Assembly (NCBI GenBank): GCA_035527455.1
Contig: DATLAN010000080.1
Span: forward strand, 1,425 to 65,424
Length of the DNA stretch: 64,000 bases
Direction: 5' to 3'
Source of the DNA: Thermoguttaceae bacterium
GTDB lineage: Bacteria > Planctomycetota > Planctomycetia > Pirellulales > Thermoguttaceae
Part shown: positions 1-64,000 of the stretch, piece after piece
Layout: each line of letters opens with the position of its first letter
Position numbering within the stretch: the first letter of the stretch is position 1
Translations under genes and position numbers: made by a program
The notes under the pieces: model-generated
The model's database searches: none
What the model was told of the DNA's origin: nothing
The model's input: only the letters and a program-made list of their open reading frames with translations

Positions 1-1736
1 CCGATCGAACGGCTGCCCGGGCCGGTGAGCGTCTTGACCGTTCCGTCCTGCAACGGTCCGCCGCGCCGCGGGTCGTACCACTTCACGGCGTACTGGCCCT
101 CCTCGAGCCGCAACTCGGTGGTTCCGCCCTCCGGCAGATAAACGGCGTACGTCTCGCCCGGCAACGCGAAGCAGTAATCGTCTTGGGCCGAGGTCAACTC
201 GTCGTGCGGCTTCATCCGCGGGAAGGGAAGATATTGCTGGAAGAACTCCAGCGCGTAACGGGTCTGGTCCCACATCGTCTCCCGCGAACGCCAGTCCTCG
301 CAATTCAAGTCGTTGTGGGCGAACTTGTAGCCGAAGTACCACTCCGCCCCCGCGCCGCCGGCCATCAAGTTGCCCCAGAGGGCCTGCTTGCGGACGGCGT
401 CGTGATCCGGATCGTCCTTGTCCGGCTTCACGCCCGTATGGGCCGGGCCGATCTCGTCGAGGCAGACGATCCATTTCCGCCCGCTCTCGTCCGACCGCGC
501 GACCCACTTGAGCGTCTCCGCGTGGGTTGCCGCCATGTTGCCCATCTGGAGCGACGGGCCGTGGAACTGCAAATTCCCCAGCAACGGCGTGTAGACCTGG
601 TCGTACTTGCCCGGGAAGGTATGCACCACGATCGGATGATCGTAAGGGTCGCACTGCTCGATGTACCGGCAGAACTCGGCCCGCTGCTGGTCCGTGTTGG
701 TGTTTTCCTCGCCCAGGTTCCACACCAAGGCCAGGTGATGTCCGAATCGGGCGATCAGCTCGCGGTAATAGAGCTTCCGCTCGATGCCCAGTTCGCCGCC
801 GTTGATGAGCTGGTCGTTCTCGGTCTCCTGGGTGATCACGTGCAGCATCAGTCCCTCGCGGTCCATGTGGGAGAAGACAATCTCCCACTGGTCGAGCCTG
901 CTGCAATCGAAGCGGTCCTGCGTCTCGGCGTCGATCCACGGCCAGACGTCCTTCCCGTCGCCGCCGACGTTCATGGTCAGGAAATAGACGCTGTTCATGC
1001 CTTTCGACGCCAGGTAGTTCAGCGCCCCGATGATGTTCTTCCCCTTGTCGCCGCGCCAGGTCGGATCGCCGGGCATCCAATCGCGGGCGTGCGGTTCGTA
1101 CTTGTGCAGGGCCTTGGGCAGAGCCTCGCCCTGGCGGGCTTGCTTGGTCGGGCCGCCCGTGGTGCCGTCGAAATCCACATAGGCGAGGAAGTTTTCCGGA
1201 CTGTCGGCCCCGCCTTTGAGAAAGAACTCGCCGGTCTCGGCGAACTGGAGATAGTGCTCGCCCACGTACCGCAGCCGCCCCTTGGCCCGATGGTCGCGGC
1301 CGGTCTTGTCGCTCGGCGCGACGGTGAAGCTGCCCGCGGCGCCGTCGAAGGCCGTCGGTTCGCCGGCTTGCGGATCCGTGCCGGCGGCCACGTCCGGTCC
1401 GGTGCGGAACGACGCCTTGTAGTGCCACTCTCCGGGCCGGTCGGGCGTGAAGTGCACGCGCCAGCACCCGCCCTTTTCCGCGCCGCTTTCGGCCGCGTTG
1501 CCGTCGGCCGCGTAGAAGCCCGGCACCACGTACGCGTCGGCGTATTGGAAGAACGTCACGCCGAGGCGGTAGTCGCGAAACGGATTCGGGTCGGCCGTCT
1601 CGCCGGCCTGCGGTCCTTGGAACGTGATGGTGACGCGATGCCACTGTTTCAATTCACCCGAAACGGTGCCCGATTCCTCCGGGGCCGCGACAGTCAGCGT
1701 GGTTGAAAGGACGATCAGGGCTAGGGAGTTGGTCAT
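1..1736 (-). CDS. DUF5060-domain glycoside-hydrolase-like secreted protein (C-terminus beyond window edge)
   Basis: Minus-strand frame is open from ATG 1736 (GGAGA upstream) to the window edge; it is absent from the ORF track because it has no stop in the window. N-terminus MTNSLALIVLSTTLTVAAP looks like a signal peptide. It is followed by GELKQWHRVTITFQGP..NPFRDYRL..VPGFYAADGNAAESGAEKGGCWRVHFTPDRPGEWHY, which I recognise as the DUF5060 module that precedes GH5-like barrels. Confidence 0.75.
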   Translation of the reverse strand, partial: MTNSLALIVLSTTLTVAAPEESGTVSGELKQWHRVTITFQGPQAGETADPNPFRDYRLGVTFFQYADAYVVPGFYAADGNAAESGAEKGGCWRVHFTPDRPGEWHYKASFRTGPDVAAGTDPQAGEPTAFDGAAGSFTVAPSDKTGRDHRAKGRLRYVGEHYLQFAETGEFFLKGGADSPENFLAYVDFDGTTGGPTKQARQGEALPKALHKYEPHARDWMPGDPTWRGDKGKNIIGALNYLASKGMNSVYFLTMNVGGDGKDVWPWIDAETQDRFDCSRLDQWEIVFSHMDREGLMLHVITQETENDQLINGGELGIERKLYYRELIARFGHHLALVWNLGEENTNTDQQRAEFCRYIEQCDPYDHPIVVHTFPGKYDQVYTPLLGNLQFHGPSLQMGNMAATHAETLKWVARSDESGRKWIVCLDEIGPAHTGVKPDKDDPDHDAVRKQALWGNLMAGGAGAEWYFGYKFAHNDLNCEDWRSRETMWDQTRYALEFFQQYLPFPRMKPHDELTSAQDDYCFALPGETYAVYLPEGGTTELRLEEGQYAVKWYDPRRGGPLQDGTVKTLTGPGSRSI

Positions 1737-1843
1737 AGTGTGATTCTCCTGTCACGTTTCAAGTGTTGGTGCATGGTCCGATCAAGTTTTTCCGACTGAA
1801 GCATATCTGGTGTCTGCGTATCTGTTTATCTGCATATCTGCTG

Positions 1844-1961
1844 CAAGGAAGTATCGGTGTCTCTTCTCTGTTGCCGGACGGGTCAAAACGTCGGAAAGCA
1901 TTCGGGCTTGCCGGAAACTCATGAAGAGAGAAGAGGCACCGGTACTTCGGCTGTGTGGTCG
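1844..1961. repeat. MITE-like ~118-bp element, family C, copy 1
   Basis: Terminal inverted repeats GGAAGTAyCGGTGyCTCTTCTCTGT / AGAGAAGAGGCACCGGTACTTC. Alignable over its full length with 23101..23218. Confidence 0.7.
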
Positions 1962-2187
1962 TGTACGTGAATCTAGGATGAACCTCCGATCGTTCGTATT
2001 GTGTCTTGCCCCACTTGCCCTGTAAATACTCGCCCCCCGGTGGAACGACTGCGGTTCCGATGCGTCTGGACCCGTGGCTGCACTGTGATTATCATGGCTC
2101 TCCATGCGTTCCCACCCGCCGGCAACCACTGAAATCCTACCCTGTGGCGGCCGCCCGTTTCGCACACTCGCCTTTTGAGATTGCCCC

Positions 2188-5100
2188 ATGAAGAGACCCC
2201 GCTGGTGCCGGTTCGTGTCGCCGCTGGCATGGCTCGTGCTGACGATTCCGTGTTTTTCCGCCGAGGACGACTGGGACGAGGACGAAGAGTGGGTGCAGCT
2301 TCCCTTCGGCCTTTCGGCCACGTATCAAGCGCCCGACGGCAAGCCGCTGGTTACGCGAATGGAGCCGGTGCCGCGTTTGTTCGGCGACGCGGGCGGTTCG
2401 GCCCATCCGAGAGTTTCCGCCGACGGATTCCAGGTGACGTGGAAGGGACGCCTGCTGGTGCCCTACGACGGCAACTACACGTTTTGGCTCGACCGTTGCT
2501 CGCTGGGCGATCTGAAGTTCACGCTTTACGGCGATCCGGTGCGACCAGGCGAGCCGGTCGAACTGGAGTTCGGCAACGTCCCGCTGGAAATCTCCGGCGT
2601 GCAGCGCGGCAATCGGGGCGAGTTCCAATTGGCCTGGCAAAACGAGCGATTCGACAGGGAGATCATCCATCCGCGATTCTTCGGCCACGCTCCCAAAACG
2701 GGCGTCACGCCCGGCGTGGTCGAGCAGGCGTTGGAGGACTCCGGCGCGGCGCTGGCCGAGTCGTTCGGCTGCTTTCGCTGCCACCAGGGTCCCGAGGCGT
2801 GGATCGGTTCGCTGGCCGCCGACATCGAGCCGGCGGTGCTCCTGCCCGGCCCAAGGCTGAGCGCGACGGCCCAGCGGGTGCATCGTGCCTGGCTGACAAA
2901 CTACTTGACCGATCCGCCGGCCAATCGCCCGGGCACGCGGATGCCCGGCCAGTTCGTCGACGGCAGCGGGATGGACAAAGCGGCGTTGGAAACGATCGTG
3001 GCCTTTCTCGGCAGCGGTCAATCGGCCGACGTCGCGGCGGCGAAGGCCGACGGCTCGGTCGAGAAAGGCAAAGAACTGTTCGACGCCGCCGGGTGCGCCG
3101 CCTGTCACGCGCCGCCCGAAGGTTCGATCGTCGAGCGGGGCGTGCCGCTGCGGATTCCGTTGCTGGACCGCCTGGCGGAGAAGTGGACCGTTTCCGGTCT
3201 GGCGGCCTTTCTGCAGACTCCGTTGAATTCCCGCCCGCACGGCCGGATGCCCGATTTCGCCCTTGCCGACGGCGACGCCCGCGATCTGGTTGCGTACCTG
3301 TTGCAGCGAGAGGGCGCCGGCAAGGCCCCGCGGTTCGTCGAACTGCCTCGGCCGAAGCAACCCGTCGAAGCCGAGCCGCAAAGCCTGGTCGACCCCGACG
3401 ACTGCCTCGTGTTGCTGGGCCTGGACGAGGCCTCCGGCAAGCTGACCGACGAGTCGGGCAACGACCACCACGGCAGGGTCTCCGGCAAGTTGGTGTATGG
3501 CCGCCCGGGACACGACGGCGGCGCCTTGGGTTTCGACGGGCAGGGCGGCCACGTGGTGATCGAGGGATCGGCGAAATTCGACACCCACCGCGACTTCACG
3601 TGGTCGGCCTGGATCAACACGACGAAAGACGGTTCGATCATGGCCCGCTGCCGCGAGCAGGGCGGTTGGGTGCAGGGCGGCAAGACGCTCTTCGTCCGCG
3701 GCGGAAAGCTTAGTTTCGACGTCGGCTGGGTCTCCGCCGTCACGTCGAAAACCCCCGTGGCCGACGGCACGTGGCACCAGGTGGCCGTGACCGCGAAGTT
3801 CAACGCGCAGGGCGTCAACGACACGGTCACGCTGTATATCGACGGCAAACCCGACGTCGTCAAGGACGACTGGGACATCGAAAAGTACGCCGAAGGGAAC
3901 GACTTCGTGCTGAAAATCGGCTGGACCAGCACGAGTTTTCCCCAGAGCCGTTCGTTCGACGGGCTGATCGACGGCGTGAGTGCTTGGAGCCGGGTGTTGG
4001 ACGAGAGCGAACTGGCCACGGCCGGCCAGGGCGAGTCGCACCTTGCGCAGACCGAGGCCGCGCTCTTTACGCCCGAACAGTTGAAGGTCCAGTGGATTGC
4101 CTTGGGCGAAGATCCCGCTGCCTTCGACGAGATGAAACCCGGCATGCGGCTCCGCGCCGTGGCGTTGCGGTACATGGCGGCCAAGGGTTGCATCGACTGC
4201 CACGAAGCCCCGGGACAAGCGAGCTTGGGCGGCCAACGAACGGCCAACGGCGGACCGGAACTCGACGTCGCCACGCAACCGGCCGCCGCCGGGCCGCTGG
4301 GGAACCTGCCGGCCGGGCGGCTCGGCAGCGGCTGTTTGGCCACCGGCTCCTCCCGCGGTAAGGCGCCGCAGTTCGACTTCTCCGAAGATGAACGGTCGGC
4401 CCTTTCGGCCTACGTGCGTTCCTTGGGTGTGCGCACGTCGCCCTCGCTTGCCGAGAGCCTGGCGCTGGAAATGAAGCTGTTGAATTGCGTGGCCTGTCAC
4501 GACGACGAGGGCTACGGCGGCGAGCCGCTGACGGCCCTGTTGGGCGGCCAGCAGGAGGCCCAGTTCATCCTGCCGCCGTCGTTGACCGGGGTGGCCGAGC
4601 GGATGTTGCCCGAGCGGCTCGACGAGTATCTACGCGACGGCACCCGGTTCCGTCGGCTGCGTCCGTGGATCGGCGCCAGGATGCCCGGCTTCGGCGTCCG
4701 CGGCGGGCGACTGGCTCAGAACCTTTGCGTCCGCGACGGGGCGAGTCTGCCGCCGCCGCCGGGCAACCAACCGAAAGTGGACAACACGGCCGTCCCGCAG
4801 AGCCAAATCGAATTGGGCCGCTTGCTGGTCAGCAGCAAGGGACTGACCTGCATGAACTGCCACGCCATGAACGGCCAGCAGCCCAGCGGCGAGGTGGACC
4901 CCACCACGCGTTCGCCCGACCTGGCGCTGGCGACCGGGCATATCCGGCCGGACTATTTCCGCCGGCTGCTGCGCGATCCCGAGCGTATTTTCCCCGGCAC
5001 CAAGATGCCCATGATCATTCCCCGCGACGAGCCGGCCCCCGTGCCCGCGCTGGCCGAACTGCCCACGGAGATGCTGATCCAGTCGCTCTGGAGCTACATG

Positions 5101-7398
5101 TCGTTGGGCGAGCAGGCCCCGACGCCGCTGGATGAAGATCCGACGCAGGCCCTGCCCAATCTGTTGCGGGTTTACGTGCAGCGCGGGCCGACGTTCGCGG
5201 GCAAGCAGTTGTTCGGGCGGGGGATCTCCTGCGGCTTCCCGACCGGAACGCTCCTGTTCGACGCCGATACGCTCGAACCGGGCGCGATCTGGACGGAAGG
5301 ATTCCTCACCCGCGTGCCGACGAACTACTTCGGCCTCAACTGGCGCGTGCCCGGCAAGCACGAATTGCTCAACGACGGGCAACATTCGCTGGCCTATCAA
5401 GCGGCCGAGGGAAGGCCGTGGGAAATCGCTCCGCGACCGTTGGACTCCGATCCGAACACCGGCTCGCGATTCGACGGCTACACGATCGGGCGGACGGAGA
5501 TCGCGCTGCGCTACCGGTTGTTGCTCGGCGGCCGGCAAGTGCCCGTGAGCGACACGCTGCGGGTCGATCACCGCGACGCGTGGTACGGGTTCGTGCGGAA
5601 GCTGGCCATCGCGGGACTTCCAGGCGGATCGCGGATCGCTCCGACCCTGCCCAACGGCGAGCGTCACGAGTTCTTCAGCGCCGCCGGCGAAAAGGTCGAG
5701 CAGCCGGGCAACGTTCAACAGGCCCCGCTGGTCGTCTATCGCAGCGGCAGAGAGGTCCATGCCATCCGCGTGGAGGCCCCGCCCGGCTCGACGTGGCTCG
5801 TTGAGGAGGGCGTGGTTCGCGTGGTTTCGCCGGCGGTGACAAGCAGCAAACCGGTCTCCTTCCGCATCGACCGCTGGACGTACAACGCGCCCGATGCGCA
5901 GCCCACGGCCGAAGAATTGGCCTCGCTCTGCGATCCGGCGCTCTTGGAACCGGAGCCGCTGCCGGAGGTTGTCGCCGACGCAAAACCCGCGGAGAAGCCC
6001 GAGGAGAAACCCGAGGAGAAGACGGAACCGGCAGCCGTGGCGGCATCGCCCGTTTCCGCGGAGTCGGAAGAGCCGTTCAGCTACAAGTTCGACGCGATTC
6101 CCGCCCCGCCTCAAGGCTGGCGCCCCAGCGGCTCGGCGTTCACCGCCGACGGGATGATCTACGCCTGCGGGTTGACCGAGGGGCGCGTCTATCGGACGAA
6201 GGTTCCGCCCGTGCCCGTGCCGGAGGACTTCCGCTGGCAACTCTACGCCACGGGTTTGAACGTATCGACGGGCATGAACGCGATCGGCAATCGGGTGTTC
6301 GTCGCCCATCGGCCGGAGACCACCGAACTGATCGACTCCGACGGCGACGGCACCGTGGAGACTTTTCGCACGGTCACCGGACCCTGGTCGCTGAAGGACG
6401 GCTTCCACGAGTACAACTTCGGCCTGGCCGTCGATCCGGACAACCACATGTTCAGCGCCATGAACAACGGGTATTTCTGGTCCTACGGCGGGCCGACCAA
6501 TCGCGGCCGGTTCCGAAGCTCGGTGCTGCGATACACGGTCGACGGCCGCACCGAGGAGTGGGGCCGCGGATGCCGAGTGCCGAACACCATCACCTGCGGA
6601 CCCGACGGACAAGCCTTCTTCGTCGACAACCAGGGCGACTGGATCCAGGTCTGCAAACTGGTCCACTGCCGCAAGGGCCTTTTCTACGGACACCCGGAAA
6701 CCGAAGACGAGTTCCTGCCCGAGGGCGAAGTCCCCGACGGCCTGCCCGCCATCTGGATCCCGTACACCGTGGTCCGCAGCGCCGCCGCGCTCTGTTACGA
6801 CGACACGGGCGGAAGGTTCGGCCCCTTCACCGGGCAGATGTTCACCGGCGATTGCGGATACGGACAGAGCGTGAACATCATGCGGATGGCCCTGGAGCAG
6901 GTCGACGGCGTCTATCAGGGTGCCGCGTTTCGGTTCATCGACGGGCCTCCCCGCGGACCCGAGCACGCGGCCTTCGGACCCGACGGGCACATGTACATTT
7001 CCTGCCTGACCGACGGGCTGATTCGGCTCCGCTACGGGGGCAAGGTGCCCATGGAAATCCACCACGTCGACCTGCGCCGCGACAACCGGGGCTTCGTATT
7101 GCACTTCACCAGGCCGGTCCATCCCGATGCCGAAGTCACCCCGCAGACGATCCGCGCCCGGCGATGGTACTATCCTTACGGCATCCGCTACGGATCGCCG
7201 CGTTTCGAGGAGGTGGACGTGCCGATCGAGCAGGCGGAACTCTCGGCCGATCGCAGGTCGATCGACGTGACGCTGCCGATCAAGACGTACAAGAATTGCA
7301 TGGTCTACTACTTCAACGTCGGCAAGCTGCCCTCGGCCGACGGCGAGCCGGTCGAGCACCCCGAGGCCTGGTACACGATCCAACGCCTCTGGAAGTAA
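2188..7398 (+). CDS. Giant secreted multi-haem cytochrome c / LamG / beta-propeller protein (planctomycete membrane-bound-dehydrogenase type)
   Basis: 1736-aa ORF with an N-terminal signal-like segment and five CxxCH motifs (CFRCH, CAACH, CIDCH, CVACH, CMNCH). A PA14-like stretch (NYTFWLDRCSLGDLKFTLYG), a LamG/ConA-like stretch (FTWSAWINTTKDGSIMA..LYIDGK) and a PAEKPEEKPEEK linker are present. The C-terminal ~550 aa look like a propeller. Confidence 0.9.
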   Translation: MKRPRWCRFVSPLAWLVLTIPCFSAEDDWDEDEEWVQLPFGLSATYQAPDGKPLVTRMEPVPRLFGDAGGSAHPRVSADGFQVTWKGRLLVPYDGNYTFWLDRCSLGDLKFTLYGDPVRPGEPVELEFGNVPLEISGVQRGNRGEFQLAWQNERFDREIIHPRFFGHAPKTGVTPGVVEQALEDSGAALAESFGCFRCHQGPEAWIGSLAADIEPAVLLPGPRLSATAQRVHRAWLTNYLTDPPANRPGTRMPGQFVDGSGMDKAALETIVAFLGSGQSADVAAAKADGSVEKGKELFDAAGCAACHAPPEGSIVERGVPLRIPLLDRLAEKWTVSGLAAFLQTPLNSRPHGRMPDFALADGDARDLVAYLLQREGAGKAPRFVELPRPKQPVEAEPQSLVDPDDCLVLLGLDEASGKLTDESGNDHHGRVSGKLVYGRPGHDGGALGFDGQGGHVVIEGSAKFDTHRDFTWSAWINTTKDGSIMARCREQGGWVQGGKTLFVRGGKLSFDVGWVSAVTSKTPVADGTWHQVAVTAKFNAQGVNDTVTLYIDGKPDVVKDDWDIEKYAEGNDFVLKIGWTSTSFPQSRSFDGLIDGVSAWSRVLDESELATAGQGESHLAQTEAALFTPEQLKVQWIALGEDPAAFDEMKPGMRLRAVALRYMAAKGCIDCHEAPGQASLGGQRTANGGPELDVATQPAAAGPLGNLPAGRLGSGCLATGSSRGKAPQFDFSEDERSALSAYVRSLGVRTSPSLAESLALEMKLLNCVACHDDEGYGGEPLTALLGGQQEAQFILPPSLTGVAERMLPERLDEYLRDGTRFRRLRPWIGARMPGFGVRGGRLAQNLCVRDGASLPPPPGNQPKVDNTAVPQSQIELGRLLVSSKGLTCMNCHAMNGQQPSGEVDPTTRSPDLALATGHIRPDYFRRLLRDPERIFPGTKMPMIIPRDEPAPVPALAELPTEMLIQSLWSYMSLGEQAPTPLDEDPTQALPNLLRVYVQRGPTFAGKQLFGRGISCGFPTGTLLFDADTLEPGAIWTEGFLTRVPTNYFGLNWRVPGKHELLNDGQHSLAYQAAEGRPWEIAPRPLDSDPNTGSRFDGYTIGRTEIALRYRLLLGGRQVPVSDTLRVDHRDAWYGFVRKLAIAGLPGGSRIAPTLPNGERHEFFSAAGEKVEQPGNVQQAPLVVYRSGREVHAIRVEAPPGSTWLVEEGVVRVVSPAVTSSKPVSFRIDRWTYNAPDAQPTAEELASLCDPALLEPEPLPEVVADAKPAEKPEEKPEEKTEPAAVAASPVSAESEEPFSYKFDAIPAPPQGWRPSGSAFTADGMIYACGLTEGRVYRTKVPPVPVPEDFRWQLYATGLNVSTGMNAIGNRVFVAHRPETTELIDSDGDGTVETFRTVTGPWSLKDGFHEYNFGLAVDPDNHMFSAMNNGYFWSYGGPTNRGRFRSSVLRYTVDGRTEEWGRGCRVPNTITCGPDGQAFFVDNQGDWIQVCKLVHCRKGLFYGHPETEDEFLPEGEVPDGLPAIWIPYTVVRSAAALCYDDTGGRFGPFTGQMFTGDCGYGQSVNIMRMALEQVDGVYQGAAFRFIDGPPRGPEHAAFGPDGHMYISCLTDGLIRLRYGGKVPMEIHHVDLRRDNRGFVLHFTRPVHPDAEVTPQTIRARRWYYPYGIRYGSPRFEEVDVPIEQAELSADRRSIDVTLPIKTYKNCMVYYFNVGKLPSADGEPVEHPEAWYTIQRLWK

Positions 7399-7418
7399 GC
7401 CGCTTGCGGATTGGCAAC

Positions 7419-8915
7419 CTACGTTCCGCCCGCGCCGCGCAGCCGCTCGATGATCCGGCTGGTCGAATAGGTCCCCTTCATCGGCACCAGCACCACCCGG
7501 CCGCCGTGCCGCCCGACGATCTCGTGCCCGACGACCTGCTCGGGCGTGTACTCGGCGGCTTTGACCAGCACGTCGGGCAGGACCTGCTCGATCAGGCCGG
7601 CTACGCTTTCGTCGTCGAAGAGCACCACGTAATCGACGCAGGCCAACGCACAGAGCATCTCCGCCCGGCCCTGCTGGTCGACGATCGGATGGCCGGGCCC
7701 CTTGAGCCGCCGGATGCTTCGATCGCTGTTCAGTCCCACCACCAGCAGGTCGCCGTGCGTGCGGGCCTCCTGTAATGAGGCGACGTGGCCGGGATGCAGC
7801 AGATCGAAGCAGCCGTTGGTCATCGCGACCTGCTCGCCCCGTTGTCGGCGGCGGCGGAGTTCGGCCTGGAGCCGTTCGATCGAGACCAGCTTCTTGCCCG
7901 GGTCGTAAACGTCGCCGGCGTGTCCGAGACGCGACAGCTCGTCCAACAACTCGCCCCGTGAGATGGGCACCACGCCGAGCCGCTCGACTTGCAGCCCGCC
8001 GGCCAGGTTGGCCAATTCGACCGAAGTCGGCCAGTCGGCTCCCACGGCGCGGCAATATCCCAACGCACTGAGGACCATGTCGCCGGCGCCGGTGATGTCG
8101 TAGACCTGGCGCGGCCGGATGGGAAACAAGCGGGCGTTGCCTTGACCGTCGGCCAACGCGATCCCGTCGCGGTCGAGCGTGACCACGGCCGCCTGGACGC
8201 CGAAATCGAGCATCTTCCGCGCCGCGGCCAGCCCGTCTTCCGGCGTGGCGATCGTCATGCCCAGGGCCTGCGATGCCTCGGTGCGGTTGGGCGTGACGCA
8301 GGCGCATCCGGCGTAGCGAGCGAAATCGGCCCCGCGGACCGGATCGGCGATCACCGGCACGCCGGCCGCCTTGGCCAACTCGACCACCCGCGGGATGAAC
8401 CGCCCGGCACAGACGCCCTTGTCGTAGTCGCTGACCAGGACCAGGTCGACCCGATCGAGCGCGTGGCGGATCGAGGCGATCAACCGTTCGGCCAACTCGG
8501 CGTCGATCGGTCCGTTCTGCTCGCGATCCACGCGGATCATCTGCTGCGGGTGCTTGCTGTGGGTGCGTCCGAGCATCCGTTCCTTGACCGTGGTCGAACG
8601 ACCCGCGGCGGTCAGGACCGACGAGGTTTCGACACGGATCTCCGCCAACAGCTCGCGTACGATCTGTCCTTCCGGATCGTCGCCGGCGGCGGTCACCATG
8701 ACCACCTCGGCCTCCATGGCCGCGAGCATGGCCGCCACGCTGCCCGCTCCGCCGAGGCGGTGCTCCTCTTTGCCCACGCGAAGCACGGGGATCGGCGCCT
8801 CCGGGCTGATCCGTTCGACGTCGCCGAAGAGATACCGATCGAGCATCACGTCGCCGACCACGAGGATCCGCGGCGAGTCGGGTCGCGTGAGCAGGGAGAT
8901 CAGTGGGCGGGACAT
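7419..8915 (-). CDS. hldE: Bifunctional D-beta-D-heptose 7-phosphate kinase / heptose 1-phosphate adenylyltransferase
   Basis: Trimmed from ORF 7419..10076 to ATG 8915 (MSRPLISLL.., in frame). Ribokinase-like N-half (ILVVGDVMLDRY, DITGAGD) and cytidylyltransferase C-half (TNGCFDLLHPGH). Confidence 0.93.
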   Translation of the reverse strand: MSRPLISLLTRPDSPRILVVGDVMLDRYLFGDVERISPEAPIPVLRVGKEEHRLGGAGSVAAMLAAMEAEVVMVTAAGDDPEGQIVRELLAEIRVETSSVLTAAGRSTTVKERMLGRTHSKHPQQMIRVDREQNGPIDAELAERLIASIRHALDRVDLVLVSDYDKGVCAGRFIPRVVELAKAAGVPVIADPVRGADFARYAGCACVTPNRTEASQALGMTIATPEDGLAAARKMLDFGVQAAVVTLDRDGIALADGQGNARLFPIRPRQVYDITGAGDMVLSALGYCRAVGADWPTSVELANLAGGLQVERLGVVPISRGELLDELSRLGHAGDVYDPGKKLVSIERLQAELRRRRQRGEQVAMTNGCFDLLHPGHVASLQEARTHGDLLVVGLNSDRSIRRLKGPGHPIVDQQGRAEMLCALACVDYVVLFDDESVAGLIEQVLPDVLVKAAEYTPEQVVGHEIVGRHGGRVVLVPMKGTYSTSRIIERLRGAGGT

Positions 8916-9097
8916 GGTCAGCGTGCGTGAAAGGCGTATCGAACGAGGGAGTGGTTTGCCGCGGATTGTACCACACGGGCCTCGCGGGCGTCGATGGCGG
9001 TTGAGAGCGGGGTGCCCGGGTTCGCGTGTCGCGTGGGCGAGGTTTTCGGCGGATTGTAGGGAAGCGTGCGAAGCCGCGAGCGGCTGGGGCGAAGCGG

Positions 9098-10498
9098 CTA
9101 GTGGAGTTCCAGGATATACGCGCGCCAGTCGCGCTCGAACTCCCCAAGCGGCAGGTCGACCAGCTTCTCGAAACGTTCTTTGGGAGCCGCCGTTGCGGCC
9201 GATCGCCCGACGTAACGATCCAGCGCGGGGCTGCCCAGCAGGCGCTTCTCGAAGGTCAGATAGTAAGCCAGCCCCCAGGAATAGACGTAACGTCGATCGG
9301 CATCGGCGGCGAGGAACGCCCGGCCGTCGGCACCCAGCAGGTCGGCCAGCGGGAGCGGCTGGGGGCCTTTGAGGTCGGTTTTCAGCCGTTCCAGCGCGGC
9401 CCGGTTGGGGGCGTCGACGCGCAACGTGCCCGACTCCAAGAGCCCTTCCTCCAACATCACCGCCAGCCCCTCGTCGAGCCAGCGCGGCACGTCGTACTGC
9501 TGGTGCGGGTAGACGTAGTTTTCCAGGTAGGCGTGGAACGCCTCGTGGTAGAGCCGGGCGAACATCTGCCGGGTCACCCGATCGAAGGTCTGGGCGTTTT
9601 GGCGTTCGAAGACGACGATCCGGGCGCGCAACGCCTGGATTTCTTGTTCGAACTCGGCCCGCTTGATCCTCAACAGTCTCGCCGCTTCCTGCCGGGGAGT
9701 GCCGACGGCCTGCAATTGTCGGGCAACTTGGGCAAGCCGGTTGGGCAACTGTTTCTCCAATGCTTCGAGTTCTGCGAGGACCTTGTCGTGCTGGGCCTGG
9801 ATCTCGGCCAACAGGGCGGCAAATCGGGCCAACTCGCTGCCGGCGATCACCAGGTTTTCGTCCTTGAGGAAACAGGCCGGAGAGTCGACGGTAATGCCCC
9901 GCTTGGAGAGGTACGATTGATACTCGGGCAGCGATCCGAATACCACCAGCCGCAACAGGCGCTGCGAGTCGGTCCGCGGCGCGACGATCTGCCGGAATGC
10001 CGTGAAGACCTGGTCCACGCGAACGATGATCCGACGCGTGATGGATTCCTCCAGGTTGCTGTCCAGGGTGAACCACTTGCCGCGGTAGTGGTGGAAGTAG
10101 GCTCCGTCCCTGGCCACCTGGCCCAGGGAGATCGCGTCCTCCCGGCCCTTTTCGATCTCGGCGCGATAGATGAACTGGTCAACCTGCTGCCGCAGTTCCT
10201 CCCGCTGTCGGGCGTCCTCCAAGCGGACGACTCGGGCGACCGCACTTTGGGCGATCGTGTGAATCACCAGGTGCATCGGCTTGCCGTTGGTCCGCCGGAT
10301 CTGGATCAGGCGAACCCAACCTTCGTCTTCCGATTCGATCAGCCCCTCGTACTGCCGGCCGTCCTTCAACTCGACGCGTTCCATCGGCCACGACAAGTGG
10401 AGGGAGACAGAACACACCGTCACCGGGGGAGGCTGACCTGCCACGGAAGTACACCATCCGCCCAGCAAGAGAGCGGTGACCAAAAGAGTACGATTCAT
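9098..10498 (-). CDS. DUF1570-family secreted protein (MA-clan peptidase-like, HEAFH motif)
   Basis: 466-aa ORF with a signal peptide (MNRTLLVTALLLGGWCTSVAG), a coiled-coil middle and YHEAFHAYLENY..WLDEGLA typical of DUF1570. Confidence 0.85.
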   Translation of the reverse strand: MNRTLLVTALLLGGWCTSVAGQPPPVTVCSVSLHLSWPMERVELKDGRQYEGLIESEDEGWVRLIQIRRTNGKPMHLVIHTIAQSAVARVVRLEDARQREELRQQVDQFIYRAEIEKGREDAISLGQVARDGAYFHHYRGKWFTLDSNLEESITRRIIVRVDQVFTAFRQIVAPRTDSQRLLRLVVFGSLPEYQSYLSKRGITVDSPACFLKDENLVIAGSELARFAALLAEIQAQHDKVLAELEALEKQLPNRLAQVARQLQAVGTPRQEAARLLRIKRAEFEQEIQALRARIVVFERQNAQTFDRVTRQMFARLYHEAFHAYLENYVYPHQQYDVPRWLDEGLAVMLEEGLLESGTLRVDAPNRAALERLKTDLKGPQPLPLADLLGADGRAFLAADADRRYVYSWGLAYYLTFEKRLLGSPALDRYVGRSAATAAPKERFEKLVDLPLGEFERDWRAYILELH

Positions 10499-10683
10499 GT
10501 CGCTGGCTTTCTGCCGCCGAAAACTCCGCCTTTCTGCCCTTGGCCCACGTCCATTCTACCATCTGCCGCAGATCCCTAAAAGCCTCGGGCGTGGGTGGGT
10601 CGGCGAGATGCAAGGCCAAGCCCTGCGTGCCTCGGGGCGTGGCACCCGCGCCGGATTGTGCCCAACGCATTTCGGCGCGAGCC

Positions 10684-11145
10684 TCAGCCGGCCGTCAGCC
10701 GCTCGGTGAAACGGCAACCGACCAGCACCATCGGCGTGACGGTTCGCTCGTCGGCGACCAGATGGCCGGCCTCCGCCCACCGATCGCGACCCCGAAGCAC
10801 CTGGCCGGAAGAATCGACCAGCACGTCCTCGACGTGGGCAACGCGGGCGGCGAGGTAGATCGTCTTCGGCGACACGTCGAACGCCGCCACCAGAGAGTCG
10901 AAGTCGGGCCGGCTGGACAGCAAAAACGAAAAGCCCCTCCGCGTCAGGTCGTGACACCGGACCTCGTTGAACTCCGATTCGTCGGGCAACTCCAGGCCCC
11001 GACGCACCGCGATCCGCTGGACCACCGGAAACGGGCACCGCGGGTCGGTGCGACGCTCGATCGGATCGTCCTTTCGAGGAGAACCGACCAATTGATGAAT
11101 CAGATTGTAGAAGTCGGCATCGACTTCGTGTCCGAGACCCGGCAT
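10684..11145 (-). CDS. PilZ-domain (c-di-GMP binding) protein, putative
   Basis: 153-aa ORF with ERRTDPR (RxxxR) and, ~25 aa later, HDLTRRGFSF (D-x-S/T-x-x-G-like). Confidence 0.6.
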   Translation of the reverse strand: MPGLGHEVDADFYNLIHQLVGSPRKDDPIERRTDPRCPFPVVQRIAVRRGLELPDESEFNEVRCHDLTRRGFSFLLSSRPDFDSLVAAFDVSPKTIYLAARVAHVEDVLVDSSGQVLRGRDRWAEAGHLVADERTVTPMVLVGCRFTERLTAG

Positions 11146-11327
11146 GGCTGAAAACGCTCGCTCTCTGGCTATCTGGAGGCACTCCTCTCATGACTCCCAT
11201 CGGCTCGACACTGCGGGAATGATGAGATGCGGTTCTTCGAACTGCCGCCCAGGCGGTTCAACCCGGGCAAAACGAGATGGGTATAGCTATATAATGGGGA
11301 GAATATCCCCCTAGGGCACCTAAGGGG

Positions 11328-11395
11328 CCGCGCAGAAACAACTCGTTCAAGGGGGGCCACCCTTGCCAAAAAAGTGTACGAATCATTCTTGTGCA
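11328..11395. repeat. Partial copy of tail modules associated with family-A repeats
   Basis: CCGCGCAGAAACAACTCGTTCAA resembles the reverse complement of the tail at 19815..19839 and 48284..48308. CCACCCTTGCCAAAAAAGTGTACGAATCATTCTTGT matches 25593..25627. Confidence 0.45.
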
Positions 11396-11431
11396 AACAC
11401 TAATCGCCCCTTGGCCGGCAAGAAACGGGGG

Positions 11432-12472
11432 TCAACCTTCCTTCACGCACCCGATCTGCCAGCTCTTCAGACCGTCGCGGGATAGTTGGTGGCGGATGCT
11501 CTCGGCGTAGTACGGGCTGACTACCAGCACCAACCCGAGGCCCATGTTGAAGACGCGGTCCATCTCGGCCCGTTCCACTTCGCCCAGGCGTTGCAGCCAA
11601 GTGAACACCGGCGGAACCGGCCAACTGCCGTGGTCGATTTCCGCCTGAATCCCGTCCGGCAGAATCCGCCCGAGGTTTTCTTCCAGCCCGCCGCCGGTGA
11701 TGTGGGCGATGCCGTGGACCACGTTCTTGATCTTGTAGTGGCCCAACACGTGCCGCGCCGCCCGGACGTAGATTTGCGTCGGCTCGAGCAACGCGGCACC
11801 GACCGTCTGCTTCAGTTCGTCGACGTGCTGGTCGACCCTCAGGTCGGCGATCTCGAAAACGATCTTCCGCACCAGGCTGAAACCGTTGGAGTGCAGGCCG
11901 CTGGACGCAATGCCGATCAGCAGGTCGCCCGGCACGATGGCCGAACCGTCGATGACGTGTTTCCGCTCGACCACGCCGACGCAGAAACCGGCCAGGTCGT
12001 AATCGCCCGGGGCGTAGAGATCGGGCATGATGGCCGTCTCGCCGCCCAACAGGGCACAATCGCTCTCCACGCAGCCGGCGGCGATGCCCTCGACGATCTT
12101 CTCCAAAAGTGGGGGGTCGTCCTTGGGCATGGCCACGTAGTCGAGGAAGAACAGTGGCTCGGCCCCGCAGCAGATGGCGTCGTTGACGCACATGGCCACC
12201 AGGTCGATTCCCACCGTGGAGTGGACGCCCGTCAGCGAGGCCACCTTCAGCTTCGTGCCCACCCCGTCCGTGCAGGCGACCAGCACGGGATCCTGGTAGT
12301 GGCGGGCGAAAAGGTGGTTGGAGAAATCGAGCTGGAACAGCCCGGCGAATCCCCCTTCCAGCTTCAACACGCGGGGCGTATTGGTCCGCGCGATCAGCCG
12401 GGGAAGGCGAGCCATCGATTCGGCGTACGTATCCAGGTCGACGCCGGCATCCTTGTACGTTGCTTTGGCCAT
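11432..12472 (-). CDS. purM: Phosphoribosylformylglycinamidine cyclo-ligase (AIR synthetase)
   Basis: Trimmed from ORF 11432..13771 to ATG 12472 ([14 protein letters not shown].., in frame). Contains DGVGTKL and GGETA motifs. The upstream extension is the antisense reading of the EPT repeat. Confidence 0.95.
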
Positions 12473-12659
12473 GGTGTCTGCCTGAGGGGAACGACCGTAT
12501 TGTAAAGCGCGGGCGGGCGGTTGGGGAATGGACCCCGCGTGGGGGCGGGTCGCGGCCTGGAATCGGTAGTCCTTGACACCCGATGAAGCACATGCAAGAC
12601 TGAATCGTTGATCCTGTGACCACCGCATTCTATCAACCGGTTTATCGGAGGAGAAGCAG

Positions 12660-14006
12660 ATGAGTTCAGCGAGTCGGCGGCCTTGGATGGCTACTTCGGC
12701 AGTATTGATTTGCGTGTTGGTGCTCGGTGTTGTTTTGCCGGGTTGTCCATCGCAGAAGACGAGCAAGACGCCATCGGACGAGGCCCAAACGCCCAGCAAG
12801 AAAACCACGCCCGACGCGAAAACCCCCGTGGACAAGACGCCGGAGGCGAAAACCCCCGAGGGGAAGACGCCACGCGAACCGAGCGAACCGACCGAGCCGA
12901 CGCAACCGATCGAGCCGACCGAGCCCATGGAGCCGACCGAGCCGACGGAACCGATGGAGCCGACCGAGCCCATGGAGCCGACGGAACCGACCGAGCCGAC
13001 CGAACCCATGGAGCCGACTGAACCGCCGACGGAACCGACCGAGCCCATAGAGCCCACGGAGCCCACGGAGCCGATGGAGCCGACCGAGCCCACGGAGCCG
13101 ACCGAGCCCACGGAGCCGACCGAGCCGACCGAGCCGACCGAGCCGACCGAGCCGACCGAACCCGTGGAGCCGACCGAGCCGATGGAACCCACGGAGCCGA
13201 CCGAGCCCACGGAGCCGACCGAGCCGACCGAGCCGACCGAACCCGTGGAGCCGACCGAGCCGATGGAACCGACGGAGCCGACCGAGCCCTCTGAGCCGAC
13301 CGAGCCCGGCGAAACTCCTGCCGTTTCCACGTTCGCCCCCGCCGAGGATCTGGTGGCCCAGGTCGCCGAATACATCGAGGACCTGGAGGACTCGGCCGCC
13401 ACCGAAGAGGATTTCGCCGACTCGAAGGAACGGATCGCCAAGGACGCGAACACCCTGATCGTCTTGGCGCTGGCGCTGGGGATGCACGACACGGACAACA
13501 AGCACAAGGCGGGCGCCGGGTCGCTGATGAAGGCCGCCGCAGAGATGGCCGCCGCCGAGGATTTCGCCGCGGTCACCGCGGCGCTGGCAGCGGTCAAAAA
13601 GGCCGCGGTCGCCACGGACAATCCCGGCGGGGAGTTGAAGTGGGAGAAGGTCGCCGCGCTACCTGAACTGATGAAGAAGGTCCCCACGGCCAACACCCGA
13701 CTCAAGTCGTACATGCGGGACGAGAGTCGTTTCTCCAAGAAGCTCGACGATCTGGCCGGCCTTTCGGCCACGTTGGCGGTGATCGGTCAGGGCGCCATGG
13801 CCGACACGGAAGTGACCGAAAATGCCGAACAGGTCGCTCAGTGGCGGGCCCGCTGCGCCGAGATGCGGGACGCCGCCGGCCAACTCAACACGGCAATCCA
13901 CGCCGAGGACTTCGCTGCCGCCACGGCGGCCAACACCAAGCTACAGAAGAACTGCGAAGACTGCCACACCGTCTTCCACGTGGTCGTCGAAGACCTGCCG
14001 GAGTGA
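12660..14006 (+). CDS. Lipoprotein with long (E-P-x)n stalk and C-terminal cytochrome c'-like (class II, C-terminal CxxCH) helical domain
   Basis: Lipobox VLPGC. About 144 aa of EPT/EPM/EPV tripeptide repeats. A ~220-aa Ala-rich helical domain ends in ...[16 protein letters not shown], and a haem motif at the extreme C-terminus is typical of cytochrome c'/c556. Confidence 0.8.
12876..13307 (+). repeat. In-frame 9-bp tandem repeat (GAGCCGACC-like; encodes [12 protein letters not shown])
   Basis: About 48 consecutive 9-bp units read directly in the sequence. Higher-order duplication is present ([24 protein letters not shown] occurs twice). Confidence 0.95.
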
Positions 14007-14275
14007 CGGCTTCGCCGAGCTTTCTCTTCCCGCGGAATGGGGGCAGTTGGCGGATCTTCGCGACTGGTCCGTCGGGCATGTTCCTCCTGTACTTCCGCCG
14101 CGCAGCAGCCGAAGAAAAGGTGGATAGGGGGCAGGTCTGATTTCTTGGGCGACACAACTTGCCCAGTTTCAACCGAAGCGCCCCAACCCGAAGGTCCCGG
14201 ATGTCCCTAGACGTTAGTCAGTGCTATCCTTGTCAAGTCGGTTTCCGCCCCGTTCGTTCGACAGAGTCCTTTTCT

Positions 14276-16360
14276 ATGTCTCCGCGCCCCTCCGTGCTGA
14301 GGTTCGATCACCCCCTGCCGTATGGGGCTCTCGTCCATGACGGAGGCGTGCAGTTCGTCGTCTTCAGCCGTCGGGCCTACGCAATGAGGGTCCTGTTGTA
14401 CAACAAGACCAGTAACCCCGAGCCGGCCGAGATCATCGATTTCGACCCCGATTTGAACCGCTGGGGCGACATTTGGAGCATATTCGTGCCCGGGGTCGCA
14501 CCGGGACAACTCTATCATTTTCAGGCCGACGGGCCTCACGAGCCGGAAAAGGGCCACCGCTTCGACCCCCAGGCCCGGCTGATCGATCCCTACGCCAAAG
14601 CCCTGGCAGGCCATTTTCTGCCCGCCGACGGGGGCATCATCCGACCTCCGAAATGTGTCGTGATCAACGACGAATTCGACTGGCAGGGCGATCGGCACCT
14701 TCGGCACCATTTGTCCAAAACGGTGATTTACGAGATGCACGTTCGCGGTTTCACCTGGGCGCGGTCCAGCGGCGTGGAACACCCGGGCACGTACCTGGGG
14801 CTGATCGAGAAGATTCCGTATCTGAAATCGTTGGGGGTGACGGCCGTCGAATTGATGCCGGTCCACGAGTTTCCGATCCGCGACTGTCTGGGGCAGAAGC
14901 TTAAGCGCCCGAACTACTGGGGCTACGATCCGCTGGCGTTTTTCGCCCCGCACCGCGGCTACGCGGCCAGCAGTAAGCCGGGCGCCCAGGTGCGGGAATT
15001 CAAAGAGATGGTTCGTGCCTTGCACCAGGCCGGCATCGAGGTGATCCTCGACGTGGTCTTCAACCACACGGCCGAAGGGAACGAGCGGGGCCCCACGCTG
15101 AGCTTCAAGGGCCTGGAGAATCGCGTTTACTACATGCTCGAAAACGGCGGCCGGGACTATCGCAATTTCTCGGGCTGCGGCAATACGCTCAACGGAAACC
15201 ACCCGATCGTCCGCGAGATGATCTTCCACTGTCTCCGCTACTGGGTACACAACTACCACGTGGACGGTTTCCGGTTCGACCTGGCCTCCATCCTCAGCCG
15301 CGACCGCCAGGGCGAATTGCTGCCCAATCCGCCGGTCGTCGAAGCGATCGCCGAAGATCCGCTGCTGGCCGACACCAAAATCATCGCCGAGGCCTGGGAC
15401 GCCGCGGGCGCCTACCAGGTGGGCACGTTCGCCAACCTCCGTTGGGCCGAATGGAACGGCCAATATCGCGACGATCTGCGCCGCTTCTGGCGGGGCGATC
15501 CGCACAGGATCGGGCCGCTGGCGACCCGACTGGCCGGCTCCAGCGATCTCTACAAGTCGAGCGGGCGGAAGCCCTATCACAGCATCAACTTCATCACTTC
15601 CCACGACGGCTTCACGCTCAACGATCTGGTCAGCTACGACGAGAAACACAATCAGGCCAACGGCGAGAACAGCCGCGACGGGGACAACCACAATTTCAGT
15701 TGCAACTACGGGGTCGAGGGCCGGACCCGACGCAAGTCGATCGACCTGATCCGCGTCCGACAGATCAAGAACATGTTGGCCTCGCTCATGCTCAGCCAGG
15801 GCGTGCCGATGTTGCTGGCCGGCGACGAATGCCGCCGTACTCAACGCGGCAACAACAACGCCTATTGTCAGGACAACGCCCTTTCCTGGTTCGATTGGCG
15901 TCGGGCAAAGAAGTACGAGGAACTGGGACGTTTCTGCCGTGCACTGATCGCCTTTCGCAAGAACGAGCCCACGGTTCGGCAAACCGGTTTCCTCAACGGC
16001 CACGGGTTCCGGCCCGGAGGACTGCCCGACGTGAGTTGGTTCAACGCGGCGGGCGAGCCGATCGATTGGACCGGCGATACTCGCAGCCTGATTTGTCTTC
16101 TGGGGGCCGTGCCGCAAAACGATCCGCTGTTGCCGCCGAACCACCACGTACTGACGTTGTTCCACGCGGCGCCCGAGGGGCAGACGCTGGTGATCCCGCC
16201 GGTCGCGCGGCCGCTCGGCTGGCGGCAGTTCATCAATACGGCGGCCGCCGGCCCCGAAGACGTCTATCCCGAACTCGACGGCCCGGCCCCGCCATCCGAC
16301 GGCGTGATCCAACTCGAAGGCCGGTCGCTTCTCTGCTACGTTGCGCGGGATGAGGCGTAG
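14276..16360 (+). CDS. glgX: Glycogen debranching enzyme (GH13, GlgX type)
   Basis: ORF 14159..16360; preferred start is ATG 14276 (MSPRPSVLRFDHPLPYGA..). GH13 signatures VILDVVFNHT, GFRFDLA, EAWD and FITSHDGFTL. Confidence 0.92.
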   Translation: MSPRPSVLRFDHPLPYGALVHDGGVQFVVFSRRAYAMRVLLYNKTSNPEPAEIIDFDPDLNRWGDIWSIFVPGVAPGQLYHFQADGPHEPEKGHRFDPQARLIDPYAKALAGHFLPADGGIIRPPKCVVINDEFDWQGDRHLRHHLSKTVIYEMHVRGFTWARSSGVEHPGTYLGLIEKIPYLKSLGVTAVELMPVHEFPIRDCLGQKLKRPNYWGYDPLAFFAPHRGYAASSKPGAQVREFKEMVRALHQAGIEVILDVVFNHTAEGNERGPTLSFKGLENRVYYMLENGGRDYRNFSGCGNTLNGNHPIVREMIFHCLRYWVHNYHVDGFRFDLASILSRDRQGELLPNPPVVEAIAEDPLLADTKIIAEAWDAAGAYQVGTFANLRWAEWNGQYRDDLRRFWRGDPHRIGPLATRLAGSSDLYKSSGRKPYHSINFITSHDGFTLNDLVSYDEKHNQANGENSRDGDNHNFSCNYGVEGRTRRKSIDLIRVRQIKNMLASLMLSQGVPMLLAGDECRRTQRGNNNAYCQDNALSWFDWRRAKKYEELGRFCRALIAFRKNEPTVRQTGFLNGHGFRPGGLPDVSWFNAAGEPIDWTGDTRSLICLLGAVPQNDPLLPPNHHVLTLFHAAPEGQTLVIPPVARPLGWRQFINTAAAGPEDVYPELDGPAPPSDGVIQLEGRSLLCYVARDEA

Positions 16361-16494
16361 GCCGCGCCTTGTACCGGCCGGCGGGTGACGCCATGGGAAT
16401 CGGTCCCGAAGCCCGGGCAGGGGGTTGGCAGGAGGAGCCCGGACCGGTACATTGCACGGTGGATCACAGCCGTCCGCCAAGCGGGAAATGTACA

Positions 16495-16563
16495 GTAGCC
16501 ATCTCGCTCCGCGAGATGCAGCCACGTTTCGCGGAGCCACGTCTCGCGGAGCGAGACGGCTAC
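16495..16563. repeat. REPIN-like nested palindrome, family B, copy 1
   Basis: GTAGCCATCTCGCTCCGCGAGATG...CGTCTCGCGGAGCGAGACGGCTAC. Each arm is itself a hairpin (TCTCGC-TCC-GCGAGA). Confidence 0.85.
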
Positions 16564-16602
16564 TCTCCGCTCTTGACGCCTCTTTACCCGTAGGACCGGA
16601 CC

Positions 16603-18462
16603 ATGAAGATCACTTGCCATTGTTCTTCGTGTGGGTTGGACTTCGAACTCGACCGGCGGTTCGCCGGCCGGAAGGCCCACTGTCCGATCTGTTCGGCCGC
16701 CGTGATGATCGCCCGTTCGGCCGATTCCAGGGAAGGGCCGGCGGAAAGCCAACCGGTGGCCCCGCCCCGACAGACTTCCGGCGGGGAGGAGGACGAGCCG
16801 ATCACCGGTTTCATTCGGCTCGAGCCGCTCGATTCGCAGTCGGAGGACGAGCCGGAGACGGATTCCGTGGAAATGGAGGCCCTGGCTCCGATCCTGGAGG
16901 ATGAGCCCGACGCGGATTCTCCGCAGGATGAAGCTTCCGCGGTGCTGCTGGAAGACGCGCCGGAGACGGGTTTTCCGCAACTCGGAACGGCCGGCCCGGC
17001 GTCGGACGACGTTCGCTTCCGCCGCACCCGTCCGGCGCCTGGAAAGAGCATCGAGCGGAAACAGGTCCTCCAGTTGGCCGCCATCATCTCGGCCTGCTTC
17101 CTGGCGGTCAGTCTCGTGGTGGCGCTGGTGGTCGTGTTGATTGTGCGGTCGGGAGATCCCAAGCAGCCGACGGCCGAGGATCAGAAACCCGCCAAGCCGA
17201 CGATGCTCGAGATCGCTTGGGACGAGAGCAGCCGCGACGGGGGAGTCGCGTACATCAACAACGAGAAGCACGAGCCGCCGCCGACCGGGCCGGTCCGGTT
17301 CCCCCTGCTCTCCGGAAAGAACCTCGTCCGGTTGCAGCGCCGCGGTTTCGAGATGATCGAGTTCACGCACGACTTCGTCCGGGGCGAAACCTACGTCTGC
17401 ACGCCCTCCTGGAAACGGATCACGCCGCCGACCGTCGCGCGGACAGACGATCCCTTCGAGCAATGGCGGCAGCGATTCGTGGCGGCGGAGGAGGATCTCA
17501 CGCGGGTTCCCTCCACGGTCGTGCAGTTCAACGAGTGGCTGAAGTCGAACTCGTTCGAATTGCCGGACCTTCGGCCCCGTCTGCAGTTGGAGGCCGCGCG
17601 CCTGCTGTTTCAGACCGGCCAACGCGACGCAGCCATGAAACAAATGGACGCTTTCGACGAGTGGATGAAATCGCACCAGTTCGGCGACATGGGGATCGCC
17701 GCCAGCCTGCACCTTGACGCGGTAAAACTGCTGTTCGCCGTCAGAGAACAGGAAGCGGCCAAGCAACAGTGCCGGCAAGGCCTCGCCGACGCCTCCGCAG
17801 ATCCCTTGACTCGCCAGGTGCTGACCGAAGGGCTTAGACTCATGGAACAGCACCCGGGAATCGTCAGCAGCGGAACGGGGTTCTTCGTTTTTCCCGGTGG
17901 GTATCTGCTGACGAATCATCACGTGATCGCAGACGCGAAGAAGGTGACGGTGACCCTCTACGAGCAGGAGGGCAACGTCCCCGCGGAGATCGTCGCCACG
18001 GACGCCGAAGCCGACATGGCCCTGCTGAAGATCGAGGTTCCCGAAGGAGTCAAGATCAAGCCGCTGAGACTTGCCAAGAGCGAAGTGCAGCGCCAGCAAG
18101 AGGTCTGCGTGTTGGGGTATCCGCACCTGAGCACCAGCGCCAACATGCTGGTGGCCACGAAAGGGATTGTCTCCGCAACGCAGAACGAGGAAGGCATGAT
18201 CACCACCGACGCCGCGGTCAACCCGGGCAACAGCGGCGGGCCGCTGTTCAACGTCTACGGGGCCGTGGTCGGCATGGTCACCCAGAAACACACCAGCTAC
18301 GGCCTGGCCATACCCGCCGACAAGCTGCAGACGTTCCTCGAGAAGCACATTCCCGAATTCGGCAACCAGCTCTACGAGGTCACCGCGGAGAGCGAACTGA
18401 AATGGGAGGAGTTGGACCGCCTCTTCGCACCCTCGGTGGTGATGATCCAGAACATCCAGTAG
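16603..18462 (+). CDS. Zinc-ribbon / acidic linker / TM / helical-repeat protein with C-terminal trypsin-like (S1C, HtrA-like) protease domain
   Basis: N-terminus has CHCSSCG..CPICS (4-Cys ribbon) and one TM segment (LAAIISACFLAVSLVVALVVVLIV). The C-terminal domain carries TNHHV (His), DMALLKI (Asp) and GNSGGP (Ser). Confidence 0.85.
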   Translation: MKITCHCSSCGLDFELDRRFAGRKAHCPICSAAVMIARSADSREGPAESQPVAPPRQTSGGEEDEPITGFIRLEPLDSQSEDEPETDSVEMEALAPILEDEPDADSPQDEASAVLLEDAPETGFPQLGTAGPASDDVRFRRTRPAPGKSIERKQVLQLAAIISACFLAVSLVVALVVVLIVRSGDPKQPTAEDQKPAKPTMLEIAWDESSRDGGVAYINNEKHEPPPTGPVRFPLLSGKNLVRLQRRGFEMIEFTHDFVRGETYVCTPSWKRITPPTVARTDDPFEQWRQRFVAAEEDLTRVPSTVVQFNEWLKSNSFELPDLRPRLQLEAARLLFQTGQRDAAMKQMDAFDEWMKSHQFGDMGIAASLHLDAVKLLFAVREQEAAKQQCRQGLADASADPLTRQVLTEGLRLMEQHPGIVSSGTGFFVFPGGYLLTNHHVIADAKKVTVTLYEQEGNVPAEIVATDAEADMALLKIEVPEGVKIKPLRLAKSEVQRQQEVCVLGYPHLSTSANMLVATKGIVSATQNEEGMITTDAAVNPGNSGGPLFNVYGAVVGMVTQKHTSYGLAIPADKLQTFLEKHIPEFGNQLYEVTAESELKWEELDRLFAPSVVMIQNIQ

Positions 18463-18499
18463 CCGTTTCGCTCCGCGAGACGTGGCCGTATCTCGCGGA
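18459..18499. repeat. Family B repeat, partial/degenerate copy overlapping the protease stop codon
   Basis: GTAGCCGTTTCGCTCCGCGAGACGTGGCCGTATCTCGCGGA. The TAG at 18460..18462 is the stop of the preceding CDS. Confidence 0.6.
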
Positions 18500-18597
18500 T
18501 TCTGCCGGCTGGTGATGGTGGTCCTGGAGTCTCTTGGGGACGGGAGAGTTGTTGCTGACCAAACAATCCTGCAATGCCGTGTTTCACGACATGGTAG

Positions 18598-18695
18598 TTT
18601 AGCGGGCGGGCTTGCCCGCCGTGTGGCAGCGGCGAGCCGTGCGACAGAAGCCGGTTCTCAATGCACGTCAACGACGGGCAAGCCCGTCCGCTAAA
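18598..18695. repeat. REPIN-like element related to family D (GGGCTTGCCC core), copy 1
   Basis: TTTAGCGGGCGGGCTTGCCCGCC ... GACGGGCAAGCCCGTCCGCTAAA are inverted arms around a ~52-nt spacer. The element overlaps the 3' end of CDS 18668..19546. Confidence 0.6.
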
Positions 18696-19546
18696 CGCGA
18701 TTCCCACCGCACGACGGCCCCGCCGGGCAGTGGGCGGCCGGTCGCGGCACGGATCGTCGATTCGCCCGCCGCGACCGTTCCCCGCTCGGCTTCCCCCAGC
18801 GCGTCGGCCATGATCTCTTTCAGCCGCGGCGGATCGTAGCCGGGCGTGTGGCACGTCAGTAGCATGAAGCCTCGCCGCCCGGCCGTCAACTCCCCGCACA
18901 ATCGCAGCAGCCGCGGCAGGTGTGTCGAGAGCCGCCAGACCTCGCCCCGCGGTCCGTGGCCGTAGCTGGGCGGATCGAGGATCACCGCGTCGTAGCGGTT
19001 GCCGCGTTTCAATTCGCGCTTGACGAACTTCATCGCGTCCTCGGCAATCCAGCGGATCGGCCTCTCGGCCATGCCCGAAAGTTCCGCGTTGCGGCGTGCC
19101 CGGTCGATCGTGTTGCGGGCGGCGTCGACGTGGACCACCTCGGCCCCGCAAGCGGCCGCCGCCAGCGTGCTCCCGCCGGTGTAGGCGAACAGGTTCAGCA
19201 CCTTCGCCGGCCGAGGCGACTGGGCCAGCCGCTCGGTGATCCAGTCCCAATTGGCCGCCTGCTCGGGAAACACGCCTAAGTGCCCGAACGCCGTCCGCCT
19301 CAGTTCGAGCGTGATCGGCCCGTGCGTGATGCTCCAGCACTCGGGCAATTCACCCCGGCATGACCACCGGCCTTCCTCGCCGTCGCCCCGCTCGAACCGC
19401 GCATCGACCTCGTCCCACGCGTCCGGATCGGCCCGGGCCACGTCCTCCACGGCCGGACAAGGCCGATCCAACCGCAGCCCGGCGAACCGCTCCAGCCGCC
19501 GGCCGTCGCCGAAATCGATCAGTTGGTATTGGTCGGGGGTGAACAT
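18668..19546 (-). CDS. Class I SAM-dependent methyltransferase (RlmI/YwbD COG1092-like catalytic domain)
   Basis: 292-aa ORF with VLNLFAYTGGSTLAAA (SAM motif I) and VILDPPSYG (DPP motif IV). Confidence 0.88.
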   Translation of the reverse strand: MFTPDQYQLIDFGDGRRLERFAGLRLDRPCPAVEDVARADPDAWDEVDARFERGDGEEGRWSCRGELPECWSITHGPITLELRRTAFGHLGVFPEQAANWDWITERLAQSPRPAKVLNLFAYTGGSTLAAAACGAEVVHVDAARNTIDRARRNAELSGMAERPIRWIAEDAMKFVKRELKRGNRYDAVILDPPSYGHGPRGEVWRLSTHLPRLLRLCGELTAGRRGFMLLTCHTPGYDPPRLKEIMADALGEAERGTVAAGESTIRAATGRPLPGGAVVRWESRLADGLARR

Positions 19547-19579
19547 GGAACAAAGCCCTGGGACACACGATAGCGTTTC

Positions 19580-19786
19580 TCAATAGTCGGCCAGCGGTTC
19601 CGACAATCCTTCCTCGGCCATGGCTTGCTCGAACGCCGGATCCAGCTTCGAACACTCCTCGGCCAAGCGGTGTCGTTTCCGGTGGACAATCATTTCTCGC
19701 AGTGCGACTTGAACGGCCTGGCTTCGGCTGGCAAAGAGGGTGGCACGCCCCGAGGAACGAAGGGCGTGGAAAACCCGCCAAACCAC
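19580..19786 (-). pseudogene. Possible remnant of a ribbon-helix-helix (CopG/VapB-like) antitoxin, N-terminus replaced by a family-A repeat
   Basis: The C-terminal 45 aa (SRSQAVQVALREMIVHRKRHRLAEECSKLDPAFEQAMAEEGLSEPLADY) look like RHH helix 2 plus tail. The first ~17 codons are the translated repeat (VWRVFHALRSSGRATL). No beta-strand or helix 1 is present and there is no adjacent toxin. Confidence 0.3.
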
Positions 19787-19839
19787 GCCCTTCGTTCCTC
19801 AGGGCGTGCCACCCAATTGGGCAAGTCGTTTCTGCGCGG
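19738..19839. repeat. REPIN-like nested palindrome, family A, copy 1 (loop type 1, with AATTGG..TTTCTGCGCGG tail)
   Basis: GGGTGGCACGCCCcGAGGAACGAAGGGCGTGG-AAAACCCGCCAAA-CCACGCCCTTCGTTCCTCAGGGCGTGCCACCC. The stem is ~30 bp and each arm is self-complementary (CACGCCCT..AGGGCGTG). Confidence 0.9.
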
Positions 19840-19843
19840 GACT

Positions 19844-21811
19844 CTACTTCCTCTTCTTTGCCGTCTTTCGATGCGGCCGGTAGCCGGGGGCGGCTTTCTT
19901 GCCCTTGGATCTTTGCGCACATTGCCGCGAACGCTTGCTCTCGAAGACCCCGCTCCCCCGCCGGGCAGGGATGAGGCAATCCGGGCCCTCGCCGATCAGA
20001 TCCAGCCGGTTGGCCTGGGCCAACGCCCGGTGGACGTCGTCGTAGTTCTCCGGCTTCCAGTATTGCAGCAACGCCCGTTGCAGCCGCCGCTCCCGGGCAC
20101 CCTTGGGGACATGGACCGGCTCGCCGCTGATCGGGTCGATGCCCGTGTGGTACATACACGTGGCGACGTCCATCGGAGCGGGGATGAAGTCTTGGACCTT
20201 CTCGGGCCGGTAGCCGTGGCGCTTCAGGTACAACGCCAACGAGATCATCGCCGGCAGGTCGCAGCCCGGGTGGCCCGCCAGAAAATAGGGCACCAGGTAT
20301 TGCTCCTTGTCCGCCGACGCCGACTCGCGGCGGAACTTCTCGGCGAACTGCTCGAACTGCTCGATCGGCGGCTTTTTCATCCGCCGCAACACCTCCGCCT
20401 CGCAGTGCTCCGGGGCGACCTTCAGCAGCCCGCCGACGTGGTGCCGGGCGAGGTGGCTGATGTAGGCCGTGCTCCGGTTGGCCAGGTCCATGCGGACGCC
20501 CGAGGCCACCAGCACCCGCTTGACGCCCTTCTCACGCCGGGCGGCCTTCATCAGCTCGATCAGCGGGCCGTGGTCGGTTCGCAGCAGTTTGCAGATGCTC
20601 GGGTGGATGCAGCTCAGCCGCCGGCACTTCCGGCGGATTTCCGGCCGGCCGCAGTTCATCGCGTACATGTTGGCCGTCGGCCCGCCGACGTCGCTGATCG
20701 TGCCGGTGGAGTCCGCCGCTTCGACCACGCGGCGGATTTCGCCCAGGATCGACGCCTGGCTGCGGCTTTGGATGACGCGGCCCTGATGGAGCGTCAGCGA
20801 ACAGAACGTGCAGCCGCCGAAGCAGCCGCGCATGATCTGGATCGAATTCTTGACCACCTCGAAAGCCGGGATCCGCTGCTTGCCGTAACTGGGATGCGGC
20901 CGACGCGTCAACGGCAGCCCGTAGATCCGGTCCATCTCCGGCTGCGACAGCGGCCAGGCCGGCGGATTGACCACCACCGCCTCGCGATCGTGGAACTGGA
21001 CCAGCCGCCGGGCGTTGTCCGGGTTGGTTTCCCGGTGGATGATCCGCGTCATCTCGGCGAACGCCCGCTTGTCGGTCGAGACCTCTTCGTAGCTGGACAG
21101 CGTGATGGTCTCGACACGGTCGCCTTTGGAGACGCCTCCCACAGTTTGGTCGGGCAGGCTTTCGCTGGCTCCCAGGCGGTAGACCACGCCGCGGATATCG
21201 CGCAGGTCGGCGAGCGACGCGCCGCCGCGGAGCCGCCGGACGATCTCCAGCAGCGGTTGCTCGCCCATGCCGTAAACGACCAGATCGGCCTTGGCGTCGA
21301 GAATGATCGCCCGGCGGACCTTGTCGCTCCAATAGTCGTAATGGGCCAGCCGCCGCATGCTGGCCTCGACGCCGCCGGCCACGACGGGCACGTCGGCAAA
21401 GGCCTCGCGGGCCCTCTGGCAATAGGCCAACGTGGCCCGATCCGGCCGCCGCCCGATCCGTCCGCCCGGGCTGTAGGCGTCGTCGTTACGGACCTTCCGG
21501 TTGGCCGTGTAGTGGTTGATCATCGAGTCCATGTTTCCGGCACTAATGGCGAAGCACAGCCGCGGCCGGCCGAAGGTCCTCCAGGCATCGCAAGAACGCC
21601 AATCGGGCTGGCTGAGCACGGCGACCCGAAAACCCTCGGCCTCGAGCACCCGCCCCAACAACGCCATGGCGAAGCTGGGATGATCCACATAGGCGTCGCC
21701 GGTGACGAACACCACGTCCACAGCGTCCCAGCCCCGCGCCGCGACCTCCTCGGCGGTCATCGGCAGGGGGGGATCTGGGGGGGATTTCGAGTTTTCAGGA
21801 GAACTTGGCAT
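19844..21811 (-). CDS. ygiQ: YgiQ-family (UPF0313) radical SAM protein
   Basis: 655-aa ORF. N-terminal VDVVFVTGDAYVDHPSFAMALLGRVLEAEGFRV is typical of YgiQ. Radical-SAM cluster motif GCFGGCTFC (CX3CX2C). Confidence 0.92.
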   Translation of the reverse strand: MPSSPENSKSPPDPPLPMTAEEVAARGWDAVDVVFVTGDAYVDHPSFAMALLGRVLEAEGFRVAVLSQPDWRSCDAWRTFGRPRLCFAISAGNMDSMINHYTANRKVRNDDAYSPGGRIGRRPDRATLAYCQRAREAFADVPVVAGGVEASMRRLAHYDYWSDKVRRAIILDAKADLVVYGMGEQPLLEIVRRLRGGASLADLRDIRGVVYRLGASESLPDQTVGGVSKGDRVETITLSSYEEVSTDKRAFAEMTRIIHRETNPDNARRLVQFHDREAVVVNPPAWPLSQPEMDRIYGLPLTRRPHPSYGKQRIPAFEVVKNSIQIMRGCFGGCTFCSLTLHQGRVIQSRSQASILGEIRRVVEAADSTGTISDVGGPTANMYAMNCGRPEIRRKCRRLSCIHPSICKLLRTDHGPLIELMKAARREKGVKRVLVASGVRMDLANRSTAYISHLARHHVGGLLKVAPEHCEAEVLRRMKKPPIEQFEQFAEKFRRESASADKEQYLVPYFLAGHPGCDLPAMISLALYLKRHGYRPEKVQDFIPAPMDVATCMYHTGIDPISGEPVHVPKGARERRLQRALLQYWKPENYDDVHRALAQANRLDLIGEGPDCLIPARRGSGVFESKRSRQCAQRSKGKKAAPGYRPHRKTAKKRK

Positions 21812-21917
21812 GATTCGACGGATTCAAAGCACAGAACGACGAACATGTCATTCTACCCGCTCGCCCAAATACCCAGTACACCTCCGATGCGGGTGCGGTC
21901 GCGTAGCTGGACTGGCA

Positions 21918-21946
21918 TTGACCCCGCTGGGGGGGCGTGCTATGAT
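21918..21946 (+). promoter_or_regulatory. Sigma-70-like promoter candidate for the heptosyltransferase gene
   Basis: TTGACC (21918..21923), 17-nt spacer, TATGAT (21941..21946), 46 nt upstream of ATG 21992. AAGGA lies before the start. Confidence 0.5.
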
Positions 21947-21991
21947 TCGGGCCCGTAGACGGAACTTGGCGAAAGGCAAGGATGGCCGGCC

Positions 21992-23044
21992 ATGAAGTCC
22001 GAATCGACACTTTCGCGTCGCTCTCCCCGTATTCTGATCGTCCGGCTCAGCGCGATCGGCGACGTGATCCAGCAGATGCCCGTCGCCTGTGCCCTGAGGG
22101 AACACCTGCCCGAGGCGTTTCTGGCCTGGGCCGTCGAGGCCCGGGCGGCCACACTGCTGCGGGGACATCGGGCACTGGACGAGCTGATCGAGTTGCCGCG
22201 GGGATGGCTCAAGTCGCCGCGGACCGTGTGGCGGCTCCGCCGGCAACTGCGGGCGATGGAGTTCGACGTGGTTCTCGAAGCCCAAGGACTGACCAAGTCC
22301 GCACTGCTGGGGCGGCTGTCGGGGGCGAAGCGTCGGATCGGCTACGACAAACCGCGAGGCCGCGAGTTGAGCCGGTGGTTGAACACCCAACTGCTGGAAG
22401 CCACCGCCGAACACGTGGTCGATGCCAACCTGGAGCTGCTGCGTCCGCTGGGGATCGAAAGGCCGGCCGTACGTTTCGACGTGCCCGAGCTGCCGGCCGA
22501 TCGTGCGTCGGCCGAGGAGATGATCCGACAGGCTGGGCTGGATGGCGGCTTTGCGTTGATCAACCCGGGGGCGGGCTGGCCCTCGAAGATCTGGCCGGCC
22601 GAGCGACACGCCGCCGTGGCCCGATACCTGGGCCAGCGGCGGGGCTTGCCGAGCATGGTCCTTTGGGCCGGCGAGGAAGAACGCACGCTGGCCGAGCGGA
22701 TCGTGTCCCAGTCCGACCGGCACGCGCAGACGGCGCCGGCGACCTCGCTCGCGGAAGTGGCCGCCCTGTCGCGCCGCTGCCGGTTGTTCATCGGCTCGGA
22801 CACCGGCCCGCTGCACCTGGCCGCGGCCGTCGCAGCGCCGTGCGTGGGGCTCTACGGTCCCTGGCCGGCCAGGAAGCACGGACCCTACGGCCCGCAGCAC
22901 GTCGTGCTGCAGAAGATGTACATCGAGGGCTCCACCAAACAGCGGCGAAACGCCTCGCCGAAGTACATGGAAGCGATCACGGTGGAGATGGTCACGCAGG
23001 CCTGCGAGACGATCTTGGGGCGGAGCGATCGGGAAGCGGCGTGA
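21992..23044 (+). CDS. Glycosyltransferase family 9 (LPS heptosyltransferase-like)
   Basis: 350-aa ORF with RILIVRLSAIGDVI.., INPGAGWPSKIWP and FIGSDTGPLHLAAA, all typical of GT9 (WaaC/WaaF type). Confidence 0.9.
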   Translation: MKSESTLSRRSPRILIVRLSAIGDVIQQMPVACALREHLPEAFLAWAVEARAATLLRGHRALDELIELPRGWLKSPRTVWRLRRQLRAMEFDVVLEAQGLTKSALLGRLSGAKRRIGYDKPRGRELSRWLNTQLLEATAEHVVDANLELLRPLGIERPAVRFDVPELPADRASAEEMIRQAGLDGGFALINPGAGWPSKIWPAERHAAVARYLGQRRGLPSMVLWAGEEERTLAERIVSQSDRHAQTAPATSLAEVAALSRRCRLFIGSDTGPLHLAAAVAAPCVGLYGPWPARKHGPYGPQHVVLQKMYIEGSTKQRRNASPKYMEAITVEMVTQACETILGRSDREAA

Positions 23045-23051
23045 GAAGAGA

Positions 23052-23088
23052 GTTTTCAGTTTTCAGTTGTCAGTTATCAGTTTTCAGT
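23052..23088. repeat. Heptamer tandem array (GTTKTCA)x5
   Basis: GTTTTCA GTTTTCA GTTGTCA GTTATCA GTTTTCA, starting 8 nt after the GT9 stop. Confidence 0.9.
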
Positions 23089-23100
23089 GAGCGTGTTGTG

Positions 23101-23218
23101 CAGGGAAGTACCGGTGCCTCTTCTCTGTCGCCGGACGGGTCAAATCGTTGAATAACGCTGTGCCTTGTCGGAAACCCACCAACAGAGAAGAGGCACCGGT
23201 ACTTCCGCTGTGTGGTCG
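23101..23218. repeat. MITE-like ~118-bp element, family C, copy 2
   Basis: GGGAAGTACCGGTGCCTCTTCTCTGT ... ACAGAGAAGAGGCACCGGTACTTCC are 25-bp terminal inverted repeats. Homologous to 1844..1961. Confidence 0.8.
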
Positions 23219-23377
23219 GCTGTCTCACCCAATTCGAGACACCCCCCCACTGTGCGTCTTAGATAATGCGGGCCTTAGCATCTTGCCCCAGGGAGACGGC
23301 TACCGGGCAGTGATTCCCAAGTCCCGCGCAACTTCACGAGTCATCCTCGGCTGTGCACGATGACCACAACCGAAAGA

Positions 23378-23414
23378 CTGACAACTGAAAACTGAAAACT
23401 GACAACTGAAAACT
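23378..23414. repeat. Heptamer tandem array (CTGAMAA)x5, reverse-complement orientation of 23052..23088
   Basis: CTGACAA CTGAAAA CTGAAAA CTGACAA CTGAAAA CT, ending 4 nt before the DUF4254 stop codon. Confidence 0.9.
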
Positions 23415-23417
23415 CCC

Positions 23418-24023
23418 TCACGCGGCCGGTGTCTCGCGAGACTGATAAAGACAGGGATTCATCGTCGGGTCGTTGTACATCTTGAACTGCCGATAGACCT
23501 TCAACCGTTTGCGGCCGGCGAACAGGTCCTCGATCAGTTCGCCCAGCGCGTTGGACAGATCGGCGCGCTGCTGGTGGAGCACTTCCAGCTTGGCCCCTGC
23601 CTTCGCCCGATGGTGCTCGTCGGCGTCGGCACGCTGGGTCTGTTCCTCCATGTGATAGATCCTAAGCGCCAGGATCGAAAGCCGATCGATGACGCTGCCG
23701 GGCGTTTCGGTGTTCAGCCGGGCGTCCGGTTGCCGCTGCACGCCGGCGGCGGTCAACTCGTGGATCAGGCACTCGTCCAACCGCTCGATCAGGTCGTTCC
23801 GCTGCTGGTTGAGCCGGTCGATGTTGCGTTTCACCTGGGCAAGCTCGGCATCGGCCACGTCCGGGCTGCGGGCGACGTCCTCTTGATGCCAGAGGCGATA
23901 GTTCTGCTGGTGCTGCCGGCAGACGAACAGGAGAAAACCCTCGTAGTGGTTGTCGACGTCGTACTGGTGCCATCGCCGGACCGTCGCCCTGTGCAGTTCG
24001 GTGATTGCGTCCACATCGATCAT
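23418..24023 (-). CDS. DUF4254-domain protein
   Basis: 201-aa ORF with LWHQEDVAR..NIDRLNQQRNDLIERLD..SVIDRLSILALRIYH, which I recognise as DUF4254. This family commonly sits next to heptosyltransferases. Confidence 0.8.
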   Translation of the reverse strand: MIDVDAITELHRATVRRWHQYDVDNHYEGFLLFVCRQHQQNYRLWHQEDVARSPDVADAELAQVKRNIDRLNQQRNDLIERLDECLIHELTAAGVQRQPDARLNTETPGSVIDRLSILALRIYHMEEQTQRADADEHHRAKAGAKLEVLHQQRADLSNALGELIEDLFAGRKRLKVYRQFKMYNDPTMNPCLYQSRETPAA

Positions 24024-24049
24024 TTGGAGCCTCGCGCTGGGAAGGGAGA

Positions 24050-24067
24050 GTTGTCAGTTGTCAGTTC
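24050..24067. repeat. Heptamer array (GTTGTCA)x2.5
   Basis: GTTGTCAGTTGTCAGTTC, 27 nt upstream of the DUF4254 start codon. Confidence 0.75.
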
Positions 24068-24304
24068 TGGACTGAGGGAGCCGTTGGCAAGGATGCAGCA
24101 GAATGAGGGAAGAATAGCGGGTTTGGCGGCTTGCGACAACAGGAATCGGCCGCGACGTGAACGTGATGAAAGGTCTCACTCATACGGTTGCCGATTTACC
24201 CCTCTTTGTGCTGCATTGCTTCCCGGTTGCTGTTGTCCGGTTCGGCTCCTTCGACTATCCTCTCGCGGTCCGGCCGAGCGTGAACATGGCACCCGCGCAA
24301 GAAC

Positions 24305-24340
24305 CGACAACTGTCAACTGACAACTGAAAACTGTCAACT
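24305..24340. repeat. Heptamer array (CTGWMAA)x5
   Basis: CGACAA CTGTCAA CTGACAA CTGAAAA CTGTCAA CT, ending 17 nt upstream of GTG 24357. Confidence 0.85.
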
Positions 24341-24356
24341 CCCGGAGACCCAGCCC

Positions 24357-25391
24357 GTGTCAAATCGCGGCCTTACGGCGGAACCGATCGAGCGCGAGCA
24401 GTCATGCGACTTGTGCTTGGGCAAGCTCTTCGAAGTCATTTCCCGCCGCGACCGGCGCGGGAACAATCTGACGACGGTCGTTTGCGCCCGTTGCGGCCTG
24501 GTATCCCACCTGCAGATTCCCACCGACGAGCAGTTGGCGAATTACTACGGCAAATCGTACCGCCACGACTATCACGGAGAAATCGCCCCCTCCCCGCGTC
24601 GGGTCATTCGGGCGTGGAACACGGGGCAGGCCATCTTTCGACGCGTCCACGGCTTCCTGCGGCCGGGCGATCGGGTGTTCGAGGTGGGCGCCGGAATCGG
24701 ATGCACCGTCAAGGCCTTCGAACTGGCCGGTTACGACGCCTCGGGCATCGAGCCGGGCGAAGGGTTCCACGCGTTCTCCCAACGCCGGCTGCACGCCCGG
24801 GTCGAAAACCGGATGCTCGGCGAGGTCCCGCGCTGCCCGACGTACGACTTCGTCTTGCTGGTGCACGTCATCGAGCACTTCCATTCTCCCGGCCGTGCGC
24901 TGCGGCATATCCACGATATCCTGGCACCGGGCGGGCGGCTCTACGTGGCCTGCCCGAATCTCGGCGCCCCGCACGCCGCACCGGGAAACCTGTTCCACTT
25001 CGCCCACGTCTACAACTTCACCCATCGCACGCTGACGATGCTGGGGCGGGCCTGTGGTTTTCGGACCGTCCGCCGCCTTTCGCCCAACAACGACCGGGAC
25101 CTGATGATGGTCTTCGAGCGCCAAGACGAAGGACACCTGCAGATCGATCCCGAAGGCTACCCGGAGACGATGCGAGCGATCACGCGGTACAACGTGCTGA
25201 GCTATCACCTCCGGCCGCGATATTGGGCGCAGCGCGGGCGAACCGTGATTCAGCACCTGTCCGAGCGGGTGCGGTCGCAGCGGCGTCTCGAGCGGATCGT
25301 GGCACTCTGCGACGAGCACCGGCGACAGGCCCAGGTTTGCAGTACCTCCGAGGGGGTAGAGTTCTCGCCCGACCGACGCCTGGCAGGATAG
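24357..25391 (+). CDS. Class I SAM-dependent methyltransferase with N-terminal 4-Cys zinc ribbon
   Basis: Trimmed from ORF 23574..25391 to GTG 24357 (in frame, GGAG 10 nt upstream). Contains CDLC..CARC, VFEVGAGIGCT (motif I) and LVHVIEHF. Confidence 0.82.
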   Translation: MSNRGLTAEPIEREQSCDLCLGKLFEVISRRDRRGNNLTTVVCARCGLVSHLQIPTDEQLANYYGKSYRHDYHGEIAPSPRRVIRAWNTGQAIFRRVHGFLRPGDRVFEVGAGIGCTVKAFELAGYDASGIEPGEGFHAFSQRRLHARVENRMLGEVPRCPTYDFVLLVHVIEHFHSPGRALRHIHDILAPGGRLYVACPNLGAPHAAPGNLFHFAHVYNFTHRTLTMLGRACGFRTVRRLSPNNDRDLMMVFERQDEGHLQIDPEGYPETMRAITRYNVLSYHLRPRYWAQRGRTVIQHLSERVRSQRRLERIVALCDEHRRQAQVCSTSEGVEFSPDRRLAG

Positions 25392-25489
25392 CGAGATGCG
25401 GTGCTCAAGGAGAAATGGAAAAGCCGGGCGGGTGTCGCCCCGTTAGCCCTACTGCGGGGCACCAAGCCCCATCAACGGGGTGCAATGCG

Positions 25490-25596
25490 CTGGCAATGGG
25501 GTGGCACGCCCTGGCAATGGGGTGGCACGCCCTGAGGAACGAAGGGCGTGAAAAACCTGCCGAACCACGCCCTTCGTTCCTCAGGGCGTGCCACCC
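25490..25596. repeat. Family A repeat, copy 2 (loop type 1) with a 21-bp tandem duplication of its left end
   Basis: CTGGCAATGGGGTGGCACGCC occurs twice (25490..25510, 25511..25531). The full palindrome follows, with loop AAAAACCTGCCGAA. Confidence 0.9.
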
Positions 25597-25662
25597 TCGC
25601 CAAAAAAGTGTACAAGTCATTCTTGTTATTCTTGCGCGAACACCAGGCTTGCACTTGTAGCC

Positions 25663-26640
25663 GTGAAACGCCAGCCCTCGAAACCGACCCGCAAACTCTC
25701 GCTCCAAGCGGTGTTCCTCACCGTCGTGGTCGCGGTTTGTTGCGCCACCTTCGGCTACATGCTGTTCGCTCGTTCGGCCGTGATGCGGCTGGAGGATATC
25801 CCGTTCAACGGAGCCCGGGCGTACGAGTACCTCGAGCGGCTCTGCGAAATCGGCCCGCGTCCCAGCGGATCGGCCGGCATGAAGCGGCAGCAGGACCTGC
25901 TGGCGGAGCATTTTCGCGAGTTGGGCGGGCAGGTGGAGTTTCAGCGGTTCGAGTACGAACACCCGCTGGACGGCTCGCCGGTCGAGATTGCCAACTTGAT
26001 CGTCCGTTGGCATCCCGAGCGGACCGAGCGGATCCTGCTCTGTGCCCATTACGACACGTTGCCCTACCCGATGCTCGATCGCATGGATCCCCGGGGGAAG
26101 TTCGTCGGCGCTAACGACAACGCCAGCGGGGTGGCCTTGTTGATGGAACTGGCCCACGATGTGCCGGAGTTGGATTGTCGCTACGGGATCGATTTCGTGT
26201 TGTTCGACGCCGAGGAGTTCATCTTCGACCACGGCGGCCGGTTCTTCGTCGGCTCGGAGCATTTCGCCCGGGCGTACGCCGACGATCCGCCGCCGTATCG
26301 CTATCGGTGGGGCGTGCTGCTGGACATGGTCGGCGACGCGAACTTGCAGCTCTATCAGGAGAGCTTCAGTATGGGCTGGGAGGACACGCGACCCCTGGTC
26401 GAGCAAATCTGGTCGACGGCCGAGCGGCTGGGGGTCCGTGACTTCATCCCGCGGACGAAGCACGAGGTGCTCGACGACCATACGAAACTGCACGATATCG
26501 CGGGCATTCCCTGCTGCGACGTGATCGATTTCGACTATTCCCCCTGGCACACGCGAGCCGATACGCCCGCGCGTTGTTCGGCCCTAAGCCTGGCCAAGGT
26601 CGGCTGGGTGGTCCGGGAGTGGTTGAAGACGGTTCGGTAG
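25663..26640 (+). CDS. M28-family metallopeptidase (glutaminyl-cyclase/aminopeptidase-like), membrane anchored
   Basis: ORF 25588..26640; its first 25 codons lie in the repeat, so GTG 25663 is preferred. One TM segment (AVFLTVVVAVCCATFGYMLF). M28 motifs CAHYDT, NDNASGVALLMELA and FDAEE. Confidence 0.82.
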   Translation: MKRQPSKPTRKLSLQAVFLTVVVAVCCATFGYMLFARSAVMRLEDIPFNGARAYEYLERLCEIGPRPSGSAGMKRQQDLLAEHFRELGGQVEFQRFEYEHPLDGSPVEIANLIVRWHPERTERILLCAHYDTLPYPMLDRMDPRGKFVGANDNASGVALLMELAHDVPELDCRYGIDFVLFDAEEFIFDHGGRFFVGSEHFARAYADDPPPYRYRWGVLLDMVGDANLQLYQESFSMGWEDTRPLVEQIWSTAERLGVRDFIPRTKHEVLDDHTKLHDIAGIPCCDVIDFDYSPWHTRADTPARCSALSLAKVGWVVREWLKTVR

Positions 26641-26643
26641 GCA

Positions 26644-26699
26644 GTGGGTAGTGGGTAGTGGGTAGTGGGTAGTGGGTAGTGGGTAGTGGGTGGTGGGTG
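26644..26699. repeat. Heptamer tandem array (GTGGGTA)x6 + (GTGGGTG)x2
   Basis: Read directly; starts 4 nt after the M28 stop codon. Confidence 0.95.
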
Positions 26700-26910
26700 G
26701 TTAGTGATGTGTGGTTGATGGGAATTGGCGGGGACGGTGGTTGCTGGAACCAACGCCCGCCGACTGCGTTCGGCGGGGTTAGCCGTCATTACCTTCTCAC
26801 CAGGAACAGCAGCTTGCTCGAGTCAGAGCGGTTGGCAACAATACAACCGCCGCTGCGATGAACATCGCCCCGATTGGCTTCGGCCATGCCGCGCCGAGCA
26901 ATCGGTCGTC

Positions 26911-26943
26911 AATCTGAAATCTGAAATCTGAAATCTGAAATCC
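26911..26943. repeat. Heptamer tandem array (AATCTGA)x4.7
   Basis: Read directly; ends 3 nt before ATG 26947, so it occupies the position where an RBS would be. Confidence 0.95.
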
Positions 26944-26946
26944 CCC

Positions 26947-27402
26947 ATGAACATCTGGACATCCGCACTCGTTTCGTCGTTCCTGTTGCTCTGCGCGTTG
27001 GGGTTGATGGCGATGCACGTGCGCACGTGGCGTCTGGCCCGGGCGGGAAAACCCGAAGCCGAGGAACTCGACTACCGCTACCGCCAGTTCCGCCGGCGGA
27101 TACAGAGCAGCGCGTTGCTGGGTTTGATGGCGGCGGCCATTTTCGCCGGCCAGTGGATCCCGGTGGGAAGGGTTCTGTTGACGTGTTTTTTCTGGGGCGG
27201 GGTGCTGTTGGGATTGTGCTGGGTGGGCCTGTTGGCGTTGGCCGACATCTGGGCGACCAAGCACTACTTCGGCCGGCTGCGGCAGACGTACGTCATCGAG
27301 CAAGCCAAACTGCACGCGCAGGCCCGGCGTATTCAGGCCGCCCGAGGCAACGGCAAGGCCGCCCGCAAATCGGACTCCTCACCCGACGACCCGGGGGAAT
27401 AG
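26947..27402 (+). CDS. Small integral membrane protein (3-4 TM), function unknown
   Basis: 151-aa ORF with hydrophobic segments (ALVSSFLLLCALGLMAM, ALLGLMAAAIFAG, LLTCFFWGGVLLGLCWVGLLALA) and a basic/coiled C-terminal tail. Confidence 0.65.
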   Translation: MNIWTSALVSSFLLLCALGLMAMHVRTWRLARAGKPEAEELDYRYRQFRRRIQSSALLGLMAAAIFAGQWIPVGRVLLTCFFWGGVLLGLCWVGLLALADIWATKHYFGRLRQTYVIEQAKLHAQARRIQAARGNGKAARKSDSSPDDPGE

Positions 27403-27438
27403 ACGCCCGGCTGGAGCCCTGGTAGAATGGGTCGGTTG

Positions 27439-27547
27439 GTAGGTCAGGGCTTGCCCTGACAAGACTTGGTAGTTTTTGGGCCACCACCGGGCTTGTCCCG
27501 AATGGCAGGTGGTTTGCTCGATTTCGTCAGGGCAAGCCCTGACCTAC
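27439..27547. repeat. REPIN-like element, family D, copy 2
   Basis: GTAGGTCAGGGCTTGCCCTGAC ...65 nt... GTCAGGGCAAGCCCTGACCTAC. Each arm is an 8-bp-stem hairpin (GTCAGGGC-TT-GCCCTGAC). Confidence 0.88.
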
Positions 27548-27577
27548 GTGATTGATGACACCGCGGGAACGGTGCGG

Positions 27578-28291
27578 ATGGAGTTATTTCGCTTTATTTG
27601 GGACAACGTGTTCGTAATGGACACGTTTCACGCCTGCCTGGCGTTGGGCCCGGTGGCCGTTTACCTGTTATTGCTCGGCGCGATCAACCTCTCGCGGCGG
27701 CCGTTTCTGGTATCCGGCACCCGCGACGCGACGGCATTGGGGCTGGCCGTTTCGGGTTTCATGATCGTCGGCCCGATGAAGCTCTTCTTTCCCGACGCGG
27801 CCGCGGCCCATTTCGGGCCGTTCGTGTGGCTGTTGCTGCTGGCGTTCTACGGGCTGTGCCTGGTGCTGGTGTTGTTGCTGTTGCGGCCGCGGCTGGTCAT
27901 CTACAACATCTCGGCCGACCAGTTGCGTCCCATCCTGGCCGAACTGGTCGATCAGCTCGACCCCAACGCCCGGTGGGCCGGCGACATGCTGCTGCTGCCG
28001 GGCCTGGGCGTGCAGTTGCACGTCAACGAGCTGGCTTGGATGCGCAACGTATCGCTTTCTTCGGTGGGCGGAGATCAGAACTACCTCGGCTGGCGGCGTT
28101 TGGAGTTGGCGCTTGGGGCCGCGCTGCGCCGCGTGGAATTCGGCCGCAATCCCCGCGGCATCAGCCTCGTCGCGGCCGGAACGCTGATCGCCGCGGCTCT
28201 GGTCTGGGCCGTCGCCCGCGATCCCCAGGCGGTGGCCGACGCGCTGTTCGACATCGGCGAAGCCGTCTGCAACATGTTCCGGCGGGAGTAG
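27578..28291 (+). CDS. Integral membrane protein, function unknown
   Basis: Trimmed from ORF 27476..28291 (the first 34 codons lie in the repeat) to ATG 27578. Has 4-5 hydrophobic segments. Confidence 0.62.
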   Translation: MELFRFIWDNVFVMDTFHACLALGPVAVYLLLLGAINLSRRPFLVSGTRDATALGLAVSGFMIVGPMKLFFPDAAAAHFGPFVWLLLLAFYGLCLVLVLLLLRPRLVIYNISADQLRPILAELVDQLDPNARWAGDMLLLPGLGVQLHVNELAWMRNVSLSSVGGDQNYLGWRRLELALGAALRRVEFGRNPRGISLVAAGTLIAAALVWAVARDPQAVADALFDIGEAVCNMFRRE

Positions 28292-28328
28292 TTGCCGGGG
28301 AATGGCGGGTTCATTCTTGGACTGCCCC

Positions 28329-28646
28329 TCACTTTTTCTGCTCGTCCGGCGGAAGCACGTGGAAAACGATCCGGAACGCACGATGGCCGGCCGCGAGTTG
28401 GTCCGGATAAAGCCGGGCGACTTCCGCTCGCAACTCGTCGGCCGAGTCGAAGCCGTCGGGCCGGGCGTCTTCGTCCGCCAGCGCGTCGAGTTCCACCTCG
28501 TCGACCGCCGCGATTCGGATGTACCCCGCACCCGGGATGTAACTCCGCTGGCCGGCACGCATCTTCCGGTACTTCCACAGGCGGATCGTTTGCGTCTTCT
28601 GACCGCAGCGGATGGCGGGAAGGAACTTTTTCTTGAACAACAACAT
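28329..28646 (-). CDS. ASCH-domain protein
   Basis: Trimmed from ORF 28329..28856 to ATG 28646: MLLFKKKFLPAIRCGQKTQTIRLWK..GYIRIAAVDEVELDAL..DGF. This is the ASCH/PUA-like pattern. Confidence 0.78.
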   Translation of the reverse strand: MLLFKKKFLPAIRCGQKTQTIRLWKYRKMRAGQRSYIPGAGYIRIAAVDEVELDALADEDARPDGFDSADELRAEVARLYPDQLAAGHRAFRIVFHVLPPDEQKK

Positions 28647-28980
28647 GGCCAAAGCGTAACTGCCACGGGGCCTTGGGGTCAAGCCGCCGGAGGTCGGATC
28701 GGGGCCGCGCGTGGGGTCCGGGTTTTGCCGGTCGGGAAAGCCGGAAGGGTGGGGACGATTTTGCGGACCCGTAAAGCGATCGGCCAACCGCCGGGAATTC
28801 TCGCCGCACACGGGCGGCTGAGACGGCCTGTGACGGCTGTTCTGGCTGCCCGACATCGTAGACCGCTCAGACGCCCGATTTCCCTCATTACCGTCCGAAT
28901 AACCGGTCGATCTGCCAAAATGGGAAGTGCCATATTGGAATCGGGCACCGTGACTGGTTGACGGAACGGATCACGGAAGC

Positions 28981-30507
28981 ATGATGGATCGTCTGGGAAA
29001 CGTTCTGCCTCGATGGCAGGTACTACTGCCGCTCGGGCTGGTGTTGGTCGGCCTTCCATGGCTGCTGGGCCAGCGGAATCCACCCCCGCGTGACGAAGCC
29101 CCCTTCACGGCGCCCAACTTTTTTCCCGACGGAACCTCCTTGACGGCGCTTCCTCCGCCCACGCCCGCGGAGCCGGCCCGGCGCGACGCTCGAGAAGGCC
29201 CGCAGCTCTTCTCGCCGCAAGGTACCCTTTCCTTTCCGCAGCCGGCTGAACAGCTTGTGCCCAGGGTCGTTGCGGTGAACCTGGCCAACGTGTTGCCGGC
29301 CGAGGCGAACGCCGATCTGACGCTGCCGGAGCAAGGCGATGGCCCGACGCTGCCGGAACCGGACAACGATCTGACGCCGCCGGAGCCGGATATCCCGCCG
29401 GATCTCACACCGCCCGACGCTCCAATCGTCGACGAACAAGCGCCGGCGTGGGAGTCTCTCGGAACGGACGAGGGGCGTCCGCAGGAAATGCCGCCGCCGA
29501 GCATGTCGCGATTGCCGTCGCCGCCGGCGGTCCCGCGTTCCGAGCCATTGGAGCAGATCGCCCGACAGGCGGACAAGAAGGTCCGCGACGGTTTCGAATT
29601 GGCTGGGCGGAGGGCCTATTTTGCGGCCCGGGCGGAGTTCGTCGGGGCGCTGCGGCTGATCGCGCAGGGATTGGATGCCCAGCGCCGGACGAATGCGCAC
29701 AGCGGGGCGCTGGCCGCCGGATTGACGGCGCTAAGGGAGGCCGAAGACTTCTTCCCCGCCGGCTCGCGACTGGAAGCGGACCTCGACCTTTCGAGCATCA
29801 TCGGCGGCCACCGCACGCCCGTGTTGAGAGACACCCGGACGGAAGATCTCACGCCGATGCTGGCCTTGAGGAGCTATTTCACGTTCGCCCAGGAGCAGCT
29901 CGCCGCTTCCGCCGGGCACGAGGTGGCCGGTTCGATGGCCTTGCACGCGTTGGGAAAGCTGCACGCCACGGTGGCCACCCGGGGCAACTGCGGCGTGCAG
30001 GCCGCCGAGTCCAAGGCGATGACGTTCTACCAGGCGGCCCTGCTGGTCCATCCGCCAAACTACATGGCCTCCAACGACCTCGGTGTCCTGCTGGCCCGTT
30101 GCGGAAACTATCGCGAAGCGGCGACCGCCATGCAGCACAGCCTCTCGATTCACCAGCAGCCGACCGGCTGGCAGAACCTGGCCACCGTGTACGAGCAACT
30201 CGGCCAGACCGAACTGGCCCGGCAGGCGCGGCTGCAATCGACCACGGCAAGTCGCGCGGAAACCTCGAACGGCCAGACGCTTAGGCAGTCGTTGCAGGGC
30301 GACGTCGTTTGGGTCGATCCGGCCACCTTTTCGCAAACCAGCCGAGGATTGATACCCGTTCCCCAGCGGACGCCGGGTCTCTCGGACCCGACTCCGACGG
30401 GCGGGCCCAACCCACCGGAGCAAGCGGCCGAGAACCCCGCCGCGACGACCGGAGGCCCGCTGACCGGATGGCGAATCCCGTGGGAACTGTTTTCGGGGAG
30501 GAAGTGA
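28981..30507 (+). CDS. Pro-rich / TPR-repeat protein, signal-anchored
   Basis: 508-aa ORF with an N-terminal hydrophobic segment, a Pro-rich region with repeated LTPPEPD, and TPR-like helices (AMTFYQAALLVHPPNYMASNDLGVLLARCGNYREAATAMQHSL). Confidence 0.72.
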   Translation: MMDRLGNVLPRWQVLLPLGLVLVGLPWLLGQRNPPPRDEAPFTAPNFFPDGTSLTALPPPTPAEPARRDAREGPQLFSPQGTLSFPQPAEQLVPRVVAVNLANVLPAEANADLTLPEQGDGPTLPEPDNDLTPPEPDIPPDLTPPDAPIVDEQAPAWESLGTDEGRPQEMPPPSMSRLPSPPAVPRSEPLEQIARQADKKVRDGFELAGRRAYFAARAEFVGALRLIAQGLDAQRRTNAHSGALAAGLTALREAEDFFPAGSRLEADLDLSSIIGGHRTPVLRDTRTEDLTPMLALRSYFTFAQEQLAASAGHEVAGSMALHALGKLHATVATRGNCGVQAAESKAMTFYQAALLVHPPNYMASNDLGVLLARCGNYREAATAMQHSLSIHQQPTGWQNLATVYEQLGQTELARQARLQSTTASRAETSNGQTLRQSLQGDVVWVDPATFSQTSRGLIPVPQRTPGLSDPTPTGGPNPPEQAAENPAATTGGPLTGWRIPWELFSGRK

Positions 30508-30508
30508 C

Positions 30509-31765
30509 GTGTCGCGCACAACCGACGCACCGTTGCCCGGCGAGCACCAATGCCCCGGCGAGCACCAATGCCGCGGCGAGCACCGTCGACGTCTTCGGAC
30601 CGGCGGGATCGTGCTGATGGTTTGCGTTGCGGGCGTTTGTGCCTTCGTGGCGATGAGGGCGCCGTCGGACGCCGCGCCGACGTGCCCCGAAGAACCCGAC
30701 AAGATCCGGCTTTGTCAAGCGCTCGGGCCGGCCGCCCCCTGCAACATCTGCGCGGTGGACGGCTCGACGTGCGACCCCGGCCGCGGATGGGAATCGGCCC
30801 GGATGATCGCCTGGCAGGCCTACGCCCAAGGGGAATACGTCGGCCATCACCGTCTGGCCCACGTGCCGCAATATCGGCTCCGCGTGGACGACCAGTTGGA
30901 CCTGGTCTACCGCCTGACGCGCGTCGAGACTTCCACGCCGTACAAGCTGAACGTGGGCGACGAAATTCGGGTGGAGTCGTTCACCGACCCGGCTTTGAAC
31001 CGCGACCTGTTGATTCAGCCCGACGGCACGGTCACGCTGCGTCTGCTGGGCCAGGTCCACGCGACCAGCCGTACCGTTTCGCAACTCCGCGACACGATCG
31101 AGCAACTCTACGAGAAGTACTACAAGGTGCCGGCGATCACGGTCACGCCGCTGAGGGTCAACACCAAGCTGGAAGACCTTCGCGCCACGGTCGACAGCCG
31201 GATGGGCGCGGGCGGCCAACAGCGCCTGGCGACCGTCACGCCCGAGGGCACCGTCTCGCTGCCGGCCATCGGATCGGTCTACGCCCAGGGCTTGACGCTG
31301 AACGAATTGCAGGAAGAAATCAACGAGCGATACCGCGAAGCGGCGGGCATCGAAGGGATCGAAGTCATCCCCGTGCTCGTACAACGGGCGCCGCGGTTCG
31401 TCTACGTGCTGGGCGAAGTCGCGGTCTCGGGACGTTTCGAGCTGACCGGTCCGACCACGGTCCTTCAGGCGCTGGCGATGGCCGGAAGCTGGAACGTAGG
31501 GGCAAACCTCGAACAGGTCGTCATCTTCCGCCGCGGGGACGATTGGCGGCTGATGGCCACGATGGTCGACCTTCACGCCGCGTTGCACGGCAAACAGCCC
31601 TGCCCGCCGGGCGAGATCTGGCTGAACGACTCCGACGTCATCATCGTGCCGAAGAGCCGCATCGAAGTCACGGGCGATTTCATCGAACAGGTCTTCACGC
31701 GCGGGATCTACGGCGTGTTTCCCTTCAGCAGCTCGGTCAACTTCGCGAAGCTCGGTTCGCTCTGA
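30509..31765 (+). CDS. Polysaccharide export protein (Wza-like: Poly_export + SLBB domains)
   Basis: YRLRVDDQLDLVY..NRDLLIQPDGTVTLRLLGQVHATSRTVSQLRDTIEQLY and two SLBB-like segments (FVYVLGEVAVSGRFEL). The GTG start overlaps the upstream stop; alternative in-frame start at ATG 30617. Confidence 0.86.
   Translation: MSRTTDAPLPGEHQCPGEHQCRGEHRRRLRTGGIVLMVCVAGVCAFVAMRAPSDAAPTCPEEPDKIRLCQALGPAAPCNICAVDGSTCDPGRGWESARMIAWQAYAQGEYVGHHRLAHVPQYRLRVDDQLDLVYRLTRVETSTPYKLNVGDEIRVESFTDPALNRDLLIQPDGTVTLRLLGQVHATSRTVSQLRDTIEQLYEKYYKVPAITVTPLRVNTKLEDLRATVDSRMGAGGQQRLATVTPEGTVSLPAIGSVYAQGLTLNELQEEINERYREAAGIEGIEVIPVLVQRAPRFVYVLGEVAVSGRFELTGPTTVLQALAMAGSWNVGANLEQVVIFRRGDDWRLMATMVDLHAALHGKQPCPPGEIWLNDSDVIIVPKSRIEVTGDFIEQVFTRGIYGVFPFSSSVNFAKLGSL
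30536..30584 (+). repeat. 18-bp tandem repeat x2.7 at the 5' end of the export gene (encodes PGEHQC PGEHQC RGEH)
   Basis: CCCGGCGAGCACCAATGC is repeated at 30536..30553 and 30554..30571, with a diverged third unit. Confidence 0.9.
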
Positions 31766-31807
31766 GCGCCGGAACGGTTGGAGAAGGAAGCGAGTTGGTC
31801 GAGTTGG

Positions 31808-32560
31808 TCATTCGAACCCCTTGAGAAAATCATCCAGTGCCTCATCTTCCACCGGTGCGCTTTCGTCCGTGGCAGGGATGATGGGGGACGGAAAGCCGGT
31901 TGGGGCGTCTGATTTCTCCGGCGACGGCTTTCCTTTCACCATTGTCTCGTCCGCCGGCGGTTCGGCGGCGGTACTCTCGGCCGCCGGTTGCTCGGCGGTT
32001 GGCGAGGAAGGTGGGGGCGGCGTGGGCTCCGGTTCCTCTTCCTCTTCTTCAACGTCGCCCCCGAAACCGGCCGTCCACGGACCGATCGGCTCGTTCTCGG
32101 GGTCCGACCAGGCGGACGACTCCGGCAACGACTCGTCGGTCGCTTCCTCGGCGGTCTGGGGATGATACGGCGTGACCCCATCCAGCGCGTTGGAATCGAA
32201 GAACACGGGCGTGGAGTGCGGGGCCACCGGCTCGACCGTCTTCTCCGCCAGCACCGCGTCGAGATCGCCGTCGTACTGATAGTCGGCGCGGAACGTAACC
32301 GGTCCGACGGTGAACCGTTCCTCGGGCGGGAGCGGCGCCTCTTCAACCTTCCGACCGCCGACGACCGTCCCATTGAGCGACCCCAGATCACGAATCATCA
32401 ACAGCCCGTCGCTCTCGAACAACTCGCAGTGCTTGCGACTGATCATCGGATGGGCCACCGTCAGATCCACCCGCTTGCTGCGGCCGATGACGGTGGGCAA
32501 TTTCAATCGGATCGCCCGGTTGTCGGCCCTGCCGCCGACGACAATCAGTTTTGCGTCCAT
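31808..32560 (-). CDS. FHA-domain protein with acidic Pro-rich tail
   Basis: Trimmed from ORF 31808..33157 to ATG 32560: MDAKLIVVGG..VIGRSKRVDLTVAHPMISRKHCELFESDGLLMIRDLGSLNGTVV (FHA signature). Confidence 0.85.
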   Translation of the reverse strand: MDAKLIVVGGRADNRAIRLKLPTVIGRSKRVDLTVAHPMISRKHCELFESDGLLMIRDLGSLNGTVVGGRKVEEAPLPPEERFTVGPVTFRADYQYDGDLDAVLAEKTVEPVAPHSTPVFFDSNALDGVTPYHPQTAEEATDESLPESSAWSDPENEPIGPWTAGFGGDVEEEEEEPEPTPPPPSSPTAEQPAAESTAAEPPADETMVKGKPSPEKSDAPTGFPSPIIPATDESAPVEDEALDDFLKGFE

Positions 32561-32868
32561 GGGGGTTCTTGGTTCCGGCTGGCGAGCAATCTGCCGTGGT
32601 CGCCGGCAGCCTGGCGGCGGGATGTAAGGGAGGAACGACCGCAAGTGATCAGAATTCATAATAGTCAAAGAAGGGGCCCATCGCAATAGGCGAGCGCAAT
32701 AGGAAAGAAGGGTTGCCCTGGAGAATTTGGTGATATGGGGTAGAGCGGTAATATCTACGGCGACTCCGCGGGCCTTCCTGGCACCGCTACAAACCGGCAT
32801 TCCACTCGAAAGTGGGGCTGTTGGCCTCGAAACACCGACCCACTTGACCGTTCTGCGGCCAATTGGCC

Positions 32869-32896
32869 TTGAAAGTGGTGCTTGCGGACCTATAAT
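32869..32896 (+). promoter_or_regulatory. Near-consensus sigma-70 promoter upstream of tRNA-Gly/tig/clpP
   Basis: TTGAAA (32869..32874), 16-nt spacer, TATAAT (32891..32896), ~90 nt upstream of the tRNA. Confidence 0.6.
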
Positions 32897-32986
32897 TCGG
32901 TGTTTTGGTCCTGCCGGAGTTGCGCAAGTTCGTACGACGCCGAAAGGGGCCGGTGCCGCCTGTCCGAACGTAGCGGCGGTTGACGT

Positions 32987-33059
32987 GCGGGTGTAGCTCA
33001 GTTGGTAGAGCACGACGTTGCCAACGTCGTTGTCGTGGGTTCGAATCCCATCACCCGCT
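32987..33059 (+). tRNA. tRNA-Gly (anticodon GCC)
   Basis: Cloverleaf folded by hand: acceptor GCGGGTG/CACCCGC, D arm GCTC-AGTTGGTA-GAGC, anticodon arm CGACG-TTGCCAA-CGTCG, T arm with GGGTTCGAATCCC, discriminator T. No encoded CCA. Confidence 0.93.
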
Positions 33060-33162
33060 CTTCGACGGTTTCCGCGCAAGTGACATCGTGCCGGCAGTCT
33101 TTTCCGGCAACGAGGTGGGACCGGGGAACGGAAGTTGCAGATTTCACGCGGTGGCAAGAAAA

Positions 33163-34752
33163 ATGACCGACATGGAAAACCTTGATTCTGACGACGCGTT
33201 GGAGACTCCCGGGCAAACGGCCGACGAGCAAGACCCCGGCGAAATCGACGAGACGGTTGGCGTCGACGAGACGGCGGAAGCGGATGCCGTCGAAGAGGAG
33301 GAGCAAGCCGAGCGGCTGGACCTGGACGTTCAGATCGAGAAGCGCAGTGCGTGCGAGCGTCACATCATGGTGACGGTTCCTCGCGACGACGTCGACCGCT
33401 ACTTCGACAAGCAGTTCAGCGAGTTGATGCCGGAGGCGCAGGTTCCCGGTTTTCGGCCGGGCCACGCCCCGCGAAAGCTGATCGAGCGGCGGTTCCGCAA
33501 GGACGTAACGGAGAAGATCAAGGGCGAACTGTTGATGGACAGCCTGGCGCAGCTCAGCGAGGACAAAGACCTTTCGGCAATCAGCGAGCCGGAGATCGAG
33601 CTGGATTCGGTCGAGATCCCCGACGAGGGACCGTTCACCTTCGAGTTCGACCTCGAGGTGCGTCCCGAGTTCGATTTGCCCAAGTGGAAGGGTCTGATGA
33701 TCGAGAAGCCGATTCGCGAGATCAGCCCCGAGGACGTGGACCGAGGTCTGGAACGAGTGTTGGCCAATCGCGGTCGGCTGGTACCCCACGACGGTCCGGC
33801 CGAAGCGGGCGATTACATCACGGCCAACCTGACCTTCAAGCACGGCGACGAGGTGCTCGCCAGCGCCGAGGAGGAAGTCATTCGCATCCGGTCGGTGCTC
33901 AGCTTCCGCGACGGCAAGATCGAGGGATTCGACAAGTTGATGGACGGCGTGACGGCGGGCGAAACCCGCGAGGGCCAGGCGGAACTGACCGAGGATACTC
34001 CCAACGCGGCGCTTAGGGGTCAGCGGATCACGGCCGCGTTCGAAGTCCTGGAAGTGAAAAAACTCGAATTGCCGGAGCTGGACGAGGACTTCCTCGACGA
34101 GTTGGGCGGCTTCGAACTCGAGGCCGATCTCCGCGACGCGATCAAGGACCAGCTCAAACGCCAATTGGAGTACGAGCAGCACCAGCGTGCCCGGGAGCAG
34201 ATCACCGCCGCGTTGACCGTGGCCGCCGATTGGGAGTTGCCGCCGGACTTGCTGGAGCGTCAGAGTCACCGCGAGTTGGAGCGGGCAATGATGGAACTGC
34301 GTCGCAGCGGCTTCAGCGAGGGCGAGATTCGCGCCCACGAGAACCGGCTCCGCCAGAACAGCCGCGTGTCGACGGCCCGGGCTTTGAAGGAGCATTTCAT
34401 CCTCGAGCGGATCGCGGAAGAGGAAGAGGTCGAGGCGGACGACGACGATTATCAGAACGAGATCAACCTGATTGCGGCACAGAGCAACGAAGCGCCGCGC
34501 CGGGTGCGGGCACGGATGGAGAAGGGCGGCATGATGGACGTGCTGCGGAACCAGATCGTCGAACGCAAGGTGATCGAGTTGATCCTGGCCGAGGCCCGAT
34601 TCCACGAAGTGCCCTTCGCGTTCGCCACCGCCGACGCGGAGGCTCTCGATCACACGGCCGGCGGCCGGACGTCGGATATCCCCCGGGCCCAGCGGGAAAG
34701 CGGTCTGCCGGCCGAAGGCGGCAGACCGGCGGAAGCACCGATTAGGGAATAG
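33163..34752 (+). CDS. tig: Trigger factor with acidic N-terminal extension
   Basis: Trimmed from ORF 32980..34752 (its 5' part reads through the tRNA) to ATG 33163. Contains [16 protein letters not shown] (ribosome-binding loop motif) and an FKBP-like middle. It is located just upstream of clpP. Confidence 0.92.
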
Positions 34753-34759
34753 AGATTTC

Positions 34760-35392
34760 ATGAGCAAAACGCATCGGCCGGAACGATTCGATCCGACGGC
34801 GGCTTATCGCGACTATCAGCGGCAGCGTCAAATGACGTTGGGCGATCTGTTGCTGGAAAACAGGATTATCCTCTTGCAGGGAGAGATCCACGACGGCAAC
34901 GCCAACGAGTTGGTGATGAAGCTGCTGTACCTGCAGAGCGAGAACCGGCGCAAGGACATCCACTTCTACATCAATTCGCCCGGCGGCAGCGTCACGGCCA
35001 CCATGGCCATTTACGACACCGTGCAGATCCTCAGTTGTCCGGTGGCCACGTACTGCGTGGGCCTGGCCGCCAGCGGCGGCGCCGTACTCCTGGCCGGCGG
35101 AACCAAGGGAAAACGCATGGCACTGCCGCACGCGAAGGTGATGATCCACCAGCCTTACGGGCACATCGGCGGCCAGATCTCCGACATCGAAATCCAGGCC
35201 AACGAGATCGTCAAGACCCGCGAAGTGCTCAACGTGATCCTCGCCGAACACACCGGGCAGCCCATCGAACGCATCGCCAAAGACACCGACCGCGATTTCT
35301 ATATGAACGCCGAAGAGGCCAAAGCGTATGGCGTGGTCGACGGTATCCTCACTCGCCAACTCCGCGAGAAAGAGGAAAAAGAGGAGGACTAG
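34760..35392 (+). CDS. clpP: ATP-dependent Clp protease proteolytic subunit (paralog 1)
   Basis: [24 protein letters not shown] (Ser), MIHQP (His) and DTDRDFYM (Asp region). Confidence 0.92.
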
Positions 35393-35397
35393 GCCGG

Positions 35398-35991
35398 ATG
35401 ACATTGATTCCCTACGTGATCTCGAAGAGTGGCCGCGAAGAGCGGGCGATGGACATCTACAGTCGCCTGCTGAAGGATCGGATCGTCTTCCTCGGCTCGC
35501 AGGTCAATGACGACGCGGCCAACGCGGTCGTCGCCCAACTGCTCTTCCTCCAGTCGGAAGACGCCAAGAAGGACGTCCACCTGTACATCAATTCGCCCGG
35601 CGGCAGCATCACCGCCGGACTGGCCATCTACGACACCATGCAGTTCATCAACTGCGACGTGGCCACCTACTGCGTCGGCCAGTGCGCTTCGATGGGCGCC
35701 GTGTTGCTGACCGCCGGAACGAAAGGGAAACGCAAGGCCCTGCCCAACTCCCGCATCATGATCCATCAGCCCTTGGCCGGCATGGAAGGCTCGGCCGAAG
35801 ACATCATGATCCACGCCAAGGAATTCACCAAAGTCAAGGAACGGCTCAACAAGATCCTCATCAAGCACACCGGACATCCCCTGGAGAAAATCGAAAAGGA
35901 CACCGACCGCGACCGGTTCATGACGGCCGAGGAAGCGCTCGATTACGGACTGATCGACGAGGTGATCGAACACGTGCCGGAGAGCGAGTAG
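35398..35991 (+). CDS. clpP: ATP-dependent Clp protease proteolytic subunit (paralog 2)
   Basis: Trimmed from ORF 35035..35991 to ATG 35398. Contains [49 protein letters not shown] and [20 protein letters not shown]. Confidence 0.95.
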
Positions 35992-36045
35992 GAATCGCCG
36001 GCCGTAGCGACTTTTCGTATTTCTCTTTGGTCTTTTCGCTTCGTA

Positions 36046-36105
36046 CTTGTCATCGCTTGTCATCGCTTGTCATCGCTTGTCACCGCTTGTCATCGCTTGT
36101 CAACG
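36046..36105. repeat. 10-bp tandem array (CTTGTCATCG)x6
   Basis: Read directly. It shares the TTGTCA core with the heptamer arrays and lies 52 nt upstream of ATG 36157. Confidence 0.95.
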
Positions 36106-36156
36106 GCGGGAGAGGGAACTTTCTTCCCCGCCGCTGTAACCTTGCGCGAGGTCCAA

Positions 36157-37110
36157 ATGAAAACGTGGCAATTGCTCATCCCCGCAACGGTGTGCGTGAT
36201 CGTTGCCGGGTGTCGTGCCGATCCGGGAATCGCTCAACTGGAACGGGCGAATCTCCTGCTCGAAGACGAGATCTATCGGCTTCGGTGGGAGCTGGAAGAC
36301 TGCCAGACGGCCAACGGATCAAGCGTCTCGCGCGACGAGACCTGGTCCTTGCCGTCGGAACCGGCCGACGAGGCGGCACCCGACGACGGCGATGCTTGGA
36401 GCGAATCGCCACGCTATTCGGCGCCGCCGTTGCGACTCGAAGGATCGCTCGAGGAGGTCTCGCCCGGCGAGGCCCTCGACTACCTCCGCGGCCGCCGCGC
36501 GACGGAACCGCCCGTGCCGACCCCCCACGAGTCGTTCGACGGTCCCGATCTGCCCGGTCCCCACAGCGCGCCCGACGACTCCGGCGGCTGGGAAACGGCG
36601 CCGCCGAAACCGGCGATCCTCGGCGACAGCCGGCAGGTCGCCCAAATCGTTCTGGATCAGGAACGGATCCGAGGCTACGGCGCGCCCGGACAGTTGCGGG
36701 ACGAGGGAATGATCGTCGTCGTCGAACCTTTCGACGCTACGGGTCTGCCGCTGGACGTGCCGGGCGACGTTTCCGTGGTCGTGCTCGATCCGGCGCTGGA
36801 AGGCGAGGCCGCGCGAGTTGCCCGGTGGGAGTTCTCCGCCACCGAGACGGCCGACTGGATCCGCCGCGGCAAGCCGGGAATCGAACTGACCTTGCCCTGG
36901 CCCGACGGCTCGCCGACACACGCCGATCTGCACCTGTTCGTTCGCTACGTCACCGCGGACGGACGGAAGTTGGAGATCGACTCACCAATCCGCGTGGCCT
37001 CGTTCCTCCCCGGCGTGCCGAGCCGTCACTATGCGGAGTCCCCTCAGCCCCCCGCCGAACAGCCACCCCGCATCGCCCGGCCCACCTGGACGCCCGACCG
37101 ACGACGATGA
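36157..37110 (+). CDS. Lipoprotein, function unknown
   Basis: Trimmed from ORF 36067..37110 to ATG 36157. MKTWQLLIPATVCVIVAGC is a lipobox. A coiled-coil stretch and Pro/Asp-rich regions follow. Confidence 0.68.
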   Translation: MKTWQLLIPATVCVIVAGCRADPGIAQLERANLLLEDEIYRLRWELEDCQTANGSSVSRDETWSLPSEPADEAAPDDGDAWSESPRYSAPPLRLEGSLEEVSPGEALDYLRGRRATEPPVPTPHESFDGPDLPGPHSAPDDSGGWETAPPKPAILGDSRQVAQIVLDQERIRGYGAPGQLRDEGMIVVVEPFDATGLPLDVPGDVSVVVLDPALEGEAARVARWEFSATETADWIRRGKPGIELTLPWPDGSPTHADLHLFVRYVTADGRKLEIDSPIRVASFLPGVPSRHYAESPQPPAEQPPRIARPTWTPDRRR

Positions 37111-37151
37111 GGGCTCCCGGCGAGCCGAACGCCGTCCACGATGACCGGTAA

Positions 37152-37207
37152 CTGAAGACTGACAACTGACAACTGACAACTAACAACTGACAACTGACAA
37201 CTGTTGA
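37152..37207. repeat. Heptamer tandem array (CTGACAA)x8 (variants CTGAAGA, CTAACAA)
   Basis: Read directly; abuts the purD stop codon (37209..37211). Confidence 0.95.
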
Positions 37208-37208
37208 C

Positions 37209-38483
37209 TCATGCCAGCGCCTTGTCCGAAATATCCTTGCGGCACCAGGCGCCCTTCCAGCGGATGCACTTCACGGCCCGGTAGGCGTTGAACTTGGCGT
37301 TGGCGATGTTGTTGCCCAGGGCGGTGACGTTGAGCACGCGCCCGCCGGCGGTGACTACTTGTCCCTCGGATGTCTTCGTGCCGGCGTGGAAGACCTTCAC
37401 GTCGGCGAGTTTCGCGGCGTCGTCGAGGCCACGGATCGGATGGCCCTTGGTGTAGCTGCCGGGATAGCCTTCGCTGGCCATCACCACGCAGACGGCAGGC
37501 CGCGGGTCCCACTCCAGCGGATCGAGTTGATCGAGCCGCCCGTCGATGGCCGCCTCGATCACGTCGACCAGATCGGTCTTCAGTCGCATCAGCAGCGGTT
37601 GACACTCCGGATCGCCGAACCGCACGTTGTACTCCAGCACCTTGGGCCCCTGGTTGGTGATCATCAGCCCGGCGTAGAGCACGCCGTTGAACGGCCGCCC
37701 GGCGTGTTTCATGCCGTGGATGGTGGGCACCAGCACGTGCCGTTCGATCCAATGGAGCATTTCGTCGTCGACCAGCGGGGCGGGACAGTAGGCGCCCATG
37801 CCGCCGGTGTTCGGGCCGGTGTCGCCGTCGTAAGCCGGCTTGTGGTCTTGAGCCGGCTGGAGCGTTACGAGCGTTCGCCCGTCGGTGATCGCCAGCACGC
37901 TGGCTTCCTGGCCGTCGAGCCGTTCCTCGATCACCATCCGGTCGCCCGCCGCGCCGAAGGCCCGCCGGCGAGCGATCATCTCGACCGCCGCCAGCGCTTC
38001 GTCCCGTTTTCGGCAGACGATCACGCCCTTGCCGGCGGCCAGCCCGTCCGCCTTGACGACCACCGGCACGTCCTCGCGGTCCTTGAGGAACTTGACGGCG
38101 TGGTCGGGGTCGTCGAAGACCTGGTAATCGGCCGTGGGCACGTCGGTGTCGCGCAACAGGTTCTTGCAGAAGACCTTGCTGGCTTCCAACTCGGCGGCCG
38201 CCTTGTCGGGTCCGAAAACCCGCAGTCCGGCGTCCCGAAAGGCGTCGACGATGCCCGCGGCAAGAGGGGCCTCGGGCCCGATGACCGACAACGCGATACC
38301 GTTTTCCTTGGCGAACTTGATCAGGGCGGGGAAATTCTCGGCCGATATCTCGACGTTCTCGGCGTCGGCGGCCGTGCCGGCGTTGCCCGGGGCCACGAAG
38401 ACCCGCTCGACCTTGGGGCTTTGCGAGATTTTCCAGGCCAGGGCGTGTTCCCGCCCCCCGTTGCCCACGATCAAGACGTTCAT
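37209..38483 (-). CDS. purD: Phosphoribosylamine--glycine ligase
   Basis: 424-aa ORF: MNVLIVGNGGREHALAWK.., ATP-grasp motifs, GPNTGGMGAY. Confidence 0.96.
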   Translation of the reverse strand: MNVLIVGNGGREHALAWKISQSPKVERVFVAPGNAGTAADAENVEISAENFPALIKFAKENGIALSVIGPEAPLAAGIVDAFRDAGLRVFGPDKAAAELEASKVFCKNLLRDTDVPTADYQVFDDPDHAVKFLKDREDVPVVVKADGLAAGKGVIVCRKRDEALAAVEMIARRRAFGAAGDRMVIEERLDGQEASVLAITDGRTLVTLQPAQDHKPAYDGDTGPNTGGMGAYCPAPLVDDEMLHWIERHVLVPTIHGMKHAGRPFNGVLYAGLMITNQGPKVLEYNVRFGDPECQPLLMRLKTDLVDVIEAAIDGRLDQLDPLEWDPRPAVCVVMASEGYPGSYTKGHPIRGLDDAAKLADVKVFHAGTKTSEGQVVTAGGRVLNVTALGNNIANAKFNAYRAVKCIRWKGAWCRKDISDKALA

Positions 38484-38610
38484 GCCGAGGGTCCTTGTCC
38501 CAGGTGAAGAAAAACCATCAAGTCGGTCCGGATTCTAGTGCATACCGCTGCCGCGCGGAAGGGGTGGGGTGGGAATGATGAATGAGGGATTGGGGTTGGG
38601 GATGATGAAT

Positions 38611-38648
38611 TGGGGACTGGGGATTGGGGACTGGGGATTGGGGACTGG
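38611..38648. repeat. Heptamer tandem array (TGGGGAC/TGGGGAT)x5
   Basis: Read directly, with degenerate units upstream from ~38587. The reverse complement is a circular permutation of CCCCAGT/CCCCAAT. Confidence 0.9.
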
Positions 38649-38688
38649 AGTCTTACGTTGTGACTTTTGCGCGCGGTGCGCACAAGTC

Positions 38689-38746
38689 GTGGGGCACGTT
38701 TTCAACGTGCCTTTTCGGTTATGGGCACGTTGAAAACGTGCCCCAC
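38689..38746. repeat. Nested palindrome, family E (single copy in window)
   Basis: GTGGGGCACGTTTTCAACGTGCC-ttttcggttatg-GGCACGTTGAAAACGTGCCCCAC is a perfect 23-bp inverted repeat. Each arm is self-complementary (GGCACGTT-TTC-AACGTGCC). Confidence 0.85.
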
Positions 38747-38851
38747 GTCCGCCGAGAATCAGGTTGATGAGGGCATCGACAAGGAGTATCTTGGAGGATC
38801 GCATCGGACGGCCTCTCTTGTCCACGCCATGCAAGGTGATACAAGACCGCA

Positions 38852-40243
38852 ATGGATCGTGCCAACAGACTGGGCGAAGGCAGCATCCCATCCCTCTTGC
38901 TGAAGTTCTCGGCTCCCGCCGTCGTCGGGATGATGGCCCAGGCCCTCTACAACGTCGTGGACCGGATCTTCGTAGGCCAGGGAGTGGGGCCCGAGGGGAT
39001 TGCGGGCACAACGGTCGCCTTCCCGTTCATGCTGGTCATGCTGGCCTTTGGCATGTTGATCGGATTCGGGGCGGCCGCCTTGGTGTCGATCCGGCTTGGC
39101 GAGCAGAAGAAAGAGCAGGCTGAACGGGTACTCGGCAATGCGACGGTGCTGTTGGTGGGCGCGTCGCTTCTGCTCACCGTCATGGGGACGGTGCTGCTCG
39201 ACCCTCTCTTGAGACTGTTCGGGGCGAGCGACCAGATCCTTCCTTACGCCCACGATTACTTGCAGATCATCGTCCTGGGCTCGGTCTTCCAAGCGGTCGG
39301 CTTCGGGCTCAATGCGATCATTCGCGGTGAAGGCAATCCCCGAATCGCCATGTTCACCATGCTGATCGGGGCCTTGCTGAATACCGTCCTGGACCCCATT
39401 TTTATCTTCGGGTTCGGTTGGGGAATGCGGGGTGCAGCCATCGCGACGGTCGTTTCCCAGGCAGTTTCTGCCCTCTGGGTGGTCAGCTACTTCCTTCGTG
39501 GCAAGAGCCTGCTGAAGCTCAGAAAGGCCAACCTGCATCTGCAATGGCCCACTTGCGCCTCCATCGTCGCCATCGGTTCTCCCCCATTTGCCATGCAGAT
39601 CGCCGCCGCCACGTTGAATGCCATCCTGAACCATCAGCTTCACCGGTACGGCGGCGATCTGGCGATTTCCGTGATGGGCGTCGTCTACGCCGTCATGCTC
39701 TTTATTGCCATGCCGATTTTCGGCATCAATCAGGGGGCGCAGCCCATTATCGGCTACAACTACGGAGCCGAAAACTTCGACCGGGTCAAGAAGACGCTCC
39801 AGACGGCGATCCTGGCCGCCACCACCATTACGACGGCAGGGTTCTTCGCTGCCATGATCTTTCCTTCGCAAGTGGTCTGGCTTTTCAACCGCGACGATCC
39901 GACCCTGATGCGTCTGGGAACTCACGCCCTTCGCACGTGCCTCATGATGCTCCCGATCGTCGGTTTTCAGATCGTCAGTGCCAGCTACTTCCAGGCGGTC
40001 GGCAAGCCGAAACACGCCCTGTTGCTGAGTCTTTCCAGACAGGTGCTCCTGCTGATTCCGGCAGTCTTCATACTACCCTGCTTCTTCGGCCTGGACGGTC
40101 TTTGGGCAGCCTTTCCGACCGCCGATCTGGGTTCTTCCATCTTGACCGGCACTTGGCTGCTCTGGGAGCTTCGCCACTTGCACAGACGCCACCTGGAGAC
40201 GGTGGACCATGACCGCGACGACGACGTGGGTGGCACGCCCTGA
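38852..40243 (+). CDS. MATE-family multidrug/toxin efflux transporter
   Basis: 463-aa ORF with 12 predicted hydrophobic segments. N-terminus LLLKFSAPAVVGMMAQALYNVVDRIFVG is typical of MATE. The last 5 codons and the stop lie in a family-A repeat. Confidence 0.9.
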   Translation: MDRANRLGEGSIPSLLLKFSAPAVVGMMAQALYNVVDRIFVGQGVGPEGIAGTTVAFPFMLVMLAFGMLIGFGAAALVSIRLGEQKKEQAERVLGNATVLLVGASLLLTVMGTVLLDPLLRLFGASDQILPYAHDYLQIIVLGSVFQAVGFGLNAIIRGEGNPRIAMFTMLIGALLNTVLDPIFIFGFGWGMRGAAIATVVSQAVSALWVVSYFLRGKSLLKLRKANLHLQWPTCASIVAIGSPPFAMQIAAATLNAILNHQLHRYGGDLAISVMGVVYAVMLFIAMPIFGINQGAQPIIGYNYGAENFDRVKKTLQTAILAATTITTAGFFAAMIFPSQVVWLFNRDDPTLMRLGTHALRTCLMMLPIVGFQIVSASYFQAVGKPKHALLLSLSRQVLLLIPAVFILPCFFGLDGLWAAFPTADLGSSILTGTWLLWELRHLHRRHLETVDHDRDDDVGGTP

Positions 40244-40342
40244 GGAACGAAGGGCGTGTATTCCCGACGTACCACGCCCTTCGTTCCTCAGGGCGTGCCA
40301 CCCCGGAGTTTACCGCAACCGTGTCAAAGACCGTTTGGTGCC
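40228..40342. repeat. Family A repeat, copy 3 (loop type 2, with GGAGTTTACCGCAAC..TTTGGTGCC tail)
   Basis: Same ~30-bp arms as the other copies. Loop is TATTCCCGACGTA. The tail is the reverse complement of the tails at 51760.. and 60728... Confidence 0.9.
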
Positions 40343-40441
40343 AGGGATTGGGGGAATCCATGGCAATCGAGAGAGGGTTCTGGTACATTGGCGTTTGTCG
40401 GCGTGGGTGCTCGAACGCATTCTTTTACGGGAGGGTGAACA

Positions 40442-41809
40442 ATGGCCGGGCTGAGTCGTCGCGAGTTCTTGCAGCGGTCCAAGAGGACTTCGTTGGGATT
40501 GGCCGCGGGGGTCACGATCTTGAGCAACGCCGCATCGGTTCGCGCGGCGCCGGCGGCCGAGAGGATCGTGCTGGCGGCCGTGGGCGTGCGCGGGCGAGGT
40601 GCCAATTTGGCGCAAGGCTTTCTCGAACGCGGCGACTGCCGATACGCCTACGTCTGCGACGTGGACAGCAGCCTGTTCGCTCCTCGCGCCAAGGCCATCG
40701 CCGAACAGCAGGGCGGTCAGGAGCCGAAGTGCGTGCAGGACTTCCGCCGGGCGCTGGACGACGCCTCGGTCGACGCGGTCATCGTGGCCACGCCCGACCA
40801 CTGGCACGCACCGGCGACGGTTTGGGCGTGTCAGGCCAACAAGGACGTCTACGTCGAGAAGCCGGCCACCCACAGTTGCTGGGAAGGCCGGAAGATGATC
40901 GAGGCCGCGCGGAAGTACCGACGCGTCGTGCAGATCGGCACGCAGAACCGTAGCGCGCCGTACAACATCGAGGCCAAGAAGTTCATCGACGACGGCAAGC
41001 TGGGCACCATCCACATGTGCCGCATCTACAACCAGAAGTTCTGGGGTAATCACCCCGTGGTCCCTGACGGCGACGCGCCCGCGGGACTCGACTGGGACAT
41101 GTGGAACGGCCCCGCTCCGGAGCACCGATACAACAGCGCGTACCACCGCTACTGGAACCATCTGTGGCGGTATTCCGGCGGCGATATGGCCAACGACGCC
41201 AGCCACCAGATCGACCTGGCCCGATGGCTGATCGGCGCGACCTGTCCCAAGACGGCCTACTCGACCGGCGGCCGGTTCGCCAGCCAAGGCGCGGCGGAAA
41301 CGCCCGACACGCAGGTGGCCGTTTACGACCTCGACAAGATGGTGGTCACGTTCGAGCTGACGCTCTACACGCCCTACATGCTCAAGACGGACGGCGAGCT
41401 GCGCGATAGCGACATGTTCCCCTACTGGCCGCAGAACGCCACGCGGATCGAGATCTTCGGCACGGAGGGACTGATGTGCGTGGGCCGGCACGGCGGCGGC
41501 TGGCAGGTCTACGTGCGGCCGAAGGATCGCCTGCCGGTGGTCGCTGCGCAGAGGTACGGCCGCTTTCCCGACCCGCCGCACAAGGAGAACTTCATCCAGT
41601 GCATCCGCACCCGGCAACGCCCCAACGCCGACGTGGAGGAAGGGCATCTCAGTGCCTTGTGGATCCACTACGCCAACATCAGCTACCGCACCGGCGGGCA
41701 GAAGCTGCGGATCGATCCGACGACCGAGCAGATCATCGACAACCCCGAGGCCATGAAGCTCTTCCAGCGCGAGTACCGCAAGCCCTGGGTAATCGAAGAT
41801 CCGGTATAA
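40442..41809 (+). CDS. Gfo/Idh/MocA-family oxidoreductase with Tat signal
   Basis: SRREFLQ twin-arginine motif; Rossmann segment LAAVGVRGRG; DAVIVATPDHWH; EKP motif (VYVEKPATH). Confidence 0.9.
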   Translation: MAGLSRREFLQRSKRTSLGLAAGVTILSNAASVRAAPAAERIVLAAVGVRGRGANLAQGFLERGDCRYAYVCDVDSSLFAPRAKAIAEQQGGQEPKCVQDFRRALDDASVDAVIVATPDHWHAPATVWACQANKDVYVEKPATHSCWEGRKMIEAARKYRRVVQIGTQNRSAPYNIEAKKFIDDGKLGTIHMCRIYNQKFWGNHPVVPDGDAPAGLDWDMWNGPAPEHRYNSAYHRYWNHLWRYSGGDMANDASHQIDLARWLIGATCPKTAYSTGGRFASQGAAETPDTQVAVYDLDKMVVTFELTLYTPYMLKTDGELRDSDMFPYWPQNATRIEIFGTEGLMCVGRHGGGWQVYVRPKDRLPVVAAQRYGRFPDPPHKENFIQCIRTRQRPNADVEEGHLSALWIHYANISYRTGGQKLRIDPTTEQIIDNPEAMKLFQREYRKPWVIEDPV

Positions 41810-42090
41810 ATCGGATAATGCGTGCCCTTGCCAAAGTCATCCGTCTGGAATCTTCGCGGCGCGATCGCTCGGGATGACCCGGCAACCCATTTTGCCACGC
41901 TTTCCTAACCCAACCGCATTCACGCAGAATTCTCGGGATTTTCCTCATCTTGCGCCGATTCTCTTGCTATCGCTTGCCAGCACTGCTATCTTGACAGGTG
42001 GATCAAAGGGGCGCGAAGTAGGTTTGTGCGCTTCCGGGTTTCTTGTCTCGGCAGCGCCGAGAGCCGTCGGCCTCGAATCAGGACTGCACG

Positions 42091-42285
42091 ATGCTTGTTC
42101 TTTCGCGAAAAGCAGGCGAGAAGATCCTTATCGGGGACAAGATCGCGGTGACCGTCGTTCGCATCGCCCCGGGGATCGTGCGCATCGGCATCGAAGCCCC
42201 GCAAGACCTGCCGATCGTGCGCGAGGAAATCAAGGATCGGCATCGAGAAAGCCCTAGCGAACAGGCCCCGGCCGCACGATCTTAG
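42091..42285 (+). CDS. csrA: Carbon storage regulator CsrA
   Basis: Trimmed from ORF 42043..42285 to ATG 42091. MLVLSRKAGEKILIGDKIAVTVVRIAPGIVRIGIEAPQDLPIVREEI is the canonical CsrA fold sequence. Confidence 0.9.
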   Translation: MLVLSRKAGEKILIGDKIAVTVVRIAPGIVRIGIEAPQDLPIVREEIKDRHRESPSEQAPAARS

Positions 42286-42289
42286 CCGC

Positions 42290-42383
42290 GTAGGTCAGGG
42301 CTTGCCCTGACGGAATCGGGCAGCCGGCAGGAAAATCCGTCAGGGCAAGCCCTAACCTACCGTCAGGGCAAGCCCTAACCTAC
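42290..42383. repeat. REPIN-like element, family D, copy 3 (one left unit, two right units)
   Basis: GTAGGTCAGGGCTTGCCCTGAC ... GTCAGGGCAAGCCCTAACCTAC C GTCAGGGCAAGCCCTAACCTAC. It fills the whole gap between the convergent csrA and activator genes. Confidence 0.88.
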
Positions 42384-42385
42384 GC

Positions 42386-43393
42386 TCAGCGCGGACGACG
42401 CTTGATGAACGACTGCAACCCGTGGCGGAGGATCTTGCGCCGTAGTTGGTGACGTTCCACGCCCAGCATTCGGGCGGCATGGCTTTGATTGCCGTCGGCG
42501 GCGCGGAGTGCCCGGGCGATGGCCAGACGTTCCGTCTCGCTCAGCGGCACGATGTCCGGATCGGTGCTCTTTTGCCGGGCGTTCTTGCCGGGACGCACGC
42601 TGACCGGCAGATCGGAAACCCGGATGACGTGCTGGCTGCAAAAGACGCAAGCGTGTTCCAGGGCGTTTTGCAGTTGGCGGACGTTGCCCGGCCAATCGAA
42701 CGGCCGGAGCACGGCGGCGGCTTCGGCCGAAAGCGTGCAGACCGGTTCTTCGTAGATTTCGGCCAGATCTTCGAGGAATCGTTCGGCCAACGGCAGGATA
42801 TCGTCGCGGCGTTTTCGCAGCGGCGGCACGTGCAAACTGACCACGTTGATCCGAAAGTAGAGGTCCTCGCGAAATTGCCCGTCGCGGACCATTGCCGCCA
42901 GATCGCGATGCGTGGCGGCGACGATGCGTACGTTCACCGGCACGGGCTCGACCGCTCCCAGCGGCACGACGGCACGATCCTGGATACAACGCAACAGCTT
43001 CGCTTGAGACGCAAGGGGCAGCTCGCCGACCTCGTCGAGGAAGAGGGTTCCGGCATCGGCAGCGCGGAAGAAACCGAGGGTCGCACGCTCGGCGCCGGTG
43101 AACGCGCCCTTGACGTGACCGAATAACTGGGATTCGAAGAGCGTTTGAGAGAAGCTCGCACAATCGACCGGGATGAACGGCTGATCCGCACGGGGGCTTT
43201 GTGCGTGTACTTGCCGGGCGGCCAACTCCTTGCCCGTGCCGGTCTCGCCCTGAACCAAGACGGTGCAGTTGCGACGGCCCACCGCTTCGATCTGGCGCAA
43301 GAGGTGCCGTATGCCGGCACTCTGACCGACCATCACGGTCTTGGCCGAGTGCGCGCGGCCGATCGACACCACGTTGTCCTTCAGCGGTGACAT
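42386..43393 (-). CDS. Sigma-54-dependent transcriptional activator lacking an N-terminal sensory domain (PspF/HrpS-like)
   Basis: 335 aa. Walker A GETGTGKE, GAFTGA loop (VKGAFTGAERA), RFLEDL.., C-terminal Fis-type HTH (QSHAARMLGVERHQLRRKI). Only ~20 aa precede the AAA+ core. Confidence 0.9.
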   Translation of the reverse strand: MSPLKDNVVSIGRAHSAKTVMVGQSAGIRHLLRQIEAVGRRNCTVLVQGETGTGKELAARQVHAQSPRADQPFIPVDCASFSQTLFESQLFGHVKGAFTGAERATLGFFRAADAGTLFLDEVGELPLASQAKLLRCIQDRAVVPLGAVEPVPVNVRIVAATHRDLAAMVRDGQFREDLYFRINVVSLHVPPLRKRRDDILPLAERFLEDLAEIYEEPVCTLSAEAAAVLRPFDWPGNVRQLQNALEHACVFCSQHVIRVSDLPVSVRPGKNARQKSTDPDIVPLSETERLAIARALRAADGNQSHAARMLGVERHQLRRKILRHGLQSFIKRRPR

Positions 43394-43551
43394 GGAATAT
43401 TTCGTGTGGCAGGCCGGGAAAACCTCTTCCCCTCGTTCGCGGCCGCCACAACCGCCAAGCTCATCAACGGTGCAGGCACCAAGCGTAAGTGTCGGCGGTT
43501 ACGGCAGCCATCCACACGTCTCCATCCCCAAGCCGCTCATGGCAGTTGGCA

Positions 43552-43977
43552 TTATTGCGGTGTCGTTTTGGAATAGCAAGCGCCTTTGCCGAATTTACCC
43601 ATTTTTTCTGCGAAGATAGTTTCTGATGGTTTGCGGAAACAGCAGGAGATAGGCAGCGTGCGATATATAGGGGTATTTCCGGTTCCGTAGACCATGCGGA
43701 TGAATAGGCGGTATGCATCACGTGCGTCAATTGCGGGGCTTGGGTGCAGGAAGCGGCCGGCCCGGATACTGACAGGGTTTGTAGTGACCCGATTCATCGG
43801 GTCGAACCATGGCGGTTTGCAGGTGATTCCGTCTATCACGTCGAACAAGGCAAGTTCCCGAAGGACGGCGTCCATGCGGTCACCACGCATCGGGCCGTGG
43901 GGCTCGGTGATGAAGAAACGCAACCGGCCGGACTTGAGGCCGCAAAAAGGTCCATGAAGAAAGTACATGGCCTGCAA
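43552..43977 (-). CDS. Hypothetical protein (uncertain), upstream of and co-oriented with the sigma-54 activator
   Basis: 141-aa ORF in a locally lower-GC region. C-ending codons are preferred (ttc, atc, gac, cgc, acc), which suggests real coding. I recognise no family. Alternative start at ATG 43968. Confidence 0.35.
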   Translation of the reverse strand: MQAMYFLHGPFCGLKSGRLRFFITEPHGPMRGDRMDAVLRELALFDVIDGITCKPPWFDPMNRVTTNPVSIRAGRFLHPSPAIDARDAYRLFIRMVYGTGNTPIYRTLPISCCFRKPSETIFAEKMGKFGKGACYSKTTPQ

Positions 43978-44078
43978 GAACTTACGGCGTCACGGCCGCC
44001 ACCGGGGGCGGACCGGTCCGGAAGTTGCGACCGTGAAGCCCAGACCTCAGCCGGCAGCCGAAACGGACACCGGCCACG

Positions 44079-44094
44079 CGGCCGACTGATTGCC
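44079..44094 (+). promoter_or_regulatory. Candidate sigma-54 (-24/-12) promoter upstream of flp
   Basis: cGGccgactgaTTGCc has GG (44080..44081) and GC (44092..44093) at the canonical 12-nt offset with a TTGC -12 box. It lies ~110 nt upstream of ATG 44205. The -24 box is imperfect (CGGCCG versus TGGCAC). Confidence 0.35.
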
Positions 44095-44204
44095 GAGACC
44101 GACGGAGATCGAACTTGTCCGAAAACAACCTTCTCCACCGTTCATTGCGAGCCACTTTCAAGTCCTCCTTCCCCTTCTTTCCCTCACTGTTTGGAGCCCT
44201 TTCG

Positions 44205-44522
44205 ATGAAGAAACTCTGGAACGATGATTCGGGTGCCGTGATTTCTGCGGAACTCGTGTTACTGATGACCCTCTTGGTGATCGGCGTGATCGTCGGCCTG
44301 AAAGCACTGGGCAGCGCCGTGGTAACCGAGTTGGGCGACGTTGCCGCAGCCATCGGCTCCGCCGACCAGAGCTACGACTGGTCTGGAACCAAGGGCCGCT
44401 GTTCGTCCAGCGCCGGTACGAAATGGCACGACGGCCGTGATACGGGCGATCAGGGCCCCTGGCAGGGTTGGGGCGATTCGCAAGGGATTCGCGTCTGCGG
44501 CGTGCACCCCACAGGAGAGTAG
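44205..44522 (+). CDS. flp: Flp/Fap-type pilin with unusually long C-terminal extension
   Basis: Trimmed from ORF 44115..44522 to ATG 44205 (GGAG 9 nt upstream). MKKLWNDDSG/AVISAELVLLMTLLVIGVIVGL matches the Flp leader, the G/xxxxE cleavage motif and the hydrophobic helix. It is the first gene of the tad operon. Total length is 105 aa. Confidence 0.75.
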   Translation: MKKLWNDDSGAVISAELVLLMTLLVIGVIVGLKALGSAVVTELGDVAAAIGSADQSYDWSGTKGRCSSSAGTKWHDGRDTGDQGPWQGWGDSQGIRVCGVHPTGE

Positions 44523-44557
44523 TTTGGAAGCAGAAGTCGGACCATTGACTTCCCCGC

Positions 44558-44579
44558 GTGCCCCAGTAAATTGGGGCGT
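44558..44579 (+). terminator. Hairpin after flp (possible attenuator; no U-tract)
   Basis: GTGCCCCA-gtaaat-TGGGGCGT: 6 Watson-Crick plus 2 G.U pairs, 36 nt after the flp stop. Confidence 0.3.
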
Positions 44580-44653
44580 GTAGGCCGAATGCTCACTTAG
44601 GGAATTCTGGGCATACTTTGAGCTTTCCTCGTAACTGCAATTAGGTATCTCGA

Positions 44654-45238
44654 ATGACCGTCCCCCAAATCATTTTCCTGGTTTGCGTTGTGGTCTTCAC
44701 TGCGGTGGCGGCCGTCTTCGACGCACGAATCAAGAGGCTTCCCAACGCCTTGACCGTACCGGCCTTTTTCGCCGGGATCCTGTTCACGGCCGTTTTCGGC
44801 CCCTTGGGGTCGCTCCTGGAAGGCGTGGGCGGCAGGCTGCTTTTCTCGCTGGGCGGCTTCGGCGTCGGTTTCGGCATCTTGTTCGTGCTGTGGATCATCG
44901 GCGGCGGCGGGGGCGGGGACGTCAAGTTCATGGGAGCCTTGGGCGCATGGCTGGGCCCGATCGTCACGTTCGAAGTGCTCGTCGTTGCCACGGCGTTTTC
45001 GGCCATCGGTTCGATGGCCATGATGGTGCGGGAGCACATTCGCCTCGGCCCCACGCGAGCCAAACGGCGGTATATCTCCCGCGAGACCCTGCAAGCGAAA
45101 CACGGCAAACGAGCGCTCAGCGCCGAAACGCGACAGCAACGGATGGTACGTCGCCGGCTGATGCCGTTCGGTGTGCCGGCGGCGCTGGCGACCTGGTGCG
45201 TGTTGGCGTTCGTCCTTTGCCAGAACTTGATCAAGTAG
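44654..45238 (+). CDS. cpaA: Prepilin peptidase, CpaA/TadV type (A24 family)
   Basis: 194-aa polytopic ORF with two Asp motifs: AAVFDARIKRLPN and GGGGGDVKFMGALGAWLG. Confidence 0.87.
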   Translation: MTVPQIIFLVCVVVFTAVAAVFDARIKRLPNALTVPAFFAGILFTAVFGPLGSLLEGVGGRLLFSLGGFGVGFGILFVLWIIGGGGGGDVKFMGALGAWLGPIVTFEVLVVATAFSAIGSMAMMVREHIRLGPTRAKRRYISRETLQAKHGKRALSAETRQQRMVRRRLMPFGVPAALATWCVLAFVLCQNLIK

Positions 45239-45245
45239 GTGCAAG

Positions 45246-45725
45246 ATGTCTGCGACTCGAACGAACGACCGACGACGCCCCGACGACGCATACGACGGCA
45301 ACCGATCCGGTCGGTCCCGTCGTGGCCGGTCGCGCAAGGGGGCCTTGCTGAGCACGGAGTTGTTGTTCGTGCTGCCGATCCTGGCGGGCCTGCTGTTCGC
45401 GATGGTGGAGTTCAGCATGCTGCTTTCCGCCAAGCAACAGATCAAGTCGGCCAGCCGTTTGGCCTGCCGAGTGGCCAGCCTGCCCGCCGCCGATCCGGTT
45501 CAGTTGGAGCACGTGGTCCGCGGCGCGGCCGAGCAGGGCCTGGTCCGATCGAGCCTGATCGAAAGCTATGAACTCCGCTTCGACCCGGGGCAGAACACGG
45601 GCGACGAAGTGGTCGCTGAAGTCCGCGTGCCCATGAGGGCCGCCGCGCCGAACCTGCTGTCGGTGGTGGGTTTCAACCTCAAGGGACGTCATCTGACGGC
45701 CCGGACCGTGATGCGCAAAGAATAG
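45246..45725 (+). CDS. tadE: TadE-like pseudopilin
   Basis: GALLSTELLFVLPILAGLLFAMVEFSMLLSAKQQIKSASRLACR is the TadE N-terminal pattern. It is preceded by an Arg-rich leader. Confidence 0.78.
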   Translation: MSATRTNDRRRPDDAYDGNRSGRSRRGRSRKGALLSTELLFVLPILAGLLFAMVEFSMLLSAKQQIKSASRLACRVASLPAADPVQLEHVVRGAAEQGLVRSSLIESYELRFDPGQNTGDEVVAEVRVPMRAAAPNLLSVVGFNLKGRHLTARTVMRKE

Positions 45726-45772
45726 GATCTGCCGATACACTGTCTCGTATTCCTTACTTGGAGCTTCGAAAC

Positions 45773-46759
45773 ATGAGAAGACTGACACCCGGAACCCTGA
45801 CGATCGGCATCTTGGCTATTCTGATCGGTTTGGTGGGGGCCTACGCGGTTCGGTCGGCCCTGATGGAAGAAGAAGTGGTCGTTTCGCCGCCCGAGACGAT
45901 CTCGGTGCCGATCGCCACGCTCGACTTGCCGGCCGACCGGGTCATCGCCGCCGGCGACATCGCCTCGATTTCGGTCACCCGCGAGGCGTTGCTGAAACAG
46001 AACATCCCGCTGAACCAGGTGATGATGAATCCCGAGCAGATCACCGGCCGCCGCTTGCGGATGCCGATCCAGCAAGGTCAGCCGTTCTTGACCACCGCGA
46101 TGTACCTGGACGGGACCGGCCCCGACCCGCTGGCGAGACTACGGCCCGGTTTTCGGGCGGTGTCGCTGCAAGTGGCCGTGGCGCCCGGCGGACTGATCAA
46201 GGCGGGCTCCTTCGTCGACGTGCTCTTCCGGACCAAACCGCGGAACGAGGCGACCGGGCAGCCGGCGATTCCGGAAATGACGGTTACGCTGCTCAAGCAC
46301 GTCGAGGTCCTGGACATCAGCGAGGCGTCGGGCCTGGCTCGGAACTCGATTGGGGGCAATCTGCCGGTCGTAACGCTGGCGGTGCCGGACGAGGAGGCCG
46401 AGATCGTGCAGGCCGTCGAAGGCCGAGGCGAATTCTCGCTGATCCTGCGGCCATTGAGCGGCGACGTGCCCGGCCCGCCGCCGGCTCGTGAAGAGAAAAT
46501 CACCATCGAGGACATCCTGTCGATAGCACCGCCGCCCGCTCCGATCCAGACGGTGATCTACCGCCGCACGGACCGGCAGGTCAACACGTTCGTGGAGAAC
46601 CAACTGGTCGATCAGAAAGGGAGCGGCTGCAAGACCTGCGGGAAGAAGAAGGACACCGGGATTCCGTTCACGCCGGTTCCGGACGCGAACATGAACTCCA
46701 CCCCGCCGGACGCGAACGTCCCCGGCACCCCAACCCCAGCCGTTCGCAGCTCCACGTAA
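45773..46759 (+). CDS. cpaB: Flp pilus assembly protein CpaB (SAF domain)
   Basis: Start moved from TTG 45758 to ATG 45773 (GGAG 10 nt upstream). TM anchor, then IPIATLDLPADRVIAAGDI.. and RAVSLQV..GLIKAGSFVDVL, as in CpaB/RcpC. Confidence 0.85.
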   Translation: MRRLTPGTLTIGILAILIGLVGAYAVRSALMEEEVVVSPPETISVPIATLDLPADRVIAAGDIASISVTREALLKQNIPLNQVMMNPEQITGRRLRMPIQQGQPFLTTAMYLDGTGPDPLARLRPGFRAVSLQVAVAPGGLIKAGSFVDVLFRTKPRNEATGQPAIPEMTVTLLKHVEVLDISEASGLARNSIGGNLPVVTLAVPDEEAEIVQAVEGRGEFSLILRPLSGDVPGPPPAREEKITIEDILSIAPPPAPIQTVIYRRTDRQVNTFVENQLVDQKGSGCKTCGKKKDTGIPFTPVPDANMNSTPPDANVPGTPTPAVRSST

Positions 46760-46828
46760 CCTTGTCGGGGGGGGGCGTAAATATGCTAGGGTTGTGAGGC
46801 AACTGCCGGAAAAATCTGCCCGTGGCTG

Positions 46829-46852
46829 CATCTTGCGGAGCAAGATGGCTAC
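46829..46852. repeat. Degenerate half-copy of family B repeat
   Basis: CATCTTGCGGAGCAAGATGGCTAC resembles the right arm CATCTCGCGGAGCGAGATGGCTAC. Confidence 0.5.
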
Positions 46853-46873
46853 AGAACAACACAAGTCGAACCC

Positions 46874-48193
46874 ATGGCTCGCCCCACGCCCCTTTGGCGA
46901 AATCCGAGACGTGCGAGACGCCGCCCGCGGGAGGGATCATCTTCGCTCGTCTTGGTGTTTGCGCTGGGGACGGTGTTCGCGTTGATCGCCTTGGCGTTGA
47001 ACTCCGCGTCGGTCTCCAACCACCGCGTTCAGTTGCAGGCCGCCTGTGAAGCCGCCGCACTGGCAGGTGCCGCCGAATTGATGGACCCCGGTCACCTCTA
47101 CATCGACCCCGGTCACCTCTACATCGACGTGGAACAACACGGCTCGACATCCGGTGATCCTGCTTCGGACCATCTGTCGGCCGCCCAACGCATCGCCGGC
47201 GCGCGACAACGGGCGATTCGCTTCGCCGCACACAACGGCGTGGCGGGCAAACCCCTTTTGCTGGCGGCCAACGAAACGAACGACGCTGGCGGGGATCTGG
47301 TGGTCGGCTGGGTTGAAGACCCCACGTCATTGGATAGTCAATGGGTACCCTGGACGGGCACGGGTCCGGTCAACTCGCTCCGCGTGCAAGCCGCCCGCAG
47401 CCACCTCCGCGGCAACCCCGTGACCTTGTGGTTCGGACGCATCCTGGGAGTTTCCGACACGGACGTCGTCTCCTCGGCCCGGGCGACCGTCGACCAGCGC
47501 GTCTACGGTTTTCGACCGATGGGCCACGTGAGGGTGCCCTTGGTGCCGATCGTGCTGCTCTCCCTCGACGGGGCGAGCGTGCAGACATCGCAGACTTCGG
47601 CACGAACGGCCCCGGGCAGGACGGATCGTTTCACGGTGGATCCACTCAGCGGCGACGTTCGCCAGGGCCAGGACGGAATCGGGGAAATCGAGTTGCGAGT
47701 CCGTCTCGTCGCGGAATCGTCGGCAGAGTCGGCAGCAGAGTCGGCCGCCCAAGCGGGAAACGCTTCCTTGTTGTCCTTCAACGGGCACGGCCCGGACTAC
47801 GCTCTGCTGCGAGAACAGATCGTGCAGGGGCTGACGGCCGAGGACCTGGAAACCCTCGGCGGCGAACTGGCCTTGGACCAAGACGGCCGCTTGCGGCTTT
47901 CGGGAATAGACCTTTCGAACACGGGGCAATTGAACAAACTGGGGCAGATGCTGCTTGACGTACGGGGACAGAAGCGGATCTGGCCGACGGGCAAGCGCGG
48001 TTCGGATTGGAGAAACAACGCCGTATGCGAGATAGAGGGTTTCATGGCCGGCAGCGTCGTCGACGGCTATTTGGAGACGGATGCGTGCTTGACGATCGTC
48101 GTGCAACCCTGCCTGTTGCAGACCTGCACGGCCCTGGTCGGCACGGGAAAGGATCGCAATCCCTGGATCGGCAAGCTCGTGCTGGACCGCTGA
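46874..48193 (+). CDS. tadG: TadG-like pilus assembly protein (Tad_N / TadE-G-like N-terminus)
   Basis: SSSLVLVFALGTVFALIALALNSASVSNHRVQLQAACEAAALAGAAEL matches the TadG N-terminal pattern. 439 aa. Confidence 0.78.
   Translation: MARPTPLWRNPRRARRRPREGSSSLVLVFALGTVFALIALALNSASVSNHRVQLQAACEAAALAGAAELMDPGHLYIDPGHLYIDVEQHGSTSGDPASDHLSAAQRIAGARQRAIRFAAHNGVAGKPLLLAANETNDAGGDLVVGWVEDPTSLDSQWVPWTGTGPVNSLRVQAARSHLRGNPVTLWFGRILGVSDTDVVSSARATVDQRVYGFRPMGHVRVPLVPIVLLSLDGASVQTSQTSARTAPGRTDRFTVDPLSGDVRQGQDGIGEIELRVRLVAESSAESAAESAAQAGNASLLSFNGHGPDYALLREQIVQGLTAEDLETLGGELALDQDGRLRLSGIDLSNTGQLNKLGQMLLDVRGQKRIWPTGKRGSDWRNNAVCEIEGFMAGSVVDGYLETDACLTIVVQPCLLQTCTALVGTGKDRNPWIGKLVLDR
47084..47125 (+). repeat. Perfect 21-bp in-frame tandem duplication (DPGHLYI DPGHLYI)
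   Basis: GACCCCGGTCACCTCTACATC occurs at 47084..47104 and 47105..47125. Confidence 0.97.
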
Positions 48194-48206
48194 GGTTTCT
48201 CAGCGA

Positions 48207-48308
48207 GGGTGGCACGCCCTGAGGAACGAAGGGCGTGGAAAACCTGCCAAACCACGCCCTTCGTTCCTCAGGGCGTGCCACCCAATTGGACAAGTTATTT
48301 CTGCGCGG
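48207..48308. repeat. Family A repeat, copy 4 (loop type 1, AATTGGACAAGT..TTTCTGCGCGG tail), between tadG and cpaF
   Basis: Near-identical to copy 1; starts 14 nt after the tadG stop. Confidence 0.92.
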
Positions 48309-48380
48309 AACCTAAGCGGACGGGCACGGCGGTCGCGACGCTCGGCCGATGAACTCAACCCATTTCGGTGAAGACCCATC

Positions 48381-49727
48381 ATGATCAGTAATCTCGATTA
48401 CGCCACGAGCGGGCCTGGGGACGTGCTGCCGGAACACGTCGATCCTTCCGAACGGCAGTTTCAGCAGGCGAAAGTGACCTTGCAGCAACAGCTCGTCGAA
48501 TCGCTGGACCTTTCGGAGATCGGCCGCGTCGACCGGGGGCAATTGCAGGCACACGTACGCACCATGGCCGGCGAGCTGTGCGGTTCGAAGAAAGGTTCGG
48601 CCGGCCAACTCGACCGGGAACGTTTGACCACGGAGGTCATGGACGAGGTTTACGGCCTGGGCCCGCTGGAGAAGCTGATGCGCGACCCGACCGTCAGCGA
48701 CGTGTTGGTCAACGGGCCGTATACGGTGTTCGTGGAGCGGTTCGGCCGGCTGGAACTGACGGACGTGATCTTCGCCGACACGGACCACCTGGTGCGGATC
48801 ATCAAGCGGATCGTGGCCCGGCTGGGTCGGCGGATCGACGAAGTCAGCCCGATGGTCGACGCCCGGTTGCCCGACGGTTCCCGCGTCAACGCGGTGATTC
48901 CGCCGTTGTCGATCGACGGTCCGGCGTTGTCGATCCGGCGTTTCAACGTGGAGCGTTTGCAGATCGACGGTTTGCTGGAGAACGGGACGATCGTTCCGGA
49001 GATGGTGCAGTTCCTGGCGGCGGTGGTCGAGGCCAAGATCGGCTTCGCGGTTTCCGGCGGTTCCGGGGCCGGCAAGACCACGTTGCTCAACGCCCTAAGC
49101 GCGTACGTGCCCGCGGAGGAGCGCATCGTGACGATCGAGGACTCGGCCGAATTGAAGTTCCGCCGCAAGCACCTGGTACGGATGGAAACGCGGCCGGCCA
49201 ATACGGAGGGGGCCGGCGAAGTGACGCAGCGCGACCTGGTCCGCAACAGCCTGCGGATGCGGCCGGATCGAATCATCGTCGGCGAGGTCCGGGGCTCCGA
49301 GGTCTGGGACATGCTCCAGGCCATGAACACCGGCCACGAGGGATCGATGACCACGATCCACGCCAACAGCGCCCACGACGCTTTGGCCCGACTGGAGATG
49401 ATGGTGCAGATGACCGGATTCGAATTGTCCGTGCCGGTGATCCGCCAGTACATCGCCGCCGGCATCAAGCTGATCGTCCACGTGGCGCGGCTGAAGGGCG
49501 GCGTGCGGCGCGTGATGGGGGTCTCCGAGATCGTGGGCGTCCAAGACGGAGCCTACCGGATCGAGGACGTTTTCGGCTACGAACAACTCGACGTGAGCGA
49601 AGAGGGAACGGCCCGCGGACGGTTCTACGCGACCGGCTACCGCCCGGCGTGCCTCGGCCGGTTGCAGACGGCCGGCATCCGTCTGCCCGACGACCTCTTT
49701 GGCCAACGGCAACTCTCGGGGGAATAG
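48381..49727 (+). CDS. cpaF: Tad secretion ATPase CpaF/TadA
   Basis: 448 aa. Walker A GGSGAGKTTLLNAL, Asp box IVTIEDSAEL, Walker B RPDRIIVGEVRG, His box TGHEGSMTTIHAN. Confidence 0.95.
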   Translation: MISNLDYATSGPGDVLPEHVDPSERQFQQAKVTLQQQLVESLDLSEIGRVDRGQLQAHVRTMAGELCGSKKGSAGQLDRERLTTEVMDEVYGLGPLEKLMRDPTVSDVLVNGPYTVFVERFGRLELTDVIFADTDHLVRIIKRIVARLGRRIDEVSPMVDARLPDGSRVNAVIPPLSIDGPALSIRRFNVERLQIDGLLENGTIVPEMVQFLAAVVEAKIGFAVSGGSGAGKTTLLNALSAYVPAEERIVTIEDSAELKFRRKHLVRMETRPANTEGAGEVTQRDLVRNSLRMRPDRIIVGEVRGSEVWDMLQAMNTGHEGSMTTIHANSAHDALARLEMMVQMTGFELSVPVIRQYIAAGIKLIVHVARLKGGVRRVMGVSEIVGVQDGAYRIEDVFGYEQLDVSEEGTARGRFYATGYRPACLGRLQTAGIRLPDDLFGQRQLSGE

Positions 49728-49735
49728 GGGAAGCC

Positions 49736-50680
49736 ATGGACCCGACCATTCTCGTCGTTGCGTCATTTGCCGGCATATCCCTGTTGGCGGGTGCCGTGTT
49801 GGTGGTGGCACGCGGCTACTACGTCCACCGAGCCTCGGCGACCGAGGAGCAAGCCGGGACCGGCGAGAAACCGCTCGTCCTGCGACGGCGGCCGTCCGAG
49901 TCGGACTTGGCATCCAACGGCGGCATCGCCGGGCGGATCGATCAGTGGTTCGGCCGGCTGGTGCAGGACGCGGGCACGGACCTCACGCCACTGACGGCGT
50001 TCCTCCTGGCACTGGCCGCCGGATTGGCGGTCGGCGGCAGCCTGTTCGTCTGGCGAGACGACTTGCTGGCGGGCGTCACCGGCCTGTTGATGGGGATGGG
50101 CCTGGTGGTCGGAGTGCTCTTGACCCTGCGTGCCCGCCGCTGGCACGTGCTGCTGACCCAACTTCCCGAGGTGGTCGACCTGATGGCCCGATCGGTTCGG
50201 GCGGGTCAATCGCTGGAGCAGGCCGTCGACCTGGTGGGCACGACCACCTCGGAGCCTTGGGCGAACGAGTTCCGACACTGTGCGAAACAATTGGATATGG
50301 GGCTTTCCCTCGAGGCGGTGGTGCAGAGCCTCACGCAGCGCATCCCGCTCTCGGAGACGCGGATTCTTGCCGCCACCTTGATCGTCCAGCGGAAAAGCGG
50401 CGGCGACCTGCCGACGACGCTGGAACGGTTGGCCAGGGTGTTTCGAGACCGCTTGAACTACCGCCGCCAACTGCGGGCCGCCACGGCCGTGGTACGCAGC
50501 AGCGTGGCCGTGATCGTGGGAACCGCCGTGTTGGCGGCCGCCTATGCCATTATCTGGCGGCCGGCGTATGCGGAAGATTTCCTCACGTCGACGGCCGGCC
50601 AGACGATGCTCGCCGTGGCCGTCGGTCTTCAGGCCGTCGGCATCGCGTGGGTGATCGGGTTGTTGAGGACTGATTACTAA
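49736..50680 (+). CDS. tadB: Type II secretion F-family inner-membrane protein TadB
   Basis: The last 314 codons of ORF 48578..50680 from ATG 49736; the upstream part overlaps cpaF out of frame. Contains LPEVVDLMARSVRAGQSLEQAV (T2SSF motif). Confidence 0.87.
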   Translation: MDPTILVVASFAGISLLAGAVLVVARGYYVHRASATEEQAGTGEKPLVLRRRPSESDLASNGGIAGRIDQWFGRLVQDAGTDLTPLTAFLLALAAGLAVGGSLFVWRDDLLAGVTGLLMGMGLVVGVLLTLRARRWHVLLTQLPEVVDLMARSVRAGQSLEQAVDLVGTTTSEPWANEFRHCAKQLDMGLSLEAVVQSLTQRIPLSETRILAATLIVQRKSGGDLPTTLERLARVFRDRLNYRRQLRAATAVVRSSVAVIVGTAVLAAAYAIIWRPAYAEDFLTSTAGQTMLAVAVGLQAVGIAWVIGLLRTDY

Positions 50681-50713
50681 CCTAAGGACTCGTATGAGAA
50701 TGACTTCCGTATA

Positions 50714-50812
50714 GTAGCCATCTCGCTCCGCGAGATGTAGCCGCCCAAAAAACTCCGGATCTTCCCTGGCCACATCTCGCGGAGCGAGATGGCTACCATG
50801 CGAGATGGCTAC
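50714..50812. repeat. Family B repeat, copy with long spacer and extra right half-unit, between tadB and tadC
   Basis: GTAGCCATCTCGCTCCGCGAGATG ...39 nt... CATCTCGCGGAGCGAGATGGCTAC CATGCGAGATGGCTAC. Confidence 0.88.
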
Positions 50813-50835
50813 CCTACGGAAGAAATGAGGTCACG

Positions 50836-51759
50836 ATGATTGAACTGGTGACACTGGTCGCTTTCGTGCTGGTCGTAGGCCTGGTTCTCTGGGTGGCCCA
50901 CGTCGCCCGGAAACTGCACCGCGATCCCATCCGCCAGGGGCTGGCGACCGCGGCCGGCATGGAAGCGCCACCGAACGATCGCGCGGCGACCAGGGGAACG
51001 CTGGTCCAGAGTTTCGCCTCGCAACTGCCCGAATTCACGGCCGGCAGCGACGAGTTGGACAAAGACCTTCGCCGGGCAGGCTACTACCGGCCGACGGCCC
51101 GGCAGGAATACCTGGCGATCCGCAACGCCTTGGTCATTCTGGTCGTGGTTCTCGTGGGCGCGCTGGCCGCCATCGTCGGGCCCCAGCGCGAAGCGACCGC
51201 GATCCGCGTGCTGGGTGTCGGTTTGCTGGTCGCCGCCGTCTTTTGGAGCATACCGCGGGTCTTGCTGGCGGTTCGCGCGAAGCGCCGAGTGGGGCGGGTT
51301 TGCCGCGCCCTGCCCGACGGATTGGACATGATCAGCATGTGCCTGACGGGCGGGGCGTCGCTGCAAGACGCGCTCAGCCACGTCGGCCCGCAACTCTTCG
51401 CGGCTCATTCCGACCTGGCAGTCGAGTTGATGATCGTCCGGCAACAGGCGGACATGTCGTCGCTGGAATTCGCCATCGAGAAGTTCGCCCAGCGCATCGA
51501 CGCCCCGGACACCGCCACCCTGGCCGCCCTGGTCACGCAGAACCAGCGCCTCGGCACCAGCGTCGTCGGCTCGGTGCGCGAGTACGCCGACAACATGCGG
51601 TCCACGCGCCGGCAGTTGGCCGATGAGAAGGCCGGCAAGGCCCAAGTGAAGCTGCTCTTCCCCGTGGTCTTCTGCTTTCTCCCGTCGCTGATCATTCTCC
51701 TGTGGGGATCGGCCATTCTGGAACTGTGGAGCTTCTTCCAGGAACTCGGCGGACCGTAG
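50836..51759 (+). CDS. tadC: Type II secretion F-family inner-membrane protein TadC
   Basis: 307 aa. LPDGLDMISMCLTGGASLQDAL (T2SSF motif) with N- and C-terminal TM segments. Confidence 0.87.
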   Translation: MIELVTLVAFVLVVGLVLWVAHVARKLHRDPIRQGLATAAGMEAPPNDRAATRGTLVQSFASQLPEFTAGSDELDKDLRRAGYYRPTARQEYLAIRNALVILVVVLVGALAAIVGPQREATAIRVLGVGLLVAAVFWSIPRVLLAVRAKRRVGRVCRALPDGLDMISMCLTGGASLQDALSHVGPQLFAAHSDLAVELMIVRQQADMSSLEFAIEKFAQRIDAPDTATLAALVTQNQRLGTSVVGSVREYADNMRSTRRQLADEKAGKAQVKLLFPVVFCFLPSLIILLWGSAILELWSFFQELGGP

Positions 51760-51872
51760 CACCAAACGGTTCTTGACATCGTTGTCGTAAACTTTGGGGT
51801 GGCACGCCCTGAGGAACGAAGGGCGTGTTTTCCCGACGTACCACGCCCTTCGTTCCTCAGGGCGTGCCACCC
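51760..51872. repeat. Family A repeat, copy 5 (loop type 2), starts at the tadC stop codon
   Basis: Left tail CACCAAACGGTTCTTGACATCGTTGTCGTAAACTTTGG followed by the palindrome with loop TTTTCCCGACGTA. Confidence 0.92.
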
Positions 51873-51935
51873 ACTGTAACATCCCAGCAACATATCGTGG
51901 GTGGTGCGGTGGTGCATTTCATGCACCCTATATGT

Positions 51936-52970
51936 CTACTGCCACACCGGGTACGGATGTGCCGCCGTAGAATGGGTCGCTTGGACCGGCGGCAGGCGAC
52001 GCACGTCGGAGATGAAAACGGTCGGCCGGGTCGGCTCCCGCCCGACGTTCGGCGGGATCGGCGTGGCGGACGGGTAGCCCGACTGCGATCCGGCCAGCAT
52101 CCCGTCGGGCGCCGCAACGGGCGGAATCTGCCCGCGTTGGGCCGCCAGCATGGCGTGCGTTTGACGTCGCTGGGCAACCTGCACCAGCGCGCCGGCGGCA
52201 GCTTTCAGGCGGCCGTCGAGAGTCAGGGCGTACAGGTAGGCATCCTCGGCCTCCTGCAACCGACCGCTCATCGCCAGGAGGTAGCCCAGGTTGGCGTAAG
52301 CCTCGGCCTCGCTGCCGGCTTGTCGGAAAAAGGCCAGACTCTCGGCGAAGCGACCCTGCGCACCCAACACCAGTCCGAGGTTGTTCAGTGTCGCATGGTG
52401 CCTGGGATCTTGAGCCAGCGCCTGCCTGAGCGTCTGCTCGGCCTCCGGCAAACGGTGCTGCAGATAATAGGCGTAACCGACGTCGCACAGCAACTCCGCA
52501 CTGGGTGGAGCGAGTTGCCCGGCGGAATGAAAGTACTTCTCCGCCTCCGCGAATCGTCCCTCCTGCGACGAAATCACCCCCAGTCGATGATACGGCAGCG
52601 CGTGCGGAGGGTTCTTTTCGAGGTACGCCTGGTACAGCCGCTTGGCCTGCTCGGTTTCTCCGCGGCGTTCGCAGAGCCGGGCCATCGCCAGCCGGCTGTC
52701 GAGCGAGCCGCCGCCGGAAGCCGCACTGCCGGGCGGTTCGGCTCCCATCGGTTGCTCGGCCGAGAGCCGTGAACCGCCGCCGAAGACCGAGCCGAATCCC
52801 CACGAAGCATCGGGAGCAGTCTGGCCGGCCGGCGGTGGAGAATCGGCAGGGCGCCACCACGAAGAAGATCCGCTGCAGCCGAAAAGGCCGAAGCAGCAGA
52901 TCCCGAGGAACATCAAGGGCAAAGCCGGCGGATGGACCGCCATGCTGGTCTTCTGGAACCGGACACCCAC
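51936..52970 (-). CDS. TPR-repeat lipoprotein (TadD-like)
   Basis: Lipobox GLFGC. At least 4 TPR-like units (YHRLGVISSQEGRFAEAEKYF, LCDVGYAYYLQHRLPEAEQTL, LNNLGLVLGAQGRFAESLAFF, YANLGYLLAMSGRLQEAEDAY). It is the last gene of the secretin operon. Confidence 0.75.
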   Translation of the reverse strand: MGVRFQKTSMAVHPPALPLMFLGICCFGLFGCSGSSSWWRPADSPPPAGQTAPDASWGFGSVFGGGSRLSAEQPMGAEPPGSAASGGGSLDSRLAMARLCERRGETEQAKRLYQAYLEKNPPHALPYHRLGVISSQEGRFAEAEKYFHSAGQLAPPSAELLCDVGYAYYLQHRLPEAEQTLRQALAQDPRHHATLNNLGLVLGAQGRFAESLAFFRQAGSEAEAYANLGYLLAMSGRLQEAEDAYLYALTLDGRLKAAAGALVQVAQRRQTHAMLAAQRGQIPPVAAPDGMLAGSQSGYPSATPIPPNVGREPTRPTVFISDVRRLPPVQATHSTAAHPYPVWQ

Positions 52971-53066
52971 AAAATCATCCTCATTTGCGGTGTCTGCCCC
53001 ATCGCACCGTACACGCTGTTCGAATCACGCCGCTAAGCGGGATCGGCAAATGTCTGCAAAATCATA

Positions 53067-53120
53067 GTAGCCGTCTCGCTCCGCGAGACGTGGCTCCATC
53101 TCGCGGAGCGAGACGGCAAC
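53067..53120. repeat. Family B repeat, compact copy, between TPR and lipoprotein genes
   Basis: GTAGCCGTCTCGCTCCGCGAGACG TGGCTC CATCTCGCGGAGCGAGACGGCAAC. Confidence 0.88.
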
Positions 53121-53144
53121 TATGCAATCATTCTTCAATCCCAC

Positions 53145-53741
53145 TTAAAAACGGCCGCCGCCGAAACCGCTCCCGCCACCCATGTTGTTCGAATTGCCGG
53201 AGTTGCCGTCCCAAAGCATTCCGCGATAGTAGGCGCGCTGTGCTTCCGTGGCCTTCTGCCCGTGGGCCAGGGCGGGAGCTACTACGACTCGCCTCTCCGC
53301 GTCGAAGATACCCATCGCGCTGAGGGCCCGGACCACCACGTCCCGGCGCTGCATGTCCAGTTCGGGGTCGGTGTGGACGGGATACTTGTATTCGGTGTTT
53401 TGGCGCTCGCTGGTCATGCTGCGCTCGACGATCACCGGCATATTGTGCCCGGTTTGAAGCCTCAGCGCGATCTCCTTGACGTGGTCCTCTCCGCCCAGGT
53501 TCAGCCGTGCCGTGTTGTAGTCGAATTCGTTCTGGTAGATCACGAAGTCGGAAACTTCGGCGTTGGCTTCCTGGTTCTTCCAGATCGGATCGCTGAGCGT
53601 TCCCAGCGGCGAACCCGGCAAAGGCATCTCCTGAGACACCGGCGTGAAGGGGTAATGGTCGTGCTTGCAGCCGCAGACGAGCGACGCGACGACGCAGATC
53701 ACGATTGCGGCCGAGCGGGGAGTTGCGTTGGACGGTTTCAT
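53145..53741 (-). CDS. Lipoprotein downstream of the secretin (CpaD-position; family not recognised)
   Basis: Lipobox SLVCGC, 198 aa, Gly/Asn-rich C-terminal tail. Its position right after cpaC matches that of cpaD in Caulobacter-type loci. Confidence 0.65.
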   Translation of the reverse strand: MKPSNATPRSAAIVICVVASLVCGCKHDHYPFTPVSQEMPLPGSPLGTLSDPIWKNQEANAEVSDFVIYQNEFDYNTARLNLGGEDHVKEIALRLQTGHNMPVIVERSMTSERQNTEYKYPVHTDPELDMQRRDVVVRALSAMGIFDAERRVVVAPALAHGQKATEAQRAYYRGMLWDGNSGNSNNMGGGSGFGGGRF

Positions 53742-53798
53742 GGGTCTTGTCTTGTTCGGTTCGCCTGCGAAGCGTCGTCGCTTCGCGGCGCGACGTTG

Positions 53799-55487
53799 TC
53801 AGCGGGAAAAACCTCGCGGCCCGTAGAAGTAATACGCCTCGCTGTCCTGATAGCCGATTCTCTGTTTGGTCTCGAACATCCCGTAGTCTTGGACTTCCGT
53901 CATGCGGGAAACGATGGGAAAGATCGTGCTGCGGTAGAATTGACGGGGCCGCCCCTCGTAGTAGCCCCGGGTGAAGAAGTCGCAGTCGTTCGGTTCGGTG
54001 ACTTCCATGCCCGGCAGAAACAGCGAGGTCTCGCACGGATCCAGCGGGCGGACGATTTCGGGGCTGACGAGAATCACCAGTTCGGTCTCGTCTCGCTTGA
54101 CGTTTCGTTTGCTGAAGATCGTATCGATCACGGGGATATCGCCCAGGAAGGGCACCCGCAGCTTGCTGCCCGACTGCTGATCCTGTAACAGCCCGGCGAT
54201 GGCCAGCCATTGGCCTTCGCGCAGATCGACCGTGGTGGACACGGCGCGGATGTTCAGTCCGGGAATGCCTCCCACTTCGACGTCCTCGTTGAGCGTGGAG
54301 AAGGAGGGCGACACGTGCAGCCGGATGCGATCCTTGTCGATGATGGTGGGGGTGAACTCCAGCTCGGTGCCGAAGCCCCGGAAGCTGGTCGTGGCGGCGC
54401 CGACGCCGTCGACGCCGACCACCGTGGGTACGGCGAATTCGCCGCCGGCGATGAAGTGGGCCGACTGGCCGTTGAGCGTCACCAGATTCGGTTCGGCCAG
54501 GATCTTCGAATACCCGTTGGAACTCAGTGCCTGGAAGGCCAGCCTCAAGTCTTCTGATTCCAGAATGGCTTGGAAGACTCCCGCCACGCCCAGCGTGGTG
54601 GTGAGGGTGAAGTCTCCGGCCAAAACCCTCAGATCGGCGCCCATCTCTCGCAACGCCGAACGGCTCAGTTCCGCGATGCGCACTTTGAGCATCACTTGCT
54701 GTTCGCCGGGCACGTCGAGCATGCTGATGATCTGCGAGGCGGGCAGGTCGTCGGCGCCGGGGATCGGCAATGCGGCGCGGCCTAAGGTGACGAAGCCTCC
54801 CCCTCCCCCTCCCGCCCAGTTGTTCAAGGTGTTCGCCCCGATCTGCCGGCCCGTCTGATCGACCGCCTGGCCCGCGATCAACGAGAGAATCTCACTGGCT
54901 TCCGCCGAGTCCCTCGCCTGTCCGCGAACGATCAGTTTGTCGGCGATCGGAATCAACTGGACCATGCTATCGGGAAACATCTCGTTGATTCGGTCTTGCA
55001 GCTTCCCGTATTGATCTTCGACGAGCTGTTGGTCGCTCTCGTCGCGGGTTACCTCTACCAGGTAGCGCAAAACCTGGTCGCCGAACCAGAGCGTCAGCGT
55101 CGTTTGGCCCGGTTCCCCTCCGATCAACTCGAACTCCTGGGCGCTGAACTGCACGACCTCCAGCACGTCGGGATCGGTGATCGAGAACTGCCTGACCGGC
55201 TCGTTCGTCCGGATCAGCTTCGATCGCTGCGAGTCGATCTCGATGGATATTTCCGGGTCGAGGATCTCGCGGATCAAGGTGTCGACCTTGGCGCGGGTCT
55301 GAGGAGAAGGATGGGACAGCTCTTCGACGGTGGGTGGACGCTTCCGGGCCGGTTGCTGGGCCAGGGCCGTCACCGAAACCAGCAAGAGGAGCGAATATAC
55401 GACTGCTCTGCGGGCTCTCTTCCAAACGGAATGCCCTTTGGAAGCTCGACCAGGTTGGATCGGCTTCAGCATTGGATAGCAGTACAT
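53799..55487 (-). CDS. cpaC: Tad secretin CpaC/RcpA
   Basis: 562 aa. N-terminal pilus-formation domain (VLEVVQFSAQEFELIGGEPGQTTLTLWF). Secretin C-domain LREGQWLAIAGLLQDQQSGSKLRVPFLGDIPVIDTIFSKRNVKRDETELVILVSPEIV. Confidence 0.9.
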   Translation of the reverse strand: MYCYPMLKPIQPGRASKGHSVWKRARRAVVYSLLLLVSVTALAQQPARKRPPTVEELSHPSPQTRAKVDTLIREILDPEISIEIDSQRSKLIRTNEPVRQFSITDPDVLEVVQFSAQEFELIGGEPGQTTLTLWFGDQVLRYLVEVTRDESDQQLVEDQYGKLQDRINEMFPDSMVQLIPIADKLIVRGQARDSAEASEILSLIAGQAVDQTGRQIGANTLNNWAGGGGGGFVTLGRAALPIPGADDLPASQIISMLDVPGEQQVMLKVRIAELSRSALREMGADLRVLAGDFTLTTTLGVAGVFQAILESEDLRLAFQALSSNGYSKILAEPNLVTLNGQSAHFIAGGEFAVPTVVGVDGVGAATTSFRGFGTELEFTPTIIDKDRIRLHVSPSFSTLNEDVEVGGIPGLNIRAVSTTVDLREGQWLAIAGLLQDQQSGSKLRVPFLGDIPVIDTIFSKRNVKRDETELVILVSPEIVRPLDPCETSLFLPGMEVTEPNDCDFFTRGYYEGRPRQFYRSTIFPIVSRMTEVQDYGMFETKQRIGYQDSEAYYFYGPRGFSR

Positions 55488-55777
55488 CTTGGGGCTGAAT
55501 TAGGACTCGGATGTCACGCCCGTCGAAGGCACCGTGACATTCTTCGGGGCCGCTTTGCAGACAGTCTCCTAGCACCCACCAGCGATCCAGTAGAGCCAGT
55601 CATACCGTTTGTATCGGTTGTCGGAAAATGGAGAATTAGCCCAAAACATTTCGACGGCGGATCTTCTGACTCGCCAACCTGTACTGAGCAGCCGGGAAAG
55701 CTAAATCGGCACCGTGTAAACGACCGATCCGTATGAAGTCTGCAATCTTCACGCGACAGGACCGACGGAGGTAACCC

Positions 55778-56209
55778 GTGGCACCCACCGGCACCCTATC
55801 ACTGATGCTATTGATGGTCTCGGCCCATCCGATGGGCCCGAACATGGAGCCGGCTTACTCATCCCCTTGGATAAATGGGGAAACTGCGATGTCTGCACCC
55901 ATGGAAACGATGCCGGGAGAATCCTACTCCTCGTCGTACTATGAGGGCTCCAGCATGTTGCCCCACCTTGCCTATTTTCCGGCATTGCACGGATACTACT
56001 ATTTCCGGCCCTATTCGCTCCGCCACCTCCAACAGCACCAAGCCGCCGTCGTCCGATGGGGGGGCGATCCTCGTAACCCCTACGCGAACGTTATATTCGA
56101 ACGGCTGGATGATGGGTTCCAGACAGACCCGGCCCGCGTACCGGCCGAGGAAATTCCAACGCCTAACCCCTACAACCCCGCTCCAAATTACTACCCCACA
56201 CTACAATAG
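55778..56209 (+). CDS. Hypothetical Tyr/Pro-rich small protein
   Basis: 143-aa ORF with a GTG start (GGAGG 12 nt upstream). Contains the HGYYYFRPYSLRHLQQHQ motif. I recognise no family. Confidence 0.5.
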   Translation: MAPTGTLSLMLLMVSAHPMGPNMEPAYSSPWINGETAMSAPMETMPGESYSSSYYEGSSMLPHLAYFPALHGYYYFRPYSLRHLQQHQAAVVRWGGDPRNPYANVIFERLDDGFQTDPARVPAEEIPTPNPYNPAPNYYPTLQ

Positions 56210-56269
56210 AAGCCGGTTATCACGCTTTCTGGAGGTCGCTTCTGCACGGAGTTTCGGCCCCGGTAAACG

Positions 56270-56872
56270 GTGATCTTGGATCGGCTTTTCTCTTGGGTGC
56301 CATGCGGCACCGGGATACTCGCAAACCCGATGGACGGTTCCGACCAGCAACGCGAAGGCCCGATCGAGATTCCTCTAGTGGGGGATCTGACAGAGAACCA
56401 AAGCGACCTGTGCGAGAAGCTCTTGTCCGTGGAGCCGGGCGGCGAGTGTATTCTGTATATCGATTCCCTCGGCGGCAGCCCCTATTGCGCAATGGCCCTG
56501 ACTTCGCTGATCGTGCTGCGTGGGCTCCGGGCAATCGGGATCGTGGCCGGCGAGTGTTCTTCGGCGGCCCTGTGGCCCTTCGCCGCCTGCCGACGCAGAC
56601 TGGTTACCCCCTATAGCGTTCTTCTGTTTCACCCCATGAAGTGGCAGAGCGAGGAAAATGTCGACCTGGGCGAGGCCGCCGAGTGGGCACGTCATTTCAG
56701 ACAACTCGAGACCGAAATGGACCTGCTGCTGGCCAATCTATTCGGTGTCCCCAACGAAAAGATCCTCGCGTGGGTCCGTCCGGGCCGTTACGTCAGCGGT
56801 CCCGAAATGGCCGAAACCGGCCTGGCCGAATTGATCGAGCTGAAATCGCTGGACTTTCTGGTCCGAGGTTAG
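56270..56872 (+). CDS. Divergent ClpP/S14-fold protein (third paralog, Asp region not conserved)
   Basis: YIDSLGGSPYCAMAL (compare INSPGGS..A.AIYD), GECSSAAL (Ser position), LLFHPMKW (His position). RPGRYVSGPEMAETGL replaces [16 protein letters not shown] start; alternative start at ATG 56330. Confidence 0.65.
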   Translation: MILDRLFSWVPCGTGILANPMDGSDQQREGPIEIPLVGDLTENQSDLCEKLLSVEPGGECILYIDSLGGSPYCAMALTSLIVLRGLRAIGIVAGECSSAALWPFAACRRRLVTPYSVLLFHPMKWQSEENVDLGEAAEWARHFRQLETEMDLLLANLFGVPNEKILAWVRPGRYVSGPEMAETGLAELIELKSLDFLVRG

Positions 56873-56881
56873 TTCGGCCCC

Positions 56882-57628
56882 TCAGTGTTTCGCCAAGGGT
56901 TTTCGCGCCGTAACCAGCGCCCCTTCCGTGCAGGAGGAGGTGCGATAACCGGTCCACCCGTGGAACTTCGCGTCGACGAAGCCCGCATCCGCCAGCATTT
57001 TCAGGAGCGACCGCTCCCAAATCGCGCCGGTGATTCAGTCGGACCAGGTGCCCTTTCTTGACACCTGCTCGGGCGTCACTTCCTCGTGAAGCAGAATATC
57101 CGCCATTCGAAGCCGGCCGCCCGGCCGGAGCACACGGTACACTTCGGAGATGACTGCCGGCTTGTCGACGCAGAGATTCAACACGCCGTTGGAGATGGCC
57201 ACGTCGATGCTGCCGCCGTCCAGCGGAAGATTCGCCACGTCGGCCTGCAAGAACTCGACGTTGTTCACTCCGAGGGACCGGGCATTGTCGCGGGCCTTCT
57301 CGACCATGGCCTCGGTCACGTCCACGCCGACGACTTTGCCCGCCGGTCCCACGCATCGGGCCGCCAGCAGGCAATCCAAGCCGGCGCCGCTGCCCAGATC
57401 CAGCACCCTTTCTCCAGGGCGCAGCTCTCCCAATCCCAGCGGATTGCCCACGCCGCAAAAAGAGTCGGTCACCGAAGAAGGCAATGCGGCCAGCTCATCC
57501 TCGCCGTAGCCGAGAGTTCGAGCGCTGTCCAGGCCGACCGGGAATTTGCTCTCCCGTTCCGGTGTGTCAGCGATCCGAGAGAATCGTTGGCGGACAGCCT
57601 TCTGGATTTCGTCTGGAGATTCGTGCAT
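56882..57628 (-). CDS. ArsM-like SAM-dependent methyltransferase with in-frame UGA (codon 198): candidate selenoprotein, or else a nonsense pseudogene
   Basis: ORF 57035..57628 (197 aa: FCGVGNP, VLDLGSGAGLD, RVLRPGGRL) ends at TGA 57037..57035. The same frame continues for 50 more codons (ITGAIWERSLLKMLADAGFVD..ALVTARKPLAKH) to TGA 56884..56882, with 40/50 G/C-ending codons. Confidence 0.55.
56992..57030 (-). promoter_or_regulatory. SECIS-like stem-loop immediately downstream of the in-frame UGA
   Basis: On the mRNA: lower stem CCGGC/GCUGG, upper 9-bp stem UUUGGGAGC/GCUCCUGAA (two G.U pairs), apical tetraloop GGUC at nt +26..+29 from the U of UGA. Confidence 0.5.
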
Positions 57629-57971
57629 CTCACTTTTCCTTACTCACGGCTGAAGTCCACCCCTTGCGCCAGTATGGCTCTACTCGATTATACCGCCGAT
57701 TGTCAAGAATCGGCAGAACTTCTCGCTTCCTCAACCCGGACATTGGAAGAGCTTTTCCTCGGTCCGTCGAAAATGAAAATCCGATCGCCAATCCAAGAAA
57801 CCACGCAACTTCTCCTTGCTCCAAACGAGGATACGTATCACAGAAACACAAGCCAACATGAATGCGGTCAGCGAGTTCCAAGACCCATCGACACACCGCC
57901 ACCTCCCGGGGCAACACAAGTACCAGCTTTCCGACTCCGATGGCCCCGGCGAGGTGGCGTTTTACCGGGAT

Positions 57972-58000
57972 TTGCGGCCGCGTCCGAGTTCTCGTATAAT
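57972..58000 (+). promoter_or_regulatory. Sigma-70-like promoter candidate for the DUF1598 gene
   Basis: TTGCGG (57972..57977), 17-nt spacer, TATAAT (57995..58000), 80 nt upstream of ATG 58080. Confidence 0.5.
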
Positions 58001-58079
58001 GATCCAGGCCATTCCCGGCGGTTCCGCCGGGGCGCCGTCCGGAGGGGAGACTTCAGTTCGGGACGGAACGGAGGTGACC

Positions 58080-59825
58080 ATGTCGAGGCGCCTGGCGTTG
58101 GGGGTTTGGCCCCGAATCGTGGTGGTCGGGCTGATGGCCCGAGTTCTCTGCTTCACGCCGGCACATGCGGCGGAAAACGACCCGCAGGACGCGTTGATCC
58201 GCGCGCAGATCGCCGCCGGCGAGTTTGCCCCGGCCGTGGCGGCGGCCCGTGCGGCGGCCGATCCGCAGCGCCGCGACCGTCTGCTGGCCGAAATCGCCGT
58301 GGCCCAGGCTGCCGTCGGGGCGCGTGAGGGCGCCTTGCGCACGGTGGCGGAGATGTACGACGACCGCAACCGCGCCGAGGCCCTTTCTCGGATTGCCGCC
58401 CAACTTTTCGGGGGACGCGGCGGCGGGGCCCAAGCCGACTTCGACCCCCTGATCGAACTAATCACCTCCACCATCGCGCCGGCGTCCTGGGAAACGGTTG
58501 GCGGGCCGGGGGCCATCGCGCCGTTTGCCACCGGCGTATACGTCGATGCCCAGGGTGTGCTCCGGCCGCTGATGAAGCAGAAAGTCACCGGCACATTGGG
58601 TACGCTGCATGCCGCCAGCGCGGTCCAAGCCGGCCAAGAGGACGTACGGCGGAGTTCACCGCTGCGGAAAGTCTCGTTGCCGAGGTTGGAGAAGCAAATC
58701 CAACTGCGTCTGGCGGCCGGCCGAGGGCCGACCGAAGCCATGCAAGTCCTGGCCGGCCTGCAACGCATCGAGTACGTCTTCGTCTATCCCGACACCGGCG
58801 ACCTGGTCCTGGCCGGACCGGCCGGAGACTGGGCCCTCGACGGGGAGAACCGCATCGTCGGCAGCGACACGGGTTTGCCGGTCCTCCGGCTGGACGACCT
58901 GGTAGTCGTACTCCGCCACATGATGAGCGGACCCGACGCCCGATTCGGCTGCGCGATCGTCCCCACGCAACAGGCCTTGGCGCGCACGCAGCTCTTTTTG
59001 AACGAATCGAATCCCGATTTCCGAAATGCCGCCGACCGGGAAGCCTGGCTGGAACAACTCCGCTCGCGGCTGGGGAAGCAACAGATCGACGTCTACGGGC
59101 TCGACCCGCGCACCCGCGCCGCTCGGGTCATGGTCGAAGCCGACTATCGCATGAAGCTGGTCGGCATGGGCCTGGAAGAGGGCGTGCCCGGCGTGGAGAG
59201 TTACCTCGAGTCGATCCGCGTTCGCCCGGGCGAGGCCCCGCCGCCGATGGGCGTTCTCCGCTGGTGGTTCACGCTCGACTACGACGCGGTGCTGGCCAGC
59301 CAAGACGGCAGCGCCTTCGCCGTTCGCGGCCAGGGCGTGAAAGTCTTGAGCGAAAACGAACTGCTCACGGCCGAAGGCAAACGGGTCCACACGGGCGAGT
59401 CCGAAGAGTTGAACCGTCAGTTCGCCCGGAGCTTCACGCAACACTTCGCGGCCCTCTGTCGGAAATACCCCGTTTACGCCGAGTTACGAAATGTTTTCGA
59501 CCTGGCGCTGGTCGGTGCGTTGATCCAAAGCGAGGAGTTGGCCCAGAAGGCCGCTTGGCATTTGACCTGTTTCGGCGATGCCGGCGCGTACTCGTTTCCA
59601 CTCGGCCCGGCCCCGAAGCAAGTGGAAACGGTTGCCAATTACCGCACGATCCGCTCGGGCACGAAGATCCACACGATATCCGGCGTCAGCGGCGGAGTGC
59701 GCGTCGATCCCGCCCGGCTGGTCACGCGTCGGGCCATTGAAATCGACCGTTACAGCGGCCTGGAAGACCGTCGCTCGGCTGCGGCCGTGAAAGGGCTGCC
59801 GGCCGCGGCGTGGTGGTGGGATTAG
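58080..59825 (+). CDS. DUF1598-domain secreted protein
   Basis: Trimmed from ORF 57816..59825 to ATG 58080 (GGAGG 6 nt upstream). Signal peptide MSRRLALGVWPRIVVVGLMARVLCFTPAHA. Contains ADFDPLIELITSTIAPASWETVGGPGAI and LPRLEKQIQ.., as in DUF1598. Confidence 0.82.
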   Translation: MSRRLALGVWPRIVVVGLMARVLCFTPAHAAENDPQDALIRAQIAAGEFAPAVAAARAAADPQRRDRLLAEIAVAQAAVGAREGALRTVAEMYDDRNRAEALSRIAAQLFGGRGGGAQADFDPLIELITSTIAPASWETVGGPGAIAPFATGVYVDAQGVLRPLMKQKVTGTLGTLHAASAVQAGQEDVRRSSPLRKVSLPRLEKQIQLRLAAGRGPTEAMQVLAGLQRIEYVFVYPDTGDLVLAGPAGDWALDGENRIVGSDTGLPVLRLDDLVVVLRHMMSGPDARFGCAIVPTQQALARTQLFLNESNPDFRNAADREAWLEQLRSRLGKQQIDVYGLDPRTRAARVMVEADYRMKLVGMGLEEGVPGVESYLESIRVRPGEAPPPMGVLRWWFTLDYDAVLASQDGSAFAVRGQGVKVLSENELLTAEGKRVHTGESEELNRQFARSFTQHFAALCRKYPVYAELRNVFDLALVGALIQSEELAQKAAWHLTCFGDAGAYSFPLGPAPKQVETVANYRTIRSGTKIHTISGVSGGVRVDPARLVTRRAIEIDRYSGLEDRRSAAAVKGLPAAAWWWD

Positions 59826-59837
59826 GGCGCATGAAGA

Positions 59838-59867
59838 AGCCCCGTCCCGGAGTTCGAGGACGGGGCT
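59838..59867 (+). terminator. Hairpin 13 nt after the DUF1598 stop (no U-tract)
   Basis: AGCCCCGTCC-cggagttcga-GGACGGGGCT, a perfect 10-bp stem. Confidence 0.45.
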
Positions 59868-60432
59868 CCCTGAAGGTGAGCCCGGAATTGCGGTCAACTG
59901 GGGATGTCGACCGAAGGAATCGTGGGGATGCAATGGACGATTGGACTCACCTGCCATCGATCGATGGCTGTTGGGTAAGAAGGAACGTGAAGTAACGCGT
60001 GAAGGATGCAAGCCTCATGCCAATGGCACGCTTCCCCCGTCCGCTTGCTTTGGTGCAACGTCCCTAATCTGTTATTCAACCGGCACTTGCGCCGACGGCG
60101 TGGAAGCGGCTGAAGCCGACACCCACGGCGGCGACACGTCGCTTTTTGGCAATCCGCGGCCGCGTGGATGATGCCCGAACTCGACGCCGGCCGCCCTGCT
60201 TCGAGCGTTTCCACCCGGAAGCCGGCACCCGGGCGGATTTCCCACTCGGCAGACTTTACGGTGCCGGCCATCTTTGCCCCCGGATTGTTTACAAAACGCC
60301 GCCCTCGGGCCCTTGGTCGTCGGGTACTCGCACTAGGGTTCAATGAGCCGCCGAGTTGCACCGCAACGCGACGGCCCGATCGGTGGGTTCGTACCCTTAG
60401 GGTAACTTCCGAAAGGCAAAACGAGAGGTGCG

Positions 60433-60720
60433 ATGATGGAAATGGTGCGGATCATTCAGTGCGACGCGGCCGACTGCGCGTACAACCAGAACAGCCAGTG
60501 CCACGCAATGGCCATTACCGTCGGCGGCGGCATGGACCACAAGTGCGACACCTTCACGACGGGAACCGGCCAAGGCGGCTTCCCCGACGTGATCGGCGGC
60601 GTGGGCGCCTGCAAAGCCGCCTCGTGCAGGCACAACATGAACCTCGAGTGCGAAGCGCCCGGCATCAAAATCGGCCGCGAAGCGGGACTGGTCGACTGCC
60701 TGACGTTCGAACCCGGGTGA
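60433..60720 (+). CDS. DUF1540-domain small Cys-rich protein
   Basis: Two copies of the C-x3-C-x-[YH]-N-x4-C-x-A pattern (CDAADCAYNQNSQCHA, CKAASCRHNMNLECEA). 95 aa. Confidence 0.78.
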   Translation: MMEMVRIIQCDAADCAYNQNSQCHAMAITVGGGMDHKCDTFTTGTGQGGFPDVIGGVGACKAASCRHNMNLECEAPGIKIGREAGLVDCLTFEPG

Positions 60721-60727
60721 ACCGGCT

Positions 60728-60842
60728 GGCACCAAACGGTTCTTGACATCGTTGCGGTAAACTCCGGGGTGGCACGCCCTGAGGAACGAAGGGCGTGGTA
60801 CGTCGGGAAAACACGCCCTTCGTTCCTCAGGGCGTGCCACCC
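60728..60842. repeat. Family A repeat, copy 6 (loop type 2 in flipped orientation)
   Basis: Left tail GGCACCAAACGGTTCTTGACATCGTTGCGGTAAACTCCGG as in copy 5, but the loop GTACGTCGGGAAAA is the reverse complement of the copy-5 loop. Confidence 0.92.
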
Positions 60843-60878
60843 ACCACCGCCAATATGTCGTGGTGCAATACACGCACC

Positions 60879-62186
60879 CTACCGACTCGGGCCGATGGCG
60901 TATAGATGCCCTTCGGCGCGGAGGTAGATCCGTCCGCCGCTGATCGCCGGCGAGGCGAAGCACCGCTCGCCCAGTTCGTTCTCGGCCACCACGTCGAACG
61001 TCTCGCCGGGGCGGACGATCGTGGTGACGCCTTCGTCGGAGAGGAAATGGACCAGGCCCTCGGCCTCGACCAGCGAGGCGCTGTAGTGCGGGCCGATCCG
61101 TTCCATCCAACACCGCCGGCCGGTCTCGGCCTCGAAGCAACTGGCGATGCCGATATCCGAGACGACCAGGAAGTACCTGCCCCCGCCGGCGACGATCGGC
61201 GAAGGCACGTACGAGCAGCCCTTGGTCGTGTGCCAGACCACGTGCGTGTCGGTCACGTTGCCTTGCCCGTCGGGGCGGATGGCCATGATGTGGAACTCGG
61301 GGAACCCGGCCGTCATGAAGAACAGCTCCCCGTTGAAGACCAGCGAGGCGACGTACTGTTCGGTGGGGCCGTCGATGATCCAGTGCCGCCGGCCGTTTTG
61401 GGGATCGTAACTGGCCACGCACTTCGTGCCGGAGAGGACCATCTGCACGCGGCCGTCGATCTCGCGGATGATCGGGGGGCAGTAGCTCCGCGTGTTGTTC
61501 ACCCGGGGCCGTTTCCAGACCGTCTTGCCGGTGGCCCGATCCAGCGCGACCAGGTAGCCGTCTCCGTCGTGGTCGCCGTTGAGGATGACGAGGCTTTCGT
61601 ACAGGATCGGCGAGCTGCAATAGCCGTGCCGGCTGGAGAAGCGCCCCGGCCGGGCGACCCATTGTTGCTCGCCCTGGAAGTCGTACGCCGCCACCAACAT
61701 GTTGCCCGGCGTGGCCATGTCGCCGCCGGCGGGATCGCTCGGATCCGCCAAAGCCGTGTCGGGCTCGAGGAAGGAGACGTAGACGAGTTTGCCGTCGGCC
61801 GCCGGCGTGCTCGAGGCGTAGCTGTTCAGCCGGTGCTGCTTTTCCAACGGAGCACGGAGCACGACTTGTTGCCAAAGGATCCGCCCACTGCCGCGGTCGA
61901 GACACGACAAGACGCGATCCTTGATCTCCTCGAAGCAAGTGACGAGGAAGATCCGCTCGCCGAAGACGATCGGCGAGCCATGACCCTTGCCGGGGATGGC
62001 CGCCTTCCAAGCGATGTTCTTCCCGTCCGCTCCGTTCCAGCGGATGGGGATCTCCTTCTCCACGCTGGTCCCGTCGCTGCGCGGCCCTCGCCAGCCGGGC
62101 CAGTCCTCGGCCGCGGTCTCGGCAGGGAGAAACAGGGGAAACAGGCACAAGAGACACAAGAGGAGGATTGACGTCTTTGGCGGCAC
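60879..62186 (-). CDS. PQQ-like (BamB/YxaL-type) beta-propeller repeat protein, secreted
   Basis: Trimmed from ORF 60879..63134 to GTG 62186 (GAGGA 7 nt upstream). VPPKTSILLLCLLCLFPLFLPAETAAEDWPGWRGP is followed by repeated ..G..W.. blades (GRILWQQ, GKTVWKR, GRRHWII, GRRCWME). Confidence 0.83.
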   Translation of the reverse strand: MPPKTSILLLCLLCLFPLFLPAETAAEDWPGWRGPRSDGTSVEKEIPIRWNGADGKNIAWKAAIPGKGHGSPIVFGERIFLVTCFEEIKDRVLSCLDRGSGRILWQQVVLRAPLEKQHRLNSYASSTPAADGKLVYVSFLEPDTALADPSDPAGGDMATPGNMLVAAYDFQGEQQWVARPGRFSSRHGYCSSPILYESLVILNGDHDGDGYLVALDRATGKTVWKRPRVNNTRSYCPPIIREIDGRVQMVLSGTKCVASYDPQNGRRHWIIDGPTEQYVASLVFNGELFFMTAGFPEFHIMAIRPDGQGNVTDTHVVWHTTKGCSYVPSPIVAGGGRYFLVVSDIGIASCFEAETGRRCWMERIGPHYSASLVEAEGLVHFLSDEGVTTIVRPGETFDVVAENELGERCFASPAISGGRIYLRAEGHLYAIGPSR

Positions 62187-62428
62187 AGATTGATCCTCGG
62201 TCGATCTCGGGGGGATTCCGGGACGTGGGGGTCCATTATAACAGACCGGGGTGCAGACGCCATCGCGAAGCGTCGACGACCCCCCGCCGCTTGCGGCTTC
62301 GCCCGGTTCGCACATCCCGCGGCCTTCTTCTCGGGAGCACCTGCGATCCGGATTTGACCGGACCGATTGCCGACGTGTTCCGTCACGCGGACCGCCCTGA
62401 TTGGAGCTATCAGCCACCCGCCGGCGGA

Positions 62429-64000
62429 TCAGATGAACAGGTTGACGTTGCCGGCCTCGGCCTGGCCTAAGTACATGGCCACGCCGCCTTCTTCCACGCC
62501 GTCGATGAGTTCTTCGCGGCGGATGCCCATCAGGTCCATGCTCATCGAACAGGCGACCAGACGCACGCCGGCCTCCTGCGCCGTTTGGATCAGCTTGGGC
62601 AACGGATCGACGCCCTTGCTGCGCATGATGCCTTTGATCATCGCCGCGCCCAGCCCGCCCATGTTCATCTTCGAGAGTTTCAGCTTGTTGGGCCCGCGGG
62701 GCATCATCCGGCCGAACATCCGCTCGACGAGGTTCTTCGATACCGACACCTTCTGGTCTTTGCGCAGCACGTTGAGGCCCCAAAACGTGAAGAACATCGT
62801 CACCTTGCTGCCCATGGCGGCGGCTCCGTTGGCGATGATGAAACCGGCCAGCGCCTTGTCCAGGTCGCCACTGAAAACCACGACGGTCTTGTTCTTGGAC
62901 AGCTCGCTCGGGCCGGTCGCCGGGGCGGCGGTGGCGGCGGGGCGGGCCCGCTTGGCGATCGTCGCCCGGCAGGCCCCCTCCTCGGGCACGACGCTCAGGA
63001 GTTGATGCCCGGTGCTTTCGCACCATGCCACCACGTCGTTGGGAAAGCCCGGATCGGCGACCAGAATGCTGACGGCCTGGTTCTCGCCGACGCCTTCCAA
63101 TTCGGCGCGGAGTTGCATGATCGGGCCGGGACACTGCAACCCTCGGGCGTCGATCTCCTTGACGACCTCGGCCGGCGGAGCGTCGGTTTCGGCCGGCTGC
63201 GGAGCCTGCTGGCCGGTATCGTCGGTGACTTCCTTTACTGCCCCGTCGCCGTTGGAGGAAATCGCCCGGGCGGCACGGTAGGTCTTGTAACCGCCGGTCA
63301 GGTTGCGGCAGCGAAAGCCGTGCTGGGTGAGGATCCGGCAGGCGAGATACCCGCGCAGGCCGACCTGGCAGAACGCGAGGATTTCCCTGTCGCGGGGCAG
63401 CTCGTCGAGCCGGTCGCGCAGGTCGTCGAGCGGGACGTTCTTCGCCCCGGGGATGGTGCCCGACTCGAGTTCCTTCACGTCGCGGACGTCCAGCAGCAGT
63501 TGGTCTTCGGCCGGGTCGGTGACATCTTCGACGTGGCAGAGCTTCACCAGCCCGTCGAGCACGTTCGACGCCACCAGCCCGGCGTAATTCACCGGATCCT
63601 TGGCCGAACCATAGGGCGGGGCATAGGAAAGTTCGAGCCGGGCCAGATCGCGGACGGTCAGGCCGGCCTGCAACGCCGTGGCCAGGACGTCGATCCGCTT
63701 GTCGACCCCGTCGGCGCCGACCGCCTGCGTGCCGAGGATCTTGCCGTTGCCCGGATCGAACAGCAGCTTGAGGCTGATTGGCATCGCGCCGGGATAGTAG
63801 CCGGCGTGGCTGGAGGGATGGATGTAGATCTTCTCGTAGGCGGCACCGGCCTGTTTCAACGCCCTTTCGCTCATCCCGGTCATGCCGATCGCCAGATCGA
63901 AGACCTTGCAGATGGCCGTGCCCTGGCTGAAACCATAGACGCTCTCTCCGCCCAGGACGTTGTCGGCGGCGATGCGGCCTTGGCGATTGGCCGGGCCGGC
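62429..64000 (-). CDS. CoA-disulfide/persulfide reductase-like flavoprotein fused to rhodanese, TusA-like and DsrE-like domains (N-terminus beyond window)
   Basis: The frame stays open from 63883 to the window edge (AGPANRQGRIAADNVLGG.. is the pyridine-nucleotide disulfide oxidoreductase core). Rhodanese active site CQVGLR, TusA motif LQCPGPIM, and a DsrE-like tail (VVVFSGDLDKALAGFIIANGAAAMG..LVACSMSMDLMG). Confidence 0.85.
   Translation of the reverse strand, partial: AGPANRQGRIAADNVLGGESVYGFSQGTAICKVFDLAIGMTGMSERALKQAGAAYEKIYIHPSSHAGYYPGAMPISLKLLFDPGNGKILGTQAVGADGVDKRIDVLATALQAGLTVRDLARLELSYAPPYGSAKDPVNYAGLVASNVLDGLVKLCHVEDVTDPAEDQLLLDVRDVKELESGTIPGAKNVPLDDLRDRLDELPRDREILAFCQVGLRGYLACRILTQHGFRCRNLTGGYKTYRAARAISSNGDGAVKEVTDDTGQQAPQPAETDAPPAEVVKEIDARGLQCPGPIMQLRAELEGVGENQAVSILVADPGFPNDVVAWCESTGHQLLSVVPEEGACRATIAKRARPAATAAPATGPSELSKNKTVVVFSGDLDKALAGFIIANGAAAMGSKVTMFFTFWGLNVLRKDQKVSVSKNLVERMFGRMMPRGPNKLKLSKMNMGGLGAAMIKGIMRSKGVDPLPKLIQTAQEAGVRLVACSMSMDLMGIRREELIDGVEEGGVAMYLGQAEAGNVNLFI

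Follow-up and report, generated by a model that had tools for sequence, protein, structure and literature searches.

The window analysed here is a 64,000-nt stretch of contig C80 (GenBank DATLAN010000080.1) of a Thermoguttaceae bacterium. The source assembly is a 710-contig MAG of 7.56 Mb with 63% G+C, and its family-level relatives are Planctomycetaceae MAGs. The organism is an uncultured planctomycete. Six hairpin repeats lie in the window, all at the sites reported in a first-pass annotation, whose coordinates extend by one more G/C pair per side; the exact arm-to-arm spans are 19739-19813, 25521-25595, 40229-40302, 48208-48282, 51798-51871 and 60768-60841. The 30-nt arm, with the sequence GGTGGCACGCCCTGAGGAACGAAGGGCGTG and its complement, was matched 12 times in the window at no more than 1 mismatch, compared with 0 matches in 100 shuffles. 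The copies are surrounded by ordinary genes, coding for radical SAM proteins, methyltransferases, an M28 peptidase, a MatE efflux protein, a GFO/IDH oxidoreductase and TadG-like, CpaF and TadC-like proteins, and several of them lie inside the tad operon. We identified a seventh member beyond the six, a core-deleted composite at 11320-11405. The features are listed below, none of them assigned to a strand; A and B denote the loop classes, and A1, A1b, A2, B1 and B2 the tails that flank the arms.

11320-11405: seventh member, class A composite minus its core, with A2 tail, GGGGCCACC remnant and A1b tail, TAA on each side
19739-19813: copy 1, REP doublet core with class A loop GAAAACCCGCCAAAC, left arm with 1 mismatch
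19814-19846: copy 1, A2 tail, reverse complement; the radical-SAM gene 19844-21811 (minus strand) ends in the last triplet (19844-19846), a TAG stop
25473-25534: copy 2, stutter, a 21-bp duplication of tail end plus arm start, 3.0 copies
25521-25595: copy 2, REP doublet core with class A loop AAAAACCTGCCGAAC
25596-25643: copy 2, A1b-variant tail, reverse complement
40229-40302: copy 3, REP doublet core with class B loop
40303-40344: copy 3, complete B1 tail, reverse complement, ending in CCAG (decayed CTAG)
48191-48207: copy 4, shortened A1 tail; the TadG-like gene 46874-48193 (plus strand) ends in the first triplet (48191-48193), a TGA stop
48208-48282: copy 4, REP doublet core with the class A master loop GAAAACCTGCCAAAC, between the tadG-like gene and cpaF
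48283-48316: copy 4, complete A2 tail, reverse complement, ending in CCTAAG
51757-51797: copy 5, complete B1 tail; the TadC-like gene 50836-51759 (plus strand) ends in the first triplet (51757-51759), a TAG stop
51798-51871: copy 5, REP doublet core with class B loop, flipped relative to the B1 tail (compare copies 3 and 6)
51872-51894: copy 5, partial B2 tail, the inner 21 positions of the 54-nt B2 consensus over 23 nt
60726-60767: copy 6, complete B1 tail, starting with CTGG (decayed CTAG)
60768-60841: copy 6, REP doublet core with class B loop GTACGTCGGGAAAA

Two loop classes had been proposed for these copies and were found again: copies 1, 2 and 4 contain GAAAACCYGCCRAAC, while copies 3, 5 and 6 contain TWTTCCCGACGTAC or its complement. 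Opposite loop orientation, likewise noted before, is evident in copy 5, whose loop is flipped relative to the tail common to copies 3 and 6, and the 21-bp tandem duplication described for copy 2 was detected by TRF with period 21 and 3.0 copies. In most window copies only one tail is complete. The earlier statement that all copies are intergenic does not hold strictly. The first 15 nt of copy 3 (40229-40243) provide the end of the MatE efflux gene 38852-40243 (plus strand), namely its last codons (..V G G T P) and the TGA, and the tail triplets of copies 1, 4 and 5 are stop codons of the neighboring genes.

Each arm is itself a palindrome, CACGCCCT-GAGGAACGA-AGGGCGTG, and the REP unit consists of a GGTGG head, an 8-bp stem (CACGCCCT / AGGGCGTG) and a 9-nt loop. 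As ssDNA, a single arm folds with -9.2 kcal/mol and leaves the 5 head bases unpaired, and the whole element folds into one hairpin of 30-31 bp with -43 to -45 kcal/mol (z about -14). The six window elements are members of one REP family and are inverted doublets with REPIN architecture. A described structured RNA family had been named as the competing possibility; in Rfam, the window reaches threshold only for a tRNA, and the copies match only generic miRNA hairpin models, all of them below threshold. An intrinsic terminator was also rejected: a T-run follows the hairpin on neither strand, the flanking sequences being CAATTG.., CACCG.. and CTCGCTG.., and a terminator scan of copies 4 and 5 was empty. 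No promoter consensus was found at copies 4 and 5, and TTGACA..TAAACT in tail B1 was dismissed as a sigma-70 promoter because of its spacing of 9 nt.

The repeats are dispersed over the genome and not confined to the window. In total, 177 contigs of the 7.56-Mb genome carry 484 arms at no more than 4 mismatches, with 403 exact matches among them. The arms correspond to 222 inverted doublets, with spacers mostly of 14-15 nt, and 40 lone arms; the size of the family is given as about 240 copies. Among the 222 doublets, 114 carry a class A loop (15 nt), 82 a class B loop (14 nt) and 26 some other loop, and both classes are present in both orientations. Only crude, GC3-based gene calls with a coding fraction of only 67.5% were available, and these also underlie the stop-codon counts given below; by these calls, 15 of the 222 doublets fall within a gene. 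Regarding the orientation of the neighboring genes, 55% of the copies are located between tandem, 30% between convergent and 15% between divergent genes, against a background of 66/18.5/15, and the median distance from stop codon to arm is 50 nt. Thirteen or so lone arms of the MAG lie within 60 nt of contig ends. The Logan contigs L134 and L135, assembled independently from short reads of the same population, end inside the left arm of copy 5, at window position 51815-51816.

The first-pass annotation had found no RAYT gene in the window and had suggested looking for one flanked by the same arms. The window's contig indeed holds no Y1 transposase match. Pfam Y1_Tnp gave 17 matches in the genome, of which only an ORF on another contig, C346, is bracketed by the arms. 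This RAYT gene is a 196-aa ORF (C346:17477-18067) with doublets at 17334-17417 and 18121-18204, one 60 nt past its stop and the other 52 nt ahead of its start. Together with the dispersal over the genome, this gene bears out the earlier REPIN (REP doublet) reading. The protein scores 90.6 bits against NCBIfam NF047646 (REP_Tyr_transpos, cut-off 80) and 25.5 bits against PF01797 (cut-off 23), and its sole PDB match is E. coli TnpA-REP 4ER8, to which both its HUH motif (PEHVHLL; HVH) and its Tyr motif (EYIHANPV; EYIHANPVRRGLV) align. The doublets beside the gene have 24-nt loops of a third kind and lack tails.

A scan with one genome per species yielded 93 relatives of this RAYT, nearly all from Planctomycetota MAGs. 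The REPs that flank the 11 closest loci (58-67% identity, in other Planctomycetota MAGs) have their head and stem, GGTGGCACGCCCTGA...AGGGCGTGG (GGTGGCACGCCCTGA..AGGGCGTG), in common with the present family and differ in the small loop only. A homologue with 61% identity in the related genome G013 is REP-flanked likewise, and the arrangement is present in at least 12 other genomes. This is the defining arrangement of REP-RAYT systems, and it is conserved across genera; the REP arms are the putative recognition sites of the RAYT. The exact 30-nt arm also recurs in three genomes from other genera of the family, G005, G001 and G004, with 96, 12 and 11 copies, respectively (loci L107-L126); at E ≤ 1e-20, neither G005 nor G001 yielded a close RAYT. 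In the genomes that share the exact 30-mer, the CpaF orthologue is only about 50% identical. The partner arm in G005, G001 and G004 has another small loop (GCGCAGCGA and others), so that a long hairpin would carry an internal 9x9 loop, and in G005 and G001 class A-like tails flank doublets whose two REPs differ in their small loops.

The genome contains many further genes of this type with their own flanking repeats. Y1/RAYT-like genes of this kind are located at C244:1983-2600, C233:24859-25395, C35:152-586, C675:2374-2859, C599:10084-10647, C233:12036-12548 and C423:4849-5454, and five proteins of the genome pass the NF047646 cut-off. Other REP families are represented by GTAGGCCGGAACAAGCGCAGCGC (about 190 units), AAGCCGCGACCGGTGGTCGCGCC (about 118) and GTAGGACGGACCTCCGGTCCGTC (about 32); neither GTAGGCCGGAACAAGCGCAGCGC nor AAGCCGCGACCGGTGGTCGCGCC has a copy in the window. 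Another GTGG-tagged family of REP doublets, GTGGGGCACGTTTNCAACGTGCC, comprises 108 units and was found at 38689-38746 of the window (C80:40113) and in 57 other clusters of the genome; at C245:10836, C298:7171 and C508:6338 its members are preceded by a module resembling the outer class A tail, TWAGGATCSGCRCAGAAATAA.

Clustering of 439 flanks resulted in four tail modules, A1, A2, B1 and B2. That each loop class has its own tail module, as proposed before, applies genome-wide: A1 and A2 accompany class A, B1 and B2 accompany class B, and no mixing of A and B modules was seen in 75 full copies. By blastn, 203 of 226 tail matches in the genome adjoin an arm. By a sensitive score, a class A or B doublet is only exceptionally bare: two tails accompany 99 of them, a single tail 71 and no tail 20, and even these 20 still hold short remnants. 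Doublets that truly lack tails are scarce, and their loops are odd. The class A composite is about 150 bp long and reads TWA / GGTTCCGCGCAGAAAYAACYTGT.. tail - arm - loop - arm' - tail ..ACARGTTRTTTCTGCGCGGAACC / TWA, and that of class B, with about 165 bp, reads CTAG CACCAAACGGTT.. tail - arm - loop - arm' - tail ..AACCGTTTGGTG CTAG. An outer inverted repeat, TWAGGTTCCGCGCAGAAAYAACYTGT, is common to tails A1 and A2, and another, CTAGCACCAAACGGTT, to tails B1 and B2; the composite termini read GGTTCCGCGCAG.. or CACCAAACGG... The 75-bp palindrome is only a core and the copied unit is the whole composite, since tails are scarce without arms, the classes never mix and class A composites are enclosed in 3-bp direct repeats. 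Far from being loose flanking sequence, the tail modules form the arms of larger composites with inverted termini of their own.

The class A end triplets agree in their middle base in 14 of 14 TWA pairs (expected 54%, p = 1.8e-4), and odd triplets are duplicated as well (TAC/TAC, TTG/TTG, AAA/AAA). As these triplets are repeated directly and not inverted, they lie outside the palindrome. Class B composites have CTAG at both ends, and the informative pairs are split into 3 direct vs 3 inverted, a duplication and an inverted repeat being indistinguishable here because CTAG is palindromic. Elements of the IS5 family target TNA with a 3-bp duplication, or CTAG/YTAR with a 4-bp duplication. Tyrosine transposases of the IS200/IS605 type make no target duplications (Nunvar 2010, PMC2817692), and the class A composites do not conform to this. 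Inverted termini combined with target-site-like duplications, as seen in class A, are unexpected from a tyrosine (HUH) transposase, and the duplications suggest that the composite spread by a DDE-type (IS5-like) route. Ten PF01609 (DDE_Tnp_1) loci of the fragmented MAG were checked for a partner transposase, none of which has A/B-type termini or matching inverted repeats, and PF13359 (DDE_Tnp_4) had 0 matches in the genome; in a 710-contig MAG, where insertion sequences are poorly assembled, this is a weak negative. The A-type terminus is almost absent from G001 and G004.

Regarding the coding sequences next to the composites, the upstream gene uses the end triplet as its in-frame stop codon in 13 of 29 B1, 9 of 22 A2 and 6 of 21 B2 flanks with a gene end within 200 nt, as counted from the crude gene calls. 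The remaining B1 flanks of that set are mostly within about 12 nt of a stop codon. The 7.56-Mb genome contains 1,757 CTAG sites, at least 10% of which are at called stop codons (crude calls). CTAG is strongly depleted, with these 1,757 sites compared to about 25,000 expected, an estimate from base composition. If insertion takes place at CTWAG or CTAG, the outermost TAG or TAA would often become the stop codon of the upstream gene; such a preference, together with the loss of insertions within genes, explains the coincidence sufficiently and makes a link to translation unnecessary.

The inversion of the loop seen in copy 5 is recurrent in the genome. Among the 75 full copies, 26 have a loop that is flipped relative to the tails (10 of 40 in class A, 16 of 35 in class B). 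The flips do not cluster by tail similarity in class B (nearest-neighbor agreement 0.54 vs 0.49, p = 0.31) and cluster weakly in class A (0.78 vs 0.62, p = 0.024), which argues for repeated events, and as the loop class never changes, each inversion would take place within one element. The mean pairwise difference amounts to 0.6-1.9% in the arms and 10-17% in the loops and is much higher in the tails, where consensus agreement per column is typically 80-99%. Even nearest-neighbor copies differ by 9-13% in the loop, as opposed to 0.3-3% in the arms (average 0.9-1.7%), and by 9-29% (uncorrected) when loops and tails are considered. Because loops differ even between nearest neighbors and arms barely do, the copies are old and their arms have been kept uniform, which argues for a sequence-specific factor that reads the arms, most simply the RAYT. 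Arms that are better conserved than their surroundings have been reported for REPINs before (PMC3337134). The class A-like tails around REPs with different loops in G005 and G001, together with the exact 30-mer common to distant genomes, further suggest that the arms evolve in concert within each genome, independently of the tails.

Various states of decay were also observed. Stutter duplications of tail end plus arm start, as at copy 2, are present at 16 flanks genome-wide. Multi-copy stutter arrays built from the initial 14-17 nt of the arm, e.g. GGTGGCACGCCCTGGAG repeated, are found beside otherwise normal copies at C179:9103-9180, C705:2153-2230 and C374:23075-23252. Two doublets have collapsed to REP singlets (C544:40673 and C559:6366), and a search for flipping of the small loop within an arm gave only these two and overlaps with normal copies. 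Three core-less composites were convincing in a search that was noisy owing to its loose tail criteria; they keep GGTGCCACC, or GGGGCCACC in the case of the window member (11352-11360). Their sequence is consistent with a deletion bounded by GTG microhomologies at the base of the stem. In a check for presence or absence of individual copies, two near-identical assemblies (99.9%) carry copies 4 and 5 unchanged. The population is contained in the assemblies ERZ27256827 and ERZ27256834 and in the runs SRR8554643 and SRR8554512. No REP was found upstream of the cpaF homologues of four related genera, a comparison that says little because the proteins are only about 50% identical.

We consider it likely, with a probability of roughly 80%, that the repeats are a REP family with its cognate RAYT, that the composites spread by staggered-cut insertion, and that the arms are maintained while the loops flip. 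Composites would be spread by cut-and-paste and inserted with staggered cuts into CTWAG/CTAG sites, the target type of the IS5 family. After insertion, the arms would be held about 99% identical, either by selection or by a RAYT-linked homogenisation, and loops and tails would drift. Loops may flip when the two perfect 30-bp arms of an element recombine or when the template is switched from one to the other, and slippage at the base of the stem may give rise to the stutter duplications and the core-less relics. As to the transposase, it is quite conceivable, at somewhat less than even odds, that the REP doublets were amplified as cargo of DDE-type (IS5-like) miniature transposons, and that the roughly 200 class A/B copies were not spread by the RAYT. 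The pattern of conservation speaks against this, as the outer termini are expected to be the best-conserved part of a DDE-mobilised MITE, and here it is the inner REP arms.

That same pattern would be accounted for if the RAYT alone moved the whole composite as a long REPIN, by way of ssDNA in the manner of IS200/IS605 and with TWA/CTAG as cleavage or target motif. No other transposase of the genome is tied to these sequences, and REP doublet composites with class A-type tails also occur in other genera (G005 and G001), both of which favor such a route, yet we regard it as rather unlikely. TWA is located 30-40 nt away from the REP hairpin, whereas the guide and cleavage sites of IS608 are far closer, and the doublets that flank the RAYT gene itself are devoid of such tails. 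In addition, the two ends change together at the middle position of TWA in 14 of 14 pairs, and TAC/TAC and AAA/AAA are duplicated too, an outcome of staggered cuts that the known Y1 mechanism does not give (PMC2817692). The conserved arms can also be read in terms of the host, i.e. as hairpins selected locus by locus that act as stabilisers of mRNA 3' ends, terminators, translation-coupled regulators or protein-binding sites. The median stop-to-arm distance of 50 nt, the enrichment of convergent gene pairs (30% vs 18.5%), the position of several copies within the tad operon, and arms conserved to about 99% where nearest-neighbor loops and tails differ by 9-29% are in line with such roles. Direct repeats, stutters and relics are, however, marks of insertion and decay, about 15% of the copies are located between divergent genes, the hairpin has no T-run on either strand and no terminator is present at copies 4 and 5, and the cpaF upstream regions of four related genera lack the REP; we hold a host function as the origin of the family to be improbable. 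The hairpins may have a secondary function in the host, as is known for REPs of E. coli. Lastly, a bare 75-bp REPIN could be the mobile unit and land in the apex of pre-existing palindromic MITEs, the tails being its target. Core-less composites do exist, and the class A-type tail module TWAGGATCSGCRCAGAAATAA abuts another REP family (GTGGGGCACGATTCC..) at three loci. But mixing of loop and tail classes (0 of 75) is absent, arm-free tails are very rare, truly tail-less doublets are few and odd-looped, and all three core-less cases contain the same GGTGCCACC remnant, which, if left by a deletion at GTG microhomologies, makes these sites derived rather than empty. A mobile bare REPIN therefore seems very improbable to us.

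The family resembles the REPIN-RAYT systems (Bertels and Rainey 2011, PMC3116915, PMC3337134; Nunvar et al. 2010, PMC2817692) in its short palindrome with a 5' head of the GT(A/G)G type, in its hundreds of extragenic copies, in inverted doublets that form one long hairpin or two small ones (the 'clover' form), in REP arms far better conserved than the spacer, and in a single-copy RAYT gene flanked by the same REPs. It differs from them in that the host is a planctomycete and not a gammaproteobacterium, the arms are perfectly identical 30-mers, the doublets are part of longer modules with inverted termini and, in class A, 3-bp direct repeats, and only two spacer types dominate, each in both orientations. 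A super-family of GTAG-tagged REPs, with GTAG or a variant such as GTGG as a tag at one end, extends to the PVC superphylum, Planctomycetes among them (Di Nocera et al. 2013, PMC3733652), and the present family of stem-loop repeats with a GTGG-variant tag is of the same type; none of the planctomycete genus names that we looked for is mentioned in that study. The kind of element (REP/REPIN) is thus already known, and GTAG/GTGG-headed REPs have been noted in the PVC superphylum before (PMC3733652). Unusual are the nesting of the doublets in two MITE-like composites that bear repeats of target-site type at CTWAG/CTAG, the frequent loop inversion, and the contrast between frozen arms and drifting surroundings.

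The composites are also similar to the BIMEs (bacterial interspersed mosaic elements) of E. coli in being mosaics of REPs with class-specific linker and flank motifs. BIMEs, reportedly described by Gilson et al. in 1991, combine REPs in alternating orientation with conserved non-REP linker and flank motifs, each type with its own linker. We know of no report of terminal inverted repeats or target duplications in BIMEs, in contrast to the composites found here, which have terminal inverted repeats and, in class A, target-type duplications. MITEs derived from the IS5 family (ISfinder subgroups) are matched by the length of 150-165 bp, by imperfect terminal inverted repeats, by the direct TWA repeats of class A in a CTWAG context and by the CTAG ends of class B. 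Unlike in such MITEs, the most conserved part is the centre, a REP doublet tied to a tyrosine transposase, and an autonomous partner was not found (10 PF01609 loci in the fragmented MAG). The flipping of the loops is reminiscent of minute hairpin-loop inversions in chloroplast DNA, said to have been described by Kelchner and Wendel in 1996, where a loop between short inverted repeats is likewise found in both orientations as a result of recurrent, independent events; the present case concerns another kind of genome, and its stems measure 30 bp and belong to a mobile repeat family.

Regarding the organism itself, the repeat family supplies genes with stop codons and C-terminal residues and thereby affects their annotation. 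It also adds to the fragmentation of assemblies and accounts for contig breaks in those of the source organism. Regarding REP biology, REPIN-RAYT systems have to our knowledge been studied almost only in gammaproteobacteria, and we know of nobody who has shown the actual copying of REPINs. If the doublets are cargo of DDE-type miniature transposons, the RAYT would keep the arms uniform in place, or use them for something besides dispersal, and the question of what copies REPINs would be separated from that of what RAYTs do, an open question in the field. Should the duplications be borne out by empty sites, REPs would be dispersed by one process and maintained by another. The family, large, clean and from a distant phylum, unites a cross-genus RAYT-REP association, boundaries marked, in class A, by target-site-like duplications and near-identical arms in decaying copies.

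Follow-up and report, generated by a model that had tools for sequence, protein, structure and literature searches.

An in-frame UGA that probably encodes selenocysteine in an ArsM-like methyltransferase gene of a Thermoguttaceae bacterium

Introduction

The canonical arsenite methyltransferases ArsM and AS3MT (CmArsM, PDB 4FR0/4FSD/6CX6; CrArsM, 5EVJ; human AS3MT, 8XT7) share a class I fold with SAM motif I, a reactive residue on the loop of Cys224 and a C-terminal domain of about 120 residues. From the structures of the Rosen laboratory, we take Cys72, Cys174 and Cys224 of CmArsM to be the three conserved As(III)-binding cysteines. As(III) is bound by Cys174 and Cys224, whereas Cys72 is needed for the first methylation. 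Methyltransferase domains that carry selenocysteine (Sec) are also found in the NCBIfam families ArsM_AhpD_UU (NF041537), MTase_UXPK_star (NF047649) and ArsM_DUF2284_UU (NF041536), in which a second domain (AhpD, a UXPK tail or DUF2284, respectively) and a second or third Sec are present; these Sec-ArsM fusion families reportedly originate from Haft and Tolstoy in 2025.

Arsenite S-adenosylmethyltransferase was listed in the GOS selenoproteome in 2008 (PMC2398784), was counted as a selenoprotein in 39 organisms in 2016 (PMC5029168) and appears, with the motif UxxG, among the experimentally supported selenoprotein families in a 2026 review (PMC13188914), where Fomenko et al. 2007 is cited as the source of the family. 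The same review gives a model of the bacterial SECIS element (bSECIS) with an apical loop of 3-9 nt, G in the first two loop positions, usually as G[G/U], an upper stem of 4-16 bp, a distance of 16-37 nt between the UGA and the loop, and a minimum free energy (MFE) of at most -7.5 kcal/mol (PMC13188914 Fig. 2).

In this work, we analyzed a stretch of 64 kb of DNA from a Thermoguttaceae bacterium, hereafter the window, on whose minus strand a UGA codon interrupts a gene for an ArsM-like methyltransferase. We conclude, with a probability of roughly 0.88, that this UGA (57037..57035) encodes Sec at residue 198. As arsenite S-adenosylmethyltransferase selenoproteins have been catalogued since about 2007, the finding is a correct re-discovery of the family in a new, mis-annotated Thermoguttaceae member, and it extends the known use of Sec in an ArsM-like enzyme to Thermoguttaceae and many other Planctomycetota MAGs.

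Results

Gene structure and protein family

The features of the locus are collected in Table 1. A first-pass annotation of the window had described an open frame at 57628..56882 (-) in which the in-frame TGA is followed by 50 open codons, forty of them ending in G or C; coordinates, sequence and codon count were all reproduced (GC3 = 0.80, 40/50). Directly 3' of the in-frame TGA stands ITGAIWERSLLKMLADAGFVDAKFHGWTGYRTSSCTEGALVTARKPLAKH, and the whole 50-codon segment is free of stops and frameshifts until a second TGA (56884..56882) closes the frame. We consider this second TGA the true end of the gene because the opposite strand carries a Clp-protease-like gene whose end, at 56872, is 10 nt away. 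The possibility that the second TGA is another Sec codon was examined and rejected, given that no hairpin with a G-type loop follows it, that the orthologues end there with mixed stop codons, and that the neighbouring gene lies so close.

Table 1 Features of the methyltransferase locus, in window coordinates
Feature	Position	Strand	Remarks and basis
CDS of ArsM-like SAM methyltransferase, probable selenoprotein	56882..57628	-	248 residues, U at residue 198; range includes the terminal TGA (56882-56884); sequence and translation
ATG start codon	57626..57628	-	orthologue N-termini align from residue 1
AAGGA, Shine-Dalgarno-like motif 5' of the ATG	57637-57641	-	putative RBS, from the sequence only
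In-frame UGA, codon 198, probable Sec in the motif W-S-D-U-I-T-G (UxxG)	57035..57037	-	column alignment to ArsM and to related loci
50 codons 3' of the Sec codon (ITGAIWER...ARKPLAKH)	56885..57034	-	dN/dS, identity, model of P0002
SAM-binding motif I, VLDLGSGAGLD, residues 75-85	57374..57406	-	aligns with the same motif in ArsM structures
Gly148 codon at the ArsM Cys174 position (SNGVLNL versus SNCVINL)	57185..57187	-	structure-sequence alignment
Val60 codon at the ArsM Cys72 position (F-C-G-V-G versus F-x-G-C-G)	57449..57451	-	structure-sequence alignment
SECIS core: 9-bp upper stem UUUGGGAGC/GCUCCUGAA and GGUC apical loop	57000..57021	-	MFE fold, orthologues, bSECIS criteria
Extended rod: lower stem CCGGCG (57030-57025) / UGCUGG (56997-56992)	56992..57030	-	predicted, MFE fold

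The public record of this protein stops at the first TGA. A protein search returned HUT09546.1 (P0001), a 197-aa "methyltransferase domain-containing protein" of a Thermoguttaceae MAG that is 100% identical to the product; the identical protein sequence is present on 7 contigs from several assemblies, and more than 100 database homologues with 62-68% identity are all cut at about 197 aa. The conserved domain does not stop there. When Cys was placed at residue 198, Pfam Methyltransf_31 matched residues 70-216 (7.5e-34), running across the UGA to the end of the profile. The best NCBIfam matches were the Sec-ArsM fusion models NF041537, NF047649 and NF041536, which align over residues 5-246 and are covered at model positions of about 10-252; their scores of 240-265 bits are far below the respective cut-offs (460-575) because the second domain is missing. 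The arsenite methyltransferase model NF008823 scored 226.5 bits, under its curated cut-off of 263.

In sequence comparison with solved structures, CrArsM (5evj) was the best match (1.4e-29) and CmArsM was also among the best. In both alignments, U198 coincides with the cysteine of the motif ECL(A/G)GA, that is, Cys224, which agrees with the first-pass reading of the UGA as occupying the conserved-Cys position of ArsM. Within SAM motif I, the columns D77, G79, G81, G83 and D85 are invariant in the homologue alignment. In a confident structural model of P0002, a Cys-containing homologue with 61% identity (pLDDT 86.5, pTM 0.87), the Cys is followed by a helix (205-215) and two long beta strands (218-229 and 234-242). 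The top fold matches were CrArsM (5evj), CmArsM (4fr0/6cx6) and human AS3MT (8xt7), with TM scores of 0.62-0.71 and other class I methyltransferases close behind. With 248 residues, the product of the frame 57628..56882 (-) is a class I SAM-dependent methyltransferase from the ArsM-like lineage, and its fold is closest to ArsM. As the modelled helix and strands, the latter being the last two of the methyltransferase fold, all lie after the Cys, a product stopping at residue 197 is predicted to lack part of the core fold. HUT09546.1 and the more than 100 homologue records that lose this helix and both strands are therefore wrong as they stand; U belongs at their position 198.

Conservation of the UGA codon and of the downstream frame

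A scan of species-representative genomes returned 80 related loci, in 76 of which the motif could be located. The Sec column is TGA in 70 of these 76, a ratio that is not unbiased for the family because the loci were retrieved with a query alignment mostly of the Sec type; TGC occupies it in four (L051, L075, L077 and L079), TGG and GGA in one each, and TAA or TAG in none. The TGA-containing loci belong to Planctomycetota, Nitrospirota, Chloroflexota, Desulfobacterota, Actinomycetota and others, and the full-length database homologues P0002 and P0003 carry Cys at this column. The terminal stops of the related genes are mixed (40 TGA, 15 TAA and 13 TAG), and their position varies between 45 and 58 codons after the Sec column.

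The window gene was also compared with 12 Planctomycete orthologues on both sides of the UGA. The 46 codons after the TGA show 67-85% amino acid identity and dN/dS values of 0.06-0.26, as against 55-70% identity and dN/dS of 0.09-0.27 for the 150 codons upstream. Judged from these codon comparisons, purifying selection acts on the post-TGA codons no less strongly than on those upstream.

These data bear on two rival readings. One of them, a recent nonsense mutation, had been named as the alternative explanation in the first-pass annotation, and may be taken together with a pseudogene, a sequencing error or a natural end at residue 197, as the public annotation would have it. Nevertheless, the same TGA is found in 70 loci of many phyla and is never replaced by TAA or TAG, the codons that follow it are under purifying selection, and truncation would remove the predicted helix and two core strands together with the end of the Pfam domain; this group of explanations is effectively refuted. 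The other reading is that UGA has been reassigned as a sense codon throughout the genome (genetic code 4 or 25). Two database proteins, P0005 and P0007, in which the column is Gly and a long, code 25-like read-through tail follows, would fit it. However, TGA ends 30 of the 66 open frames of at least 350 codons in the window, including the methyltransferase gene itself, and the opposite-strand neighbour begins its 3' end only 10 nt beyond that TGA stop, so that the stop usage of the window refutes reassignment outright. In short, a column that is never TAA or TAG, selection downstream of it and the use of TGA as an ordinary stop exclude the nonsense mutation, the natural end at 197 and the reassigned code.

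Apart from this argument, two observations on individual relatives may be mentioned. At L018 (1569 region; TGG) and L072 (GGA), the Trp and Gly codons are one base away from TGA and a SECIS-like hairpin has been kept, which points to a recent replacement of Sec or to a sequencing error. The sequences of P0005 and P0007 resemble genes called with genetic code 25.

The hairpin 3' of the UGA

In the MFE fold, positions 57021..57013 pair with 57008..57000 to form the upper stem, which is capped by the GGUC loop at 57012..57009. The loop occupies nucleotides 26-29 counted from the U of the UGA, with a spacing of 22 nt between UGA and loop. The hairpin by itself has a calculated energy of -10.7 kcal/mol, which falls to -18.7 kcal/mol when the lower stem is included. 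The hairpin had already been drawn, lower stem included, in the first-pass annotation, which also pointed to a GGUC loop at a similar distance in the E. coli fdhF element; this is accurate, the fdhF UGA being codon 140 and GGUC lying at nt 22-25. With its 4-nt GGUC loop, 9-bp stem, 22-nt spacing and energy of -10.7 kcal/mol, the window element lies within every bound of the bSECIS model. An Rfam search of 56500-58000 (E <= 10) returned neither a SECIS nor any other family.

Only 0.35% of all positions in the window, and 9 of its 1383 TGA trinucleotides, are followed at this spacing by a G[G/U] loop on a stem of 9 bp or more, and the fold of 66 nt has a modest z of -2.3; the element is thus unusual, not decisive by itself. 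In these GC-rich sequences, loci with and without Sec could not be told apart by folding energy, and we used the position of the hairpin, the identity of its loop and covariation in its place. The GGUC loop is invariant, and at the same position, in all Planctomycete-type loci. In an alignment of 28 sequences (27 of them Planctomycete-type orthologues), (i) 87.7% of the cells of the upper helix are paired, (ii) four of its pairs have changed on both sides, for example from GC to AU or from UG to AU, (iii) none of 500 shuffles reached the observed covariation score, and (iv) sliding the 3' partner by 1-3 columns roughly halved the pairing. The lower stem is weakly conserved, with 79% of cells paired, mostly through invariant G-U pairs. 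Over the wider set, 64 of the 71 TGA sites are followed by a hairpin that has 6 bp or more and a G-rich loop beginning 19-28 nt past the codon, versus 18% of the other in-frame codons of the same genes; the loops at the TGA sites are GGUC (23), GGA (18) and GUC (7). In other clades, the amino acids after Sec differ and the stems are entirely different; the hairpin is still placed 3' of the UGA.

Altogether, the tests on homologues and on the hairpin that the first-pass annotation had proposed came out in favor of a selenoprotein: the column holds Cys (TGC) or TGA in the homologues, which continue beyond it, and the orthologues with TGA retain the hairpin.

A stable hairpin could, on the other hand, act without Sec. 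Stable hairpins 3' of stop codons can promote read-through, and a near-cognate tRNA might insert Trp, Cys or Arg at the UGA; the relative with TGG (Trp) at the site would be in line with this. We regard such read-through as very unlikely, since the column is Cys in the homologues without TGA and corresponds to the metal(loid)-binding Cys224 of ArsM, the G[G/U] loop and the spacing of bacterial SECIS elements recur in clades with completely different stems, and the family already has an entry among the known selenoproteins (PMC13188914).

Selenocysteine machinery and other candidates in the window

ARAGORN found no tRNA-Sec in the 64-kb window, where only tRNA-Gly was detected, or in 60 related loci, and tblastn with E. 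coli SelA, SelB and SelD gave no match in the window; over all loci, the sole match of these three queries was a weak, SelD-like one in L033. Sec machinery has been documented in several Planctomycetes (PMC4807772), and it is on these reports, together with the intact SECIS and downstream frame, that we infer Sec decoding in this organism.

The window without Sec machinery would also suit a relic, in which the lineage formerly used Sec, this genome lost Sec decoding or performs it inefficiently, and the UGA mostly terminates translation to give a truncated, inactive protein of 197 residues. Pairwise dN/dS values against distant orthologues record long-term history and are compatible with a recent loss, and the two relatives with a replaced codon still have the hairpin. 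Against a relic stand the intact SECIS of the window, with its perfect 9-bp stem and invariant GGUC loop, the 50 downstream codons with a GC3 of 0.80 and neither stop nor frameshift, and the occurrence of the same protein sequence on 7 contigs of several assemblies. On balance, a relic is unlikely, and we retain a functional Sec codon as the most probable reading of the UGA.

Two scans of the window, one for TGA codons with a hairpin and flanking open frames and the other for TGA codons with coding-like GC3 on both sides, yielded no second selenoprotein gene. Two candidates were rejected: the TGA at 28185 (+) is an off-frame artefact inside a real gene (27476..28291), and the one at 53801 (-) is the stop of a secretin gene followed by a neighbour in the same frame. 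This neighbour is a 217-codon open frame, which corresponds to a separately called 198-aa gene with no Pfam match.

Discussion

The evidence described above is best accommodated by recoding of the UGA during translation by the standard bacterial route. The GGUC-loop hairpin, located 22 nt after the UGA, would bind SelB carrying Sec-tRNA(Sec) and deliver it to the UGA, after which translation would run through 50 codons to the real stop. The element resembles the SECIS of E. coli fdhF in being a stem-loop within the coding sequence right after the UGA and in its GGUC apical loop. It differs in the position of the loop (nt 22-25 in fdhF versus 26-29 here) and in its perfect 9-bp upper stem, where that of fdhF has a bulged U.

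Compared with the arsenite S-adenosylmethyltransferase selenoproteins of the PRK11873/NF008823 type, the window gene shows no difference in kind: it encodes an ArsM-like SAM methyltransferase with U-x-x-G (here U-I-T-G) at the Cys224 position, has Cys-containing homologues and is provided with a bacterial SECIS immediately 3' of the UGA. It is a Thermoguttaceae (Planctomycetota) copy, mis-annotated as 197 aa and scoring below the NF008823 cut-off. Its methyltransferase domain also aligns with the Sec-bearing domain of the three NCBIfam fusion families, whereas their second domain and their second or third Sec are absent here. With the canonical ArsM/AS3MT enzymes, the product shares the class I fold, SAM motif I and a reactive residue on the Cys224 loop; in contrast to them, it has Sec for Cys224, Val for Cys72 and Gly for Cys174, ends at residue 248 without the C-terminal domain, and is encoded outside an ars operon.

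The arrangement of the arsenic-binding residues deserves further attention. Of the three As(III)-binding positions, the window protein fills that of Cys224 alone, with Sec, as Cys72 corresponds to Val60 and Cys174 to Gly148; a non-conserved cysteine, Cys58, lies two residues upstream of Val60. The same holds for the Sec forms examined here: in all 70 TGA loci, Gly stands at the Cys174 position and the cysteine of GCG is missing, with F[C/A]G[V/T]G at the Cys72 motif. The canonical Cys-type loci L075, L077 and L079 carry SNCV together with GCG, and L051 represents the Sec-type subfamily with Cys in place of Sec. The first-pass annotation had noted the replacement of the second As(III)-binding cysteine by Gly (SNGVLNL) and had cautioned that the substrate may not be arsenite. 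The replacement is borne out, and the caution is reinforced by its presence in all 70 Sec forms and by the absence of the Cys72 cysteine.

The label "arsenite" is doubtful for these proteins because two of the three As-binding cysteines are missing. Since As(III) is held by Cys174 and Cys224 and the first methylation depends on Cys72, canonical binding of free arsenite is improbable at a site that has only one selenol. The selenol of Sec198 would lie on a flexible loop, the one on which ArsM has its As(III)-binding Cys224, and may serve there as a soft ligand or nucleophile at the methyl-acceptor site, and with Val at the Cys72 position and Gly at that of Cys174 the acceptor may therefore differ from free arsenite. 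It could still be an arsenical, or another soft species. It is tempting to speculate that the Sec-type "ArsM" clade, which is widespread in Planctomycetota, Nitrospirota, Chloroflexota and other phyla, does not consist of arsenite methyltransferases at all and comprises single-selenol methyltransferases with a different soft acceptor, a proposal that we put forward tentatively and consider somewhat less probable than its opposite; selenium or tellurium species, an already methylated or thiol-conjugated arsenical, and a thiol are candidate acceptors. If it is true, the "arsenite methyltransferase" label in the selenoprotein catalogues is a homology artefact. In the papers on the family consulted here, we found no mention of a systematic absence of the partner cysteines in the Sec forms. 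The point is only mildly new, and the loci came from a Sec-rich query; the consistent loss of the partner cysteines nevertheless offers a concrete and cheaply testable hypothesis on what this clade methylates.

The genomic neighbourhood gives few leads. The methyltransferase gene stands alone, flanked by two genes that both lie on the opposite strand, the Clp-protease-like gene and a DUF1598 gene, and no ars operon context (arsR, acr3/arsB, arsC and similar) was found around it. Within 10 kb, the sole arsenic-related item is an ArsR-type HTH gene about 5 kb away, beside a CoA-disulfide-reductase/rhodanese fusion. Clustering of the neighbourhoods of 71 loci revealed no conserved operon partner applicable to the window. 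The only recurrent neighbour is a LysR regulator gene, directly upstream on the same strand in 13 Planctomycete loci (L006, L007, L015-L017, L019-L025) and in L032, and absent in the window.

Some of the related loci have features of their own. In two Planctomycete MAGs (L006:3801-4790 and L016:6592-7518), the open frame of the Sec methyltransferase continues for 308-330 codons past the Sec codon into a membrane domain matching Pfam NnrU (2.8e-07), apparently as a natural fusion. A paralogous ArsM-like methyltransferase gene adjoins the Sec gene at L032:7279-7908; its open frame ends with "...CLEDWFR" at the point of the Sec column, and it is therefore probably another TGA-interrupted selenoprotein gene. 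The loci L060 and L072 resemble the NCBIfam Sec-ArsM fusion proteins.

Within the window, the ArsR-type HTH gene and the adjacent fusion protein of 851 aa lie about 5 kb upstream of the methyltransferase gene, at ~62428-64000 (-), running off the end of the window. The fusion combines pyridine-nucleotide disulfide reductase, rhodanese, TusA and DsrE domains and was called without interruption; relatives of these domain families include known selenoproteins. On its other side, the methyltransferase locus adjoins a Tad/type II secretion-like cluster, extending from 53799-55487 (-) to ~47000, with a secretin, two T2SSF proteins, T2SSE, a TadE-like protein and a TPR protein. Finally, a small Cys-rich DUF1540 protein of 94-95 aa is encoded at 60433-60720 (+), between the DUF1598 gene and a gene for a PQQ-repeat protein.
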